Part shown: piece after piece, positions 1-64,000 of the stretch
Layout of the letters: every line of letters begins with the position of its first letter
How positions within the stretch are numbered: position 1 is the stretch's first letter
Assembly (NCBI GenBank): GCA_016906335.1
Contig: JADEYG010000007.1
Coordinates: 186,001 to 250,000, forward strand
Direction of reading: 5' to 3'
DNA: 64,000 bases
Source: Novakomyces olei
Taxonomy: Eukaryota
The notes under the pieces: model-generated
Seen by the model: only the letters and a program-made list of their open reading frames with translations
The model's database searches: none
What the model was told of the DNA's origin: nothing
Made by a program: the position numbers and the translations under genes

Positions 1-202
1 CAGTGCCGGTCGCCTCGCTCACAAACGGCTGAGGGCCGTACGTGTCTGTGTCTGACGACGACGACGACGACGATACTGAGGCTGAGCGTCGGTCGGCAGA
101 CCGACGTGAGCGGTCCAACTGCTCCCGCACATTCGACTTGGCCGGAATTGGCTGCTTGCCGAAGCCTGACGGAAGGTACGCTCGCAACTGCTCTTCGTCC
201 AT
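1..202 (-). CDS. 5' end of a gene running off the left edge; N-terminus MDEEQLRAYLPSGFGKQ resembles WDR70-like WD40 proteins
   Basis: ATG at 202 on the minus strand opens a frame that stays open to position 1 (not in the ORF track). The LPxxFGK start recalls WDR70 homologues, but no WD repeats lie inside the window. Confidence 0.4.
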   Translation of the reverse strand, partial: MDEEQLRAYLPSGFGKQPIPAKSNVREQLDRSRRSADRRSASVSSSSSSSDTDTYGPQPFVSEATGT

Positions 203-221
203 GCCGTCAAACTGCAGTTGG

Positions 222-362
222 CGATAGTGATGGATTTAGGGTTAGTGATAGTGATAGTGACAATATTAGGGTTAGTGATAGTGACAATATTAGGGTTAGT
301 GATAGTGGCAATATTAGTGATAGTGATAGTGATAATATTAGGGTTAGGGTTAGTAATATTAG
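222..362. repeat. Degenerate tandem repeat (about 24-bp unit GTGATAGTGACAATATTAGGGTTA) with TTAGGG hexamers, in a divergent promoter
   Basis: Repeated GTGATA and TTAGGGTTAG blocks are directly visible; they produce the low-complexity ORFs 19..501, 106..375 and 218..415. Confidence 0.85.
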
Positions 363-463
363 ATTTTATAATTGAAGGGTTAATTAATAGGATTAACAGG
401 ATTAATAGAATATAGGCAGAGTGAAGAGCGACACTCGGATCAGGTGCTATTCGCAGACGGGCA

Positions 464-1786
464 ATGGCGCAAAATGAAAAGCCGCGTCGCGTAATAGACA
501 CGCGGCTGTTTGACGCTTCTTACAGGCGGATAGACTGTGAGCAGTGCAGAGCGACTTTAGAGTTTCTGCCAATTCAGGCTTCGGCGGTCGACGAGGCAGT
601 CGTGTTAAAGTGCTGTCAGTGCGGCGCACTGCTCGCGCCGCCCGACACGTCACCAAAGCCCTCGTCAAAGCCCTCGTCAAAGACCCCAGCGGCCCGGCGC
701 AAGCGTGGAACGCAAGAAAACCCTATTGAATTAGAGTACTATCACGTCTTGCAGGTGGATGCCACTGCTTCAGCAAACGAAATAAGACGCTCTTACCGCC
801 GATTGGCGGCCGTTGTGCACCCCGACAAACCCGGCGGGTCGAGTGCAGAATTTTTCAAAATATCAGAGGCCTATTCGGTGCTGTCAAACGAGGACTCGCG
901 GCGCCGGTACAATGAGTTTGGGAAGGCTAAAGGCGATAAAGCGTCCGCTGCATCTTCTGGACCAGAAGGCAGTGAGGTTGTTGACATGGAGGCCTCTTTG
1001 GCACAGGTTTTTGGTGGCGGGCAGCATGGGCTGTGGCACGATATCGTTGGGGACTTTAGCTTTCTACGAGAAATGAGTGATGTCATGGTCGACGAGACTG
1101 ACGATGAGGAAGGGGACGCGGGGGCTAAAGAGGAACGGGATAAGGTTAGAGAAGCACAGCGGCAACAGCGGCGTGATGAGGAGCGCCGTCTACGCTTGGC
1201 CACTCTGTCTGATAATCTGAGGCAAAAGCTTGATACTTTTGCCATGAGCGACGATTTACCAGCCTTTACGAAACGGTTCAGTCAAGAAGCGCAGGACCTG
1301 AAAGCAGAGTCGTACGGGACAGAGCTCTGCCACGTTGTGGGGCAGATATACGCACTGCAGGCCGCATCGCACCCGCTTAACCCTAACGCGAGCACTTGGT
1401 CTTTGGCGTATCGGGGGTACGTCGCCTCCTTGCGGCTAAAGACGCGTACAGTTACAAGCACCTTTTCCGTTATTCGTAAAGCTTACGCTGTTAAACGCGC
1501 GTTTGAAAAGCTGTCATTAACAACAGAAAAGGAGGCAGATGAAAATGTAAAAAAACAGTTGGAAGAGGACGCGGCAAAGGCGGTTTTCGAGGCGACTTAT
1601 GAGGGCATCCGAAGCGAGCTACTTGGCGTGATTAGCGAAGTGTGCTCTACTGCATTAGCAATCGAGGCGGACCGGGTAGCTGGTATTGCTAACGTTTCGC
1701 ACGATGAACTCGTACAAAGACGAGTCATTGCTCTCGAAACATTAGGCAATATTTACCAGGCAGTGCAGCCAGATCCGGCTCCGTGA
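464..1786 (+). CDS. J-domain protein with DnaJ-X domain (Caj1/Djp1-like) and N-terminal CxxC..CxxC zinc ribbon
   Basis: J domain YYHVLQV...HPDK...ISEAYSVLS...RRRYNEFG; X-domain motif EAQDLKAESYGTELCHVVGQIY; single 440-aa ORF. Confidence 0.85.
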   Translation: MAQNEKPRRVIDTRLFDASYRRIDCEQCRATLEFLPIQASAVDEAVVLKCCQCGALLAPPDTSPKPSSKPSSKTPAARRKRGTQENPIELEYYHVLQVDATASANEIRRSYRRLAAVVHPDKPGGSSAEFFKISEAYSVLSNEDSRRRYNEFGKAKGDKASAASSGPEGSEVVDMEASLAQVFGGGQHGLWHDIVGDFSFLREMSDVMVDETDDEEGDAGAKEERDKVREAQRQQRRDEERRLRLATLSDNLRQKLDTFAMSDDLPAFTKRFSQEAQDLKAESYGTELCHVVGQIYALQAASHPLNPNASTWSLAYRGYVASLRLKTRTVTSTFSVIRKAYAVKRAFEKLSLTTEKEADENVKKQLEEDAAKAVFEATYEGIRSELLGVISEVCSTALAIEADRVAGIANVSHDELVQRRVIALETLGNIYQAVQPDPAP

Positions 1787-2246
1787 TTCATCAACTCTTG
1801 AGAGCTTTGGCCTGTCAGTTGACACACTATAAGCCAAAGAAGCTAGGATCTACTAAAAGATTAGACGGCTTTAATTTTTTAGCATCCTGACGCTATGAAT
1901 TTTTTTTTTTAAATATAATCTTATATTTTTTAATTTTTTTTTTTTTTTCAGGTTCTTTTATTGGTTTTCATTCCTTTAATTTTAATCTTTAATTTTTATT
2001 CTTATTTTTATTTTTTTATTTTTAATTTTTAATTTCTTAATCCCTGAATTTGAGTCTCCAAACTGAATTATATATATTTCTTTCCGTCATTTTCTTTGGT
2101 TTCCTTGTTCTATAATGATGATTATGCATTTCTACATACTCTTGCAAGCGATTAGGTTCTCCGTCATTCAAGGCTAATTGATTATATACATACATTATAA
2201 TTCGAAGCAATAGGCATGTCACACACCATGCAGAGTCCCCGTCCCT

Positions 2247-5200
2247 TCACCAGCCGAGCACCTTTTCATCGAACCGATGCAAGGTCTCCTCCATACTATT
2301 CATATCCTTTTGTGCCTTTTTCCGCATATAAAATATCGGGCAATCACGTGAAGTGCAGAGCACATCCTGGTGCAAGCTGCCCTGGCAACGCTGGCACTGT
2401 GTCCACAGTCTTGCAAACCTTACTTCTAAGGCGTTCGACTCCACTACGTGCCGCTGGTATATTTCCCCTACCCGTGACTTGCAGTTTTCACAGACTGCGG
2501 CTTTGCTGCCCTTGGGCAAAGGTGTTCGACACCCGAGACACAAGGCAGATTTTACAGCAAACTTCATAAGCCCTCCAATAGACGGAGCAGCGACGGAAAT
2601 AACTCGAGTATGATCACCAGAAAGAAGCGAGTTTGCCTTCTCCCCAAGAATCGGTTCAAATATACGTAAAAGCGGATTGGCCAGCTGGTTGTCAAGGTAG
2701 TATTTTGTATCAATCGGAATATTGTTCTCCAAAACAAATATCGGGTCTTCTGCCCGAGAGTGCAATTTCTCACCTGTTGCGCCTTTTATAATTACATAGG
2801 CCACTCGATCGCCCAACGCCGGAGCCGATCCTGCATCGCGCTTGCGCATCCGCTCAGCCAGTTCCACGTGAGCCTGCTTGGCCGTATAATCAGACTTTGA
2901 TAGGGCCTTTGTGATAACCAGCTGCGACATGTCCACCCGGTTTTGCAGCAAGTCCGATATCGTATCCTTTGTATACTCCATCGCCGCATTTACATCGCGA
3001 TCAACAAGCATCTTGCGCAGTGCCGTTTCAATAACGTGTGATACAAGTTGGCAATTGTCCCGTCTTACTGTTTCAATGCCTTTTGCATCCATTTTGTCAA
3101 ATTTATTTGGGTTTGTCCAGTACAGTCCAGCGTACCTTTTCTTACTGATCAGCAAGTAGGGGAAGTAAACCTTTTCAAACTCGAGTTTGATCGGTTTGAC
3201 AAACTTGCTTGATACATAGTTGGCTGCCTCTTGTCCCAGCTCCATCACCCGCGGCATATCCTTGACACCAAACTTTACCATCACGGAATCAGTATCACCG
3301 TAAACCACAGTAGCATCAGCCTCATAACCATTTGCGAGTGTGTAATGAGCTTCCACTTCTGCCTTTGTCTTCTCAATCATTTGCCGCCCGTAAGCAGTGA
3401 CACTGGAGGAGATCGGCAGACAAGGCAGCTTGCCGTTCGTTGCACCTGTGAATCCATATACTGAGTTTGCAGATATTTTAAGAGCGAGCTGACGGCCGTC
3501 AAGGACAGCTCGCTTGAAGGGATCTGTCTCTTTTTTAAGATCTGCTTTTGCTCTCTTGCGTGCACCCAACAGATCTTCAAAAATTGTGGGCAATAAGCCA
3601 CGCCGGACGTTTGTTGTCACAAAGCAGTCTATAAATAAGTATGATTAAAACATTTAACGATAAAAAATTCATAAAATTTAAATAATCCAAATTTACACAA
3701 CTCACCTCCGTTGGGTGTAACGGTATACTCTTCGTCCTTTTTCAGTTTCTGCGCGGCAATAACTTCGGGCGACAGCAGTGTCGTGTAGCAAAGATTGTGT
3801 GCCATCATGATGCTCGGGTACAAACTCGTGAAATCAAGTGTGGCTATCGGTGTGTCGTAATAGCCCTTTATGGGCTCAATTACAGTGGCACCCTCGTACT
3901 GCTCGTCCCCTCCCTCACTCTTTATATTGGGGACAACCAAGTCCTCAGCCAGGGCCTTACGGTACAGCTGGGAGATAACTTTTATTTGCTGGCCGCGTGA
4001 CAGCAAATAGTTGAAAGGCACACCAGTAACACGGGCCATCTCCGTGTAATTCACAAGGCACATTAGTTTGTCCATTAGACGCTGGGGTAGAAAGGCGTCT
4101 TTTAAACAATAAACAGCGAGACGCCGCCGGGATTCTGGTGTGCCGTTTTGCAAATCTGTAATAATAGAATGATGCACATCCTCCTTTTGTTCACCCAAAA
4201 ATTGAGCGCACACAGAATTGAGAGTGTATGATCTGAGCTTGTAGTCCCGCTGCACGACCTGCAGCATATCAAACTGAAGCCGGCCTTCCATGTTTGTGGT
4301 TTTTGATTCACGTGTGCCGTATGCTTTAGAGGAAAAAGTTGTCTCTTTAACCTCTGTTTTTTGTCGAGTTATACGGCCTAGAAAGGGGAAGTTGGATGCC
4401 TTTAAATGCGCAGCTCGGTCGAGCAAGTAGGGCAAATCAAAGTTGGCCGAGTTGTATCCAATCACAACGTCCGGATCGACTTTGCGAACGAAATCTGCCC
4501 AGTGCTCCAGCATTGCACGCTGGTCCGTATGCTCAAAGATTTGAGTGCCCACAATTTGTGCACAGGTATCGATAGTGAACACGTTCCGTACAAAAGGCTT
4601 TGACTGGCCATGTGTGGTCACAATATTGGCGATCTGGATCACCGGATCAACTTGAGGCTCTGGAAAAATGCCGCGGCGGCCAGCGCATTCGATATCAAAA
4701 GAAAGAATACGCAGTGGTGCCATTTTAAGCCACTGGCCTTCAGCGGCATGGGATACGAGGCGGGTCCAGTGCACGGAAACTTCAAGCTGGCAGTTTGAAA
4801 TCTGAGCGTGTTTGGGTACAAAAGAGTACCGTCCAGCGGGTAATTCGACCCAGTTCATGCCGAGTACGCCTGTATCGATCATGAACCTTAGTGTGTAGGC
4901 GATATTGCTTTCAAAAGTCATTTGTCCACCGTTGAAAAAAGATTCAAACCCAAACTCTCCACGCTCAAAGAACCCACGCACGCGCACCATCTGCCGTGGA
5001 TCAATGCACGTGATCTTGAGAAACGGAGACGGCTGGTTGCCACGGAACCCGTACAAGTTCTCCTTGAATTTTATGTCCACCTGCTGGACCGCGTTACCCG
5101 AAAACTGGTTGAGCGCACGATACAGTCTTTCTACCGCATCCGTCCGGAATCCCGGCGGCGCTGCGATGTAAAAATAAGGGTAGAATCCCGTCACTGTGCA

Positions 5201-5599
5201 AAGCACCGAGTTTCCGTTCCCAGTGACGCCAAACAGCCGTACAACAGGCCCACTGGCCTCGACCGCCTCGTCCGCTTCAATCTGCTGGAACACTACCAAT
5301 GCGTTAGATCGCTATAGCCGCTTTTTTATAACGCCAAACTTACCCAAAGGCTCCCTGTCTGCTGCGAGCGGTGGCACATCCGGCCGCTCCCACGCCTGGT
5401 CCACCTCCGCCGCTGCACCATCAGACTCCCGCTGACTCTGCAGCTCTCGAGACAGCGAATCCAACTCTGCCTCAAACGAGCTCTGTGTCGCCGACAGTTT
5501 AGTGCGTTTCATACCACCGTCCGCTTGAGGCGTAGTGTTTTCAATGTCGCGCAGAGGCAAAGACTCTTTTCGCTTTTCGCCCGCTGTATCAGGCGCCAT
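2247..5599 (-). CDS. POL3: DNA polymerase delta catalytic subunit, 3 exons (introns about 5293-5343 and 3629-3705)
   Basis: Exonuclease motif SFDIEC; polymerase motifs [24 protein letters not shown]-terminal CysA/CysB clusters. GT-AG introns join the three ORF segments in frame. Confidence 0.97.
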
Positions 5600-5617
5600 T
5601 TTCGTTGCCTAATCACG

Positions 5618-5638
5618 ACGCGTTTGTCTTTGTCGCGT
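5618..5638. promoter_or_regulatory. MCB-like elements (ACGCGT 5618-5623, TCGCGT 5633-5638) just upstream of POL3; another ACGCGT at 6090-6095
   Basis: Sequence match. MBF/MCB control of replication genes is established in yeasts. Confidence 0.55.
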
Positions 5639-6322
5639 TGTATTCATTGCGAATTAAATTACTGGCGAAAATGGTACTGTATTGTAGTCTGTACATTAAT
5701 TAGAGTAATGTGTAAGTTACTGTACTGTAATATTAATGTGGTGGTAATGTTAGTATTGTACTCGCCGGTACAGACAATCAGTATTATTTGCAATTGTCAA
5801 AGTATGAATCCATTACCCCCTCATACTACTTCGCTTACTCTTCAAATTCAGATACGTCTATTGCGCGTGTCTGGTCTTTGTCTTTAGGTTATTGGATCTC
5901 ACTTTGAACATACATCGTTATGTATACACTGTAATCATTACAGTGTCATCAGTATAGACTGTAGTCACAGTATTTATTAGTCGATACGGCCACTTTACGT
6001 AATATAGTGCAATTTACTTACTGCAGTACTGATAGCAGTCTTGGCTGTCTGCCAATATACTGCGAGCAACGTATAAAAATTACGCTACAACGCGTGTATT
6101 GTGCGCCAAGCGATCAGTTCCAATACTTTTTAATCATTTTTTAATTAGTTAAATAATAGTTTGTGTACAAAGCACACAAACCCCAAATTCACAGACGAAT
6201 CCATCGCTTTCACTCAATGGCTCCTACTGAACGACTGCGCCGCTGATGGCTGAGTGGCAGTAGTAAAGGGAAAAAAAAGGCACAATTTCCAAGTCCATTA
6301 TATTTTTGTTACTATTGCTTCG

Positions 6323-7794
6323 ATGCCGCTGGTAATGCCGCGTTTACCGCGGCCACTAGTACAGATCGGACGGTTGCTGCGCGTTATCTGCAGCTATATG
6401 CCTTTTGTAGTCGTCGTGACTTTTGTAACGTTTGGAGGATTGACGCTGCTGTCGCTACACGTCCGTCACGACGCAAGTGTCTTGCGTAAGTTGGTACTGC
6501 CCTCACTCGCTGATCTGTTGAAGGGTACGGTGGACTTATTATTACGCTTTTCCTGTACTGCCTCACAGTGTGGACGTTTTTGTTCTCTATTTTCTGTGAT
6601 CCTGGCTCGCCTTCTGCTTCGACAGCCACTGCCGTAAGTCGTCCTTCCATCCACATTCATCACACGCAGCTAACGGCTTTTTCATAGCACGGATACTCGC
6701 ACTTGCCGACGCACAGTGAGCCGATATCTGTGCTTGTAAAGGGCGACGGTCGCCAGCGGTTTTGCCAAAAATGTCAGTGTCAAAAGGTGAGGCATTCAAT
6801 ATGGGTTTCAGCGTCTTTTACATGTGTTTTACATGTGTTTTACATGTGTTTTACATGTGTTTTACATGTGTTTTACATATTCTAATACACTGCCTGCTGC
6901 AGCTATTATTCTCATAATCTTGTTGCTAACCTCAGCCGGACCGTTCCCACCACTGCAGCTCGTGCGGTCGCTGTATTCTCAAAATGGACCATCATTGTAA
7001 GAAGGCATGCGCACTCTTGCATCGCTAATCTCATAGGTGTCTGGCTGGCTACATGTGTAGGTCTCCGTAACCAGCGGTATTTTGTCCAGTTTTTGGTGTA
7101 CGTTTCCCTATTCGCCCTGTGGTGTTTTGCCAATACTGTGGGAGCCGTGTTTTTTTTCTTCACAGACGAAACGGGTCTCGATCAAATGATCTCCATAAGC
7201 TGGCTCATATGCTGTGTTTTGTCAGGCACACTCGGCCTGCCCATACTGTTTTTCGCGTCTTACCATGTATGGCTCGTGATGCGTAACATGACGACTATTG
7301 AAAACCTGGAAAAAAGCCGCTACAATATACGGCAGCGTGGCGCGTTTGCTACGGCTTCAGACAGGCTGCAGCATATTACTAGACGTCCACGTTTCGCACA
7401 GCCAACCAACAGCAGCGGCAACTACTCTCGTGCAGGCGACAGTAGTCGTGGAGACGAGGCGAGCGTTGACGGGGAAGACGACGACCGTAAACTGATCGGA
7501 AACGCGTTCGATGTAGGCCTTTGCCAGAATTGGGCACAGGTCATGGGTTCGAATCCGATACTGTGGCTCTTCCCGGTGGGAGGCCCGTTTATGGACGGTT
7601 GGTACTGGCCAATAAATTCACGCGCACGTGACGCAGTAGCGCGCAATGTGGAGCGGCAAAAGTTGAGAAACGAGACCCCACAACAACACAAGGTTGAAAA
7701 TGTTCCTCATAGCATGCGGGGTTTAATGGACCAGGCTCTTGAGCGGGCTGAGCAAGCGACGGGGCGTAATGACGGTGATGAAGTGAGCCGCTAA
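6323..7794 (+). CDS. DHHC palmitoyltransferase (Pfa3-like), 5 exons
   Basis: Spliced product reads [44 protein letters not shown], with TTIE motif and NWAQVMG..LWLFP C-terminal motif; four GT-AG introns. Confidence 0.9.
6816..6878. repeat. Intronic minisatellite (TTTTACATGTG) x5.7
   Basis: Perfect 11-bp tandem repeat inside intron 6788-6935 of the DHHC gene. Confidence 0.95.
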
Positions 7795-7964
7795 TAAAAT
7801 TAGAGATGACAGTTTTGAATTAAAAATTTTATTGCTTCTTCCTACAAATGTGTGAGCCAGGTAGACTTGTTCTTTTTATATAATAGAATTTCTTTTCTGC
7901 ATGATTATCTGGTATTAACGTAGTACATTAATTTCTATGCCACGGCTACGCTCGGACTGCTCCA

Positions 7965-9520
7965 CTACTGGCTATGCGCAATGGCAAACTCGTCAATGTA
8001 AGCAGCAAGCTTGGTAGCGTCACCCACAGTAATAGCATTATACAGAGAGATACGGATACCGCCGACAGAGCGATGGCCCTTTAGATTTACCATTCCTCGA
8101 TCTGCTGCGCCGGTAAGAAATTCAGACTCGAGCGACTCTGTTTGTAGACGGAAGGGAACATTCATACGGCTGCGAGCTTTTGGTGCCACTACGAGACGGT
8201 ACGTACTTGGATGCCGTTCCAACGCAGAGTATATAATATGAGACTTTTCTGCACTCAGTCGCTCAACCGCCTCAAGGCCTCCGTTTTTAAGCAAAAGCTC
8301 AAGGTACAAGTTGACCTGGTGTAGCGGTGCAATAGGCAAAGTATTGTACAAGGAATTGTTTGCTGCTGTTACGCCATAGTCCATGACAGAGGGAGCAACT
8401 GGGATGTGTGCTGCGTGTAGCTCGTCTATGCTGGATCGCGATTCAATAATATCGTTTCGGACAATGACAATTGTTATTCCAGCTGGTCCCGCGTTCTTCT
8501 GCGCTCCTCCCTGGTTGATTGTCAGATATGTTGATTTAAAAAATGAAAGAATAAATGGAAAATGAACGACAAGACGAAAAACAAAGGGCATATTTTGGAA
8601 AGAAAAAAGTCTAATTAGACCAAAGTAATAGGAATATGATTAGACACAAGCTGTACGTACATATAAAATTGCGTATTTAGAAACATCTACTTTGCGAGAG
8701 AAAATGTTGGATGAAATGTCAGCGACCAAATCAGCATTGCCCAGATCCGCCGGTGGTGAAGGGAACTCTACTCCGTGCACAGTCTCATTATCGCAGTAGT
8801 AGACGTAAGCAGGGTCCTCGCTTAGATCCCAGGAATTACGCTCAGGCAGATCCGTATACGCACCAAAATGGGCCTTGCTGTTGGTTACAACGTGTACTGG
8901 CACACCGACTCGCCGAGCCTCGTCACTCGCACGTGCCGACCATGAACCTTAATAAACATTAGTAAAGGAAGCAAAAGAAGCAAGAGTGAGAGAAAAGGCA
9001 AGAAAATCGAAAATCAATTGGTGGAAGGCACTATATAGCAGCTGCTGCGAAAAGAGAAGCGTTCTGAGAGAATGAGCTCAATCAAAACTGTCGGATTACG
9101 CAAGAAAGGATTAGCTGAAACACGAAAAGCATTGGCAAATTATAGAGAGCAGTCGGGCAGTAGTGCTGTTGAAAGCAAAGGTTAAACTCATAATCAGACC
9201 GTACCTGTGATAATGTAGTTTGCTGTGCCTAATTTGCGACGGTGTGCAATCAAATTGTACGCCACAGCTGCGAATTGAGAAGAGCCGCCGCCCTGCATAA
9301 AAAGGACAGAGTAATTATCCGGCACTGACAACAGCTCGCGCACGTTTCGTTTGGCCGCCTCTACAATCGCAAGCGCATCTTTTGATCTGTGCGAAATTTC
9401 AGACACACCCATTCCCAAGCCATTGTAGTTCAACAGAGCAGCTGCTCCCTGTTCTACCACCTCATCAGGTAAGGCACTTGGACCTGCGCCAAAGTTTATC
9501 ACCTCGCTGCGTTTAGCCAT
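7965..9520 (-). CDS. SER1: Phosphoserine aminotransferase, 3 exons (introns 8948-9204 and 8512-8660)
   Basis: NFGAGPSALP, EISHRS, QGGGSSQF, ITG|SWS, YCDNETVHGVEF, Y|GGAQKNAGPAG (PLP lysine), GHRSVGGIRISLYNA. Confidence 0.96.
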
Positions 9521-10584
9521 TGAACCTGAATAAATTATTTATCGAGCTGAAGATAAGATTTAAATCGCGATAAATGTCATAAATTTGCCCCTTCGACTTT
9601 GCGCCGGTACGGTGCTTAATACCAATGTCCGGCCACGATAATAAGTAATACACAACTCGATAGCTGTGGCATGCCTAATATAAATGAGTGCATATTTATT
9701 GTACTTGAGAGATATACGTCGTGCCTTTCGTTGCAACCGTTTTAATATTAGAATAAAAATATTAATATTAATAATAATAATTTTAATGACCGTGCTTATA
9801 ACCGCGCTTATGACCATGCCGGGACGGACAGCTATTGACGCTGGTCTTAAGCCTTACTATGATTAACTGGAAGGTATACCGTAACAACGATATTGCCCAT
9901 TGTTGTATCAAGAACGAACGAATTGTGTATATGCAAAGCAACGACAGCATTAATTATCGTGCCTATCTGTTAGTGATGCACACAGCATGCTTTCAAGATT
10001 ATTTGTTAACATAGACAAATGCATTGCTGTTTGACCTTTTGGCAATTGTCGTCCCCACTTTTCCAATATAAAGACAATCTTATCAAACACCGTTCTCATG
10101 CTGTGGAAAGTTTACTCAGTCCAACTCAGAATATGATAATAATCATTGGTTCAAACTAAAAAATTAGGGAGAATTATATTGGTATAACTAATGGCAAGCT
10201 TGATTTTGGTCCGCAGCTCACAGGGTTGAAAGGTCTATTAACTTTGTGTCATTATGTGCCTATCATACGCAGGTCCCTTAAATTGTAAATATGGTGAATC
10301 ACAATCTCTTCCTTTGCGGTCGACTACTGGCAAAAGATTTGCTATATAATACATAGTAGGCGCAGTCAAAGGGCATACGTAGGATATACGTATTACGGTG
10401 TGTCCAAGGAGGATGGTCAAGACGTAAAATATTAGATATCTGTACTAAGCTTTACTCAAATACAAATTTCGCATAATACATTGCAAGTATATTTCTTTCT
10501 GTACTATTATTATTTGTTCTCGGAAGGCTTCCACAAAATTTATAAGATTCACCAACAAGTCCTATTTCTAAGTAACGGGTCACA

Positions 10585-10600
10585 GTCACGTGTCACGTGA
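10585..10600. promoter_or_regulatory. Tandem E-box (GTCACGTG TCACGTGA), Cbf1/bHLH-type site about 1 kb upstream of SER1
   Basis: Two adjacent CACGTG cores in an otherwise AT-rich intergenic region; function is inferred. Confidence 0.4.
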
Positions 10601-11228
10601 TCGCATCGCACGTTAACGCGCTTGCAAGACAATCGGTGCCACTTGGCCGGTTCATGAGCGTTGAGAGTCCAGATCGGGATAGCAAAATTATTGCATAAGT
10701 AATACCGCGGGGCATATTTGTTTATCGGCAATCACTCGCCGACAGGTACTATGTGTGCATCTTTCCGTATTAGGTAATTTTGCGACGTCAACAACTACGT
10801 CATCGATTATAACCGCGTCGGACGTGTCATAAACAAACCAATACATAATGATTATACAAGGACCTTTGGAATGATTATAAGCTTTCGCATGCGTTTCGCA
10901 GCGTCGTTATATGACGAAAAGTTTTAATTAAATTGCTTAACCATGGAAATGAAACTCTCAATGTATTACAGAAAACAGCAAATAAATAAATTGCGCGAGT
11001 CTTCTGCTTATGCCGATGTCTTTATAATCTTTAAAAAAGCAATAGATGAATAATTGTCCAGGATTGCATATTGCATGCTCCCAGGCCTTCAAAACCCGAA
11101 GCCTCTCAACAGCTATGTATATAAACTACAGAGTTAACTTTCAAACATACAATCTGCAGTATAAACTTATTCGAGCGATAATACGAAAAGTAATAAGAAA
11201 AAGGCAATAGAAAAATGAAGAGAACAAA

Positions 11229-12894
11229 TCATGCGCGACGCGGTCGGCCTCGCGACTTCCCCCGGCCGCGAGTGCTGCCCGATCCATTTGCACTCCCGCG
11301 CCCACGACGTCGAGGCTGAGAAACAGGAGCCGCCATTGCACCCTCAGACGCACGCGACCCCTCGCTGATAACAGCACTAGCACTAAGGTACGCTGCGGCA
11401 GAAGAAACAGTAGACACCGACGAAACAGAAGTATTCCGCCGATGGCAATTGCCTCCACCGTTAATCATACTGCTATCGTCATCGCTCACACATTCGTCCT
11501 CGCATCCAGCATCACGACAACGTGAACAAGGCCGTTCACGGTCACAGCCTTTCTTTGATTTTTTACAGCGCCGGCATCGTGGCCGGACAACTCCATCAGC
11601 AGCGGCACACAGCATTCGTGCACGTCTTACTGCCGGGGCAGGCTGCTTAGATATTCCGAGTTCTCCGACAGAATTAGGTTCCAATTTCTGCTCATGCTGT
11701 CTTTCAGCAAAAGATCTTTTACGGCCGGCGTGCTGGCAGGGAGGATAAGGTGAGATGCTGCGCCCATAGTCTCCCTCATTTTCCGACTCGTCGTGGGAAA
11801 TATTAGCATCTGAAGTTGTGTCAGAATGTGCCCCACTTCCTCCCGCTGCAGAGGCAGACACACTTCTTTCAGCTTCGACTTTGTGCCGAGACAAGAATGG
11901 TGAGCCTAAGCCTGCACCGGCATAAGCGTCGCCATTTGTGCTGTTTGAGCCGATTGTGGATCCGAAATTAAAAGCTCCGTACGCTTTAGCGTTATGGTTA
12001 AGTCGATTCTGCTGTTGCGGCAATTCGCTCTCCGGCGATTCACGTTTAACCGGTGAAGCACCAAAAGATTCACCGAGACGAATCAACTGCATCGCCACAT
12101 CCTCATCGCTTATCTGTGACACGGTAGTAGGCGCCGGTGTGGCGAGGCCACTAACGTTGCACCATTGACCGCCAGGATGAGTATAAGAGCTCCATTCAAG
12201 TTTGCAGTTATTCTCCTTCGCACCGTAGCAACTATCCGCGGGCGGAGACAAGTTCGGGATTTCAGGCGGCAAGTAACCTTGTGCGGCCGTATGCGGCTGC
12301 CGAGAGCCATAGTTGAGCGGCATAATTGGTAAAGTCTAGAGGGTTAGATTTCACCGTCAATGAAATTGTAAAGACCGACGTGGACGGAGAGAGGATCCGC
12401 ACGAAAAAAAAAACGCAAATTCATAAAGGAGAAAAGTGAAGAGTGAAAAAATAAAAGAAAATAGCAATGGGAGAGTAGGGCGCCAAGGCAAACACGGAGC
12501 CAAAAAGTACCTCTTGTAAAGTTGCATGGCGGGAAACACCTGCGCCTTCTCTCGCAGTGCCCGGAGACCCAAACCGCCGCATATAAGCACCAGTCACAGA
12601 GTGCGACGGAGGCGGCGACAAAGGAGCCGAGCTCCGTTGTTGTCGCCTTGTCGCTGCTGCGGCAGGTAAGCTCCCAGCGGCACAAGTGCTGGAAGAATGC
12701 AAAGGTGCAAACTCCGAATCTGATGCTGAATGGTGCTCGCGCATAGGCCGCACGGCAAAAGTGTTGAAAGAGCCGGCGGCAGGGGTGTTTAAAGAGTTCA
12801 AACTGGCTCCAGCATAAGGACCATTTGCAAAAGTATTGGTCGCATTGGAATCGAGTGCGGCAGCGGTACCGGCCGCCAAAGTACCCGAATCCAT
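11229..12894 (-). CDS. Zn(II)2Cys6 transcription factor with C-terminally placed zinc cluster, 2 exons (intron 12336-12510)
   Basis: CRRCKKSKKGCDRERPCSRCRDAGCEDEC motif; phase-0 intron GAG|gtactt...ctaaccctctag|ACT joins ORF 12421..12948 to ORF 11229..12323. Confidence 0.8.
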
Positions 12895-15610
12895 GTGAGA
12901 AAAGGTATGAACAGAGAGCGAGAAGAACAACGAAAGAAATTGCGACAAAACGGAAAGAAGCGAGAGGGGAACAAGTACAAGAGGGAAAGAGTGAGGCAGT
13001 TTTGTAGGTGTGTCGCCTAAAGGAATTGGAAAAAGTAATTAGGAGTGCAACGGTATTTCAAGTAACGTTACGGGACCGGAACGGGAGACTAGGGATCCAC
13101 GAATGATGAGTACGCTGGCGGTAATAAATACGTCTATACAGAATTGGATGAGGTAAACACAGATGTGATTAAAAGTATGATAGCTTTGGAGGCTTTAGGG
13201 GTGCCATTGTGTTTTCGACCCTTCCGGGAGTCAATCCATCTCCGACGCCGTGTACTAGAGTATTGTATTGAATGGAGTCCATGGCCGACAAAATGCGGTT
13301 TTGATACGTTTTACGTACATATACTCAGTTTGGAATACACATACATAGGAATACGGCGTATATAGGACTCTTAGGGTATAGAGAGCGTATAGGTTATACA
13401 GACGCTTGTTATTGGCGTATACACGTTTTAAATTAGTATTGGCTCATACAAGTCTACGTATATCCGCATGCCTTTGCAGCATGAGACAAGAGGTTTATGT
13501 AGCAGCAGCGTATGGGTTTGGCTTTTAGACGAATTGAAAAGCTTAACGCGCGCTGTTCGTTGTGCCGACAAAGGATCGTAGCTAAAAGCTATGAACTATT
13601 AAGCGGCCCTGCTTTTAATAGGCCAATCATCTTGACAGTAATATCAATCCGGACAAGTTTAAAATCAATAGAAGAACAATTTAATCATTATGCCCATAAG
13701 CATACTGCGCAGAGCTTGTTGAGGTCCAGATATGGAGTCAACACGTCGTGTTGAATGTCTACATGTGCGATAACACTTTGCATACCGCAAAAGGTGGTGT
13801 AACGAGGGACCAAGCATTGGCGTTAAGCGATGATGGCTGATCGTGGACCAGATGGGGGTCGATGTGGTGAGTAATCAGCATTATCAGTATTACTGCAAAT
13901 GTATTATTCTTATTAATTCGTGGACAGGAATCTGTATAAATCTGGTGGAATACACGAATATCGCCCCCCTTTCTGTACTTCGTAAAACGAACCAAGACTT
14001 TTTAATTATGTGCGATTGTCTGGATTAATATATGCAAATAGTATACTTGGAAAATTAGTGTGCTTTTAACGCTTGTGCCTCACTGCTAAAATTAGCCCCC
14101 ACTAAATTACTTGTCATAATCAAAGGTCAGCCTATGAGATTGTCGAAGTCTTACTTTGGAAAATATGCTCGCAGGAGGGAATCGCTGCACGAGAGTGACG
14201 TGAAAGTTTCGATTTGTCCTTTGAGTCGAAGGAATCTTGTTCATCGATGCCAAGTTTCGTCGTCAAATATAAATAAGTATGTAAGCAAATCCAGCGATTA
14301 GAAACAGTGGCTGCCAGCTTTCATATTATGGTGGATTTAAGATACGGGACTTGGCCCCAGTATTTGATACGCTCAGCACGATAACTCGCATTATATATCT
14401 TCGCGCTATTGAGCTCTGAAACACATGATACTACAACCAGCATGTACACCTGATCTGTGGGACAAGTGCATGGCTATTTTAAATCTCATTCGCAACCTCT
14501 CAAAGTCTTTGACATATTTTGCGTATAAATATTTGTCAATTGTAGAACTTGATGTATAGCCGCGCCACCTTTCTGTTCTAATGTATTCCAGAAGTTCACT
14601 GTTACACCTCATAATACATTGCGTAGATTATACGGGGATTACCGCCGGGCTCGGTTACTTTACAGCCATCAAACGCTTAGCCGCTGCTGTTAACCTGCTT
14701 TCACAACAATGTATACATGTACGATTCAAATTGAGACATTTATTCAAAGTGCTTTTAGGAATTTTTTGCCCAAGGCAGGAGAGAAAGTATTGGTGCTAAC
14801 TAATGGGATGGATAAAGGTGGAAAACAAATAGCTTTTGGCGTCGCTAGTACTTTGAATTGGGGATGTATAGCAATCCTCTTACTTTTGTGTTTAAGTAAC
14901 TTTGTAGAGACGGCAAGAAGTAAGGAAACATAAAATGTTATAGAATTGTCATGGGCACAGTTTCCCCCAAGCGGTACAAAACGTCCATAATTTCAAAATT
15001 CTGGTAGCTTGGACATAATCCAATAGCATTTTGAGGATTGAATAAGGCCTGCACGCAGTCTAACTACTTTAAAAATGCTGTTCAACGGATAGAGCTAGTC
15101 TTGTATTATAACCGCAAGTCAGCTATAATGCAGTGTTTGAATGTACTATTATCGGCTTCTAGTGCCAAAGGATATCTCTTACAAACAGCAACAGTTCGCG
15201 GTCACGTGCGTGCTAGTGAAAACCCTGACGTTGCTACAGTGCCTTTAAAATAATAAAAGCAAGTGTGAGTATTATGAGGTTCTCCTTCGAAGCGGCCGCA
15301 CTTGTCTAACTAAAAACATGCTGGAATAACGTGGCGCGCTTTCTGCTTTCAACGCCAATAAAACAGTCAAGCTTGTACTGGTCCTCTACATAACCAGCAA
15401 TATGCCATCGCTAGATAGATGTTTAAATTACGAGATTTAGGACTCAATTTATGTACTGTGCACACGCATACTGACGCATTATTTACCAACAATAATACTA
15501 CAATATCTTCTGGCGTTATATGTATAGCGTTGCCATTATCATTCTGGTACTGCGATTATACGCTTAAAGTGTTATATATTTTTAGATGGACGTATAAGAC
15601 TGTCACTATA

Positions 15611-15703
15611 TTATTTATTGTTTTTCTATTATTTATTGTATTGTTTTTCTATTATTTATTGTATTGTTTTTCTATTATTTTTTATTGTTTTTCTATTATT
15701 TAT
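15611..15703. repeat. T-rich degenerate tandem repeat (about 23-bp unit TTATTTATTGTATTGTTTTTCTA)
   Basis: About 4 copies directly visible upstream of the cyclin gene. Confidence 0.8.
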
Positions 15704-16243
15704 CGTTACTACATATTTGTTGTTTTACCGTACTATTTACATTTTCGTGTCGGGGACCACGACTCGACGGACGCAGGATCTACCTTGTGTCGTTGATTTC
15801 AATATAGAGTTGGAAGCAAGGTGTTCATCCCTAGATCCGTCGCGTTTCTTTCGAATTGTCAAGGTGATATACGTCGTGTAGGCCCTTGGCGGCCTCTCTC
15901 TTTTGGCCTAGTCGTGGTATTATTTGTCGTTTGTTTTTAATTTGGCAAAATTTGGTCTTTCCTGAATCACGTCGAATCCCCAACCCTCTTCTTGACCATT
16001 TGAAGGCATCTACAAAGAATCAATGGCATTGGAGTGTTTATCGTTATTTTTAATAGACGTTTGTTTACATTCCTTCTAACACTATAGTCGCCGTTCTTTA
16101 CATTGCTATTCTGTGCAAACAAAGGATTATACTCAGTTCTAACGGATTCGATATTGAGTAGCATTGTGGGCGGATCACTCATTTGCTGGGCTATTCATTT
16201 TGATTATTCCTTCCAATAACGTCCTGTCTTTGGTATCCGAACC

Positions 16244-18102
16244 ATGGCCGTAAGTCCTTTGCATTTCCCTCTTAAATAAAACAATGCTTATATGACAGAA
16301 TCGTCGCCATGGTGCATCATTAGCTGCCCTTTCGGCCGCAGCAGCCGCAGCGGCAAACGGAAATCAAGATGAAAATGCAATTCCGCTGGAACATCAACGC
16401 CGTGGTGGCAAACTTTATGCAAAAGATAAAATGCAACAGACCCTTCCTTCTCAAGCACGTAGAGCTGGACTCGGTGCTGCACAGCGCGTGGCGCTTGGTG
16501 ATCCTAAGCCAAACGATAAAGTTGAAAGGCCTACTGTAGTGCAAAAAGACTATACGGAGATGAATACAGGCATAAGGAGCAAGGCTGCTCGTGTACCACT
16601 GGCCACGAAATCTACGGTAGTTGCATCATCGTCTGTCGCGGAAAATGAGGCGGCAGCTCGGTATGACAGGCTGGCAAACAAGCCAGGAGCTATGAGAGAA
16701 ACTGCTCCCGCTATCTACCAAGACTCGCCTGAAGTTTACGAGTATCATCAAGATCAAGTCGTCGTTGCTGCTCCACAAAGCACAATGGATGTGGATACGG
16801 AAGAAGAGCAAGGTGGTAGTGGTGGAAATAGTGGTATTGCTGACAGCGACGATTTTCGATCAGATTCGTTCACTGACGAAGCGTCTTCCACAGACGCGTC
16901 GCCTAATGAAGGCTACGAGACGCGTGATCCTACGACGCGTCCCGTCCGACGCCATGGCGATGCCACTGCAGTTGTGGGTAGAAAAAGCAGAGAGTCCAAG
17001 AGAGAAAGAGCCGATGGTGAAGCTGCTGCTGCAATTGCTAGTTCTCAAAGCTTTATGATTCAGCAGAGAATAGCAGCGCTGCCAAAGTGCACGGGCAGAC
17101 CTCGTTGGACAGAGCTGGACCAAAGGCATATTGAACAGGCAGCGCAAGCGTACGTAGACCCGGATGCTGAAGAAGAAGAGTGGGATATAAGCATGGTGAG
17201 GGAGTATGCTGATGATATCTTTGAGTACATGCAGGCTCTGGAGCAACGGTTTGCTCCTGACCCAACATACTTGGCTTACCAGACAGAATTAGAAGGTTCA
17301 ATGAGACGAATCCTTATTGATTGGCTGGTACAAGTGCATGCTCGTTTCCATCTTTTGGCAGAGACGCTATTTCTTACTGTGAATATAATTGATCGATTCC
17401 TTAGTGCTCGGCATGATACAGCCCTAGGCAAGTTTCAACTGCTTGGAGCCACTGCCTTGTTTATCGCAAGCAAATACGAAGAAATTCAGTGCCCTTCTGT
17501 GGCAGAAATTGAGTTTATGGTGGACAAAACGTATACACAGGACGAGATAATTGCATGCGAGCGTCACATGATCTCTGTGCTCAATTTCGACCTAGGCTGG
17601 CCAGGTCCAATGAGCTTTCTTCGGCGAGTGAGCAAGGCAGATGATTACGACGTGGATACCCGGACATTGGCTAAGTATATACTGGAGGTGACCATTATGG
17701 ATGAACGGTTTATAGGCGGCCATCCGTCATACCTCGCTGCCGCAAGCCATTTTATTTCGCGAAAAATGCTGAAAAAAGGCGAATGGGTAGGACCGAACTA
17801 AAGGACTTTGCTCAATGCATACGTTTTCTTCTTTTTTCTTTTAAATTTGAATATTTATTCGCAACGTTCTCACTGTTTTGATGTTTTCCTTGAAGGATTT
17901 GTATCTAACCTGACAGACTGATGCACACGTACATTTGAGCGGATACACTGCGCAAGTTCTGGAGCCGGCCGTGGAGACATTGCTTGAATGCCTGCGTGAT
18001 CCAATGACACACCATCGCGCAATTTATGAAAAATACGCGGAACGCAAATTTAAGCGGGCCAGCAAGTACGTCGAGGCCTGGTTCAGTGAGCACTCTTCGT
18101 AA
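16244..18102 (+). CDS. B-type cyclin (Clb3/Cig1-like), 3 exons with a 6-nt first coding exon
   Basis: Cyclin box MRRILIDWLVQVH...KYEEI; LGWPGPMSFLRRVSKADDYD; D-box RVALGD. Splice junctions ATGGCC|gtaagt...gacag|AAT (16250-16298) and TGG|gtagga...ctgacag|ACT. Confidence 0.92.
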
Positions 18103-19368
18103 TCATCGTCATGCATGTCAATACAGCTTTTGGACTTTTTTAGGCCCACTGGGGCAATTGTCTATATTATTCTTTTCGTTCCCATTATAATCCTGTTTAA
18201 TTAATTTCTGAAAGACTTCACTGCTTTGCGTTCCCTGCAGACGTGAAACAATAAAATGTCCTATTAATTTCCTTGTAAAATTGCCTGCCGGCTGGCCTTT
18301 AATAGGTACTACTTACTGCTATTACAAAGTAATGATCGAGTATTGCGCCAAGTTTTTTTAGCACCAATTTAGTCGTATTGCTAATGTATGATTCGCAGAT
18401 TTTAATATTATTTATTCGCAGATCCCATCTTTGACGAGCGACTGGCACATTACCAGTCAAGATATTGAAAACAGCCAGACGCGGCCCATTAGACGGACGG
18501 GTCTGCGTCCATAATAAAGCAAATGTTGGATAGTAGCCATGACTCAAGCAGACGACGACCCAATTTTGTTGTATATTTGCTGTGCGCAGCCCTTTCTGAG
18601 ACACTGGTAATATAGTCACCAAACTACAGTTCAATTGCTTCTTTTGCTTGCTCTATACAATTTAATGCTCAATTGCCATTCCCAATAGCCACCTTGCTTT
18701 GGTTTGCATTATATAAAATTGTAATTCTTCTCCTCTTGACAATTTACCCCCTTGTCGCCGGGCAGTCGAGTGCAACAGTCGTGACTCAAAAGTCATGAAT
18801 ACGACACACTATGCAGACATTGAGCAAAACAAAATTCTAAGACTGTGAAAAGTATCACGTCCACAGAAGAATACTATACGGCGAATACACCTAGCAGCAT
18901 AACAAACAACGAAAACTATTCAGACTTCTGGATGCTTCTGACGGGAGATTTGGGTCCTAAAATTACGGGTCCAGCGATCCAATATTTTAATTTCTTCATG
19001 TATTATTATTTTTATTATTGTATAATTATTTCCACTCTATTAATTTAATTGTAATATTATTCATCTCTATTGGAGTATTGTTTTTAGTGTACCAGTTTGT
19101 GTTTTTAGTCATGATACATAATAATATCCTGCAGTGCACACGATTTCCCTTTTTGGTCAAGACAAGGTGCTAAAGGCGCTTTGCCTTCTTATGCCCCATT
19201 GCCTTGCGCGCTGACCTTTTGAAGGCGCATTCTCCCCTTCGTTTTCGGTTGGCTCCCAAAAACAAGGCCTGAAAGCCAAGAAAAGGGCAAAAAGGGGACC
19301 AGAAAAATTGGGGATAATACTAGATTTTAGCGGGGTTTGCCGGCCCTGCCTGCTCGCCTTTGCAAGTC

Positions 19369-22300
19369 ATGGCACCGGCGGACGCCGACTTGCCTCACCA
19401 GCATCGGCACCAGCTTGTGCCATTAGACAGTAGCAGTCAGCAGTCGCAGCCGCAGCAGTCGTTGCCGCAGCAGGATACAGGCGGCCATGTCTCCGAAAAC
19501 GAGCCGAGCGACTCTTTGCTTAGGAAAATGCTCTCGGGGTCGGAGACAGTGCAAGCACTGTACAATTTTAACAGTGAAAAACCCAATGCGTTGGCTCTCC
19601 AGGTCGGCGACATTGTGCTTGTCATTGACAAGTTGGCTTCTGGCTGGTGGAATGGGAGATCTGCTCGCGGTGTCGGCTGGTTCCCATCGAATTATGTCTC
19701 GCCTGCCCGGCCTTCGGCTACACATGCCTTTATGGCATTATTGAAAGCGCAAGTCTACCTTTTCTTTCTTCTTCTTCTTCTTTTCTTTAGATTGTATTAT
19801 TCATTTTATTTTATTTTATAAGTTTTATTTATTTTATTTTTGTTTAATTTAATTTAAATTTTGTTTCTTTTTGATATTTAAATGATATTTAAATACTGAC
19901 TGTGTGAAGCCTGGCCAACGAGGATGATGAAGAAATTGGCATTGACAGAGACGGGCTGAATCGTGTAATGCACCGAGTTTCACGTGCATCTGTGGCCTCG
20001 AACGAGATACAAATAGAGCTTGATGTGCCGACAGCTCCGTCTGGTCCAACAATCGGATCAGACGACCAGCCTCAGCAGAATCAGGGTGCGGATGATCTGG
20101 AACCTGATTTTCCTATCGTTTATCATATTCCACAGGCAACTCCAGAGGGCAAGATTTATTACTATAATACTCAGTCCGGAACCGCGTCATGGTCCCTGCC
20201 TTTTCGCAAATTCTCTTCCGCAGATACTCCACCAATAGAACCGGAGCACCGTCACGTTAATTTCACAACGATCATGATGCCGCCAGCACTGACACCAGCC
20301 GAATCCCCACCAAACAACCGGCAGGATATGCAGTTCCAAAAGGACACGAGAAGGTACATTGCCGAACAAAAACCAGAGACAACAAAGCTCCGTGATGATT
20401 TGGGAACGCCAGCTGTATCGTCGCGAGAAGAACGGTCACAGCATAGTACACGGCCCCTGTCTCGAGAGGTTTTGCAGCACAAGCCTCAACAAGAAAGGCC
20501 TTTAGAGCAGTCAAGTAATAATCACAACAACATAGCAGAGGAAGCGCCTGCCTTGGGGTCTCCGTTTGAAGCAAAATCATTCTCACAAGCGTTTTCATTC
20601 TCCCCCTCACAGTCTCCCGGTGGCCACAAGAGAACAAACTCGCCCAGCTCCTTATCATACCGTCGGAACCGTTCACCATCGGCTCCGATTCCCGCACCTG
20701 CAACCTCTTCCCGAGCAGGAGGCAGATCAGCACTAGTGAGACAAAACACGGATCTGACGATTGATCTAGCTGCCGCCCGATCGGCCAGCGGAGTCTTGCA
20801 GCCATTGGCTTACGACGCAGACGCAGCCTCTGTCCAAGGACTGAGCCGTACAGTCTCGTCCGTTTCCACAAACAGTCTAATCGACCCGGCAATGCTGGAC
20901 TCGGTGGACGGGGCGGAGGCCAATTCTGGAGCCGCCGGTGCTGGTTCTGCACCGACTGGGAATAAACGGGCAAACAGGCAAAGGCTGTCTTTGTTTAATA
21001 GTAGCGGCGGCAATAATAATAATACATCTTCTGCTGACGGACGCAAGTCAGCAGCCACTGGCAGACGACAGGGCAGTTTACCCTTTTTAATACAGCCGCC
21101 AGCACTGGCAGACGTGTTTCCTCCACTGGCACCAGTTAGGCCGTCAGTAGCCTACCTCGAGTTTCTGCGGCTAAAACTGGCAGCGGATGAGCAAATGCAG
21201 AGTATTAGAGACTCGATCAGACTGCTGCAAGAGACAGAGAGCAGTGGTAGTATAGAGCCACAGCCTTTAGAGCCCTATACTTGCCTGGTACAGGAAATGC
21301 AGACAATTGTACGTAACGTGCTCGTGGGTACAGGACTAGTACATAATTCGCTATGGGACGAGGCCGCCTGGGCACGGCCGGGCAGTCTCCAGGACACAGG
21401 TTTCCCTCGCCGGGGCAGTGATGGGACGGGGACAGGCGAAGAGTCAGAGAATCTGTCTTGTTCAGACGAAGCCCAGACAGCTCGTGCACTGGCTATAAAG
21501 TGTCTGCTGTGCTGTGGCCACGTGCAAGCTGCCCTGTTGCAAGTAGAGCCTGACCAGGTTGCAAAGCCTACATCCACATCCACATCCACTTCTCAAGGCA
21601 GCGGGAATGACGTGATGGCTGAAGACGAGATCCCTCCAAACCTGTATGCTCTCGAGCAGAATGTAGTTGGGCTGCAGGAATCCTTTGCTGCCGTCGTTGC
21701 ACTGCTGGAAATGTATACAAGTGCAGACTCGGTAATGGCAAGAATTGAGCCTGGATTTGTAACTGAGTCAGGCGGATCATCACGGAGTAGTACCAATTTT
21801 ATCAGCGGTGCTAATACGGACCGGTCACCGTCAATCGGTATCTTTCTGCTGGCACCAAGAAGCCCCGATGAGCCTAAACTGTTCTCCGATGTTATTGCCA
21901 TAATCGACTCGGTCCAGATCGAATTAAATTCGCAGATGCGTTCTTTCCAGCGGCTGATTGACAAGACAATAACCGCAACCACAACAGGCGAGCTGAGCAA
22001 CATTGACGATTCCCCTATGGCTTCGCCTCTGGCCTGGCTGGCCAGATATGCGCAAACAACGGTAAACATAACAAGCCGCATGTTACTGGCTGTCCGAGAT
22101 ACGGATGACGTGATTAGTGTGGCAGTTACAGATGTGTCAGAGGCCTCCGCCACCTATCGCGACGTGTCCCGTAGCAAACAAGCAATCTTGCACAATATGG
22201 CACTATTCATCCTGGTTGTGCAAGACGCGTTACGCCTGCAAGACGGGATGGATAAACGCGTAGACCGTGTAGCTCGTTTACGTGCTGCACTAACAGAGAT

Positions 22301-24488
22301 TCGTAGAGTCCTAAAGCCTCTCGGCAAATCTGTCGCCCGGCTGGCTATGGCGATGGAGTTTTTGCTGGAAGAAACAGGGAGGAAACGTGTTAAAGTGCCC
22401 TCTATGGGCACTAGTGGAAGCGTTAGTGGGAGCGTTAGTGGAAGCGACCATGAAAAGCTTGAATTTACAGCCGGCCATCAGCCAAATAATTCTTCTTCTT
22501 TTTCGACACTCCTCTTTGCTGCCTCGAAAAAGCACGAGTCTCCAGTGACGCCTCCTCCTCCTCCACCACCACCACCACCACCTCCACCTCCAGCGGGCGC
22601 TCTGAGATCCGCCTCTGGACAAGACCAGGCGACTCCCGTGCTGGAGCCGGCTAGTGCCGACTCAGAACACCCTGACTACTCTGCTATGGACATTGCGTCG
22701 GCCCGGTATGCGGGTGCAGTTAAAGTGAGAGTGGCACTTGGGGTAGCCGGAGATACTGCCGGTATGGGCCGGGAAAGATTTGCTTCTCAGGGTGATGATT
22801 TAATAAGCAATGAAATCCTCCGTGACCGGCTGGCTCGGATTTCGGACGCTGATAGATCGTCTGATTCATCGGCAGCAGCAGCAGCAGCAGCTGCTGCTGC
22901 TGGCAATAGTAGTACTGGATTTGTATCAACTGCCTCTGCTGCGCTGAGAGGTCCTCGTCGAGGTGGCCCTACGGAGGTTATCAGGCCCTGGTTCCTTGAT
23001 CCTGAGCTGGAGGGGGATATTAGCTACAACCCTGATGGCAGTGTACGTGGAGGCACGTTAAAGGCACTGGTAGAAATGCTGACAAGGCATGATTACCTGA
23101 GCCAAAGTTTCTACCGTACTTTTCTCTTGACCTATAGCACATTTACAAATTCCTTTGTACTGGCAGGCCTTCTTATCGATCGGTTTATGATTGCTCCACC
23201 TGCTGGATTAGAAGCAGCTGATGCAAGAGTCTGGCGGGACAAGAAGCAGGTGCCCGTACGGCTGCGTGTATTCAATTTCTTAAAGACTTGGCTGGAAAAG
23301 TACTATATACCAGCGCCCGATGTTGCCCTTGACTTGGAGGCGCTGACGCGAATACGTACTTTTGCAATTCAGGAAATTGCAAAGTACCTGGCGGGAAGCA
23401 ACACGATTGTTCACCTGGCAGACGCACAATTGGCCCGTGCCCGACAAGCTTCTTCTGGTGGCTCTTCGGCGATAGGCAATAATGGAGTACTAAGGTCGCC
23501 GGACTCTGATAACAGCAGTGTTTCCAGTGCTTCAGGATCAGCAACGCCTCATACAAGGCTTCGCCGGATGGTTATTAACTTGTCTTCCTCTTCTCCAGCT
23601 CCTTTGCTGCCTAAAAACTTGCGTAAAGGCTTTCGTCTTTTGGATATTGATGCCACCGAGCTGGCGCGCCAGCTTACAGTAATGGAGAGCAATATCTATA
23701 ACCAGCTACAGCCATACGAGTGTCTCAACAAGGCCTGGAGCCGGCAAGACAGCCTTCACAAGGCTGAGCATATAAAGGCAATGATCTTGAACTCGAATAG
23801 GGTATCACTAAACATTGTTGCACACTTGGCATGCTAACCTTAGATTACCGGCTGGATTACAGAGTCTGTTCTAGAACAGAACGATGTCAGACGGCGTGCG
23901 GCACTCTACAAGTATTTTGTTACGGTGGCGGCGGTATGTCGTAACTCCCTTTCCTCTACTAACAGCTAGAAATGCCATGAGCTCAACAACTTTTCGACAC
24001 TGACGGCAATAATATCCGGGCTTAATAGTGCGCCAGTGCATCGTTTAAAGCGGACCAAAGAAATGGTCAACAGCAAATCACATGGCATTTTAGATCAACT
24101 TAATCAGTTAATGAGCCCAACTCGGAATTTCGGACAGTATCGTGAAGTTATGAGATTACTGAATCCTCCGGCCGTACCATTTCTTGGTGTCTACCTGTCA
24201 GATTTGACCTTTATTGAAGACGGTAATCCGGGAATGATAAAACAATCACGGAACTTGATCAACTTCCACAAACGCACAAAGCTGGCTGAAGTTATTCGAG
24301 ATATTCAACAGTACCAGTTCATGCCCTACAATCTGCAGCCTGTTCCCGAGATCCAGGCAGCGATTCAAGAATGGCTTGAGAAGGCTAAAGATATCGGGGA
24401 ATTGTACGATATAAGCCTGTACGTGGAGCCACGAGAGCGCGAAGACGAGAAAATTGCGCGACTTTTGAGTGAAAGCGGGTTTTTGTAA
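19369..24488 (+). CDS. Ras guanine nucleotide exchange factor (Cdc25/Ste6 family): SH3, WW, RasGEF_N and RasGEF domains; 4 exons
   Basis: SH3 ALYNF...WWNG...GWFPSNYV; WW EGKIYYYNTQSGTASWSLP; GGTLKALVEMLT; ELARQLT; PAVPFLGVYLSDLTFIEDGN. First intron is GC-AG (19749-19909). Confidence 0.93.
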
Positions 24489-24747
24489 ATGAAATGGATG
24501 ATACCTGCGGCAAAAAGGGATAAAGATTCGAGTTGTTCTATCTCAAAATGTACACTTTTGCCGTGCTTTGCATTATTCGAATATGAAAAATTACTTTTAT
24601 TTCTTCTTACAATATAGTTCTTGAAACAGAAGCTTCGTGCATGTAGGATTGTAGTCATACTGATGCCTTGCCTATAGTTAGAATGGTCGGGAAAGCAGCC
24701 ATGCGTTTCTCAGTCGTAATTATTGTTTTGATATTTGATCTAGAATT

Positions 24748-25868
24748 TCAATACTTCTTGCCGACACCCCCCACGGCAAGCCGATCCGCTTGCTCATTAC
24801 CGAAAACACCAGCATGGCCTCGGACAACACAAACCTCAACCACCTTAGTTTGTCTTGCGTTTCTTTCAGTATCTTGACCTGCGCCTATTTCATTTTCAGC
24901 CTGAGCGATTTTATTAACTGTTTGATCGTAGAGGTCACATAGCAGAGTGACCAAGTCGTGATTCAGAACAGGCTTGCCCGTACTTGTAAGCCAATTATTG
25001 CGCTTCCAATGGTGTCGCCATTCCATCACAGCATTGCGGGTATAAGTCGAGTCTGTAACGATCCTCAAAAGAGGCCAGGGACGGATTAAAGGGCAATTAT
25101 CGCTATCTTTATTCATCTCAAGGTATTGCTGAAGAGCTCTAACGATGGCCTATACTTATGAGTAAGGACGTAAAGGCAGTCTTACCGTTAGCTCGGCCCG
25201 ATTGTTGGTTTGTATATCACCCCTTAGAGGTTCAGAGACATTACTTCAAGTCAGCAAAACACTAGCAGGCGAAAAGCAGTCGAAATAAGTATGTGAATAA
25301 TCCTATAGAAATGTAACGGGGCAAACGACAATTGCAGAAATAAGTGTAACCTCCTTCATGTATGGCAATTATTCATGTATGACGGGTAACGCTTAAACCA
25401 ATACAAAAGAGCAACAAACAGCCACATCTTAAAACAAACTCACTATTTATTATCGTCGTTCCAAAACACACCGACGCCACCAAGAGCACCACGTTGTCCA
25501 TTGCTCACACACGCTCCGTCCGTGTATACAAGCAAAAACTGATCCTGATCGTAAAGAAATCCATCTGCTGAAGTCTTGGGCACAATCGTAGCCGTAATCG
25601 TAACTTGCCGTCGCTTGGTGTTTTGAGCACTGATACTTAGCCGACGTTTGGTGCCTGTCCGCTCTGATTTTGGAGTAGAACTGCCCTTAATAAAGTCCGC
25701 CGCTTCCGTGTGGGACTTGAATTTCTTGAAAAGTGCTCCAGAAAAACCGTCTATTTGCGTCTTGCAGGAAGTCCTTATCGTTTAGTATACGACGAGACGT
25801 AGATTGTACCAGTCAGGGTAAATACCGGGTTTGCGGCCTTTGGCAACGGCATAAAAGGCGCTTGGCAT
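24748..25868 (-). CDS. RNH1: Ribonuclease H1, 4 exons
   Basis: N-terminal hybrid-binding domain FYAVAKGRKPGIY..W; catalytic VYTDGAC, TNNRAELT|A, VTDSTY, GNEQADRLA. Reconstructed across three GT-AG introns; mostly missed by the ORF track. Confidence 0.92.
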
Positions 25869-26188
25869 ACGCGTCACTCTGACAGCGCGCAGCACGCGGA
25901 CAATCAATCGCGTAATGTTCGCTAACTAGTTGTGCATAAGACGCGATGCCTGTCCTCTATGCGTATGCGTATCAGTCTAGTACTAATAGCAGACTGCGAT
26001 AATATGGAAACAATGGATTACGGCTATCATGACGGGAAACACAAGATTCCCCTGCTAATGATGGATTTCATTGCCTTGTATTCAATTTGGAGACAGCTAA
26101 TATTTGCCAGTTGGAATTGATAAATTTACTGACCCCGGATAATCAAAGTGCCAAGTCTACCTCCGCAAATGCTGTATTTGCAAGCCAA

Positions 26189-26280
26189 CTAACCCTAACT
26201 AACCCTAACTATGTTCTGATTGTGAATTGTGTAAATGTAACTACAAATCGTAGGCTAGGGCTAAGATTAAGTTAGGGTTA
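26189..26280. promoter_or_regulatory. Telomere-like AACCCTAACT tandem element plus an inverted TTAGGG copy in the RNH1/TFIIIC divergent promoter
   Basis: CTAACCCTAACTAACCCTAACT at 26189-26210 and GTTAGGGTTA at 26271-26280; the same motif recurs in several other intergenic regions. Confidence 0.6.
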
Positions 26281-26396
26281 ATATCATAAAGGCAGGAGTA
26301 TCGCTATATTTACCTTTATTGTGTCGGCCACAGGTCTTCTTTCCCAATCGGCGATACATGTGTACAGGACAATAGAGCCTTAAGGCTAATGCCGCG

Positions 26397-29300
26397 ATGG
26401 ACAAGGCAGTCGCCTTTGTCATCCAAAATATCGCTTATGATGGCGGCGTTGGTAAGTTGAATATATATTTGAATATCGAACTCAAAAGTCAGGATGCACG
26501 ATAGCACGAGTGAACGTGTTTACAGATGTGTACTTTGCACAACAGAATTCACAAGTGGACGATTCACTACGCGAGTATGTTCTCAAGCAAGTGCTAAAGC
26601 ATCCGTGCACTTTGGTTTACCGTCCGCTGCGGCAGAACGCTAAACAGCTGGACGATTATGAAACAATTTCAAATGATCAGGATTTATTAGGAGACACATC
26701 GGTGCTCATTGGGCTTACGTTTTCAGAGCGCAAAGCCATCTTGCTTGGGCGCGATGCAAACGATAGTATTATGACGGACATGAAGTGGCAGGCTTTGGAA
26801 GCGATTGCACGCTATCGCGGCGGTGGTGATGGTGGCATCGGCCAGAAAACAGTAAGAGACTTGGTGGGAGATCAACCACAAAGTTTCCCTCAGAAAATGG
26901 ATGAGCTTGCCGAAGCAGGCTTCATTGTTAAGCACCGGTCTGGTCTGGGAAAGTCCGATCGATTCACATTACAACTTGCTTGTTTTGCAGCCAACGGTGG
27001 TGCTACTACCACGTCTTCGCTAAGGCAATTAGAGACTGCCGATGGAGGTGTTACAGAGGAGGAGGCACAAAACCGTATTTTGGCTGCACTTCGTGAGGCT
27101 CCATATAATACTTTACCTTGGCTGCGACTACGAGTGCTTACAAGCCTCCAGCCTTCAGCACAATTAGCTTCCGGGTTACGGAGAGCGCATAATGCCCGAC
27201 TGACTCTAGTCTGCCAAATTTTGGAACAGCAAGGAGCGATTAAACGGTTCTGGTTTACACGGCCTGATAAAAGTGGAGGCGACAGATCTTCAAGAGTTCT
27301 ACTTTTACAGCTTACGGAGCGAGGAGGCGCTGCTGCAGAGAGCCTAGCGGAACAAGCACAAATTGCGGCAGCAGACACGGAAATTAGCGATATTAAAGAA
27401 GAGGAAGATGAAGAGGAACCTGTACTAGAGTCTCGAAATACACAAGACGCCGATGAAGTTGTGGAGCTTGATGATATAGGATTTCAGCGTGACTGGCCGA
27501 TTGATGCTCAAATTTATCGTTTAGTTGGAGAAAGTGGCCAAACCGGAATTTCTACTTCCGCTATAAATACAAAGCTTACGGGCCGTCGACGGGAGGGTAT
27601 AGTTAAATATGCATACCGGGCCCTGACTGATTTTTGTTGCTGTAAACTGGCGCCGGATATTCCTGCAAGCATGCACGAGTGCTGCCATGTCAAGTTTGTC
27701 AAGGAGCAATTTGGCAAAATTATAGAGCGAAAATTTCTCCTGGCTCCAGCCTTCAATCTACGAATGAAGATGGCTAGTGCGGGAAACGATGCTTTGCCAG
27801 AGATAAGCATGAAGGATTCATTCGGTGCTTGTGCTTTCCGTGAAGTAAATCCACGTTCGCTGGCTGAATCATTGTCTGGAGAGGCCAATAAAGTGCCAGT
27901 GGCTGGAAAAATGCGTAAACAGGGCACTGGAGAGCTGGATTCCCCACCAATATCAAAACGGACACAGCGAGGACGGCCTCGAAAGGATGCTGCTGCAGCA
28001 AGAAATGATTTGGAGACAGAGGATAGTGGTCCCGGTGAAGAAGGGTCGGGTAAAGCAAAACTTTTGCCAGTAGAATCACCGATCCAACGTGAATCTGTAC
28101 CTCTTAGCAACAGCCTTGCAAGCCCTGCAAGCCTTGCAGGCCCTGCCAGCCCTGCCCTACTAGTTGAAAGCCAGCAAAAAAGCAGGGGCCGGCCTCGCAA
28201 GTTTCCGCAAAATTACAATTATCGTATGAAACGGCCATACACGGAGGAAGAATTGGAAGCACGGAGGGCCACTGAGGAGCAAGCAGAAAAACGCCGGGCG
28301 GAGAAATCAGAGCTGCATCGACAGGCCTCGCTCAAGGCTCAGCAGACCCTGGCTGAGCGGCGACAGAGAACTCTAAAGGGCAATATGGATCTGGAGGAAT
28401 CAGAGCAAGTAGTCTCAGCGCCCTCGTGTTCATCAGAATCTATGTCTTCGCCAGGAGGCCGGCCTCGTCGGGCAGTGCGGATGCCACAGTTCCGTCAAGA
28501 AAATTTTATCGAGGCCATAGCCGATTTAAGCGATGACGAGGAGAACGAGGCGCGTGACCAATCACAATCACGCGAAAATTTGGTATCAGATTCAAGGCTG
28601 ATTGGCCAAGTAAACACAAACAAGAATGGAAAGGGGTACACTGAGAACAGTGATAAAGGCAACAGAGAGAATAGTTTTATATTGCCCACGAATATTCAGC
28701 AACAGGATCCGGCTGAAGATGAATACACTGATGCAAAAGACAATGGGAGTAGTGCAACGGCGACCAACACTGGCCATACTCCAATCAGCAATTATCGTGA
28801 TAATTGTAAACATAGTAACGGCGCTGTCAGGCCCTCTCTGCGAGACAGACGTTCAGGCAATGATGCATCATCGTGGACAAACAATTTGGCCCTCGTTGAC
28901 CGTCGACAGGCAGTTCTTTTGGCGTTGCAAGACTTGGACGGAGTCGCGGAAATGTCTCCGGCTTTTTACGATCGCGTGGCTGATCAATTAGCCTCAAGAA
29001 TTGCCCTGAGAGATCAATTAGCCGCGACTTTTCGTATTGATGCTAGAACAGTGCGCAATACAGTCACCCATCTGGAACAAACAGGTGACGTCAGACGCAT
29101 TACTCTTCAAGGACCCGTGGTGCTAGATGCAACGTCCGCGAGACAACACAATCATCGTCGACATATGGTTGCCCTGGCCAGTGTCGAGGACGAGAACCAT
29201 CCGGCCCTTGAAGCTATGCGTGCTGTTTTACGAGGCACTCGACCAGAAAGCACTGGTGCCAAACCAGACCTGACGGCAGAAGAGAGAGATCTTGCGTCCA

Positions 29301-31298
29301 AGGCTGTTGCTTCTGCTCGGCCAAGTAGCAGTGCGAGCCTTAGAAACAAAGATGCAAGCTATTCCTTAGACAGCGAGGCCACTTATTCCCGACGTGGTTC
29401 GACGACAAATAAAACTGCTCCGGGTTCAGGTTACACGGCGAGTGATAGTGGATCTGAGTATGAGGAACCTACCGCTAAAGTTCGCAAATCTAAACCACAT
29501 AAATCCCTATCAAGTGAAGCTAAAGTGCCTGCGCTACGAAGGCAAGCACGTGTCCGTCGGGAAATAAGCGACCGAAGACGGCGTGAGCAATTGACGACAA
29601 TTAAGCACGAAGAAAATGGCATCGCAACCGACGCAGAGCCTTCGCAATTGCCTCGATCTGCCGGATTGGCTTCGTTGACTAAACGGACGGCTATTTCAGC
29701 TGAAGCAGAGGCCTTTATTGTGCGTGGTGTCTCCATATTACACGTTTTATATGGACGCGGACCTTCTCATCGTGTGCCCTGGTCGCAGATTGTTCCCCAT
29801 TTCCCTCAGTACGAGCCCCACGAGCTTCGTATGCGCTACAAGGTTCTCTCTGCCCGGCCAAGATATCGGGCGATTGCCCAGTTTCTGGCTTCGTATTTTC
29901 CTCGAATGTATAGCACTCTAGTAGCACAGGGCCGATTGGACCAGGCTCCGGAGGACTCTGCAAGTTTGCCCTTGGAAGAGTACGTTGCTGCCTCTAGTCT
30001 GGCTATTGCTCTTCCATCAGACGAGGATAATGACGCACAGCAGCAGCATGCTATTGGCCTTCCACAGACACTCGCAGAACTGGAATCTCATTACGTCGTA
30101 GAGCCGGATCATAGTGCAATTGACAATGTGCCCGCGACTTTCAAGTCGGCCGTGGGAAAGTATGGTATTATTCTAGACGAGAACTGCTCCGTGCGTAAGA
30201 AGAAGCAAGTTCTTCAAGATTCAGCCGATGTTGTCGATTTAGAATGGAGTTTTGTTGGTGGACAAGGAAATCAAGGAAATCCGGATGTGGCCTGTCAAGA
30301 TCGTTTACACACTGAAACCACAAGAAAACCCGGAAAAATTGCTCTTGATCGTGAGGCGCAAGCAATTGTCAAATCGCTGATGCTGGCTCCGGCCAGTATG
30401 AACCAGCCAGAGCGGGCTCTTGCCCGGCTGCAGTCCCTGCAGGAGCAGGTGGACATGGTGGCTTTGATTAAAAGAATGCGAAGCTCGGACATTGTTAAGC
30501 GTGTTGGTGAGGATCGAAAAGTTCCTGGCAGTCAGTACGAGCCTACTGCCCGGTTTGCAGACCGACTCGAACGGTTAATTGTTCCGGTGGCCACAGTAGC
30601 GGCAGAGGCATCTGCGTTTTCTGTACGCGTGGAAAAGCAGGATATCAATGTCCAAGAGCTGGCAAGAGGAGGTGTTTTGTCTGTGCTTTTACGTACTGTA
30701 TTTACGGATGCAATTAAACTTGATATTGCTCGGCCTGTGTGGAGTGAAGGGCCAATGCTTGAGGCTTACAAGGCTAAATCGCTGGACCGAGAACTCATTG
30801 ATTTCCCTGTTGTTGCTAGAAAAATGCCGGCAACGTCTGGGCAACCAGGGCTGCCTTCAAGCTACGTTGAGAGACTACGAGTACCACCGCCCGCTGCGGA
30901 TGATGAGCGAGTCCAGCCTCAGTTTTGGAGGGCCTTGTGCGTGGAGGGTACGCCTTTAATACCAGGATTATGGCAGCGGCTTGTTTTTGCGCTAGTGTCG
31001 ATTGTGACTGCTCATCCACGAATACCGATCGTACGTGTGCATTTCTATTTTATTCTGTTGATTTTGTCTTTAGTTCGTATACACTTTTTCGTTGACCGTT
31101 TATTGAACTGAAGTCATTTATTTATTATTAACCGAATTTCTTTTCAGAATGGCTGCTAAATATCAGGAACGACTACAGCGAATGGTGGAACCGGTATTGG
31201 AACCTTACGAACTGCAAGCAATTCTCGGCTATCTTTCTAGTGTGAAGGAGCCGTTGCTGCAAATCAAAGACGGCCAAGTGGAGCCGTTATTATTTTAA
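26397..31298 (+). CDS. TFIIIC B-block-binding subunit tau138 (Tfc3/Sfc3-like), 3 exons
   Basis: N-terminus MDKAVAFVIQNIAYDGGV|GCT, winged-helix-like segments, RGRPRK AT-hooks, about 1600 aa; last exon ERLQRMVEPVLEPYELQAILGYL after intron 31031-31166. Confidence 0.75.
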
Positions 31299-31906
31299 AC
31301 TGAATTTGTACATAGAACAAGGATAAATATAGTAACGGGGCGTTTGATGGTTTTCAATATTTTGCTTTGTTTCAAGGACAGCGCATTGCTATGTAGAAGT
31401 AACTAACACAACGAGGCAGTGACGGAGAGGCGGAAAGCTTAATGGTTATTTCTATGTCCAGGAAATCATGAGTGACAGCCAGCGTTTTTGAGATGGCAAT
31501 ATCCCAAGATAGTCAACCGCATTGCGGCACAGTACGTTAACTCTAACGAGGCTTATATATTTAACCTCTGGATGACCAAAGAAGCAGAAAAGATGTTGAT
31601 AAAAAAATACGATCACCATCAACTTAAGCAACAAAGAAGGATGTATTAAATTGTAGAGTAGAAAGCTTATTTATTTTAACTATCAGACTAAATTTGATTA
31701 GCTTGGTAAATATTTATTAATTACTAAAGTCCTCTGCGAACCCAGCGAGATAGATAGTCACCAATCGCTAGGCTCTTCAATTTTACGTATACTTTATGCT
31801 AGAAAGCTATTGAAGTTAATGAAAGATTTTTGATGTTTTAAAATTTTAAAAATATTTCTTTTATTTTCCGACGTATTTACTTGTTTTCATTTTACAATTA
31901 CGACGA

Positions 31907-32128
31907 TCAGTCAGAAGCTTTGCGTGCCTCTTGCTCATGTACAGGCTTCGGAGTGTAGCCAAGTCGAAAGATAGCAGCTGTTAGCAAAGAGTAGCCTAGC
32001 AAGCTAACAGCAAATTTCTGTAACTTTGTTGGAGCAGCCTGACGTTGCCGTAGAGCCAAAATGCCGAGTGCACCGGATGCCCCTGCACCGATGAGTCGGC
32101 AAGACGTGCAGTCGTAATGTTCGGACAT
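31907..32128 (-). CDS. Small membrane protein, DUF4536/DMAC1-like
   Basis: DCTSCRLIGAG motif followed by two short hydrophobic segments; 73 aa. Confidence 0.7.
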   Translation of the reverse strand: MSEHYDCTSCRLIGAGASGALGILALRQRQAAPTKLQKFAVSLLGYSLLTAAIFRLGYTPKPVHEQEARKASD

Positions 32129-32794
32129 GACCTTATTCCCTTTTCCGACTAGCGAATGTTTGAAGGAAAGTTTGCAAATTAATTAAGCAGTAGACAACTT
32201 GTAGAGATACTAGTCGGATTAACGTGAATACAACTAATGAAGTTGACAAGGCGCGGTTACGCAGACAGATCTTATGCCATTGCCGAACATAAGCGTATAG
32301 TTGTACGGGCCGTCACCGATCGTGCCGAGCGAGGTGCAGAGAGGGCTACTTTTGAAATGGACAATAAGAAATGGAAAGGGTTAGGGTTGGTCAAGCTGGC
32401 TAATTTTCATTTTACTTTTTTACCCGACTTCATTTTTTTCAATTACAACTTAATATTATTATTATTTATAGTACAGAATACTTGCCGTTGTCCTCTCTGG
32501 TAATAGAGGTAAAAAACCTTTTGAAACCTTCAATTAAAGATCAGTAACCCAATAACCCCGATTAAGTTCTTACTTTTGACTAGGAGATATTACCGTTCCT
32601 GCATTCAAGTTATTGGAAGGGGGGATTTATTAATAAAACACGAGACACGAAAGCCATATTCTCAGATTTCGGCAAATATATTAGGGTCATTTTTAAGCAA
32701 TGCTGCTGCAAGCGAAGGTAGCCAAGATAATTGTAAGACGGGACAGAAGAGACTGAACTATTAGAGCCGTCTGTCGTGTTGTCCTGGACGTATC

Positions 32795-34057
32795 ATGTCT
32801 ACAAAAACCAGTGAATATCCGCTTGAACGCGTCACAAGTGGCCGTTCTACTTCTCCGCCTCGTTCAGATCACGATCAGACTCCTATCAGCACCGACACAG
32901 AACAAGTGCCGTCGCGAACGCGTGTCATAGCCACCGTTTGCTTTCATATCGCGACTGCTTCAAGTGTAAGTTCCATTGACGAGCGTTTAAGAATGAAGAC
33001 AGTGCTACAGCTCTTGCAAAATCTAGCAATCGACAATGGCACAGTCGCTAAAGATTTAGGTGACTTTAACGAACAAAGCAGCGTTAGATGCTGTGCGGGC
33101 ACCACTCACGCTTTTAGTGCTGCAAATGTTTATAAGCATTGCGTGCATGTGGGGCGCTTACGGTTGCGGCGTTGCAGGCAGGCCTCCCGTGTTATTAGAT
33201 GGAAAGTTATTACGCGTCTATGCTCCTTTGATTGCAGTCAAGGTCATTGCCCTTGTATCAAAGACGTACTGCCTTGCGTTTGTGGCTGCTTCGTTCTATC
33301 AGATCGTGCGAGGCCTGCTACTACCAATGACTGTTTTAATGTCGTACATGTTTCTTGCCTCCAAACCATCAGTAGCGTCTCTGGGACCGATTGCTATCGT
33401 ATGTGCTGGGTTCATATTTGGCATCCATGACCAGTTTGGCTCTTCTGTTGGCCTTGTTGGTGTTTTACTCGGGGTTTGGTCTTCGTTCACTACAGCTTGT
33501 GATTCTATCATTGTAAAAAAGTATACTTCAGAGATCAAAATCCCTGTGCTAGACATGGTTTATATGACGAGCGTTGGCATTGCCGTGTCACTTGTGCCAA
33601 TGATTCTGCTCAGTACAGAGACCGCGTTTTGGCTGGCTCCACGACAATATGTAGCTGCTTCATTACCAGAGGGCACGGAGTCAGAATCTTCAAACTTGTT
33701 GACCTTTGGAATTCAGGTTATTTTGTCCGTAAGAAAAGGCCCCAAGATTATTATTCTTTTATTATTTGCAATGCTTACACTGACCTTGCTCAGGGATTTT
33801 TAACTTTTCTTGTTAATATTGCCGCCTTTTTACAGATAAAGGTAACTTCACCTACGACTCATATGATCTCGACTGCGTTTCGAGGTATTTTGCAATCTCT
33901 GCTGGCAGTGCTATTGCTTCATGAGACGCTCAACCTATCAAAGTGGTTGTCAATCGCGGCTATTCTAGCCGGAACCGTTGCTTACACGTACGTAAAGGAG
34001 CTTGAACGACGTCGTAAAGAACGTATGACTGCGCCGACTATCCAGCATATTGCATAG
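32795..34057 (+). CDS. SLC35/TPT-family nucleotide-sugar transporter (GDP-fucose transporter-like), 3 exons
   Basis: S|VTLTNK, ASFYQIVRGLLLP, FLQIKVTSPTTHMIS motifs; multiple TM helices; two GT-AG introns. Confidence 0.82.
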
Positions 34058-34539
34058 ATATCGCTTGCGGGCGATTTCCTTGTGCCCAATTTTGTATGTA
34101 CGTAAACCCTGCACATTTTGCTGTATAATCTATTGTATAATAGACGATGGGTGTACCTCTAGATAGTTTTGTACGAATCGATGTATGATAATTAATAATT
34201 TTGGAAAGAAGGATTGATAAGCTCTGTTTCGTCTCGAAAGAGTTGGATAAAATAACGATGAAAGAGTAAAGATGAAGTGATCAAAATGAGATAGTGAAGA
34301 CATGTCTGTCTACATGCGCTTTGTTTTTCGACTGTTGAATGCAGCAGCTGCACAGAATAAAGCGCGTTGCTGTTGGACTGATACACTTCTGGCACTGAAG
34401 AAAGAGTATATAATATCTTGTGGAGCACAATTTCCGAATACAGTAATGATAGTGATATTTCCAAGTAAAATATATAAAAAATTAAAAATTGAAAAATAAA
34501 ATACAAAATAAAAAATTGAAAAAAATCCTGTTGCCAGAC

Positions 34540-36246
34540 ATGAGCGAGGTGGGATTACAAGAACGAAAGGGCAAAGAAAGAGACGCAGGCGACAGGTCGG
34601 ATCTCAATGGCAAAAATGAACCCAGTCAGAGTCAAGGGCGCCACAACATTGGCCGGATAGACGGCAATGACGACAGTGATGAGATAGATAACGACGACGA
34701 TGAAGGGGAAGAGAATGATGATGACTGGACAGATTTTGAGGGAGAAGATGCCGTTTTCAAAGACTTGTTCAGTGATCGTACTTTTGCAAGCAAAGACGCG
34801 TTATTAGATTCTTGCCGGCGAGATCATGGCTTCAATCTAGAAGAGCATTTGAATCAGCTCGATGAGTTTAGTCGGATCAAGCTGGTCAATTACGTGCGTG
34901 CCTGTGTTCGCGATGGTATTGACCCTGCTCCAGGATTAAATGACGCAGTCTTCCTTGCTGGGGATGAATATTTAAAGCCAGTCCTAGAAGACGATGCATT
35001 GCTGTATAATCTGGCATCAGATGACGAAGACGAGGAAGAGCGAGACGCTAAAACATCAGATTCGCATGACAGTAAATTGCTTTCAGCTCGGCTCAAACGT
35101 TTGGAGCTGCAATTTTCAGAGTACCGTGATCGTGTGCGAGCAGTACTGGAAGAGCGTGAGAGCGCTGCCCCAGAAACTGAGAGCAATAGCAATAGCAAGC
35201 TTAGGGATAATGACGAGAATGACCGTCTTTATTTCGAGGCATATTCCTACAACGACATTCATGAAACAATGCTCAAAGACACACTGCGCACAGAAGCATA
35301 CCGTGATTTCATCTACGACAACAAACCTTTGTTTCGGGATCGGGTGGTTCTAGACGTTGGTTGCGGTACTGGCGTACTGAGCATGTTTGCTGCTCGTGCC
35401 GGTGCTCGACGCGTGTACGCTATAGACAATTCAGCAGTTATTGACAAAGCTCGGCAAAACGTTATGGACAACGGTCTCGACTCCGTTATCACATGCATCC
35501 GTGGGCGGATGGAGGACGTTGTACTGCCAGAACCTCAAGTTGACGTCATCATCAGCGAATGGATGGGGTATGCTCTTTTGTTTGAGGCGATGCTGGACTC
35601 TGTTATTAGCGCACGTGATCGGTACCTGGCGCCTTCAGGGCTAATCGTCCCGGGACAGACCAGCATTATGCTGGCCCCGGCCAATTGCCAAGAATTGGTC
35701 GGCGATACCATCGATTTTTGGCGTAATGTCTACGGGTTCCGAATGGACGCTATGCGCAGTGGCATTTGCGCAGAGCCCATTGTTCAGCACATGCCAGCTC
35801 ATACGCTAATGGCTCCAGCGCTTCCAGTACGCGAAATTGATCTCGCCCGTGTAACTGTATCGGATCTTGAGTTTACGGCTCCTTTTTCATTTACAATCGC
35901 CACGGACAATGAACCGTTACTAGCGTTTTATGTGTGGTTTGATGCTTTTTTTGTGCCGCCCACAGATACTGTCAACGGTACAAGCGTTGTGCTTACTACT
36001 GGTCCTAATGACGATGCTCGGCGTGCTACTCATTGGCGGCAAGCAGTTTTGCTGCTTGATCCAGAAACTGTGCCAGAGTATAACAAAGGGCTGCCTAGTG
36101 GCACAATTGTAGAGGGAAGTATTGGGTTCCACAAGGACAAGAAGAACCCGAGGGAGCTTGCCATTAGCGTTGACTACCGTGTGCAGATCGCAGGCGCCGC
36201 AATGGCCAATGATAAGGTACACGCACAATCATTTCACCTGCGGTAG
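34540..36246 (+). CDS. RMT3: Type I protein arginine methyltransferase PRMT3/Rmt3
   Basis: YFEAYS..IHETMLKD..RT..Y, VLDVGCGTGVLS, IISEWMGYALLFEAML and THW loop; N-terminal PRMT3-type region IKLVNYVR...YLKPVLEDDALL. Confidence 0.9.
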   Translation: MSEVGLQERKGKERDAGDRSDLNGKNEPSQSQGRHNIGRIDGNDDSDEIDNDDDEGEENDDDWTDFEGEDAVFKDLFSDRTFASKDALLDSCRRDHGFNLEEHLNQLDEFSRIKLVNYVRACVRDGIDPAPGLNDAVFLAGDEYLKPVLEDDALLYNLASDDEDEEERDAKTSDSHDSKLLSARLKRLELQFSEYRDRVRAVLEERESAAPETESNSNSKLRDNDENDRLYFEAYSYNDIHETMLKDTLRTEAYRDFIYDNKPLFRDRVVLDVGCGTGVLSMFAARAGARRVYAIDNSAVIDKARQNVMDNGLDSVITCIRGRMEDVVLPEPQVDVIISEWMGYALLFEAMLDSVISARDRYLAPSGLIVPGQTSIMLAPANCQELVGDTIDFWRNVYGFRMDAMRSGICAEPIVQHMPAHTLMAPALPVREIDLARVTVSDLEFTAPFSFTIATDNEPLLAFYVWFDAFFVPPTDTVNGTSVVLTTGPNDDARRATHWRQAVLLLDPETVPEYNKGLPSGTIVEGSIGFHKDKKNPRELAISVDYRVQIAGAAMANDKVHAQSFHLR

Positions 36247-36636
36247 ACGATTAACTTGGCTTGTGCTGAGTAGCTAGAGCTTTATAGGATTTTGGAAATA
36301 CGCTTGGCTTACTCATGCACCAAACATCATTTTTGTTTATGATCATGGTAATTAGGAATGCATCATTATTAATGCAATTGGGCTTCGACCGGTGTATAGG
36401 CTACTATTACTGAGAAAGATAAAAAATTGATCCATTTAAAACTTTTATGAATGCAAAACCGCATTGTCACTTTTGACAATTTTCGTAAACGCCAGTCGCT
36501 AGAAAACCCTAACTAACCCTAACATGTAAATTAACCCTAAACCCTGTTAGAATTATCCAAACCCTATCGTTCAAAGGCAAGTCAAGCAGAGTTATGGTCA
36601 TGGCTCAGCGGGCTAATGCCAGTAACGGGCGTTATA

Positions 36637-39332
36637 CTAGCCCCATAAAAGACGGGACATACGTGCCGTAAGCATCGTTGTCCATGGCTGCGTTTTGCGC
36701 GCCAGAGTTGCGTGATCTTGATCATCCACGTGTATAGACAGACGGCGGTGGCATGCCTTTTCATACACTTCAGCCATAACTGTATCAACCAGGGCCATTA
36801 CAAACGTACTGCTGCTGCTAGAGGTGCCTGGCTCCAACAGTTCAGGTTCGACCTTAACGCGCAAGTGTTGATCAGTATTGTAGTAAACAGTCAATCCGTA
36901 ATTGTCCACTGGGTCTGTGTCGCCAGGTAAAGCTGCCCGCGTATACAGAGGCCCATGCTTGACCAAAGTAACATCCTTCCATTCTATCCGTAATAACGGC
37001 AATATAGGTTCCTTGCTGCTGTTACTACTAAAACAACAGCAGTATAGTGCGGATGATGTCAGCAACAGTTCGCATTCTTGTAAAACTGGCACATGAACCT
37101 GCACGGAAGCGTTTGCCTCTATCATAAGCACAGCTGCAACAGTAATAGCGTCTTCTCCAAGATTCATGGCGAGTTCAAAACAGGCATCACGCCGCGCTTC
37201 ACGCTGCCGTGCTTCCCAATGCACTACGCTCGGATCAGGCGCTGCAAGTCGCCTCTCAAAGCGTCTAAACTCGGGAAGAGAACTAGTGACGTCCGCGTTT
37301 AACAATAGGTCCAACACTGCCTGGAGGAAAAAATCGGAAATCATGTTTTTAACTCCGCGTAGTGCCGAGTTTGTTGCATCCCGTAATATTCCGCTGATTG
37401 ACCGAACACCAGTCCTTACAAAATCACCTTTGAGAGCAGCACTACCAGCGTACAGCATACTAATACGATCACCGTTGTCCGCCCAGACTATACGAATTGC
37501 ATTAGTCATTAGTCTTGTTGAATGGATCACTCACGCTCGTTCATTACCGATAAAATCTGACCCGTCGCTCCACCGTTAGGAAAGAGAGCCTCTAAAGAAT
37601 CGAACGGTACAAAGGGTTGCAACTGTTGTGCCAACGCATATTTCGCTATCACGCTCTACGAATTAGTAAGCAACACTACCGACGTTTGCATACCTGCACC
37701 ACGTTTGTTCGATCAAGGCAGTCAAGACAATTCGTGCGTATTACGCCCTTTTGACGCATTTGTACAAACGTGTCTCCAAAAGACCACCAGCTTTGCTTCA
37801 TAATTGTGGGAGATAAGAAGCTCAAAAGCTTTTCTTTCAACGCCTTTACGTATCCGTGACGCCCTGTTTCGGCATGAAAATCAAACACGTCAACATGAAT
37901 GCCTTGACTTTTTGCAAGATCGCAGTACGTTTGCCCCAGTTGTGCTTCGCGGCCTGTGCTATTCATGAGGGAGAGGGGTACACATGGCCCATCATACGTT
38001 TGCTGTAAAGAACTAAAATGGCGACGCAAAAGGTGACTTAGTGTCTCTTTATCCCCAAATATCTCGGGTTCAGGATGCAGTGTCCAGGGCTCTTGACGGA
38101 AGAGTAAGGGCACTGAACCGCGAACCTGCACATGCGCATACAAATGCCTATCATTAGGCGTGATGACTTCAATATGCTGCACTGTCTCACAGAAATTTGC
38201 AACATTACCATCGAAATCAATACCCCGACGCTGGTACCGGAGCCCATTACGAGACCGGCTTTTTTTCGTTACCAGTATTACGTTCATGCTACACTCGCTC
38301 GTAATATCCACGTGCTGCAATCCCACGTATCCTTGCACAAGCCCAATAAAACATCTAGCGAGGCCTTCGCACTTACTTGACGCCACTGCAGCGCGTAGAT
38401 CGGTCAATAGAGGTGCATTAAACATGAACTCTTCCCGCCGGCAGTTGTTGCCAAAACTGTGGTAAAACTCTGGATTCATTAGACGAAGCATTGTAAGCAA
38501 GAGCCTTACCAGACGACGGAGAAAAGTAAAAAAACCCCGATGACATATATTCCTCTACAATAGCGAGAAACCGGCCCAGTAATGCAGGAACAGGATCAGA
38601 TAACAGGGTTGATGCTCTTTGATCGGCAGCTGCTGGCTCAGCCAGCGTATCAGCACTGACCGACGTGTGAATTCCGAGCCGTGGAGCCGTCATCAACCAT
38701 TCGCGGCCTCTTCGAAGAAAGACACGGTCAACAATGCTACTTTTGCCGGGGTGAACTTGAGATATAGAAGAGTGTGAAAAAGACGACAAAGAGTCTGAGT
38801 CTGAATCGTAATCGGGATCAGGCTGAGATTGAGGTTGCGATTGCGGTTGATTAGAAGAACCCGTAGATTTAATGGAACCTGCGACAGAATGATCCGTTTC
38901 ATTGCTGCTTAGCTGAGAAAGGGTTTCAGAAATGGAAGAGCTTGAAAGCGGCAGCAGTACAAGGCCTTGGCACTTGTAAATCTCAGAATGGACGGGCACA
39001 GGTAAATCCACAAAGTACTCTGCCTTTGTAATTACTGCAAGATACACGCGACAAAATCCGGCGTTGTTGTTCCACGTAACCGTACCCGCAATTCCATAGA
39101 TATCAAGCCGCGGGGACGCAAGTATAGTCAAATCTATTCACAAAAGAATTAGCAGCCATAGGCAGTATTTGAGTGTCGTACCACTATTTGCGACAGAAAG
39201 GCTGACCGAGTCGCTATCTAGAGCAATTGTATAAGATTCCCCACTCTTGTTATACCTTGAAACGACAAGATGAGTCGGGTGCCCGTCCGTATCCGTACCA
39301 ATAGCTGCCGACACTCGATAGCTGTGGTCCAT
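36637..39332 (-). CDS. SAC-domain phosphoinositide phosphatase (Sac2/INPP5F-like), 5 exons
   Basis: GLRYQRRGID..GNVANFCET, QVRGSVPL, catalytic RTNCLDCLDRTNVVQ (CX5R), L|WADNGD.IS.LYAGS.ALK. The start codon is uncertain. Confidence 0.85.
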
Positions 39333-39947
39333 CAAGGATTACCATGTCTATGACATAAGCAAATGGACGCTCGTATATAACCTGCTGCAGCGATTACTCA
39401 TGTTGTAGTAGCAAATATGGTAGAATCAGACTACTTTTCCCCATAGATTTAGTATAAGCATATCTATATCTACTGCACTTTGTATGCGCCACTAGCGCTT
39501 TGGTATAGCCATAGTCGTAAGGTTTAGTCTATTCTCCTATTATATTGACGCTCAATTTGCCGTTTGTAGCACAGCAGCCATAATCGATCAATTATACTGA
39601 TTGGCTGATTCCGACAGCGATAGCCAACTCAATAAAAGACGTTGATTTTGGCGATTCAATCGAGGCGCCTTGAAAAAGGGACAGTCCGACATACCAAAAG
39701 TTTATTTTTACGCTAATCAAATCGCATGAGAGATGTTTGCACAATGTAAAGATTTAAATAAATAAATAAATAAATAAATGCTTTAAACTACCGACCTGTT
39801 TGCGCCTACATGGAAGCTACTTTTTGAAGGCTCATTGCCACTCAAACTTCATGCTTTTCCTTCCTAGCCATAGAGAGAATAAGAATGTACATTAATTTTC
39901 AGTCTTTGCTGCTGCATTGCACGCTAAAAAGTGTTTTCTTTATATTT

Positions 39948-40770
39948 TTATAGAAAGGCAAGATGACCTTCCGCTCGTGCTGGAAATCCGCGCGACTCTA
40001 AGATCTTTTTCGCAGACGCTTGTGACAATGGCCGCCTTACACTGCCATCCTTGTTGCGAGAAGGTAGCCTCACCTTATTGGAAGGCAAGGCAACACGACG
40101 AACCGCTTTACGCTCCGCGCGCTTCTTTTCACGTTTTCCGAGGGCTTCAAACCGAGCTCGAGCCTGTGCAACACGCGGATTCTCCTTTTTCCGTGGCTGT
40201 AATTCGAGTGGCCCTGGCTTCTCGGGTACTATTTGGAACTTTGAATCGTTAGTAAAAGGATAGAAAAACATAAATAAATATAGAGCGAGACATCTATGAG
40301 TCTGTAGACCACAACCAGAGTCGGTCAGCAATAATGCACTAGACTAAAAACCATACAGCTTGGCATGCTTAAAAGCTAAGACGTTGCAAAACAGGCATAA
40401 ATATCAAGACTTTACGCTTTTAAAAGTAAAAAAGAAAAGAGTTGGGGGAAATATCGGAATACCTTGGCCAAAAGCTTGTGTACAGGTTTACTCGCAACCG
40501 CTCCGACCGAAAGCCAATACTTTGCACGATCGACATTGAGTTCTATACTTTTAACTCCCACTGCTGGCATTGCTGGTTTCTGCAGATCTACAGGATACTT
40601 TGGCCGAGGATCATACTTCCCGAGCAGATCTAGAGGTTTGCAGTTGCGCCGTACACTAAAATCGTTAATTCATGCATACAACAACCTCCTCACTTGTGTG
40701 GTGTCACGACAATTTGGAAGAATTGCCTTCCGCGCACGCCCGTAGGCATCATGCGCATGCGCACTACCAT
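39948..40770 (-). CDS. MRPS16: Mitochondrial ribosomal protein bS16m with a long basic C-terminal extension, 3 exons (introns 40656-40693, 40239-40462)
   Basis: Spliced translation MVVRMRMMPTGVRGRQFFQIVVTPH|NVRRNCKPLDLLGKYDP...IELNVDRAKYWLSVGA..SKPVHKLLAK matches the S16 family. Confidence 0.88.
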
Positions 40771-41104
40771 ATTGCACTGTTGGATTTGCGATTATTGAAA
40801 TATCCTCAAATAAATTCTGCCAGCTAAAGCATGGCAAAGCAAACCAGGTATAATTTTACATGTAATATATAAAAATAAAAAAATAACAAAATAATAAAAA
40901 AATAAAAAAAGAATTATGTATATATATCTCTATTATTATCAATTGGAATACATTAAAAGTACAGTCCAATGTCAATGTTTTATTATATTATGAAATTCAC
41001 AATATTAGATGAGAATAAATTTTTATTGCCTGTCAAATGCTCGAATAAAAAGACAAAAATAAAAAATATAACCTGCTGGTCAGAAAAAACCTGCACAGGT
41101 AGCC

Positions 41105-41662
41105 ATGAGGATCTACAATTGCTACTTTTGCTCGGGACCCGTCTATCCCGGGCACGGTGTCATGTTTGTTCGCAATGATGCCAAAGAGTTTCGGTTTTGC
41201 CGCTCAAGATGTCATAAAAACTTCAAAATGAAGCGTAATCCTCGAAAGGTTGCATGGACGAAAGCGTTTCGAAAAGCAGCTGGCAAAGAAATGGTGTTTG
41301 ACTCGACACTTACGTTTGCTGCTCGGCGCAATATTCCCACTCGCTACAATCGTGATCTGGTGGCTAAGACGCTCAAGGCGATGGATCGTGTTTCAGAGAT
41401 CAGAGCTCGCCGCGAAAGAGTATTTTATCGCCAACGCATGGCGGGCAATCGCGAACGGAAAATCGCTGCTGCCAGAAAACTTGTGGAGGAAAATGAACCT
41501 CAATTTGCAATTACGTCCAAAGACCTACCTGCAAATATTGAACAGATTCCAAGTGACGCTTTGCTGGAGGAAGAAGACGAAATGGTCGTTGAACCTGAGC
41601 CTATCCCTATCGCAGTGAAGACCAAGAAGCGGGCAAAGGCAGAAAAGATGCAAATTGGCTAG
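41105..41662 (+). CDS. RLP24: Ribosome biogenesis protein Rlp24
   Basis: [48 protein letters not shown] is characteristic of Rlp24. Confidence 0.96.
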
Positions 41663-42284
41663 ACCGTTTATTGTCTTTTGATATCCCAAGTCTAGTTTGT
41701 GAGACTTTTCTATTTTATTCTATTTGATCATTTTGCTTTTTCTAGTTTTTTGTTCAGTCTCTTGGTCAATTACTTCACACTGTTCACCTTCGTTTTCGCC
41801 GGTGGTCTTGATAGAGTATTGTTGATTGCAACGATAAAAATTGGGTGTTGTATTTTTATATAATAGGTTTTGTTTAGTGATTCAAGCTAGGCACCGGATG
41901 CGCTGATGTGACTAATATATCACTTCATTTCAAATGCTCTGCCATATTCGAGATGGCTATTGATACCCATCCTAAATAATTTACTACGTATTGCAGCTTG
42001 GAATTTACCCCTTTGCTACTCTCACTTCATAGGAGATAGTAGTGCTCAAAGTACCGAGTAAGTACCGGCATAGGCAAACACTTTATATTGTAGCTCAGTA
42101 AGCTGGAACGTATCAACCAAGTCTCTTATACAGCCAAATTCCCTGACATTTATGTACAGACAAAGCCAATTGCGTGTCTTCGCACACGGCTTGTAATAAA
42201 GTATCTTGTGTCATACAAGTAATGACGTTTAGTCATTATTGTGTTATCAATCAAAACATAATTAGGATCGTTTATACTCTATAG

Positions 42285-43529
42285 TTATCGCTTCTTTTGT
42301 ATTTCAGGCTTTTTTGCTGCCCGCTTTTCCGATTTTCGCTTCATTCCTTTTGGCGTCGGGTCCGGCTCGGTATTTTTCAATGATTGAGTTACCTCCCGTT
42401 CTGCTTCATCAAACATGCTTTGTATTATACGTAGTGGTATCGTATCCCCACGCCCAAATTCCCTGCTCCAAAGAGAATCCTCTGGCTTTTTTGTCATGCT
42501 ATTCAGGAGCACCCGGACTTCGTTCACTTGCACGTTTTTCTGCAACTGCCGCTTATTAGCGGTAATTCTTTTCGTAATATTTTGTCGCTTCTTTTCCAAG
42601 TCTTGAACTTCGCCAGAGCATTCTTGACGCCTGTGTTCCGAAACCATCAAATCTAATGGGTACAAAGCGCGCCGTACAGGCACAGAGTTTTCGTCTAAAA
42701 GAAGCAGCTCCTGCATACTATCACGTCGCTTAGAGCCGGGCAGTAGGCCGGCGAGTGGCTCACTTGGGAGCCCTGTTCGTTCCATTGCTTTAACATACGC
42801 CGATCGGAGAAGAGCAAACAATTTCTCAGTTGTGAGCATACCAACACTTTCATCCAGACGAATGACCATATCAAGCGGTGCTTTCGGCCACAGACCTTCG
42901 CCCCTGTTTAAGCTTTGCTCAAACATCCTTGCTATTACCTCTCTTACGCGCCTCCTCATAATATTTCGATAAATAGCTTTATTGCCGGTGCGTTTTTTAT
43001 TTGCAATAATCAAACAGCGGACTCGGGGTTCCTGAAAATATTCATACTTAACCGACATATGGTCCGGTAACACAAATAATCCTGCGGGTAGCATTGCAGC
43101 ACCGCGTAGACGAGCAGCCTCACATCGATAACGAACAAGAATAGAAAAAAATTCAGGGATAACGACGGGTCTCACTCCTCGCATTAACCCAAAATCTTCA
43201 TAAATCGCAAAATCGCACGCCCGAAAGCTCAACCCCTCTTTTGAAAGAGCATTAGCTCCTTGCTTTGAGCGATGAGGGTACTGATTGTGAGGGATAAAGG
43301 GCACTTTGAGATTTGAATCTTTTGAGAGTTGGGTCGTAGCCGTCTTTCTTTTCAATGCTTCACGAGCCCCTACTGCCGCGAGCTCATTCGCTGCGAGTAA
43401 AGCAGATCGTTTCCCCTTACTTGAAGCATTTTCGGCAGCTTCAGAGGCCGTACCTTGTGTATAAAGTCTAGTGCATGTAAAAAAGCGTTTGAAGAAGCCA
43501 GCACGTTTTGCGGAATGCATTAACCGCAT
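42285..43529 (-). CDS. Putative mitochondrial protein with a bacterial RnpA-like (RNase P protein) domain
   Basis: Arg-rich, acid-free presequence-like N-terminus; internal EPRVRCLIIANKKRTGNKAIYRNIMRRRVRE followed by PLDMVI and an amphipathic helix. Family assigned by eye. Confidence 0.65.
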   Translation of the reverse strand: MRLMHSAKRAGFFKRFFTCTRLYTQGTASEAAENASSKGKRSALLAANELAAVGAREALKRKTATTQLSKDSNLKVPFIPHNQYPHRSKQGANALSKEGLSFRACDFAIYEDFGLMRGVRPVVIPEFFSILVRYRCEAARLRGAAMLPAGLFVLPDHMSVKYEYFQEPRVRCLIIANKKRTGNKAIYRNIMRRRVREVIARMFEQSLNRGEGLWPKAPLDMVIRLDESVGMLTTEKLFALLRSAYVKAMERTGLPSEPLAGLLPGSKRRDSMQELLLLDENSVPVRRALYPLDLMVSEHRRQECSGEVQDLEKKRQNITKRITANKRQLQKNVQVNEVRVLLNSMTKKPEDSLWSREFGRGDTIPLRIIQSMFDEAEREVTQSLKNTEPDPTPKGMKRKSEKRAAKKPEIQKKR

Positions 43530-43649
43530 TTAATAGTACAAATTTCCATTGCTATTGGCCGTTGCGTTTGCGCTATCTACGCATGTGAAAGATACATTTG
43601 GGGACAAATATTTCAAAAAAAAAAATATAAACAAATAGATAAATAAATA

Positions 43650-43700
43650 AATGATAATAATAATGATAATGATAATGATAATAATAGCAATAGTAATAAT
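43650..43700. repeat. (ATA/ATG)n trinucleotide microsatellite in a divergent promoter
   Basis: ATGATAATAATAATGATAATGATAATGATAATAATAG run. Confidence 0.8.
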
Positions 43701-43798
43701 CGTATAAATCAAGAGGGGTAGTATAAATAAAAAAACGGCAAATGACATTATGTAATTATGATTATAGGAGGACGTATTTAATCTTTTGTCAATTCTTC

Positions 43799-44878
43799 AT
43801 GAGCTGTAATGGCGACGAGCCGAGTGCAATAGACACAGAGACGCCGGAGGACCAAGTGCCGCAGGCGCCGAGGTGTTCATGTCAGGCAATTCTAAACTGC
43901 CAGTTTTCGTCGTGGTATGCTTTGTTCCAAGCGTTGACTCCCCGAGCACGCATTATTCGGCCGTTAAGTAAAGCGTTTGTGGACTATTTGTTGGCGGACG
44001 GGATCGTTTTGCCTGACGATGACGAAACTGACGCGGAACATGATACGACAGGAAATGGGAGTGACAGCGACGACGATAATAGTGCAATTAAAGCGCTATT
44101 ACAGGAGATGCGCCCAGAGCACGACAGAATAAAGCAAATTATTACAGAATTAAATGGCTCGGTTGTGCCAAAGACGAATTGGTCGACACCTCGTGATGCT
44201 GCATGGATGATTGCGGGAAATACAATGAAATGCACGTCTCCGTCTGATGTTTATTTGCTATTAAAATCTTCTGATTTTGTCATGCATGACTTGACTCATA
44301 CATTTGATGATTGCTACGACGGGCCTCTCCCTGTCCAGTTCGAGCTGGTGCTTAAGGAATGGTTTGATATGGTGCCCGCTATGGAGTTTCGTTGCTTTGT
44401 GCGCAACAGGCGCTTGGTAGCGGCATGCCAAAGAGACTATGCAAATCACTATGACTTTTTGGAGGATATGAACGGAGAGATTATTGACTCTCTCTCTGTG
44501 TTGGCCACGCCTCTCTGCCTCGAGTTTACCGATGGAGACTTTGTGTTTGACGCGTATTTGCAAAGATCCTCCGCAAATCGCGCTTGGCTTATTGATATTA
44601 ATCCTTATGCAGCACGAACGGATACTCTGCTCTTTACCTGGGCAGAAATTGATCACATTGCGGAGACACTTGGCGATAGGCTTCCAGAGCTACGCCTTGT
44701 CCCCTCCGGAACCGGTGCTAGTGGTGCCGGTTCTGGTGCTGCTGCCATGTCCACTAACCGTGTCCCTTTAGATGTGGTGTATGCCAGCCAGGGCCAGAAC
44801 GTGGCCGAGTTTGCGCAAACATGGCAAGAGATGCTGGCACAGGGCGTTCAGGATACGTTGGAAAATGGTCAAGTGTAA
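43799..44878 (+). CDS. CDC123: Cdc123/D123 eIF2 assembly factor
   Basis: CQFSSWY, YLLADGIVLP, PKTNWSTPRDAAW, VYLLLKSSDF, EFRCFVRNRRLVA..QRD, LIDINPY...TDTLLFTW. Confidence 0.93.
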   Translation: MSCNGDEPSAIDTETPEDQVPQAPRCSCQAILNCQFSSWYALFQALTPRARIIRPLSKAFVDYLLADGIVLPDDDETDAEHDTTGNGSDSDDDNSAIKALLQEMRPEHDRIKQIITELNGSVVPKTNWSTPRDAAWMIAGNTMKCTSPSDVYLLLKSSDFVMHDLTHTFDDCYDGPLPVQFELVLKEWFDMVPAMEFRCFVRNRRLVAACQRDYANHYDFLEDMNGEIIDSLSVLATPLCLEFTDGDFVFDAYLQRSSANRAWLIDINPYAARTDTLLFTWAEIDHIAETLGDRLPELRLVPSGTGASGAGSGAAAMSTNRVPLDVVYASQGQNVAEFAQTWQEMLAQGVQDTLENGQV

Positions 44879-45059
44879 ATAGCGTGAAAGTCGGCATGGA
44901 GTTTAGTAAGACGAATAAACGTGCAACAGATTGCTTCAAATAGCCACGATGTCGAAAACCTAATTTGAGACCAGTAAAGATGAAATTTCATGAAAACATA
45001 GCGAAAATTTATGTATTTTAGAATATGAATTTAGATATGTAGCGCTTCATAAATACTTG

Positions 45060-45875
45060 CTAATTATCCCGCTTGGCAGATGCATAATAATTGCACAGCT
45101 CTCCCAATGGACTAGGCTCTTGTAGCAAAACCCAAGAGTCTGTAAGCGGATTGAACCACACACCACGCACACGATCGACTTTCCCCCAATGATTTTGCTC
45201 GAACCATGCGACAAGCTCTTCTGGCCGCACAAACTTTCGAAACTGATGTGTACCATGCGGTACTAGACGCAGTACTGACTCCGCTAGTGTAATAGTCAAT
45301 AATTGAGCCAATAATGTGCGTGACACTGTGGAGAAAAAAATACGGCCTCCTGGCCTTACAAGACGTGTTAAATGCTTCAAGAATGTGTGCGGGTCGTTTA
45401 CATGCTCCAATATTTCCATTGCCGTCACGATATCATACTCCTCGTTTAGCTGCTCGGGCAAAATGTTATCATACGAAAGATTATTCAAACTAGGGTCAGT
45501 CTGGCGATGTGCTTCAGCGACACGAACAGCCTGATCTGAGGCATCAATGCCGCAAACTTGTGCGCCAAGCCGAGCCATTGATTCACTTAGAATACCGCCA
45601 CCACAGCCAACATCAAGCACCTTTTTAGCTGCCAGCCACCTTGAAGGCTCAGTCTGATCAATCTCGCCAGCATCTTTGAGGACGCTGTGCATAAATTCAA
45701 GCCGCGAGGCATTCATTTTGTGTAAAAGGCGTGAAGAGCCGTTTGGGTTCCACCATTCTGCTGCTAAAGCATTAAAATGCATGACTTCCTCAGGTGAGGC
45801 AGTCGAGGAAGATAACCACCGCACACGCGAACATGCTCGAAGCGTGGCCGTCGGCCTTATTAAGCGCGAAAGCAT
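45060..45875 (-). CDS. COQ3: Ubiquinone biosynthesis O-methyltransferase
   Basis: HFNALAAEWWNPNG..RLLHKMN..R, VLDVGCGGGILSESMARLGA, EILEHV, P.GTH.F.KF..P.EL; mitochondrial presequence. Confidence 0.95.
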   Translation of the reverse strand: MLSRLIRPTATLRACSRVRWLSSSTASPEEVMHFNALAAEWWNPNGSSRLLHKMNASRLEFMHSVLKDAGEIDQTEPSRWLAAKKVLDVGCGGGILSESMARLGAQVCGIDASDQAVRVAEAHRQTDPSLNNLSYDNILPEQLNEEYDIVTAMEILEHVNDPHTFLKHLTRLVRPGGRIFFSTVSRTLLAQLLTITLAESVLRLVPHGTHQFRKFVRPEELVAWFEQNHWGKVDRVRGVWFNPLTDSWVLLQEPSPLGELCNYYASAKRDN

Positions 45876-46188
45876 TGCGATAGCACACGAGATTGTCTTG
45901 TTACGTATGTCTGTATTTTATGATGAAATCCCCGCTTGTATTAATGGAGCGATTGATTCAGGATTGTTCATAGTTCAAGAGATATAGGGTTAGTTAGGGT
46001 TTGCGCTCGACTCTAATCTTTAAAGTCCGTGTAGACCCAACTAACCCTAAAACGACAAGGCGACCAGGCAGAATATTGTTAGGTCAATGATTACCGTAAT
46101 TTCTATTAATTTAACCATTACATTATTATTGTATAATTTACGGTCTACACCTTATCATGCCATGAGCCATTGATTATCATCACCATCA

Positions 46189-46929
46189 ATGCGGCTCTAT
46201 CGACAATTTGGCACAGTTAAATCCGGTAAGCTATACCCTGATCATGTGCCGCTTTCTGTGCCGCAGCGTCTTCTCATGCTCGTTGGTTCTGCTACAGTGT
46301 CGCTTGCAAATCCACGGCGGGCCGATATGATTGCAGCACTTACTGAAGTGTCGGCAATGCCCTTCTTCTTACCACGATTGCATGCGTCCATGCTGAACAA
46401 TCCCACCGGCCGTCAAATATTACGCGAAAGACCAAGAATCACGAGCAAATCTCTTGATCTCGCTTCCCTGCGAGAACTACCTTTGGGCACAGTGGGAAGA
46501 GAGTACATTACTTGGCTTGACTATGAAGGCGTTAGTCCCGACACGCGTGATGCAACGCATTATATCGACAATGAGGAGTTAGCGTACGTTGTACAACGCT
46601 ATCGTGAGGCTCATGATTTTTATCACGCAATAACGGGCTTGCCTACGAATTTGTTGGGAGAAATTGCCGTTAAATGGTTTGAATGGTGCAATATGGGGCT
46701 TCCTGTAGCCGCTCTTTCCGCTATATTTGCACCCGTGCGTTTATCACCCAAAAGACGGAGGCAATTGGTTACTGAATACATTCCTTGGGCTCTGCGCGCA
46801 GGACCACATTGCCAGCCAATGATTAATATCTACTGGGAACACGAATTGGCCACACCATTAATGGATCTGCGCAAACGAATTGGGCTCGAAATGCCTCCCA
46901 ATGTCGCGCCAAAAAAGAAAAAGGTGTAG
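46189..46929 (+). CDS. COQ4: Ubiquinone biosynthesis protein Coq4
   Basis: NPRRADMIAAL.E, GRQILRERPRI, YVVQRYREAHDFYHAITG (HDxxH motif), EIAVKWFEW. Confidence 0.95.
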   Translation: MRLYRQFGTVKSGKLYPDHVPLSVPQRLLMLVGSATVSLANPRRADMIAALTEVSAMPFFLPRLHASMLNNPTGRQILRERPRITSKSLDLASLRELPLGTVGREYITWLDYEGVSPDTRDATHYIDNEELAYVVQRYREAHDFYHAITGLPTNLLGEIAVKWFEWCNMGLPVAALSAIFAPVRLSPKRRRQLVTEYIPWALRAGPHCQPMINIYWEHELATPLMDLRKRIGLEMPPNVAPKKKKV

Positions 46930-47249
46930 GCTTATAAGATCAACTTTAAAGATGAACACCGAGTTTATGAAAATCACATTTGGCTGTAGCATGCCTAGTC
47001 GTATTTAGTGTATTTATTTTATTGTTTATTAATGCTGATCAATTTTATTATATGTGAATGCTGTTACAAACCTCAAACAAATGGTCCACAGAAATGACTG
47101 CGACCATAGACCAAACCTTCGTCCGAGTATCGCGACCGTGAAAAAAGACACAAAAGAAATTTGAATAGAAATTTGCATTGACCGTCACGGTCCGTGTTGC
47201 TGAACCCTAAATCACACATCACCAACTTGATACTGTGTGGAAAAACATT

Positions 47250-48944
47250 TTACCTGACGTCAACGCCAGAGAATTGCAATGATGAATCTGAAGCCGCCTG
47301 TGACACTGATGAATTTGCACTTGATCTCCGGCGAGTAGCATAGGCGTTGTATGAAGTTGACCGTTCAGAATATGGTGTGCCCGACAGCAGTGAAGTAGCT
47401 GTGGAAGACGGGCGTGAAGAAAAAGCTACGGGCACAGTAGAATGGCGTTGCACAAAGTCCATTGTAGCATTTTTCCAGGGCCGCAATTCTGCCAATTCTG
47501 CCCTTAGCCTCGAAATCTCTGACTGATGATTGCGTTCCTGCAATTCTACACGAATTCGCATGTGAGCCAAAGCTTCACGCAGAGCATTTCGCTGAGCTTC
47601 AGTATGTTCGTGCTGCTCTTGTAGCCTTTCGCACTCGCTTGTTGATTGCTGCACATTGTTTTGACGTAGAGTATTTAGGGTCGAGCGGTACTCGTCCACT
47701 GCCATTTTTGCAGCGTCCACGACCCGTGCGTAATAAGGCTCGCCCACAACAGCCGCGTCAGTCGGCAAAGGCTGCTGACAAAATTGCGTCACAATTTCCT
47801 CAACCTGGCCCAATCGTTCTTCCGCACGTCTCCGTCGCTCGCGTTCCTCTTCCAATTCACATTCGTAGCTACGATTAAGTTCGGCTCTCTCCTTCATAAC
47901 CGAAGACAAAAGCGACTGCATCTCCTTGTCCGAGTTAAAAACAGAGTGGTCGTATGGAGCGGGCCTTGCTGTCTGCATTGCCGGCTGAGAATTAACTGAT
48001 TCCTGGCTCATATTGTTGGAGGAACTACGCAGCCTTGGCTCATCCAAGCCTTGCTGGTTTCTGTTTGGCTGAGATTTAGATTGCCAGCGAAACAGTCTTG
48101 CCACTGTTGACTTGACTCCGGCCGGTGCAATTTCTCCACCCTTGTGCCCCTCAGATTCTGACTCTCCGTGGAAGACCACGGGGCAAGAATCGTTTGTGTC
48201 TGGCGTAATTGGAGATGGGCGTGCTTCTTCTGATTCAGAATCCGAGTCCTCTAAGCGCTGCTCCAGCTGCCCTTTAGCGTCTCCAATTCCCAGTCCATAT
48301 CCACCAGCGCTATTGTCTCTGCCCGCGTCTTCAGCCTCCGATACTGGGGAGGCCGGTGTCCAGTCCTCCGGCTTCCGCTCCAACTTATGGTCCGGGTTCC
48401 GCTCCGGGTTCCGCTCCGGACTGCCGCTGGTGCTGGTTTGAGCACTCGCTTCGAAACGCGAATTTACGAGCCGAGGAGTGTTGCCGTCGTGAGGCCATGC
48501 GTCCAAGTTACGCACCAAAAGGGGCGGCGGCGTTGGGTCAAATGTATGCTGCGCAGCTGGTGGCTGTTCAGAGTAAACAGACGAGATTGAAGATACTGGA
48601 GAAAAGGGAGGCTGAGCCGCTGCAGTTGTTGCTGACGGTGGTACTGCTGTCGCGGGTGCCGACGACGGGTCCGTTACTGGTTGGTGAATATTTAGTGGAG
48701 GCAATTTGCTCACAGCGTACGGGGACGGCAGTTGCGGGTACTGATGGCCCAAGTCGCGGTGAGACGATTGCAATTGTGCGTGGAAAGCCATAGCCGCTGA
48801 AGAGATGGGAACGAGTGTAGACACTGACTGTATAAGCGCGTTCGTGTTTATGTCGGAAGGACGTTCACGCGACCGAAAACTGCTACACCGACTTTGCGGG
48901 TAACTTGACTCTCTGCCGCTGTTGCTCTGACGTGCCGCATTCAT
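47250..48944 (-). CDS. Uncharacterised 564-aa protein with Ser/Pro-rich disordered N-half and coiled-coil C-half
   Basis: Long uninterrupted ORF with heptad-like E/R/L-rich segments; no family recognised. Confidence 0.7.
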   Translation of the reverse strand: MNAARQSNSGRESSYPQSRCSSFRSRERPSDINTNALIQSVSTLVPISSAAMAFHAQLQSSHRDLGHQYPQLPSPYAVSKLPPLNIHQPVTDPSSAPATAVPPSATTAAAQPPFSPVSSISSVYSEQPPAAQHTFDPTPPPLLVRNLDAWPHDGNTPRLVNSRFEASAQTSTSGSPERNPERNPDHKLERKPEDWTPASPVSEAEDAGRDNSAGGYGLGIGDAKGQLEQRLEDSDSESEEARPSPITPDTNDSCPVVFHGESESEGHKGGEIAPAGVKSTVARLFRWQSKSQPNRNQQGLDEPRLRSSSNNMSQESVNSQPAMQTARPAPYDHSVFNSDKEMQSLLSSVMKERAELNRSYECELEEERERRRRAEERLGQVEEIVTQFCQQPLPTDAAVVGEPYYARVVDAAKMAVDEYRSTLNTLRQNNVQQSTSECERLQEQHEHTEAQRNALREALAHMRIRVELQERNHQSEISRLRAELAELRPWKNATMDFVQRHSTVPVAFSSRPSSTATSLLSGTPYSERSTSYNAYATRRRSSANSSVSQAASDSSLQFSGVDVR

Positions 48945-49748
48945 CTAACGTGCTCGAATGAGAGAAAAGACCGTTTAGCCTTTGTCTTGTGCCGCCGCTA
49001 CTGTTTTGCTGTCCCACTGCCAGATTCGAGCTTGGCTTTGTACAGTTTTGCTCAATACCTATTACTCTAACTTTGCCGAAACTAAAAAGTTGCTTTAGTT
49101 ATACTGCGCTGCCTGATTGTCAAAAGTGCAACGCTTTCAACGCCTGGCTCTTCTTTGTTTGCGTGCGTGATTTTTGCGATGGACAAGCTTTTTAAAGTTT
49201 GTCGACGCTTTAACGCCGGGGAAACGCACACAAAATAGCTCAGTGTTCAGCGCCAGTGGATTGCGGAATTTTGAGCCTTTCAAGTCCAACGATCTTGCCT
49301 CGCGCCTTTGTCTGAAGGGACAAGGAAGGTGCTATTCCCTCCTTTGTCTCGTCTGCGGTTACTGATGTTTACCCTTTTAGGAATACGCGTTTGCGCGGTC
49401 GCGTTTTGTTAGGGTTTTCAGGTTTATAAGAGGTTGAAATAATACAAGCATTTAAGGGTGCCGCTATTTGATGTATACTTGGAAAATATGTGTCATACAA
49501 GGGCGGTACAACTGATAGTCTCGTGTCTCAGGCTCGTATTTATCCATATATATTAAATTTCGTTATTGTCGTCGGCATGAATGAATGAATATGAGAGAAC
49601 GGGTCTGTATATCGGCCGTTATGCTGTCTACCCGCAAGGAAAAAAAAAAGAAAAAAGAAAGAATATCATCAACTGCTTTCTCAATTATATCGGATAATGT
49701 AAGCTCAGCAAGTGCATTGGACCACACCCCGCGTTGAATTATTACCGA

Positions 49749-49830
49749 TTTCGAAGAATTAGTTTCAATTCGAGGATTAATTTCAATTCGAGAATAATTC
49801 TCAATTCGATAAATAATTTCATTTCAATTC
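49749..49830. repeat. Degenerate 18-bp tandem repeat (TTTCAATTCGAGRATWAT-like), about 4-5 copies
   Basis: TCAATTC recurs at 18-bp spacing. Confidence 0.75.
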
Positions 49831-50313
49831 TGGTACGTTTTACATGAAGGCCTCTTTTATATATGTCAACAATAACGAGAAATATGCGAGTTAATATGCT
49901 TAGGCAACAAGAAGAAATTTTGACGGTCATAACCCAAGTTATATAGTTCATCGTGATTGTTTTGCTCTTTGCTGAGAACCAGGTTGATAAAGTGAAACAA
50001 GTAATATTGAGTTTCACTTTCCACAAACTGTGTATTAAACGGTGTAGATGCTCACGTAAAAGTGTGCAAAAAGCGCACGTTTTATTGTCACGTGACAGTA
50101 TGAGGGTTATTTCTAGACACACACAAACTTTACGTCGCCGCACCGATACTCCATATTTCAAGCTCTCCACAGTAAAATATAAGCAGAATTATATTTGAAG
50201 CGCTAGCCAAGCTGTGACAAATTTAATTTCCGACTCAATTACCAGCTCCATCCATGAAAGGCTGACGGGCAGCATTTTGGCTTTCGCTTGGCTTTCGCAA
50301 AGCGTTTAGCAAG

Positions 50314-51209
50314 ATGCTGCGCCAAAAATTTCACGATCCTGCTTTATGGTATTTCTCTCAGTTGACAGTCTTAATTAACAAAAGCATCATACTTCTTTTA
50401 CTTCTCATAGGTCTTGTTTGCTACGCCGCGCTCGTTTATGACGAAATGTACAAAAGCCACCCATTCGTCACTATCTGTGTCAGCAATGCCTCTGCTGTTG
50501 GCCTATCTGACGTTCTTGCCCAAATATTATCTCGACCCGAAATAGCAAGTGGTTCCCTTCAAAGCCTTATTTTCTAACTTTTGCAAGTTACATCGCCGCG
50601 GCTACGAATCAGAGCGTACTCTGCGCTTTATGCTCTATGGATTTGTAATTGCGCCTTTTCAGAATGGCTGGTATCTTTTCCTAGCAACTGTGTTCCCCAT
50701 CTCTCGCGCCAAAGATACCATTAGCCCTCTTGGAGCTTGGCTACCCGTACTTTTGCGCATCGCGGCAGACCAGCTGATTTTCGCTCCTGCAGCTTTGTTG
50801 TTTTGCATTTCATTTACAGTAAGCATCTTTGCTCAGTGTGTATTCAAAAGCTTTGCTGATAGCGCAGGAATTTCTCAAGACGGCATCGATTAATGCCATT
50901 AATGAGAAGATTTCGAGTGTTAGTCTAACGCGTGATGACTATTATCGGCTGACAATCAGGATTACCGTACCGTACTGCGCGCCAATTATGTCATTTGGCC
51001 TGTAAGAAAACGAAACAAGATACATCTGACACTTTAGTTTATTATGCTGCTCAATTTTAAGGTCATGCCTTTAGAATACCAGATGCCATTTACACAGGCC
51101 GTCTCATTAATATGGTTAGTGGAATTTTGGATAATTGCTAAAGCGCAGGAATATCTATTTGAGCATGACTGGCAGCAATGCTCATCCCAGTAAAGATGCT
51201 ATTGTCTAG
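50314..51209 (+). CDS. Mpv17/PMP22-family membrane protein (Sym1-like), 6-7 exons
   Basis: LSDVLAQ, RTLRFMLYG, RIAADQLIFAP, NYVIWP|...NFKVMP, W|NIYLS. Introns are 34-49 nt, including a GC-AG intron at 50545-50587. Confidence 0.87.
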
Positions 51210-51508
51210 TTGGTTGAAAACGTACACAGACGGCGGTCTACTCGAATTTCCATCATATAATCATTATACACGAACAATTTGCAATTAAAAAGCAAAAAAT
51301 ACACAATTATAATTACTATATATGTGTTTTTTCTATATAATACATTTATACATACGTGCTTATAAGTAACAGAAATAAGCAGTATTAATTAAATAATTAA
51401 CGAGATAAATTTATTTAACATGTTTCTTATAGCAAAAGTGAAATATCAAACTGCGCAAGCTCGCATACAAAACTTTCTGGTCAAACACTTTTTCGATCAA
51501 CATTCGAA

Positions 51509-52192
51509 ATGCCGTCTCAAGGCGTCTTACGGCGCAAGCTGTCACGCAAAACTTCACATCGGCATTTGATGTTGCGGAATATGGTCTCATCTCTGATTCA
51601 GCATGAATCAATTGAAACGACCTGGCAGAAAGCCAAAGAAGCCTCATGGCTGACTGACAAGATGATCACCATTGGAAAACAGGGTCGCGGGTACACGAAT
51701 GCTTGGCAGAGAGCTCAGGCTTTTCTTTTTAATCAACGTAAAACTATGCCAAAGCTGTTTGGTGAACTTGCGCAACGGTACCGCGACCGTGAAGGTGGTT
51801 ATACTCGAGTTCTTCGGATTAGCAAACAAAGGGCAGACGGTGCCGAATGCGCAGTACTGCAATTAGTTGACGGTTCGAAGGATCTAAGATGGGCAATGAC
51901 TACACAAACCGTATACCGCACACTGGTCCGTGGGCAGCCTTTAAGTAGTATAACTCTGCTTAACGTACGAAAGTGTACTCGTTTCCGGCCCAATGGTGAA
52001 GCTGAGTTTGAGAAGGAATTAGAGCGGTTGCGTTTAGAAGATGAAGTCAATAAACCAAGAGATAAACAATCAAAGCTCAATAGGGCTTCGGCCAATGCTG
52101 CACGTCATGAGGAAATGGAGGCACAGGGGAAGAAGGTTTTTTCTGCTGACCAGATTCGGATCTGGCATAAGAATAACCTGCGGCAGCTATAG
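51509..52192 (+). CDS. MRPL17: Mitochondrial ribosomal protein bL17m
   Basis: RKLSRKTSHRHLMLRNMVSSLIQHESIETT..KAKE; KLFGELAQRY.DREGGYTRVLR. Confidence 0.93.
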   Translation: MPSQGVLRRKLSRKTSHRHLMLRNMVSSLIQHESIETTWQKAKEASWLTDKMITIGKQGRGYTNAWQRAQAFLFNQRKTMPKLFGELAQRYRDREGGYTRVLRISKQRADGAECAVLQLVDGSKDLRWAMTTQTVYRTLVRGQPLSSITLLNVRKCTRFRPNGEAEFEKELERLRLEDEVNKPRDKQSKLNRASANAARHEEMEAQGKKVFSADQIRIWHKNNLRQL

Positions 52193-52569
52193 CTCAATGC
52201 TATACATGTATAAGATTAATGCATTACTAATATTTTTCAATTTATTTTAAATCATATCATCACCCGTCATCTTCGCACGGAGTAGTTTACACTGAAAGAA
52301 TTTTGAAAGGTACAACAATTTACCGTAAAAAGTAAATGATGGCGTCCACAAACAAACAATGAAATTTACTTTGTCCCTTTCTGCTTTAAATTCTACTACT
52401 CATTTCTCGATAAATCTCAATTATTGTGAGAGCCTTCACTTTACACGATAACGTATTTATAGTGCCACCAAAACGCAATGCTTAGCAAAGTAATCAAGCC
52501 ATTCATTAAATAAGTTTATTCATAACTCCAGAGTCCGTAAAAGCCTAAGCAAATGGTAACGGGTATCTT

Positions 52570-53758
52570 TTATCTTTGTTCCGCTGCAGCGGCGATGGCG
52601 TTGCGTATCATGGAAGAACTTATCTTGAGCTCTACCGGCGGCGTCTCTGAGTAAGGCGAGCTGGAACCAGACGTCAAGCGCGAACTAACAGAGGTGCCCG
52701 AAGAACTTTCATCCGATGATAAGCAGTCAATGCTGAAAACCTTGATTTCCGGCAAACCGCGCTCACGACGAAGCTCACAGATTTCGTCGGCGCCTGCTTG
52801 AGTCTCTCGGCTTATAACGAGAGCATCAATATGTGGATCGTAGGCAGTTGGACCATAAGTATCGCTTAGTGTAATAACGTCAACATCAATGTTGCAACGC
52901 GTATACTGTAAGAACCGTTCGGCCTGTTCTTTTCGATCTTCGAGTGACTGGATGAGTTCCGGGTGGTTTTTCTTACGTAATAAATTGTCGTCGCTTACCG
53001 CACAAATGACGCGTCGCGATGCTAGCCAGGCAGCCATAGTTAGCAAAATCTTATGTCCGCTGTGCAGGTGGTCAAAGGTCCCCCCCACAGCAACGACAGG
53101 AAATGCTTGACCTGGAGGGAAGTCAATGATTGGAGGTACGTTGACCTCGTCAAACTTTTCGGGTAGGAAATCCTGAGGATGAGGCTCAAGTAAGCTGGGA
53201 TAAATAGACACGGGAATAGCAGTCGAAGCAGTATTTGACTGCCTTCGAGCAAAAAGAAATTTATTGAGCAACTGCTCCTCTGGCCTAGTTAGAGAGAATA
53301 GAGCAAGAAAGAAATATAATGCAAAACATGGTAAACAAGTTTCACTGGTCCAAATCGGAATATATCATCATTAGGCACTTACGTCCTTTAGCAACGCAAA
53401 GCGCCTCCCACGACTGCTGCTCGTCAAGTGCTAAATTGTAACCACAAAAGTGTTCGAGAATTACTTGGACGGCCGGGCCGAGAAGCGAGTTTTCAGACTC
53501 GGCTGGAGCAGGTAACTCTCCGCCAATACTTTGCTCTCGATGCTGTGCAAGCGCATAGACCCTCGCCAGTAAACGCTGAACGGCATCAAAATCACGAACG
53601 CGATGGAGGGAGCGAAACAGCGGGCATACTGCTAGAATCGTGCAACAGCCGGCTTGCTGTGTAGATCTTATCGCACGCTGAATTGTAGGAGCCAACTTCT
53701 CCACGTCTGCCGGATCCTCCAACTGCATTACCAGCAGTGTAGAAAGGTAAAGGTCCAT
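52570..53758 (-). CDS. CAB4: Phosphopantetheine adenylyltransferase (Cab4-like), 2 exons
   Basis: VAVGGTFDHLHSGHKILL, D.YGP, LVISRET..GA, KISSS.IR; one GT-AG intron at about 53281-53382. Confidence 0.88.
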
Positions 53759-54577
53759 GATTCAATCGCTATGGCTGTCAGGGACGTGCTGCAAAAGAAA
53801 CAAACAAAACCGACTATATATTTTGTGGAGAAGCTTATCGCCGGAATTATTATACGCTGCTCCCCATTGTTATTTCTTTCGTACAGCGCAGTCTAATCAA
53901 ATCTTTATTGGTCCATAAATTATACTGTGTACTGCTGCATAATATATTAATTGTTTATATACGGTCCAATCACACATATTGCTGGCTGCTGGACTGGACC
54001 TCATAACCGGATATGCGTGGATAATTAAAAGTCGGCGCTGATTACACAGACTAGTGCGTTTGTTACCGGAACCTGCGGAACTTTTGCTTCAAAACTTATT
54101 TCTATATTTGCCCATCACTTTATGGAAAGATATAAGCATGTTTCAAGCGTGTACTATTTTATTATATCAATACATGATTCTTTATTTAAACTGTAGAAAA
54201 AGCGCTTGCAAGATATTGGCTTGTAGCAAGCTCAAGCTTTCTTAAAAATTTTGGTATTAAAAATTTCGATATAATTTGATCAACCGTCAAATGGTGACGA
54301 CAATTCTATAGCTTGCTAACTTGCACCTCATTTGGAACTAAACAGTTTGCAATTTGGTTCTTGCTATTTGAATATTATTTACAATTAAAAATAATAACTT
54401 CTCAGCTTGTTATTTTGCAAGACGAAATTAGATTGGTAGTTTGTTTCGAGCTTAGTGAATTATCTCCATTTACCCTAACTAACCCTATAGTTCTGGCATG
54501 TATATTCCGAACGTTAGATAAAAACGTATAATTCATTAAATGTAATTATTTTTTTTTCCAACCATCGTACTCGCAAA

Positions 54578-55212
54578 ATGAATGCCTTCCCGCCGTTTGG
54601 GCAGTTTGGCGGCGGGTCTGGGCCACCACGGACGCCTTCCACGCCAGAAGATCAGGCGGCTGCTCAGCAGGAGACTATGATAAAGTTTATAAATTCATCG
54701 GCCGAGTCGTAAGTCTTTTCCTTTCTTTTTCGGCATATTGCTGTTCTACATATCGAACAATCGGTGTTTTGCTTATTTTTCAGATGTGTTTTCAAGTCTG
54801 CGCTATCTGGTGTAATGGGATTTGGACTTGGCGGTGTTTTTGGGCTTTTCATGTCGTCAATGTCTATGGAATCGACAGACAATAAAATATACGAAATGAA
54901 GTTTCGCGATCAGATGCGAACTATGGGTCGCGATATGGCGGGGCGCGCCTATTCAAGCGCGCGAAATTTTGGCTATATCGGTCTTATCTATGCAGGCACA
55001 GAATGCTGCATTGAAAGCGTAAGGCTGTTGAGAATGCTGTTTTGATTGACGTCTAGTACCGGGCAAAGAATGATATTTATAATGCATTTGCCGCTGGAGC
55101 TGCCACTGGCGGCATATTGGCTTATCGGTCAGGTCCTAAAGCTATGCTACTTGGCGCTGCTGGGTTCAGTGCCTTCAGTGGCGCTATCGAATATTACATG
55201 CGAATGGATTGA
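54578..55212 (+). CDS. TIM22: Mitochondrial inner membrane translocase Tim22, 3 exons
   Basis: [66 protein letters not shown]. Confidence 0.93.
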
Positions 55213-55601
55213 AATGTATATAGAATTATGACCAGAACATTTTACATATCGATACAATACCCACACTACTCAACATTTTTTCATCCGAATTGTTGCCAAA
55301 GATTTGTGCATGAAGTTTCCTGTAGTTTCATCTCCAATCCGGGCTTTGTGAAGAAACTGCAGCGCATTGGTGTAGCTCGAAATACAAAGCTGACGTTCCT
55401 TCAACGGTCGGAAATGTGCATTAACCCTAACTAACCCTATAAAAAAGATAATAATAGAATAATAGAATATAAACATGAATATAATAATATAATATAATAT
55501 TCGGGCAAGTTTGTTTACCACGCAATCCACATGCGTGCTTGCACATGCTTGCTCATAGCTAGATTGCCCCAACGCACGGTTTGTTAATCGTCCATGGTGG
55601 C

Positions 55602-55939
55602 ATGAAACTCAAGGTTAAAGGTAAATGCTAATATCATTAAATAAATGACTTATGATAGCCTGGCACAGTGTGGCCGTCTGGCAATGGAACACACCGTCGG
55701 ATGATGTTTGCGGGATTTGTCGTATCCCTTTCGAGGGTGCGTGCCCCGACTGCCGCTTCCCGGGAGACTCGTGCCCAGTTGGTAAGTATTCTGCGCTTTC
55801 AGCTCTGATGATAGTCTGGGGAAAATGCTCTCATGTTTTCCACTCACATTGCATTACAAAGTGGGTCGAGATGGAGAGTTCTAAGCAACAGTGTCCCATG
55901 GACCGGCAGCCGTTTGAGTTAGATGCTTCCAGGGTGTAG
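55602..55939 (+). CDS. APC11: APC/C RING subunit Apc11, 3 exons (introns 55621-55658, 55782-55814)
   Basis: MKLKVK|AWHSVAVWQW..DDVCGICRIPFEGACPDCRFPGDSCPV|VWGKCSHVFHSHCI.KW...CPMDRQ. Confidence 0.95.
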
Positions 55940-56436
55940 TTAAGATAAGTAATGCAGGGCTGAGAATATTGGAAAACCCAAAATTTCTGTGAACAAAAGT
56001 ATTGAAAAGCGGGTCGTTTGCCACATGCTAAAGGATATGAAATTCTTTTGAAGCCCAACTTGAATATCCTCTTTCTCTATCGCCTACGTAATATTGAACG
56101 CTAGATAATCATGTTTACTCTTGTATTCTAAATTGCGATTTGCAAGCGCTTGTTGAAATATTGCTCGACGTTTATATGACTTCAAATCAAATTTGAAAAC
56201 TGACTGGATAACATTTTCCACACAAAATCTTAATGTAAATTACTAGGTATAGAATCCCAATAGTAAAGGTCGGATATTCGAAATCTATAAAGTGACAGCA
56301 AATTTCTGTTGTAATCCGTTCAAGAAAGGCCGTCATATATCAAAGCCGGGCCACAGATTCGTTTTGGTGGTATAAATCGCGATGACACGGAGACGCTAAA
56401 ACTAAATTATCCTTCAGCAAACTAGTTGCAATCAGA

Positions 56437-57483
56437 CTATAACGTCCCCATCGCTATAGACTGTCGAATCTGCATTATTTGTGCTCGCTCATTTGGACCG
56501 AGACTATTGATTTGATCATCTGTGAGCGCCATAACTTGGGCAATCAAGGCCGCCTAAAATGTAAGCATAACCAATCAGACAAAATATGTACATAAACACC
56601 AGTAATGAACATAAGAACAATAATTAAAATAAGCACAAAACCATACTCTTTGTTGATCGGCGGCAGCTACAGCTGCGTTGTGAGCACTTTGCGCACTTTG
56701 AGCGTCTTGCGTAGATTGTGGGTACTGAGCAGGCTGTGGAGTAGACGAAGTTGGCTGCGGAGTTGATGTGCTAACAGGCGGTACTGGTAGCTGAGGTGCA
56801 GCTTGTACTACAGATGAAAGCACAGCAGGATCAACAAGCTTCATCATTAGCAAAGCCTGTAGCACTGCGTAAGAAAGCTGTGGATTAGACTCGAGCAGTT
56901 GCCGAGCCTGCTCAGGTTCCTGATGTACGACTGCTTTTAGCTGTGATAGAATGTCCAAAAGCATAGGCGGTTGAAATGAAGACAGTGTTTTTGCTATAGA
57001 ATCATGTACACTCGTGCCTTCAGGAGGCATAGTTCCCGCGGGAAGTCCAGAAGGAAGCATATTAACGAATGGCTGCTGCGGAGCCCGAGATTCTTCTTGC
57101 TGCTGCAAATACTTTGCCGGTGGAGGATCAACGGCGATGCGACCGCCACCTTGATTTTGAGATATTTGCACTCGAAGTTTACGCGATCCAATCGTGTAGT
57201 CACCCAAGTTCCGAACTGCACTCGCCGCTGTCTCTGGATCTAATGATTAAAATCCTATTTACTTGCATTGCCATACCATAGTATTCACAGAAGCCGTAGC
57301 CTTTAGCGCGATTAGTCTCTGTGTCCATAACAAGACGAAATGATTTGATAGGCCCTGACTGCCGGAAAATGTCAATCACCTGCTCCTCTGCCATATCGTA
57401 TGGGATATTGCCCACTGTATACTGTCAGCTACGACAATTTGTAAACACATACCAAACACGACTGTCCCCTTTAGAGATGCCAT
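56437..57483 (-). CDS. RNA15: Cleavage stimulation factor 64-kDa subunit (Rna15/CstF-64), 4 exons
   Basis: RRM VF|VGNIPYD...[18 protein letters not shown]; hinge [15 protein letters not shown]-terminal [15 protein letters not shown]...ER.QI. Confidence 0.92.
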
Positions 57484-57844
57484 CGCTGACACACAGCTCT
57501 GGCTTTGGCTGACGATAGCTGCGACAGGCAAGATTATCGTTGAATGATTATTATTATGGCTGAACAGTTGGTTATAATTAATTCTCGCATTAGCTTAGGG
57601 TTTGTTAGGGTTTAATATATTTCAATTTCTCGTTCGCCATACAAATTGAAAAATTTAAGCGTGCATAATCATTAAGGTTTAGTTAGTATGCCGTCATTTA
57701 TATTATATGGTTATATGGGCAGCCCCCCTTCGATTTTGGCTTATTAGTAACAACATACTTGAGGGTTTTTTTATATGGAACGATATCAGATCAAATCAAT
57801 CAGATAATTTCGTTGGGCAAAAACACGATTAAGAGCAAACAGCA

Positions 57845-58828
57845 ATGCCGGCTAAGCTGCAGAGCATCGATGATCTAAAGGCGTTTGTGTCAAACAGCAG
57901 CGGCGCATTAATAGTGCTTAACTTTTATGCAGATTGGGCCGTGCCATGCCAGCAAATGAACCAGGCCTTTAATGAGCTGGAGCTTTTATTCCCGACCACG
58001 AAATTTGCAAATGTAACTTTTATGAGGAACAGCAATGGACAGTTTTGTTAATAAATAGGTTGAAGCCGAGCAAGCGGCTGATCTTTCAGAGAGCTTTGAC
58101 GTACAGGCTGTACCACTGTTTGCTATCATTAAGGTGAGATTGAACAGTCTAACAAAATTTATTGCTAATTCAATTGCCAGGTAACGATCGTTTGGCATTA
58201 GAGCACTTATTAATACTTTAGGTATTTCTAAGCATTTCGAACCGATTTTAACGTTATAGGTATCGCATACAGTGTATTCAGTGGTACTAACGGTATATAG
58301 GGCACACGGGTAGTAGCACGCATATCTGGCGCAAATCCTACAGAACTCCAAAAGACGATACAAAAGTACGCTGACTCGAATGGTGAAGCAGCTCCGTCCG
58401 CAGATGCAGCGGTGGTCGATTCACAAGAGCAGCACGCCGAAGAGACAGATAATTCAGGCGATATAAATGCACGACTAGCTAGTCTTGTTAAAGCCAAGCC
58501 TGTCATGCTGTTTATGAAGGGAAGCCCTAATGCTCCACAATGTGGATTTTCGCGGCAGCTGGTTGGCTTGCTGCGCGACCGTAATGTTCAGTACGGGTTT
58601 TTCGATATTTTACAGGACGACGATGTTCGACAGGGAATGAAAAGTTTTTCTGAATGGCCTACGTAAGTTGCTATTACGCACAAATTGAACTTATGTTGAA
58701 TTTTAAGGTTCCCTCAATTGTATATTGGCGGAGAATTCCAAGGCGGCTTGGATGTCGTGAAAGAAATGATTGAACAAGGTGAATTCGATCAAATAATAAA
58801 GCAGACGGAAGGGGCGCTGCTGCAGTGA
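57845..58828 (+). CDS. GRX4: Monothiol glutaredoxin Grx3/4 (Trx-like domain plus CGFS Grx domain); coding exons 57845-58012, 58059-58133, 58301-58662, 58708-58828
   Basis: [61 protein letters not shown]. Confidence 0.95.
58134..58300 (+). other. Complex intervening sequence of four back-to-back minimal U2 introns (47, 41, 38 and 41 nt) with zero-length exons
   Basis: Units 58134-58180, 58181-58221, 58222-58259 and 58260-58300 each have a GT donor, a branch-point-like hexamer and a YAG acceptor; all internal junctions are AG|GTA. Confidence 0.75.
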
Positions 58829-58952
58829 TGTAGTTCTAGAGCATGCCTATTACACGGGGTTGACGTACCTTCTACTTTTTTCATGACATATCGTATTGTA
58901 TGCTTTTGTTAATTCTGGTTTTGACACATCTAAGCGCCAGTACCAATAATCT

Positions 58953-61049
58953 CTAAACTCGTTCTGTATCCGTAATTTTATAGGGGTCGTAAAGTTCCTT
59001 TTTAACATACTCCAAAAGCTGTACGTCGCTCATGCCTTTGATCTCCTGATTGCGACTTACACCGTCATTTACTGCTGCTTTTGCCACGTACGAAGAGATT
59101 ACGGAGGACAAATCGCGAATTCTACCCAGTTCCGGGTATATAAGCCCCGATTCTTGCTCACTGTCAAGCAACTGCGAAGAAAGAGCTTCCGACGACGCAA
59201 AAATCATGTTCTCTGTGACTACTTTGGCTTTTGAAATAATAGAACCATGGCCCAAACCTGGGAACACGTACATGTTGTTTCCTAGTGTCTGTTAGCATTC
59301 ATAGATTAGTTGTGCGTTCTTTACCCTGGCCAGCACGGTAGGTTTTGCCCTTGTATTCAACATCTGCAAATGGACTTCCGCTAGCAAAAATGACACGCCC
59401 GTCTGTATTCTTTATAGCACTTTCAAATGTACATTCAGATTTAGACGAGGGATTACTGAGCGGAAAAACAATTGGCCGCTTATTTATTTCACTCATTCTA
59501 TGCAGGACTTTATCCGTAAAAGCACCACCCTGTACCCGTTAGCCGCGTAATGTTTGTATTAAAAAATAAAATAAATTTCTGAAACTAAAATTGCATACCA
59601 CCGTCGCCAGCCCCACAAGCGCTGTAGGCTTCACGTAATCAATGATGTCCACTAGTTCTTTGTATTGTTTGCCATTATTGTCCTTGCGAGCAAAATACTG
59701 TTTGTGTTCCGGCAATTCGTCTCCTCGGTCAAATGTTACGAGTCCCTTGCTATCAACAAGCCAAATTTTGGCTCGTGCTTCGTCCTCGCTGATTCCAGAA
59801 TCTCTCATTATCCATTTTGCTAAAAGCTGTCCCACACCAACTGCCGCAGAGCCCGCCCCAAAAAATACAATCCTCTGGTCTGTTGACTCTGCATGTGGCT
59901 GGGCCTTCGACTGTATTTTGACTGCCGTCTGGTAGCCTGATAAAATTACAGAGGCAGTTCCCTGAATATCATCATTGAAACAGCAATATGTCTTCTTGTA
60001 TCGGTCGAGGTAAGCGAAAGCGTTTTCTGTTTCAAAATCTTCAAACTATTTTTGGGTTAGAAAATACAACAAAAGATACCAGCTCACCTGAACAACACAA
60101 CCCGGAAACTTCTGGTGCACGGCAGCCATAAATTCGTCCATAAACTCATGCTGCTGATCAACGGGGATTCGACGTTCTCTCAGCCCGAGATAAAGTTCAT
60201 CTTTCAAATTGTCTTCATTGTTGGTGCCAAAGTCGATAACAACAGGCATTGTTTTATGTGGATAAATCCCAGCACAGGCAACATACAGGCTCAGTTTTCC
60301 CTGCGGGATTCCCATGCCATTCAAGCCCAAGTCCCCCAGACCAAGAATACGACCACCGTCAGTCACCACTATGATGTCAGGCACTTGTGTCCAGTGCTGC
60401 AGAGCTTCGGCCACCCGGCCTTTCGATTTGTATGACAAAAACAAGCCTTCAGGGCTGGTGTATATGTGTGAGAATTTTTGGCAGCCTTCGCCTACTGTTG
60501 GAGTATAAACTAAAGGCGTATATTTCTGACGATAAGCATTTTGTTTCAAAGGGATAAAAATAAAATAATGAATGAATGAATGAATGAATGGCAAAATTAT
60601 TAAAAATCAGAAACATTACCGTAATATCGTTTATCAGTAGTTTGTAAAGTAGGTGAGGGCTACGAATACGCAGTTCAGCCTGTCAGTTAGATTGCTATTC
60701 TCTCAGAGTGTCTTACCAAATACTGAAACTTGGCGAGGTCGGTATCGCGCTCGCTCAACTGCTTTTCAATACGCTTTTTCTGAGTGGCCCAGGCCTCAAC
60801 AGAAGAGGGTAGAAGACCTTCCAAGCCGTAACGTCTGCGTGACGACTCTGAGAAGCTGGAGTCCATATTGTTCCATGTCATTTGTGCCACAGCGCCCTTA
60901 TCGGGTTCATTGGCGTCTCCACAGTTGAAATCGAGCAGATCAGACTGGCTGGAAGTTCCAGCCTCTCGGCTTCCACGAAACGCACGGTTGATATAGGCAA
61001 ACATGGTGCTTTTTGGCCGGAGCAGAGACTTTGAGCGCGCAGCAAGCAT
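58953..61049 (-). CDS. NAD(P)-dependent malic enzyme, probably mitochondrial, 6 exons
   Basis: PLVYTPTVG, VVTDGGRILGLGDLG, Q|FEDF, FNDDIQGT, FFGAGSAAVG, PLSNPSS, ASGSPF, QG|NNMYVFPG; Arg-rich N-terminus. Confidence 0.94.
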
Positions 61050-61352
61050 TTAAAAGAAAGTCAGACAGAATTGAATAATACGCGCGTCATAGATAAGATC
61101 AAGTCTGGAGCATGCGAAGGCAATAAGTTATAGCAAGTAAATTTTTATCTGATCTTACTTGTGGCGAAAGAATTTATTCCCAGGAAACGACAGAAAGGAT
61201 GAGGGTTAGGGTTTATAATAATCAACGGTTTATAATAATCGACTTAGATCAGCTCTAAACATATGACGGAGCCGCTTGGACTCAAACTATCGCATTGACT
61301 TTCAAGAGCAAGATGAGATGAACTAGTGAAATTCTCAGTAATATTATTCACA

Positions 61353-62258
61353 TTATAAGCATAGTAAAGAACCCTGTGAAATCGCATTAATGGCATCGAC
61401 AAACGCTTGTGGAGCTTCTTGCGGAACATTATGCCCAACTCCTGGTAGTACCTTTCGTGAGTATTTCGCCTTGAAGTGCGCCTGAGCCGGATCGGACGAT
61501 TGAAATACATCCACTCCATTATCAAGCCCGTGTAGGTTGATACAGTCCACATTAATGCTCGGTATCTTGGCTATCTCCTGCTCAATATCATCGTAAGCTG
61601 GATCGCCCGGAGCGTTTCCATACCGATGACGGTACGAACTTTCGCAAACACGGGGAAAGTCTGGATTTTTCAATTCATTCGTAGTCTTGGTCAATGCTTC
61701 TTCATTAAACTGCCATAGCGGGGACCATTGATGCCACAGGAAACGGGTGAGGTCGTGAATATTATCTTTGAGGGCAGCGACACCCCGCTCGGTATGAAAA
61801 TAGTATTGATACCATAGTCGTGCTTCTAAAGCTGGGTCCGCTGGCTCGTTTGCTATAGCTATATTTTGTATATTGTAGCCCCCACACGAAACCAAACCAA
61901 TTACGCGCTCAGGCCAAAGAGCAGACACGATGCAAGCAGCACGTCCTCCCCAATCATAGCCCCCGAGTACAGCACGATCGATATGTAAAGCATCCATAAA
62001 AGCCAACAAATCCGCGCCGAGAGCACCTTGCTGTCCGGACCGAGGCGTGCTCTCCTTAAGAAAGCGGGTTGGGCCATACCCGCGGAGATGAGGTATGAGG
62101 CAACGGAAACCTTTTTCGCTTAATTGTGTACTGACACTGTCGTACGCGTGTACACTGTAGGGGAATCCATGCAGCAGAATTACAGGCAAACCGTCTGATT
62201 TTCCCCTTTCCACGTATCCTACCTTGAGCACGCCCGCATCGACCTGTTTGTCCGCCAT
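61353..62258 (-). CDS. Alpha/beta hydrolase of the epoxide-hydrolase type, intronless
   Basis: LLHGFP oxyanion motif, LRGYG, GYDWGG nucleophile elbow (Asp), GHNVPQEAP catalytic His. Confidence 0.88.
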   Translation of the reverse strand: MADKQVDAGVLKVGYVERGKSDGLPVILLHGFPYSVHAYDSVSTQLSEKGFRCLIPHLRGYGPTRFLKESTPRSGQQGALGADLLAFMDALHIDRAVLGGYDWGGRAACIVSALWPERVIGLVSCGGYNIQNIAIANEPADPALEARLWYQYYFHTERGVAALKDNIHDLTRFLWHQWSPLWQFNEEALTKTTNELKNPDFPRVCESSYRHRYGNAPGDPAYDDIEQEIAKIPSINVDCINLHGLDNGVDVFQSSDPAQAHFKAKYSRKVLPGVGHNVPQEAPQAFVDAINAISQGSLLCL

Positions 62259-62943
62259 AGACGGCAGACGGCTCGAAATGTGCAAATCAACTGCTCATCT
62301 TCCCCACAATAACAGATATGACTTGAAATTTTTATTATTATGCTAAATTAAGGCTCAATTAGCGAGTGGAAATGATGTATAGGCATGATAAGAATATGAA
62401 GCAGAATCTGTACTACATTGCAGCTCAATAGTACAGCAACAAGGTTACATGATCTATGGCATACGGCCGCTTTCTACAGGCAAAGGCCTGATCGTCCCAA
62501 CACTAATGTAAGGATCTCTCATTAGAGTCATACCTTTTGTATAGATAATGTAGGAGGTATTATTCCAAGATTGGCCTTGATTGACTTGGGACGGGTCTGA
62601 ACCACTGCAAATTGTATCCGCATATTGTATCCGCATATTGTATTCGCCTACAGCGCGTACATAATCTAATTTATTTCGTCTAGTTGGAAGTAGCATTACC
62701 GTCACCCGTCTATATAATATTCTATGGAAGGCAAAAGGCCACCTTCGCCATTGACAACTTTCATTCAGAGTCCATAATTCCAGGATTTCACATCGTCCGC
62801 CTCATAAATATGCCCAAATAACTTTATAATATTGTGTTAATTTGTGGATTATAGTCGTCTGCTAATTAACATATAAGCCAAGTTGGGCCTTTATAAATAG
62901 CACAGGTGCGCCCTTTAAGGGCCAGAACGCGAATGATTCTAAT

Positions 62944-64000
62944 ATGGAAGATGCCGTTGTCCAGAGCATATTAGATCTTGAACCAGAAGGCCCTAAAATC
63001 ACACCCATCAAGGCTGATGAAGGGGCTGATCCATTGGCTCCAATTGCCTATCCTACACAATATGTCGCAGCATCAGACGTTTTCCGGGGAATGATCAAGC
63101 AAGGCGAGTTCTCCAAGAGAGCCATGGAGCTTTGCAACTTAATTCTCAAATACAATCCAGCACACTACACTGCGTGGTAGGTTCGTTTTCACGCTTTTTG
63201 TTAAATAATTAGGGACTATCGTGCAAAGTGCGTGCAAAAGCTAAGAATCGATCCGCAAGACGAATTGCTATGGGCCCAAGCTATCGCGGAAAGGTCGCCC
63301 AAAAACTTTCAAATATGGCGCTATCGTCAAGTCATGCTGGAAGAATTAGGACCAACTGCAAATGTGTCTGCAGAGTTGGATTTCATTGGCGAGATGCTGG
63401 ATGATGATGCCAAAAACTATCACGTTTGGTCGCACAGGTATTGTATACTTGATGTCCCTAGGCTAATAAACAGGCAGTGGGTTTGCCAACGCTTTGAAAA
63501 ATGGGACCAGGAATTGGCATTTGTTGATCGGTTACTGGACGAGGATGTTTTTAATAATTCAGCTTACAGTCATCGCTGGCTCGTGCAAGTGGCTCGCAAA
63601 TTGGATAAACAAAACAAAGACAGTCAAAGTGCTGAAGTGTTTGATTTAGCCCAAGAAGTCGCTTTCGCTGTTCGTCGTATCAACAGTAAAGTAGACAATG
63701 AGGCGGCATGGAATTATCTAGTAGGGTATACATTTAGAAAGGATACAAAGAATACCGACTAATTCAGGTTTAGTCTTTCCCGGTTAAATGATGAAGCCAG
63801 CGAGAAAGTGGCAGAGGTCGCACGGTATTTTACAAGGAGCGTACCTGATTCTATGCACGCTTGGGACGCGCTCGCGCAAGTCGCAAATGGAAAAATTGAC
63901 GCCAAAGAACTTGAACATGTAAGCCAAAACGAATTTCATTATATTTGAAAACTAATTCAAAGGCATACACTAAACTTGTGGAAAAAGATTCCTTGCGAAA
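62944..64000 (+). CDS. RAM2: Protein farnesyltransferase/GGTase-I alpha subunit, truncated by the window end; at least 5 exons
   Basis: PPTA repeats NPAHYTAW|DYR, PKNFQIWRYR, DAKNYHVWSHR|QW, DVFNNSAYSHR, NEAAWNYL. Confidence 0.92.

Follow-up and report, generated by a model that had tools for sequence, protein, structure and literature searches.

Four abutting intron-like units at one exon junction of a fungal Grx3/4 glutaredoxin gene: a candidate for stepwise splicing through zero-length exons

Known multi-step splicing systems and the anatomy of the array

Recursive splicing through zero-nucleotide exons is classical for the very long introns of Drosophila and mammals. Where a 3' splice site directly abuts a 5' splice site within a stretch that is removed, one exon junction can form in several steps. 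For Drosophila, Ubx and 196 ratchet points genome-wide are described (bioRxiv 10.1101/006163), and spliceosome profiling in S. pombe identified two zero-length-exon cases, including the 336-nt intron of SPNCRNA.445 (10.1101/226894). Spliceosome profiling likewise revealed that the 375-nt BOT1 intron of C. neoformans is split into segments of 210 and 165 nt and is removed recursively (10.1101/224170). These 336-nt and 375-nt cases show that recursion at AG/GT sites, which a preliminary description of the locus reported here cited from very long animal introns, is no longer known from those alone (the slash marks a junction throughout). Zero-length-exon splicing is already known in yeasts, and the new element at this locus is a run of abutting minimal introns. 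Outside supplementary tables and most subscription journals (Table S2 of 10.1101/226894 may list more zero-length exons), our literature search found no such run.

Complex intervening sequences are also described in fungi as stwintrons, one form being the Lipomyces "stwintron sensu lato", whose donors abut (PMC7138796, PMC9024468, PMC8469720). In a stwintron, an internal intron splits the donor, branch-point or acceptor element of an external one, which works only once the internal intron has been excised, so that the order of removal is forced. The human polyubiquitin gene UBC carries tandem dual-specific AGGT sites, each used as both a 5' and a 3' splice site (PMC10809524); as described there, the sites delimit coding repeats, and the products differ in how many monomers they contain.

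The array analysed here lies on the forward strand at 58134-58300 of the window, by which we mean the whole 64-kb stretch of DNA under study. Direct reading of the sequence revealed that the 167 nt between the codons AAG (58131-58133) and GGC (58301-58303) consist of four end-to-end units with no remainder. Units A, B, C and D are, in that order, 47, 41, 38 and 41 nt long, and every one of them starts with GTR, carries a YTAAY branch motif 8-12 nt before its end and finishes with YAG. Unit A (58134-58180) reads GTGAGA...GCTAAT...CAG, with its CTAAT at 58165-58169 and the branch A 12 nt from the end; an extra CTAAC is present inside the unit at 58149-58153. Unit B (58181-58221) reads GTAACG...ATTAAT...TAG, with TTAAT at 58210-58214 and 8 nt to the end, and unit C (58222-58259) reads GTATTT...TTTAAC...TAG, with TTAAC at 58248-58252 and likewise 8 nt to the end. 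The branch motifs of units B and C are of the less common TTAAY type. Unit D (58260-58300) reads GTATCG...TACTAAC...TAG, with CTAAC at 58287-58291 and 10 nt to the end. The outermost signals of the array are its strongest donor, that of unit A, which alone among the four has G at position +5, and a perfect TACTAAC box, that of unit D.

All three internal junctions are AG/GTA, namely CAG/GTAACG at 58180/58181, TAG/GTATTT at 58221/58222 and TAG/GTATCG at 58259/58260, and they represent the first, second and third candidate zero-length exons. Each internal 3' site is preceded by a branch motif, as judged from the motif itself (CTAAT, TTAAT and TTAAC at 12, 8 and 8 nt, respectively). The coordinates and sequence strings assigned to the four units in the preliminary description all proved correct on re-reading, and its picture of four complete minimal introns with three AG/GTA junctions in a row was borne out by the sequence.

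The array resembles recursive splicing in that a 3' site abuts a 5' site (AG/GT) inside a stretch that is wholly removed. It differs in packing three such points consecutively into 167 nt, with segments of 38-47 nt as against approximately 165-210 nt to tens of kilobases in the published cases, and in interrupting a protein-coding frame; the use of the sites is here predicted from sequence. In animals the host intron is unusually long, whereas the 167 nt of the array lie within the 93-257 nt range of the longer introns in the same window. With stwintrons the array shares its occurrence as a complex intervening sequence in an ascomycete, consecutive standard splicing as the envisaged mode of removal and, as proposed in the stwintron papers cited above, a possible birth from sites that arose inside an intron. 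Its units, however, stand side by side and are not nested, so that any order of removal is possible. Classification as a stwintron was rejected, since GTR, YTAAY and YAG are intact in each unit and no element is split. The likeness to UBC lies in the series of AG/GT sites, each a possible acceptor for the previous unit and donor for the next; the units of the array, however, are unrelated non-coding mini-introns, and only their full removal gives a protein.

The Grx3/4 host gene and the removal of all 167 nt

Joining 57845-58012, 58059-58133, 58301-58662 and 58708-58828, all on the forward strand, gave an open frame of 241 amino acids. Exon 1 (57845-58012), with the ATG at 57845, encodes the N-terminal part of a Trx-like domain according to the open frame and the splice model. 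It is followed by intron 1 (58013-58058; 46 nt, phase 0, GTAACT...GTTAAT...TAG) and by exon 2 (58059-58133), whose 25 codons end in ...FAIIK directly before the array. Comparison with Grx3/4/GRXS17 homologues showed that exon 3 (58301-58662) encodes the end of the Trx-like domain, a linker and a Grx domain with the CGFS motif. The last intron (58663-58707; 45 nt, phase 2, GTAAGT...AAG) separates it from exon 4 (58708-58828), which closes with a TGA stop codon at 58826-58828.

The Pfam Glutaredoxin profile matched exon 3 with an E-value of 9e-12, and the Thioredoxin profile matched exon 1, scanned alone, with an E-value of 1e-4 and 22.7 bits, just below the cut-off of 23.5. The translation, the Pfam matches and 120 homologues together show the Grx3/4 layout of a Trx-like domain and a CGFS-bearing Grx domain. 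The 241-aa product is colinear with its homologues among the Grx3/Grx4 (PICOT-type) monothiol glutaredoxins and has the same two domains; no difference at the protein level was noted, the single Grx domain being as in fungi.

As regards the host lineage, the D123/Cdc123 protein encoded in the window (43799-44875) had its closest named relatives in Saitoella (47% identity), Schizosaccharomyces (46-48%) and Taphrina (45%), with 57% in a further contig. Exact matches to six intron-free proteins of the window were absent from a collection of 15 billion proteins. The D123/Cdc123 identities point to an early-diverging ascomycete of the Taphrinomycotina kind as the probable host.

Local blastp analysis revealed that 111 of the 120 Grx3/4/GRXS17 homologues align across the array junction, 105 of the 111 without any gap at residues 74-90. 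Together with the open 241-aa frame, these alignments uphold the earlier statement that excision of the 167 nt restores the Trx-domain sequence. Retention of units was uniformly destructive, with 15 of 15 combinations ending the protein at 106 aa or fewer, before the CGFS domain. It follows that the array contains no hidden micro-exon and yields no alternative protein isoform; both candidates were rejected on this basis, and the earlier conclusion that none of the units is a coding micro-exon holds. The preliminary description had ascribed a stop codon to units B and C and a frameshift to units A and D. The in-frame stops of B and C are present, but the frameshift is not confined to A and D: all four units are of length 3n+2, so each of them shifts the frame.

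Members of the Grx3/4 family sense iron through an Fe-S cluster, and the array had been proposed to act as a kinetic or NMD-coupled throttle on this iron regulator. As a selected regulatory device, it would tune Grx4, for example by iron, through obligatory splicing cycles or through incomplete splicing combined with NMD. The truncation of every partial product before the CGFS domain would indeed make incomplete removal unproductive, although truncation upon retention holds for almost any intron. A link between splicing and NMD is described in S. pombe for one splicing-factor gene (10.1101/226894), but nothing ties the present array to iron or to any other signal. The search for an RNA structure bridging the outer splice sites gave folding no better than that of shuffled sequences (z = 0.11), and no Rfam family matched within the intron at E <= 1. 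The iron throttle thus found no support in the fold or in Rfam, and we regard a regulatory device of this kind as a slim prospect. The array is probably neutral rather than regulatory, and it carries no message yet about iron regulation. A snoRNA or other RNA hosted in the array, and a structured regulatory RNA, likewise lack support in view of these results.

Introns of the window, tests against chance and the splicing route

Genes in the window were modelled by codon-usage dynamic programming with a flat intron-length prior. Because this model over-predicts long introns on non-coding strands, we accepted only introns with plausible signals in coherent genes; the resulting set of 23 short and 8 long introns is our own selection from a crude gene model. 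The short introns measured 36-75 nt with a median of 45 nt (e.g., 23934-23969 and 37693-37656), and the long ones 93-257 nt (e.g., 17787-17916, 12510-12336 and 8660-8511). Through its greedy choice of strand, the model had also swapped the Grx4 gene for a false antisense model. On the reverse strand, a 144-codon open frame at 57986-58420 runs antisense to the whole array and to portions of exons 2 and 3; this ORF, which the crude gene model chose in error, is probably fortuitous.

Contiguity along Pfam profiles provided an exact check for four short introns and one long intron only. RasGEF profile positions 48 and 79, on either side of a 30-aa exon, confirmed the introns at 23802 (42 nt) and 23934 (36 nt), while the Malic_M positions 119/121 and 187/189 confirmed those at 59598 (69 nt) and 59324 (43 nt). 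The 130-nt intron at 17787-17916 was confirmed exactly by Cyclin_C positions 64/65, and Aminotran_5 positions 192/198 supported the 150-nt intron at 8660-8511 approximately. Two further observations concern predicted introns. On the forward strand, an 11-nt tandem repeat (GTGTTTTACAT, approximately 5-6 copies) occurs at about 6790-6860 in a predicted intron of the gene model at 6323-7795. On the reverse strand, a (CATT)n microsatellite occurs at about 60530-60570 within the malic enzyme gene's first long intron; the acceptor that the model assigned to this intron, 60455, is probably wrong, because an open frame with the conserved YTPTVGE motif begins further upstream.

The preliminary description had called the units ordinary in size and in branch-to-AG spacing. 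This assessment stands: at 38-47 nt and 8-12 nt, respectively, they fall within the short introns of the window, whose branch A mostly stands 6-16 nt from the 3' end. The pooled short introns contained 35.5% T and 30% A, and the pooled long introns 43% T and 21% A; the presence of two intron classes in the window, a short mode of 36-53 nt and a tail of 93-257 nt, suggests two recognition modes. In composition the array fits the 21 short introns outside the Grx4 gene (chi-square p = 0.98) and differs from the 8 long, T-rich introns (chi-square p = 0.0022).

To judge the array against chance, we defined a strict unit (GTR...YAG, 35-55 nt, with YTRAY and the branch A 6-15 nt from the end) and a loose unit (GT...AG, 30-80 nt, with NTRAY 5-25 nt from the end). 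These criteria were fixed after the units and the introns of the window had been inspected, and the following frequencies are to be read with that in mind. Strict tiling was found in 0 of 200,000 dinucleotide-preserving shuffles of the array interior; with the loose definition, 15 of the 200,000 could be tiled into four units and 569 into three. A scan of the window on both strands yielded 180 strict candidates, among which the only chain of two or more was the four-unit chain at 58134-58300. With the loose unit, chains of four on either strand were confined to variants of this same stretch. Loose chains of three numbered two, one at 58190-58300, which is a shorter variant of the array, and one on the reverse strand at 9597-9454, and there were 119 loose chains of two (55 on the forward and 64 on the reverse strand). 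The strict filter was passed by 4 of 4 units as against 15 of the 23 accepted short introns. The junction module YTAAY-N4-13-YAG/GTR occurred seven times in 128 kb, with three of the seven inside the array at spacings of 45 and 38 nt. It is very unlikely, even allowing for the many fungal windows that have been read, that the array arose by chance. Only one such array occurs in the 64 kb.

From its sequence, we consider the array a rather probable case of four autonomous mini-introns, with three zero-length exons between them, that are removed by successive reactions. In fungi with short introns, such as S. pombe, splice sites are paired across the intron and near partners are preferred (intron definition). 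Under this mode, a donor would join the closest branch point and 3' site that can be used; since near partners are preferred, the first donor should mostly pick the branch point 35 nt away and not the one at 157 nt. During transcription, the donor of unit A would pair with the branch point inside A, 35 nt downstream, and A would be excised first. Exon 2 would then adjoin the donor of B (AAG/GTAACG), and B, C and D would follow in the same manner. One spliceosome would cover an intron of 38-47 nt almost wholly, and every junction brings a 3' site into contact with the following 5' site, so that adjacent units are probably not committed together; removal would be sequential because neighbouring units probably cannot be engaged simultaneously. 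Such an array would be robust, as any forward pairing of donor and acceptor yields the identical final mRNA.

The alternative is a single ordinary 167-nt intron that leaves in one step, running from the donor at 58134 to the acceptor at 58300 and branching at 58290 within TACTAAC. Its internal sites would be used rarely or never, as relics of former introns or as harmless cryptic sites that give the same final mRNA. One-step removal is feasible, because introns well above 100 nt were verified here, and introns of 93-257 nt, verified or plausible, occur in the same window. The array, however, has the composition of the short introns and not of the long ones. Moreover, tiling into units of intron size failed for all other predicted long introns; three of these carry one AG/GT, which does not divide them in this way. 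Strongest signals at the outermost positions are what would be expected if the outer pair belonged to the original intron or to the main one: of the four donors, the outer one alone has +5 G, and the outer branch box is a perfect consensus. The +5 G is missing in 3 of 4 unit donors as against 7 of the 31 accepted introns (present in 1/4 and 24/31, respectively). Donors without it nevertheless function in this genome, as the contiguity of Pfam profiles confirmed for aggGTATCA (23802) and aggGTAAAG (59324); compensation of a missing +5 G by AG at positions -2/-1 was not significant among the accepted introns (Fisher p = 0.56). Complete internal signal sets far above chance expectation also argue against one-step removal, and under intron definition, as established for fungi, the three nearer pairs of branch point and 3' site should compete with the distal one. 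On this evidence, exclusive or nearly exclusive one-step removal appears possible but rather unlikely.

The internal splice sites are thus, in our estimate, somewhat likely to be in appreciable use. A mixture of stepwise and one-step routes is quite possible, and a complex intron of Lipomyces starkeyi is described as leaving in either one step or two (PMC7138796). A more far-reaching version of the stepwise reading holds that all three AG/GT sites are used in vivo, that a single junction in a gene of the essential type is built by up to four consecutive spliceosome cycles acting on introns of 38-47 nt, and that the whole represents a split or stacked ancient intron. Judged from the sequence, this version may be right or wrong with roughly equal probability. 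If true, the array would hold more consecutive zero-length exons, and shorter recursive segments, than any case described, a miniature counterpart to the recursive splicing of giant animal introns in a lineage with a spliceosome that prefers introns of about 40 nt.

Use of the internal sites would make the locus a natural test case for spliceosome assembly where minimal introns have a zero-length exon in common. It would allow steric exclusion, the order of removal and help or hindrance between neighbours to be probed, would test whether intron-definition systems always choose the nearest partner, and would bear on how one site comes to hold several introns, by multiplication or by splitting. 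The locus also matters for annotation, in which an array of this kind is entered as a single long intron.

Age of the intron position, origin of the array and flanks of the gene

A metagenome scan for Grx homologues revealed 16 loci, all of them distant and none with more than 44% identity across the whole exon. Two plant-like loci of the GRXS17 type (L004 and L005) have introns at both Trx-domain positions, both in phase 0. One position precedes VEAE and equals that of intron 1; the other, after ...FFK and before DGKTV, equals the array site. In L005 these introns lie at 1846-1929 and 2000-2486, the second being approximately 485 nt long. In another locus (L002), an acceptor at about 1330 lies directly 5' of DGVVVDKLEGANP. 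The array site therefore has counterparts outside the window and is an intron position of old standing, or at the least a recurrent one; because the plant-like GRXS17 loci share this phase-0 position, at least one of the units probably descends from an old intron.

Units A-D are mutually dissimilar (alignment z between -0.05 and 0.77) and also unlike the flanking introns. No other copy of any unit was found in the 64-kb window, the longest match being 11 nt. These results bear on a further alternative, in which one intron or a mobile introner-like element multiplied recently in tandem and has not yet been purged. New introns have been described to arise by tandem duplication of a segment containing AGGT, a route discussed in PMC7138796 and PMC10809524, but recent multiplication would be hard to reconcile with pairwise z-scores of at most 0.77 and with the lack of a second copy of any unit within the window. 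A recent tandem duplication or repeat element was rejected for these reasons, and we regard the alternative as exceedingly improbable. Since the units are unrelated and yet all of their signals are intact, the signals appear to have been maintained and not to be leftovers of recent duplication. Diverged interiors with intact signals would fit a long-standing function of the units as mini-introns; the neutral decay of unused sites, as entailed by one-step removal, would be expected to look different.

The likely origin of the array is one of two routes. An older, longer intron may have gained internal splice sites, or extra introns may have been stacked at the same AG/G site. Splitting of an older intron and repeated gain at a proto-splice site explain the data equally well, and the data do not separate them. 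The origin by internal sites resembles the "stwintronisation" proposed for Lipomyces, which starts from a long primordial intron (PMC7138796).

The flanks of the Grx4 gene showed two further features. Two telomere-type TTAGGG motifs lie at 57595-57613 (TTAGGGTTTGTTAGGGTTT), approximately 235-250 nt 5' of the Grx4 ATG, in a 420-nt divergent intergenic region that is common to Grx4 and a minus-strand gene for an RRM protein; the motifs could serve a TTAGGG-binding factor as a promoter element. On the other side, the Grx4 stop codon (58826-58828) is separated by the gap 58829-58952 from that of the malic enzyme gene, which converges on it from the minus strand (model end 58953). Because the two stops are only approximately 124 nt apart, the 3' UTRs of Grx4 and the malic enzyme gene probably overlap.
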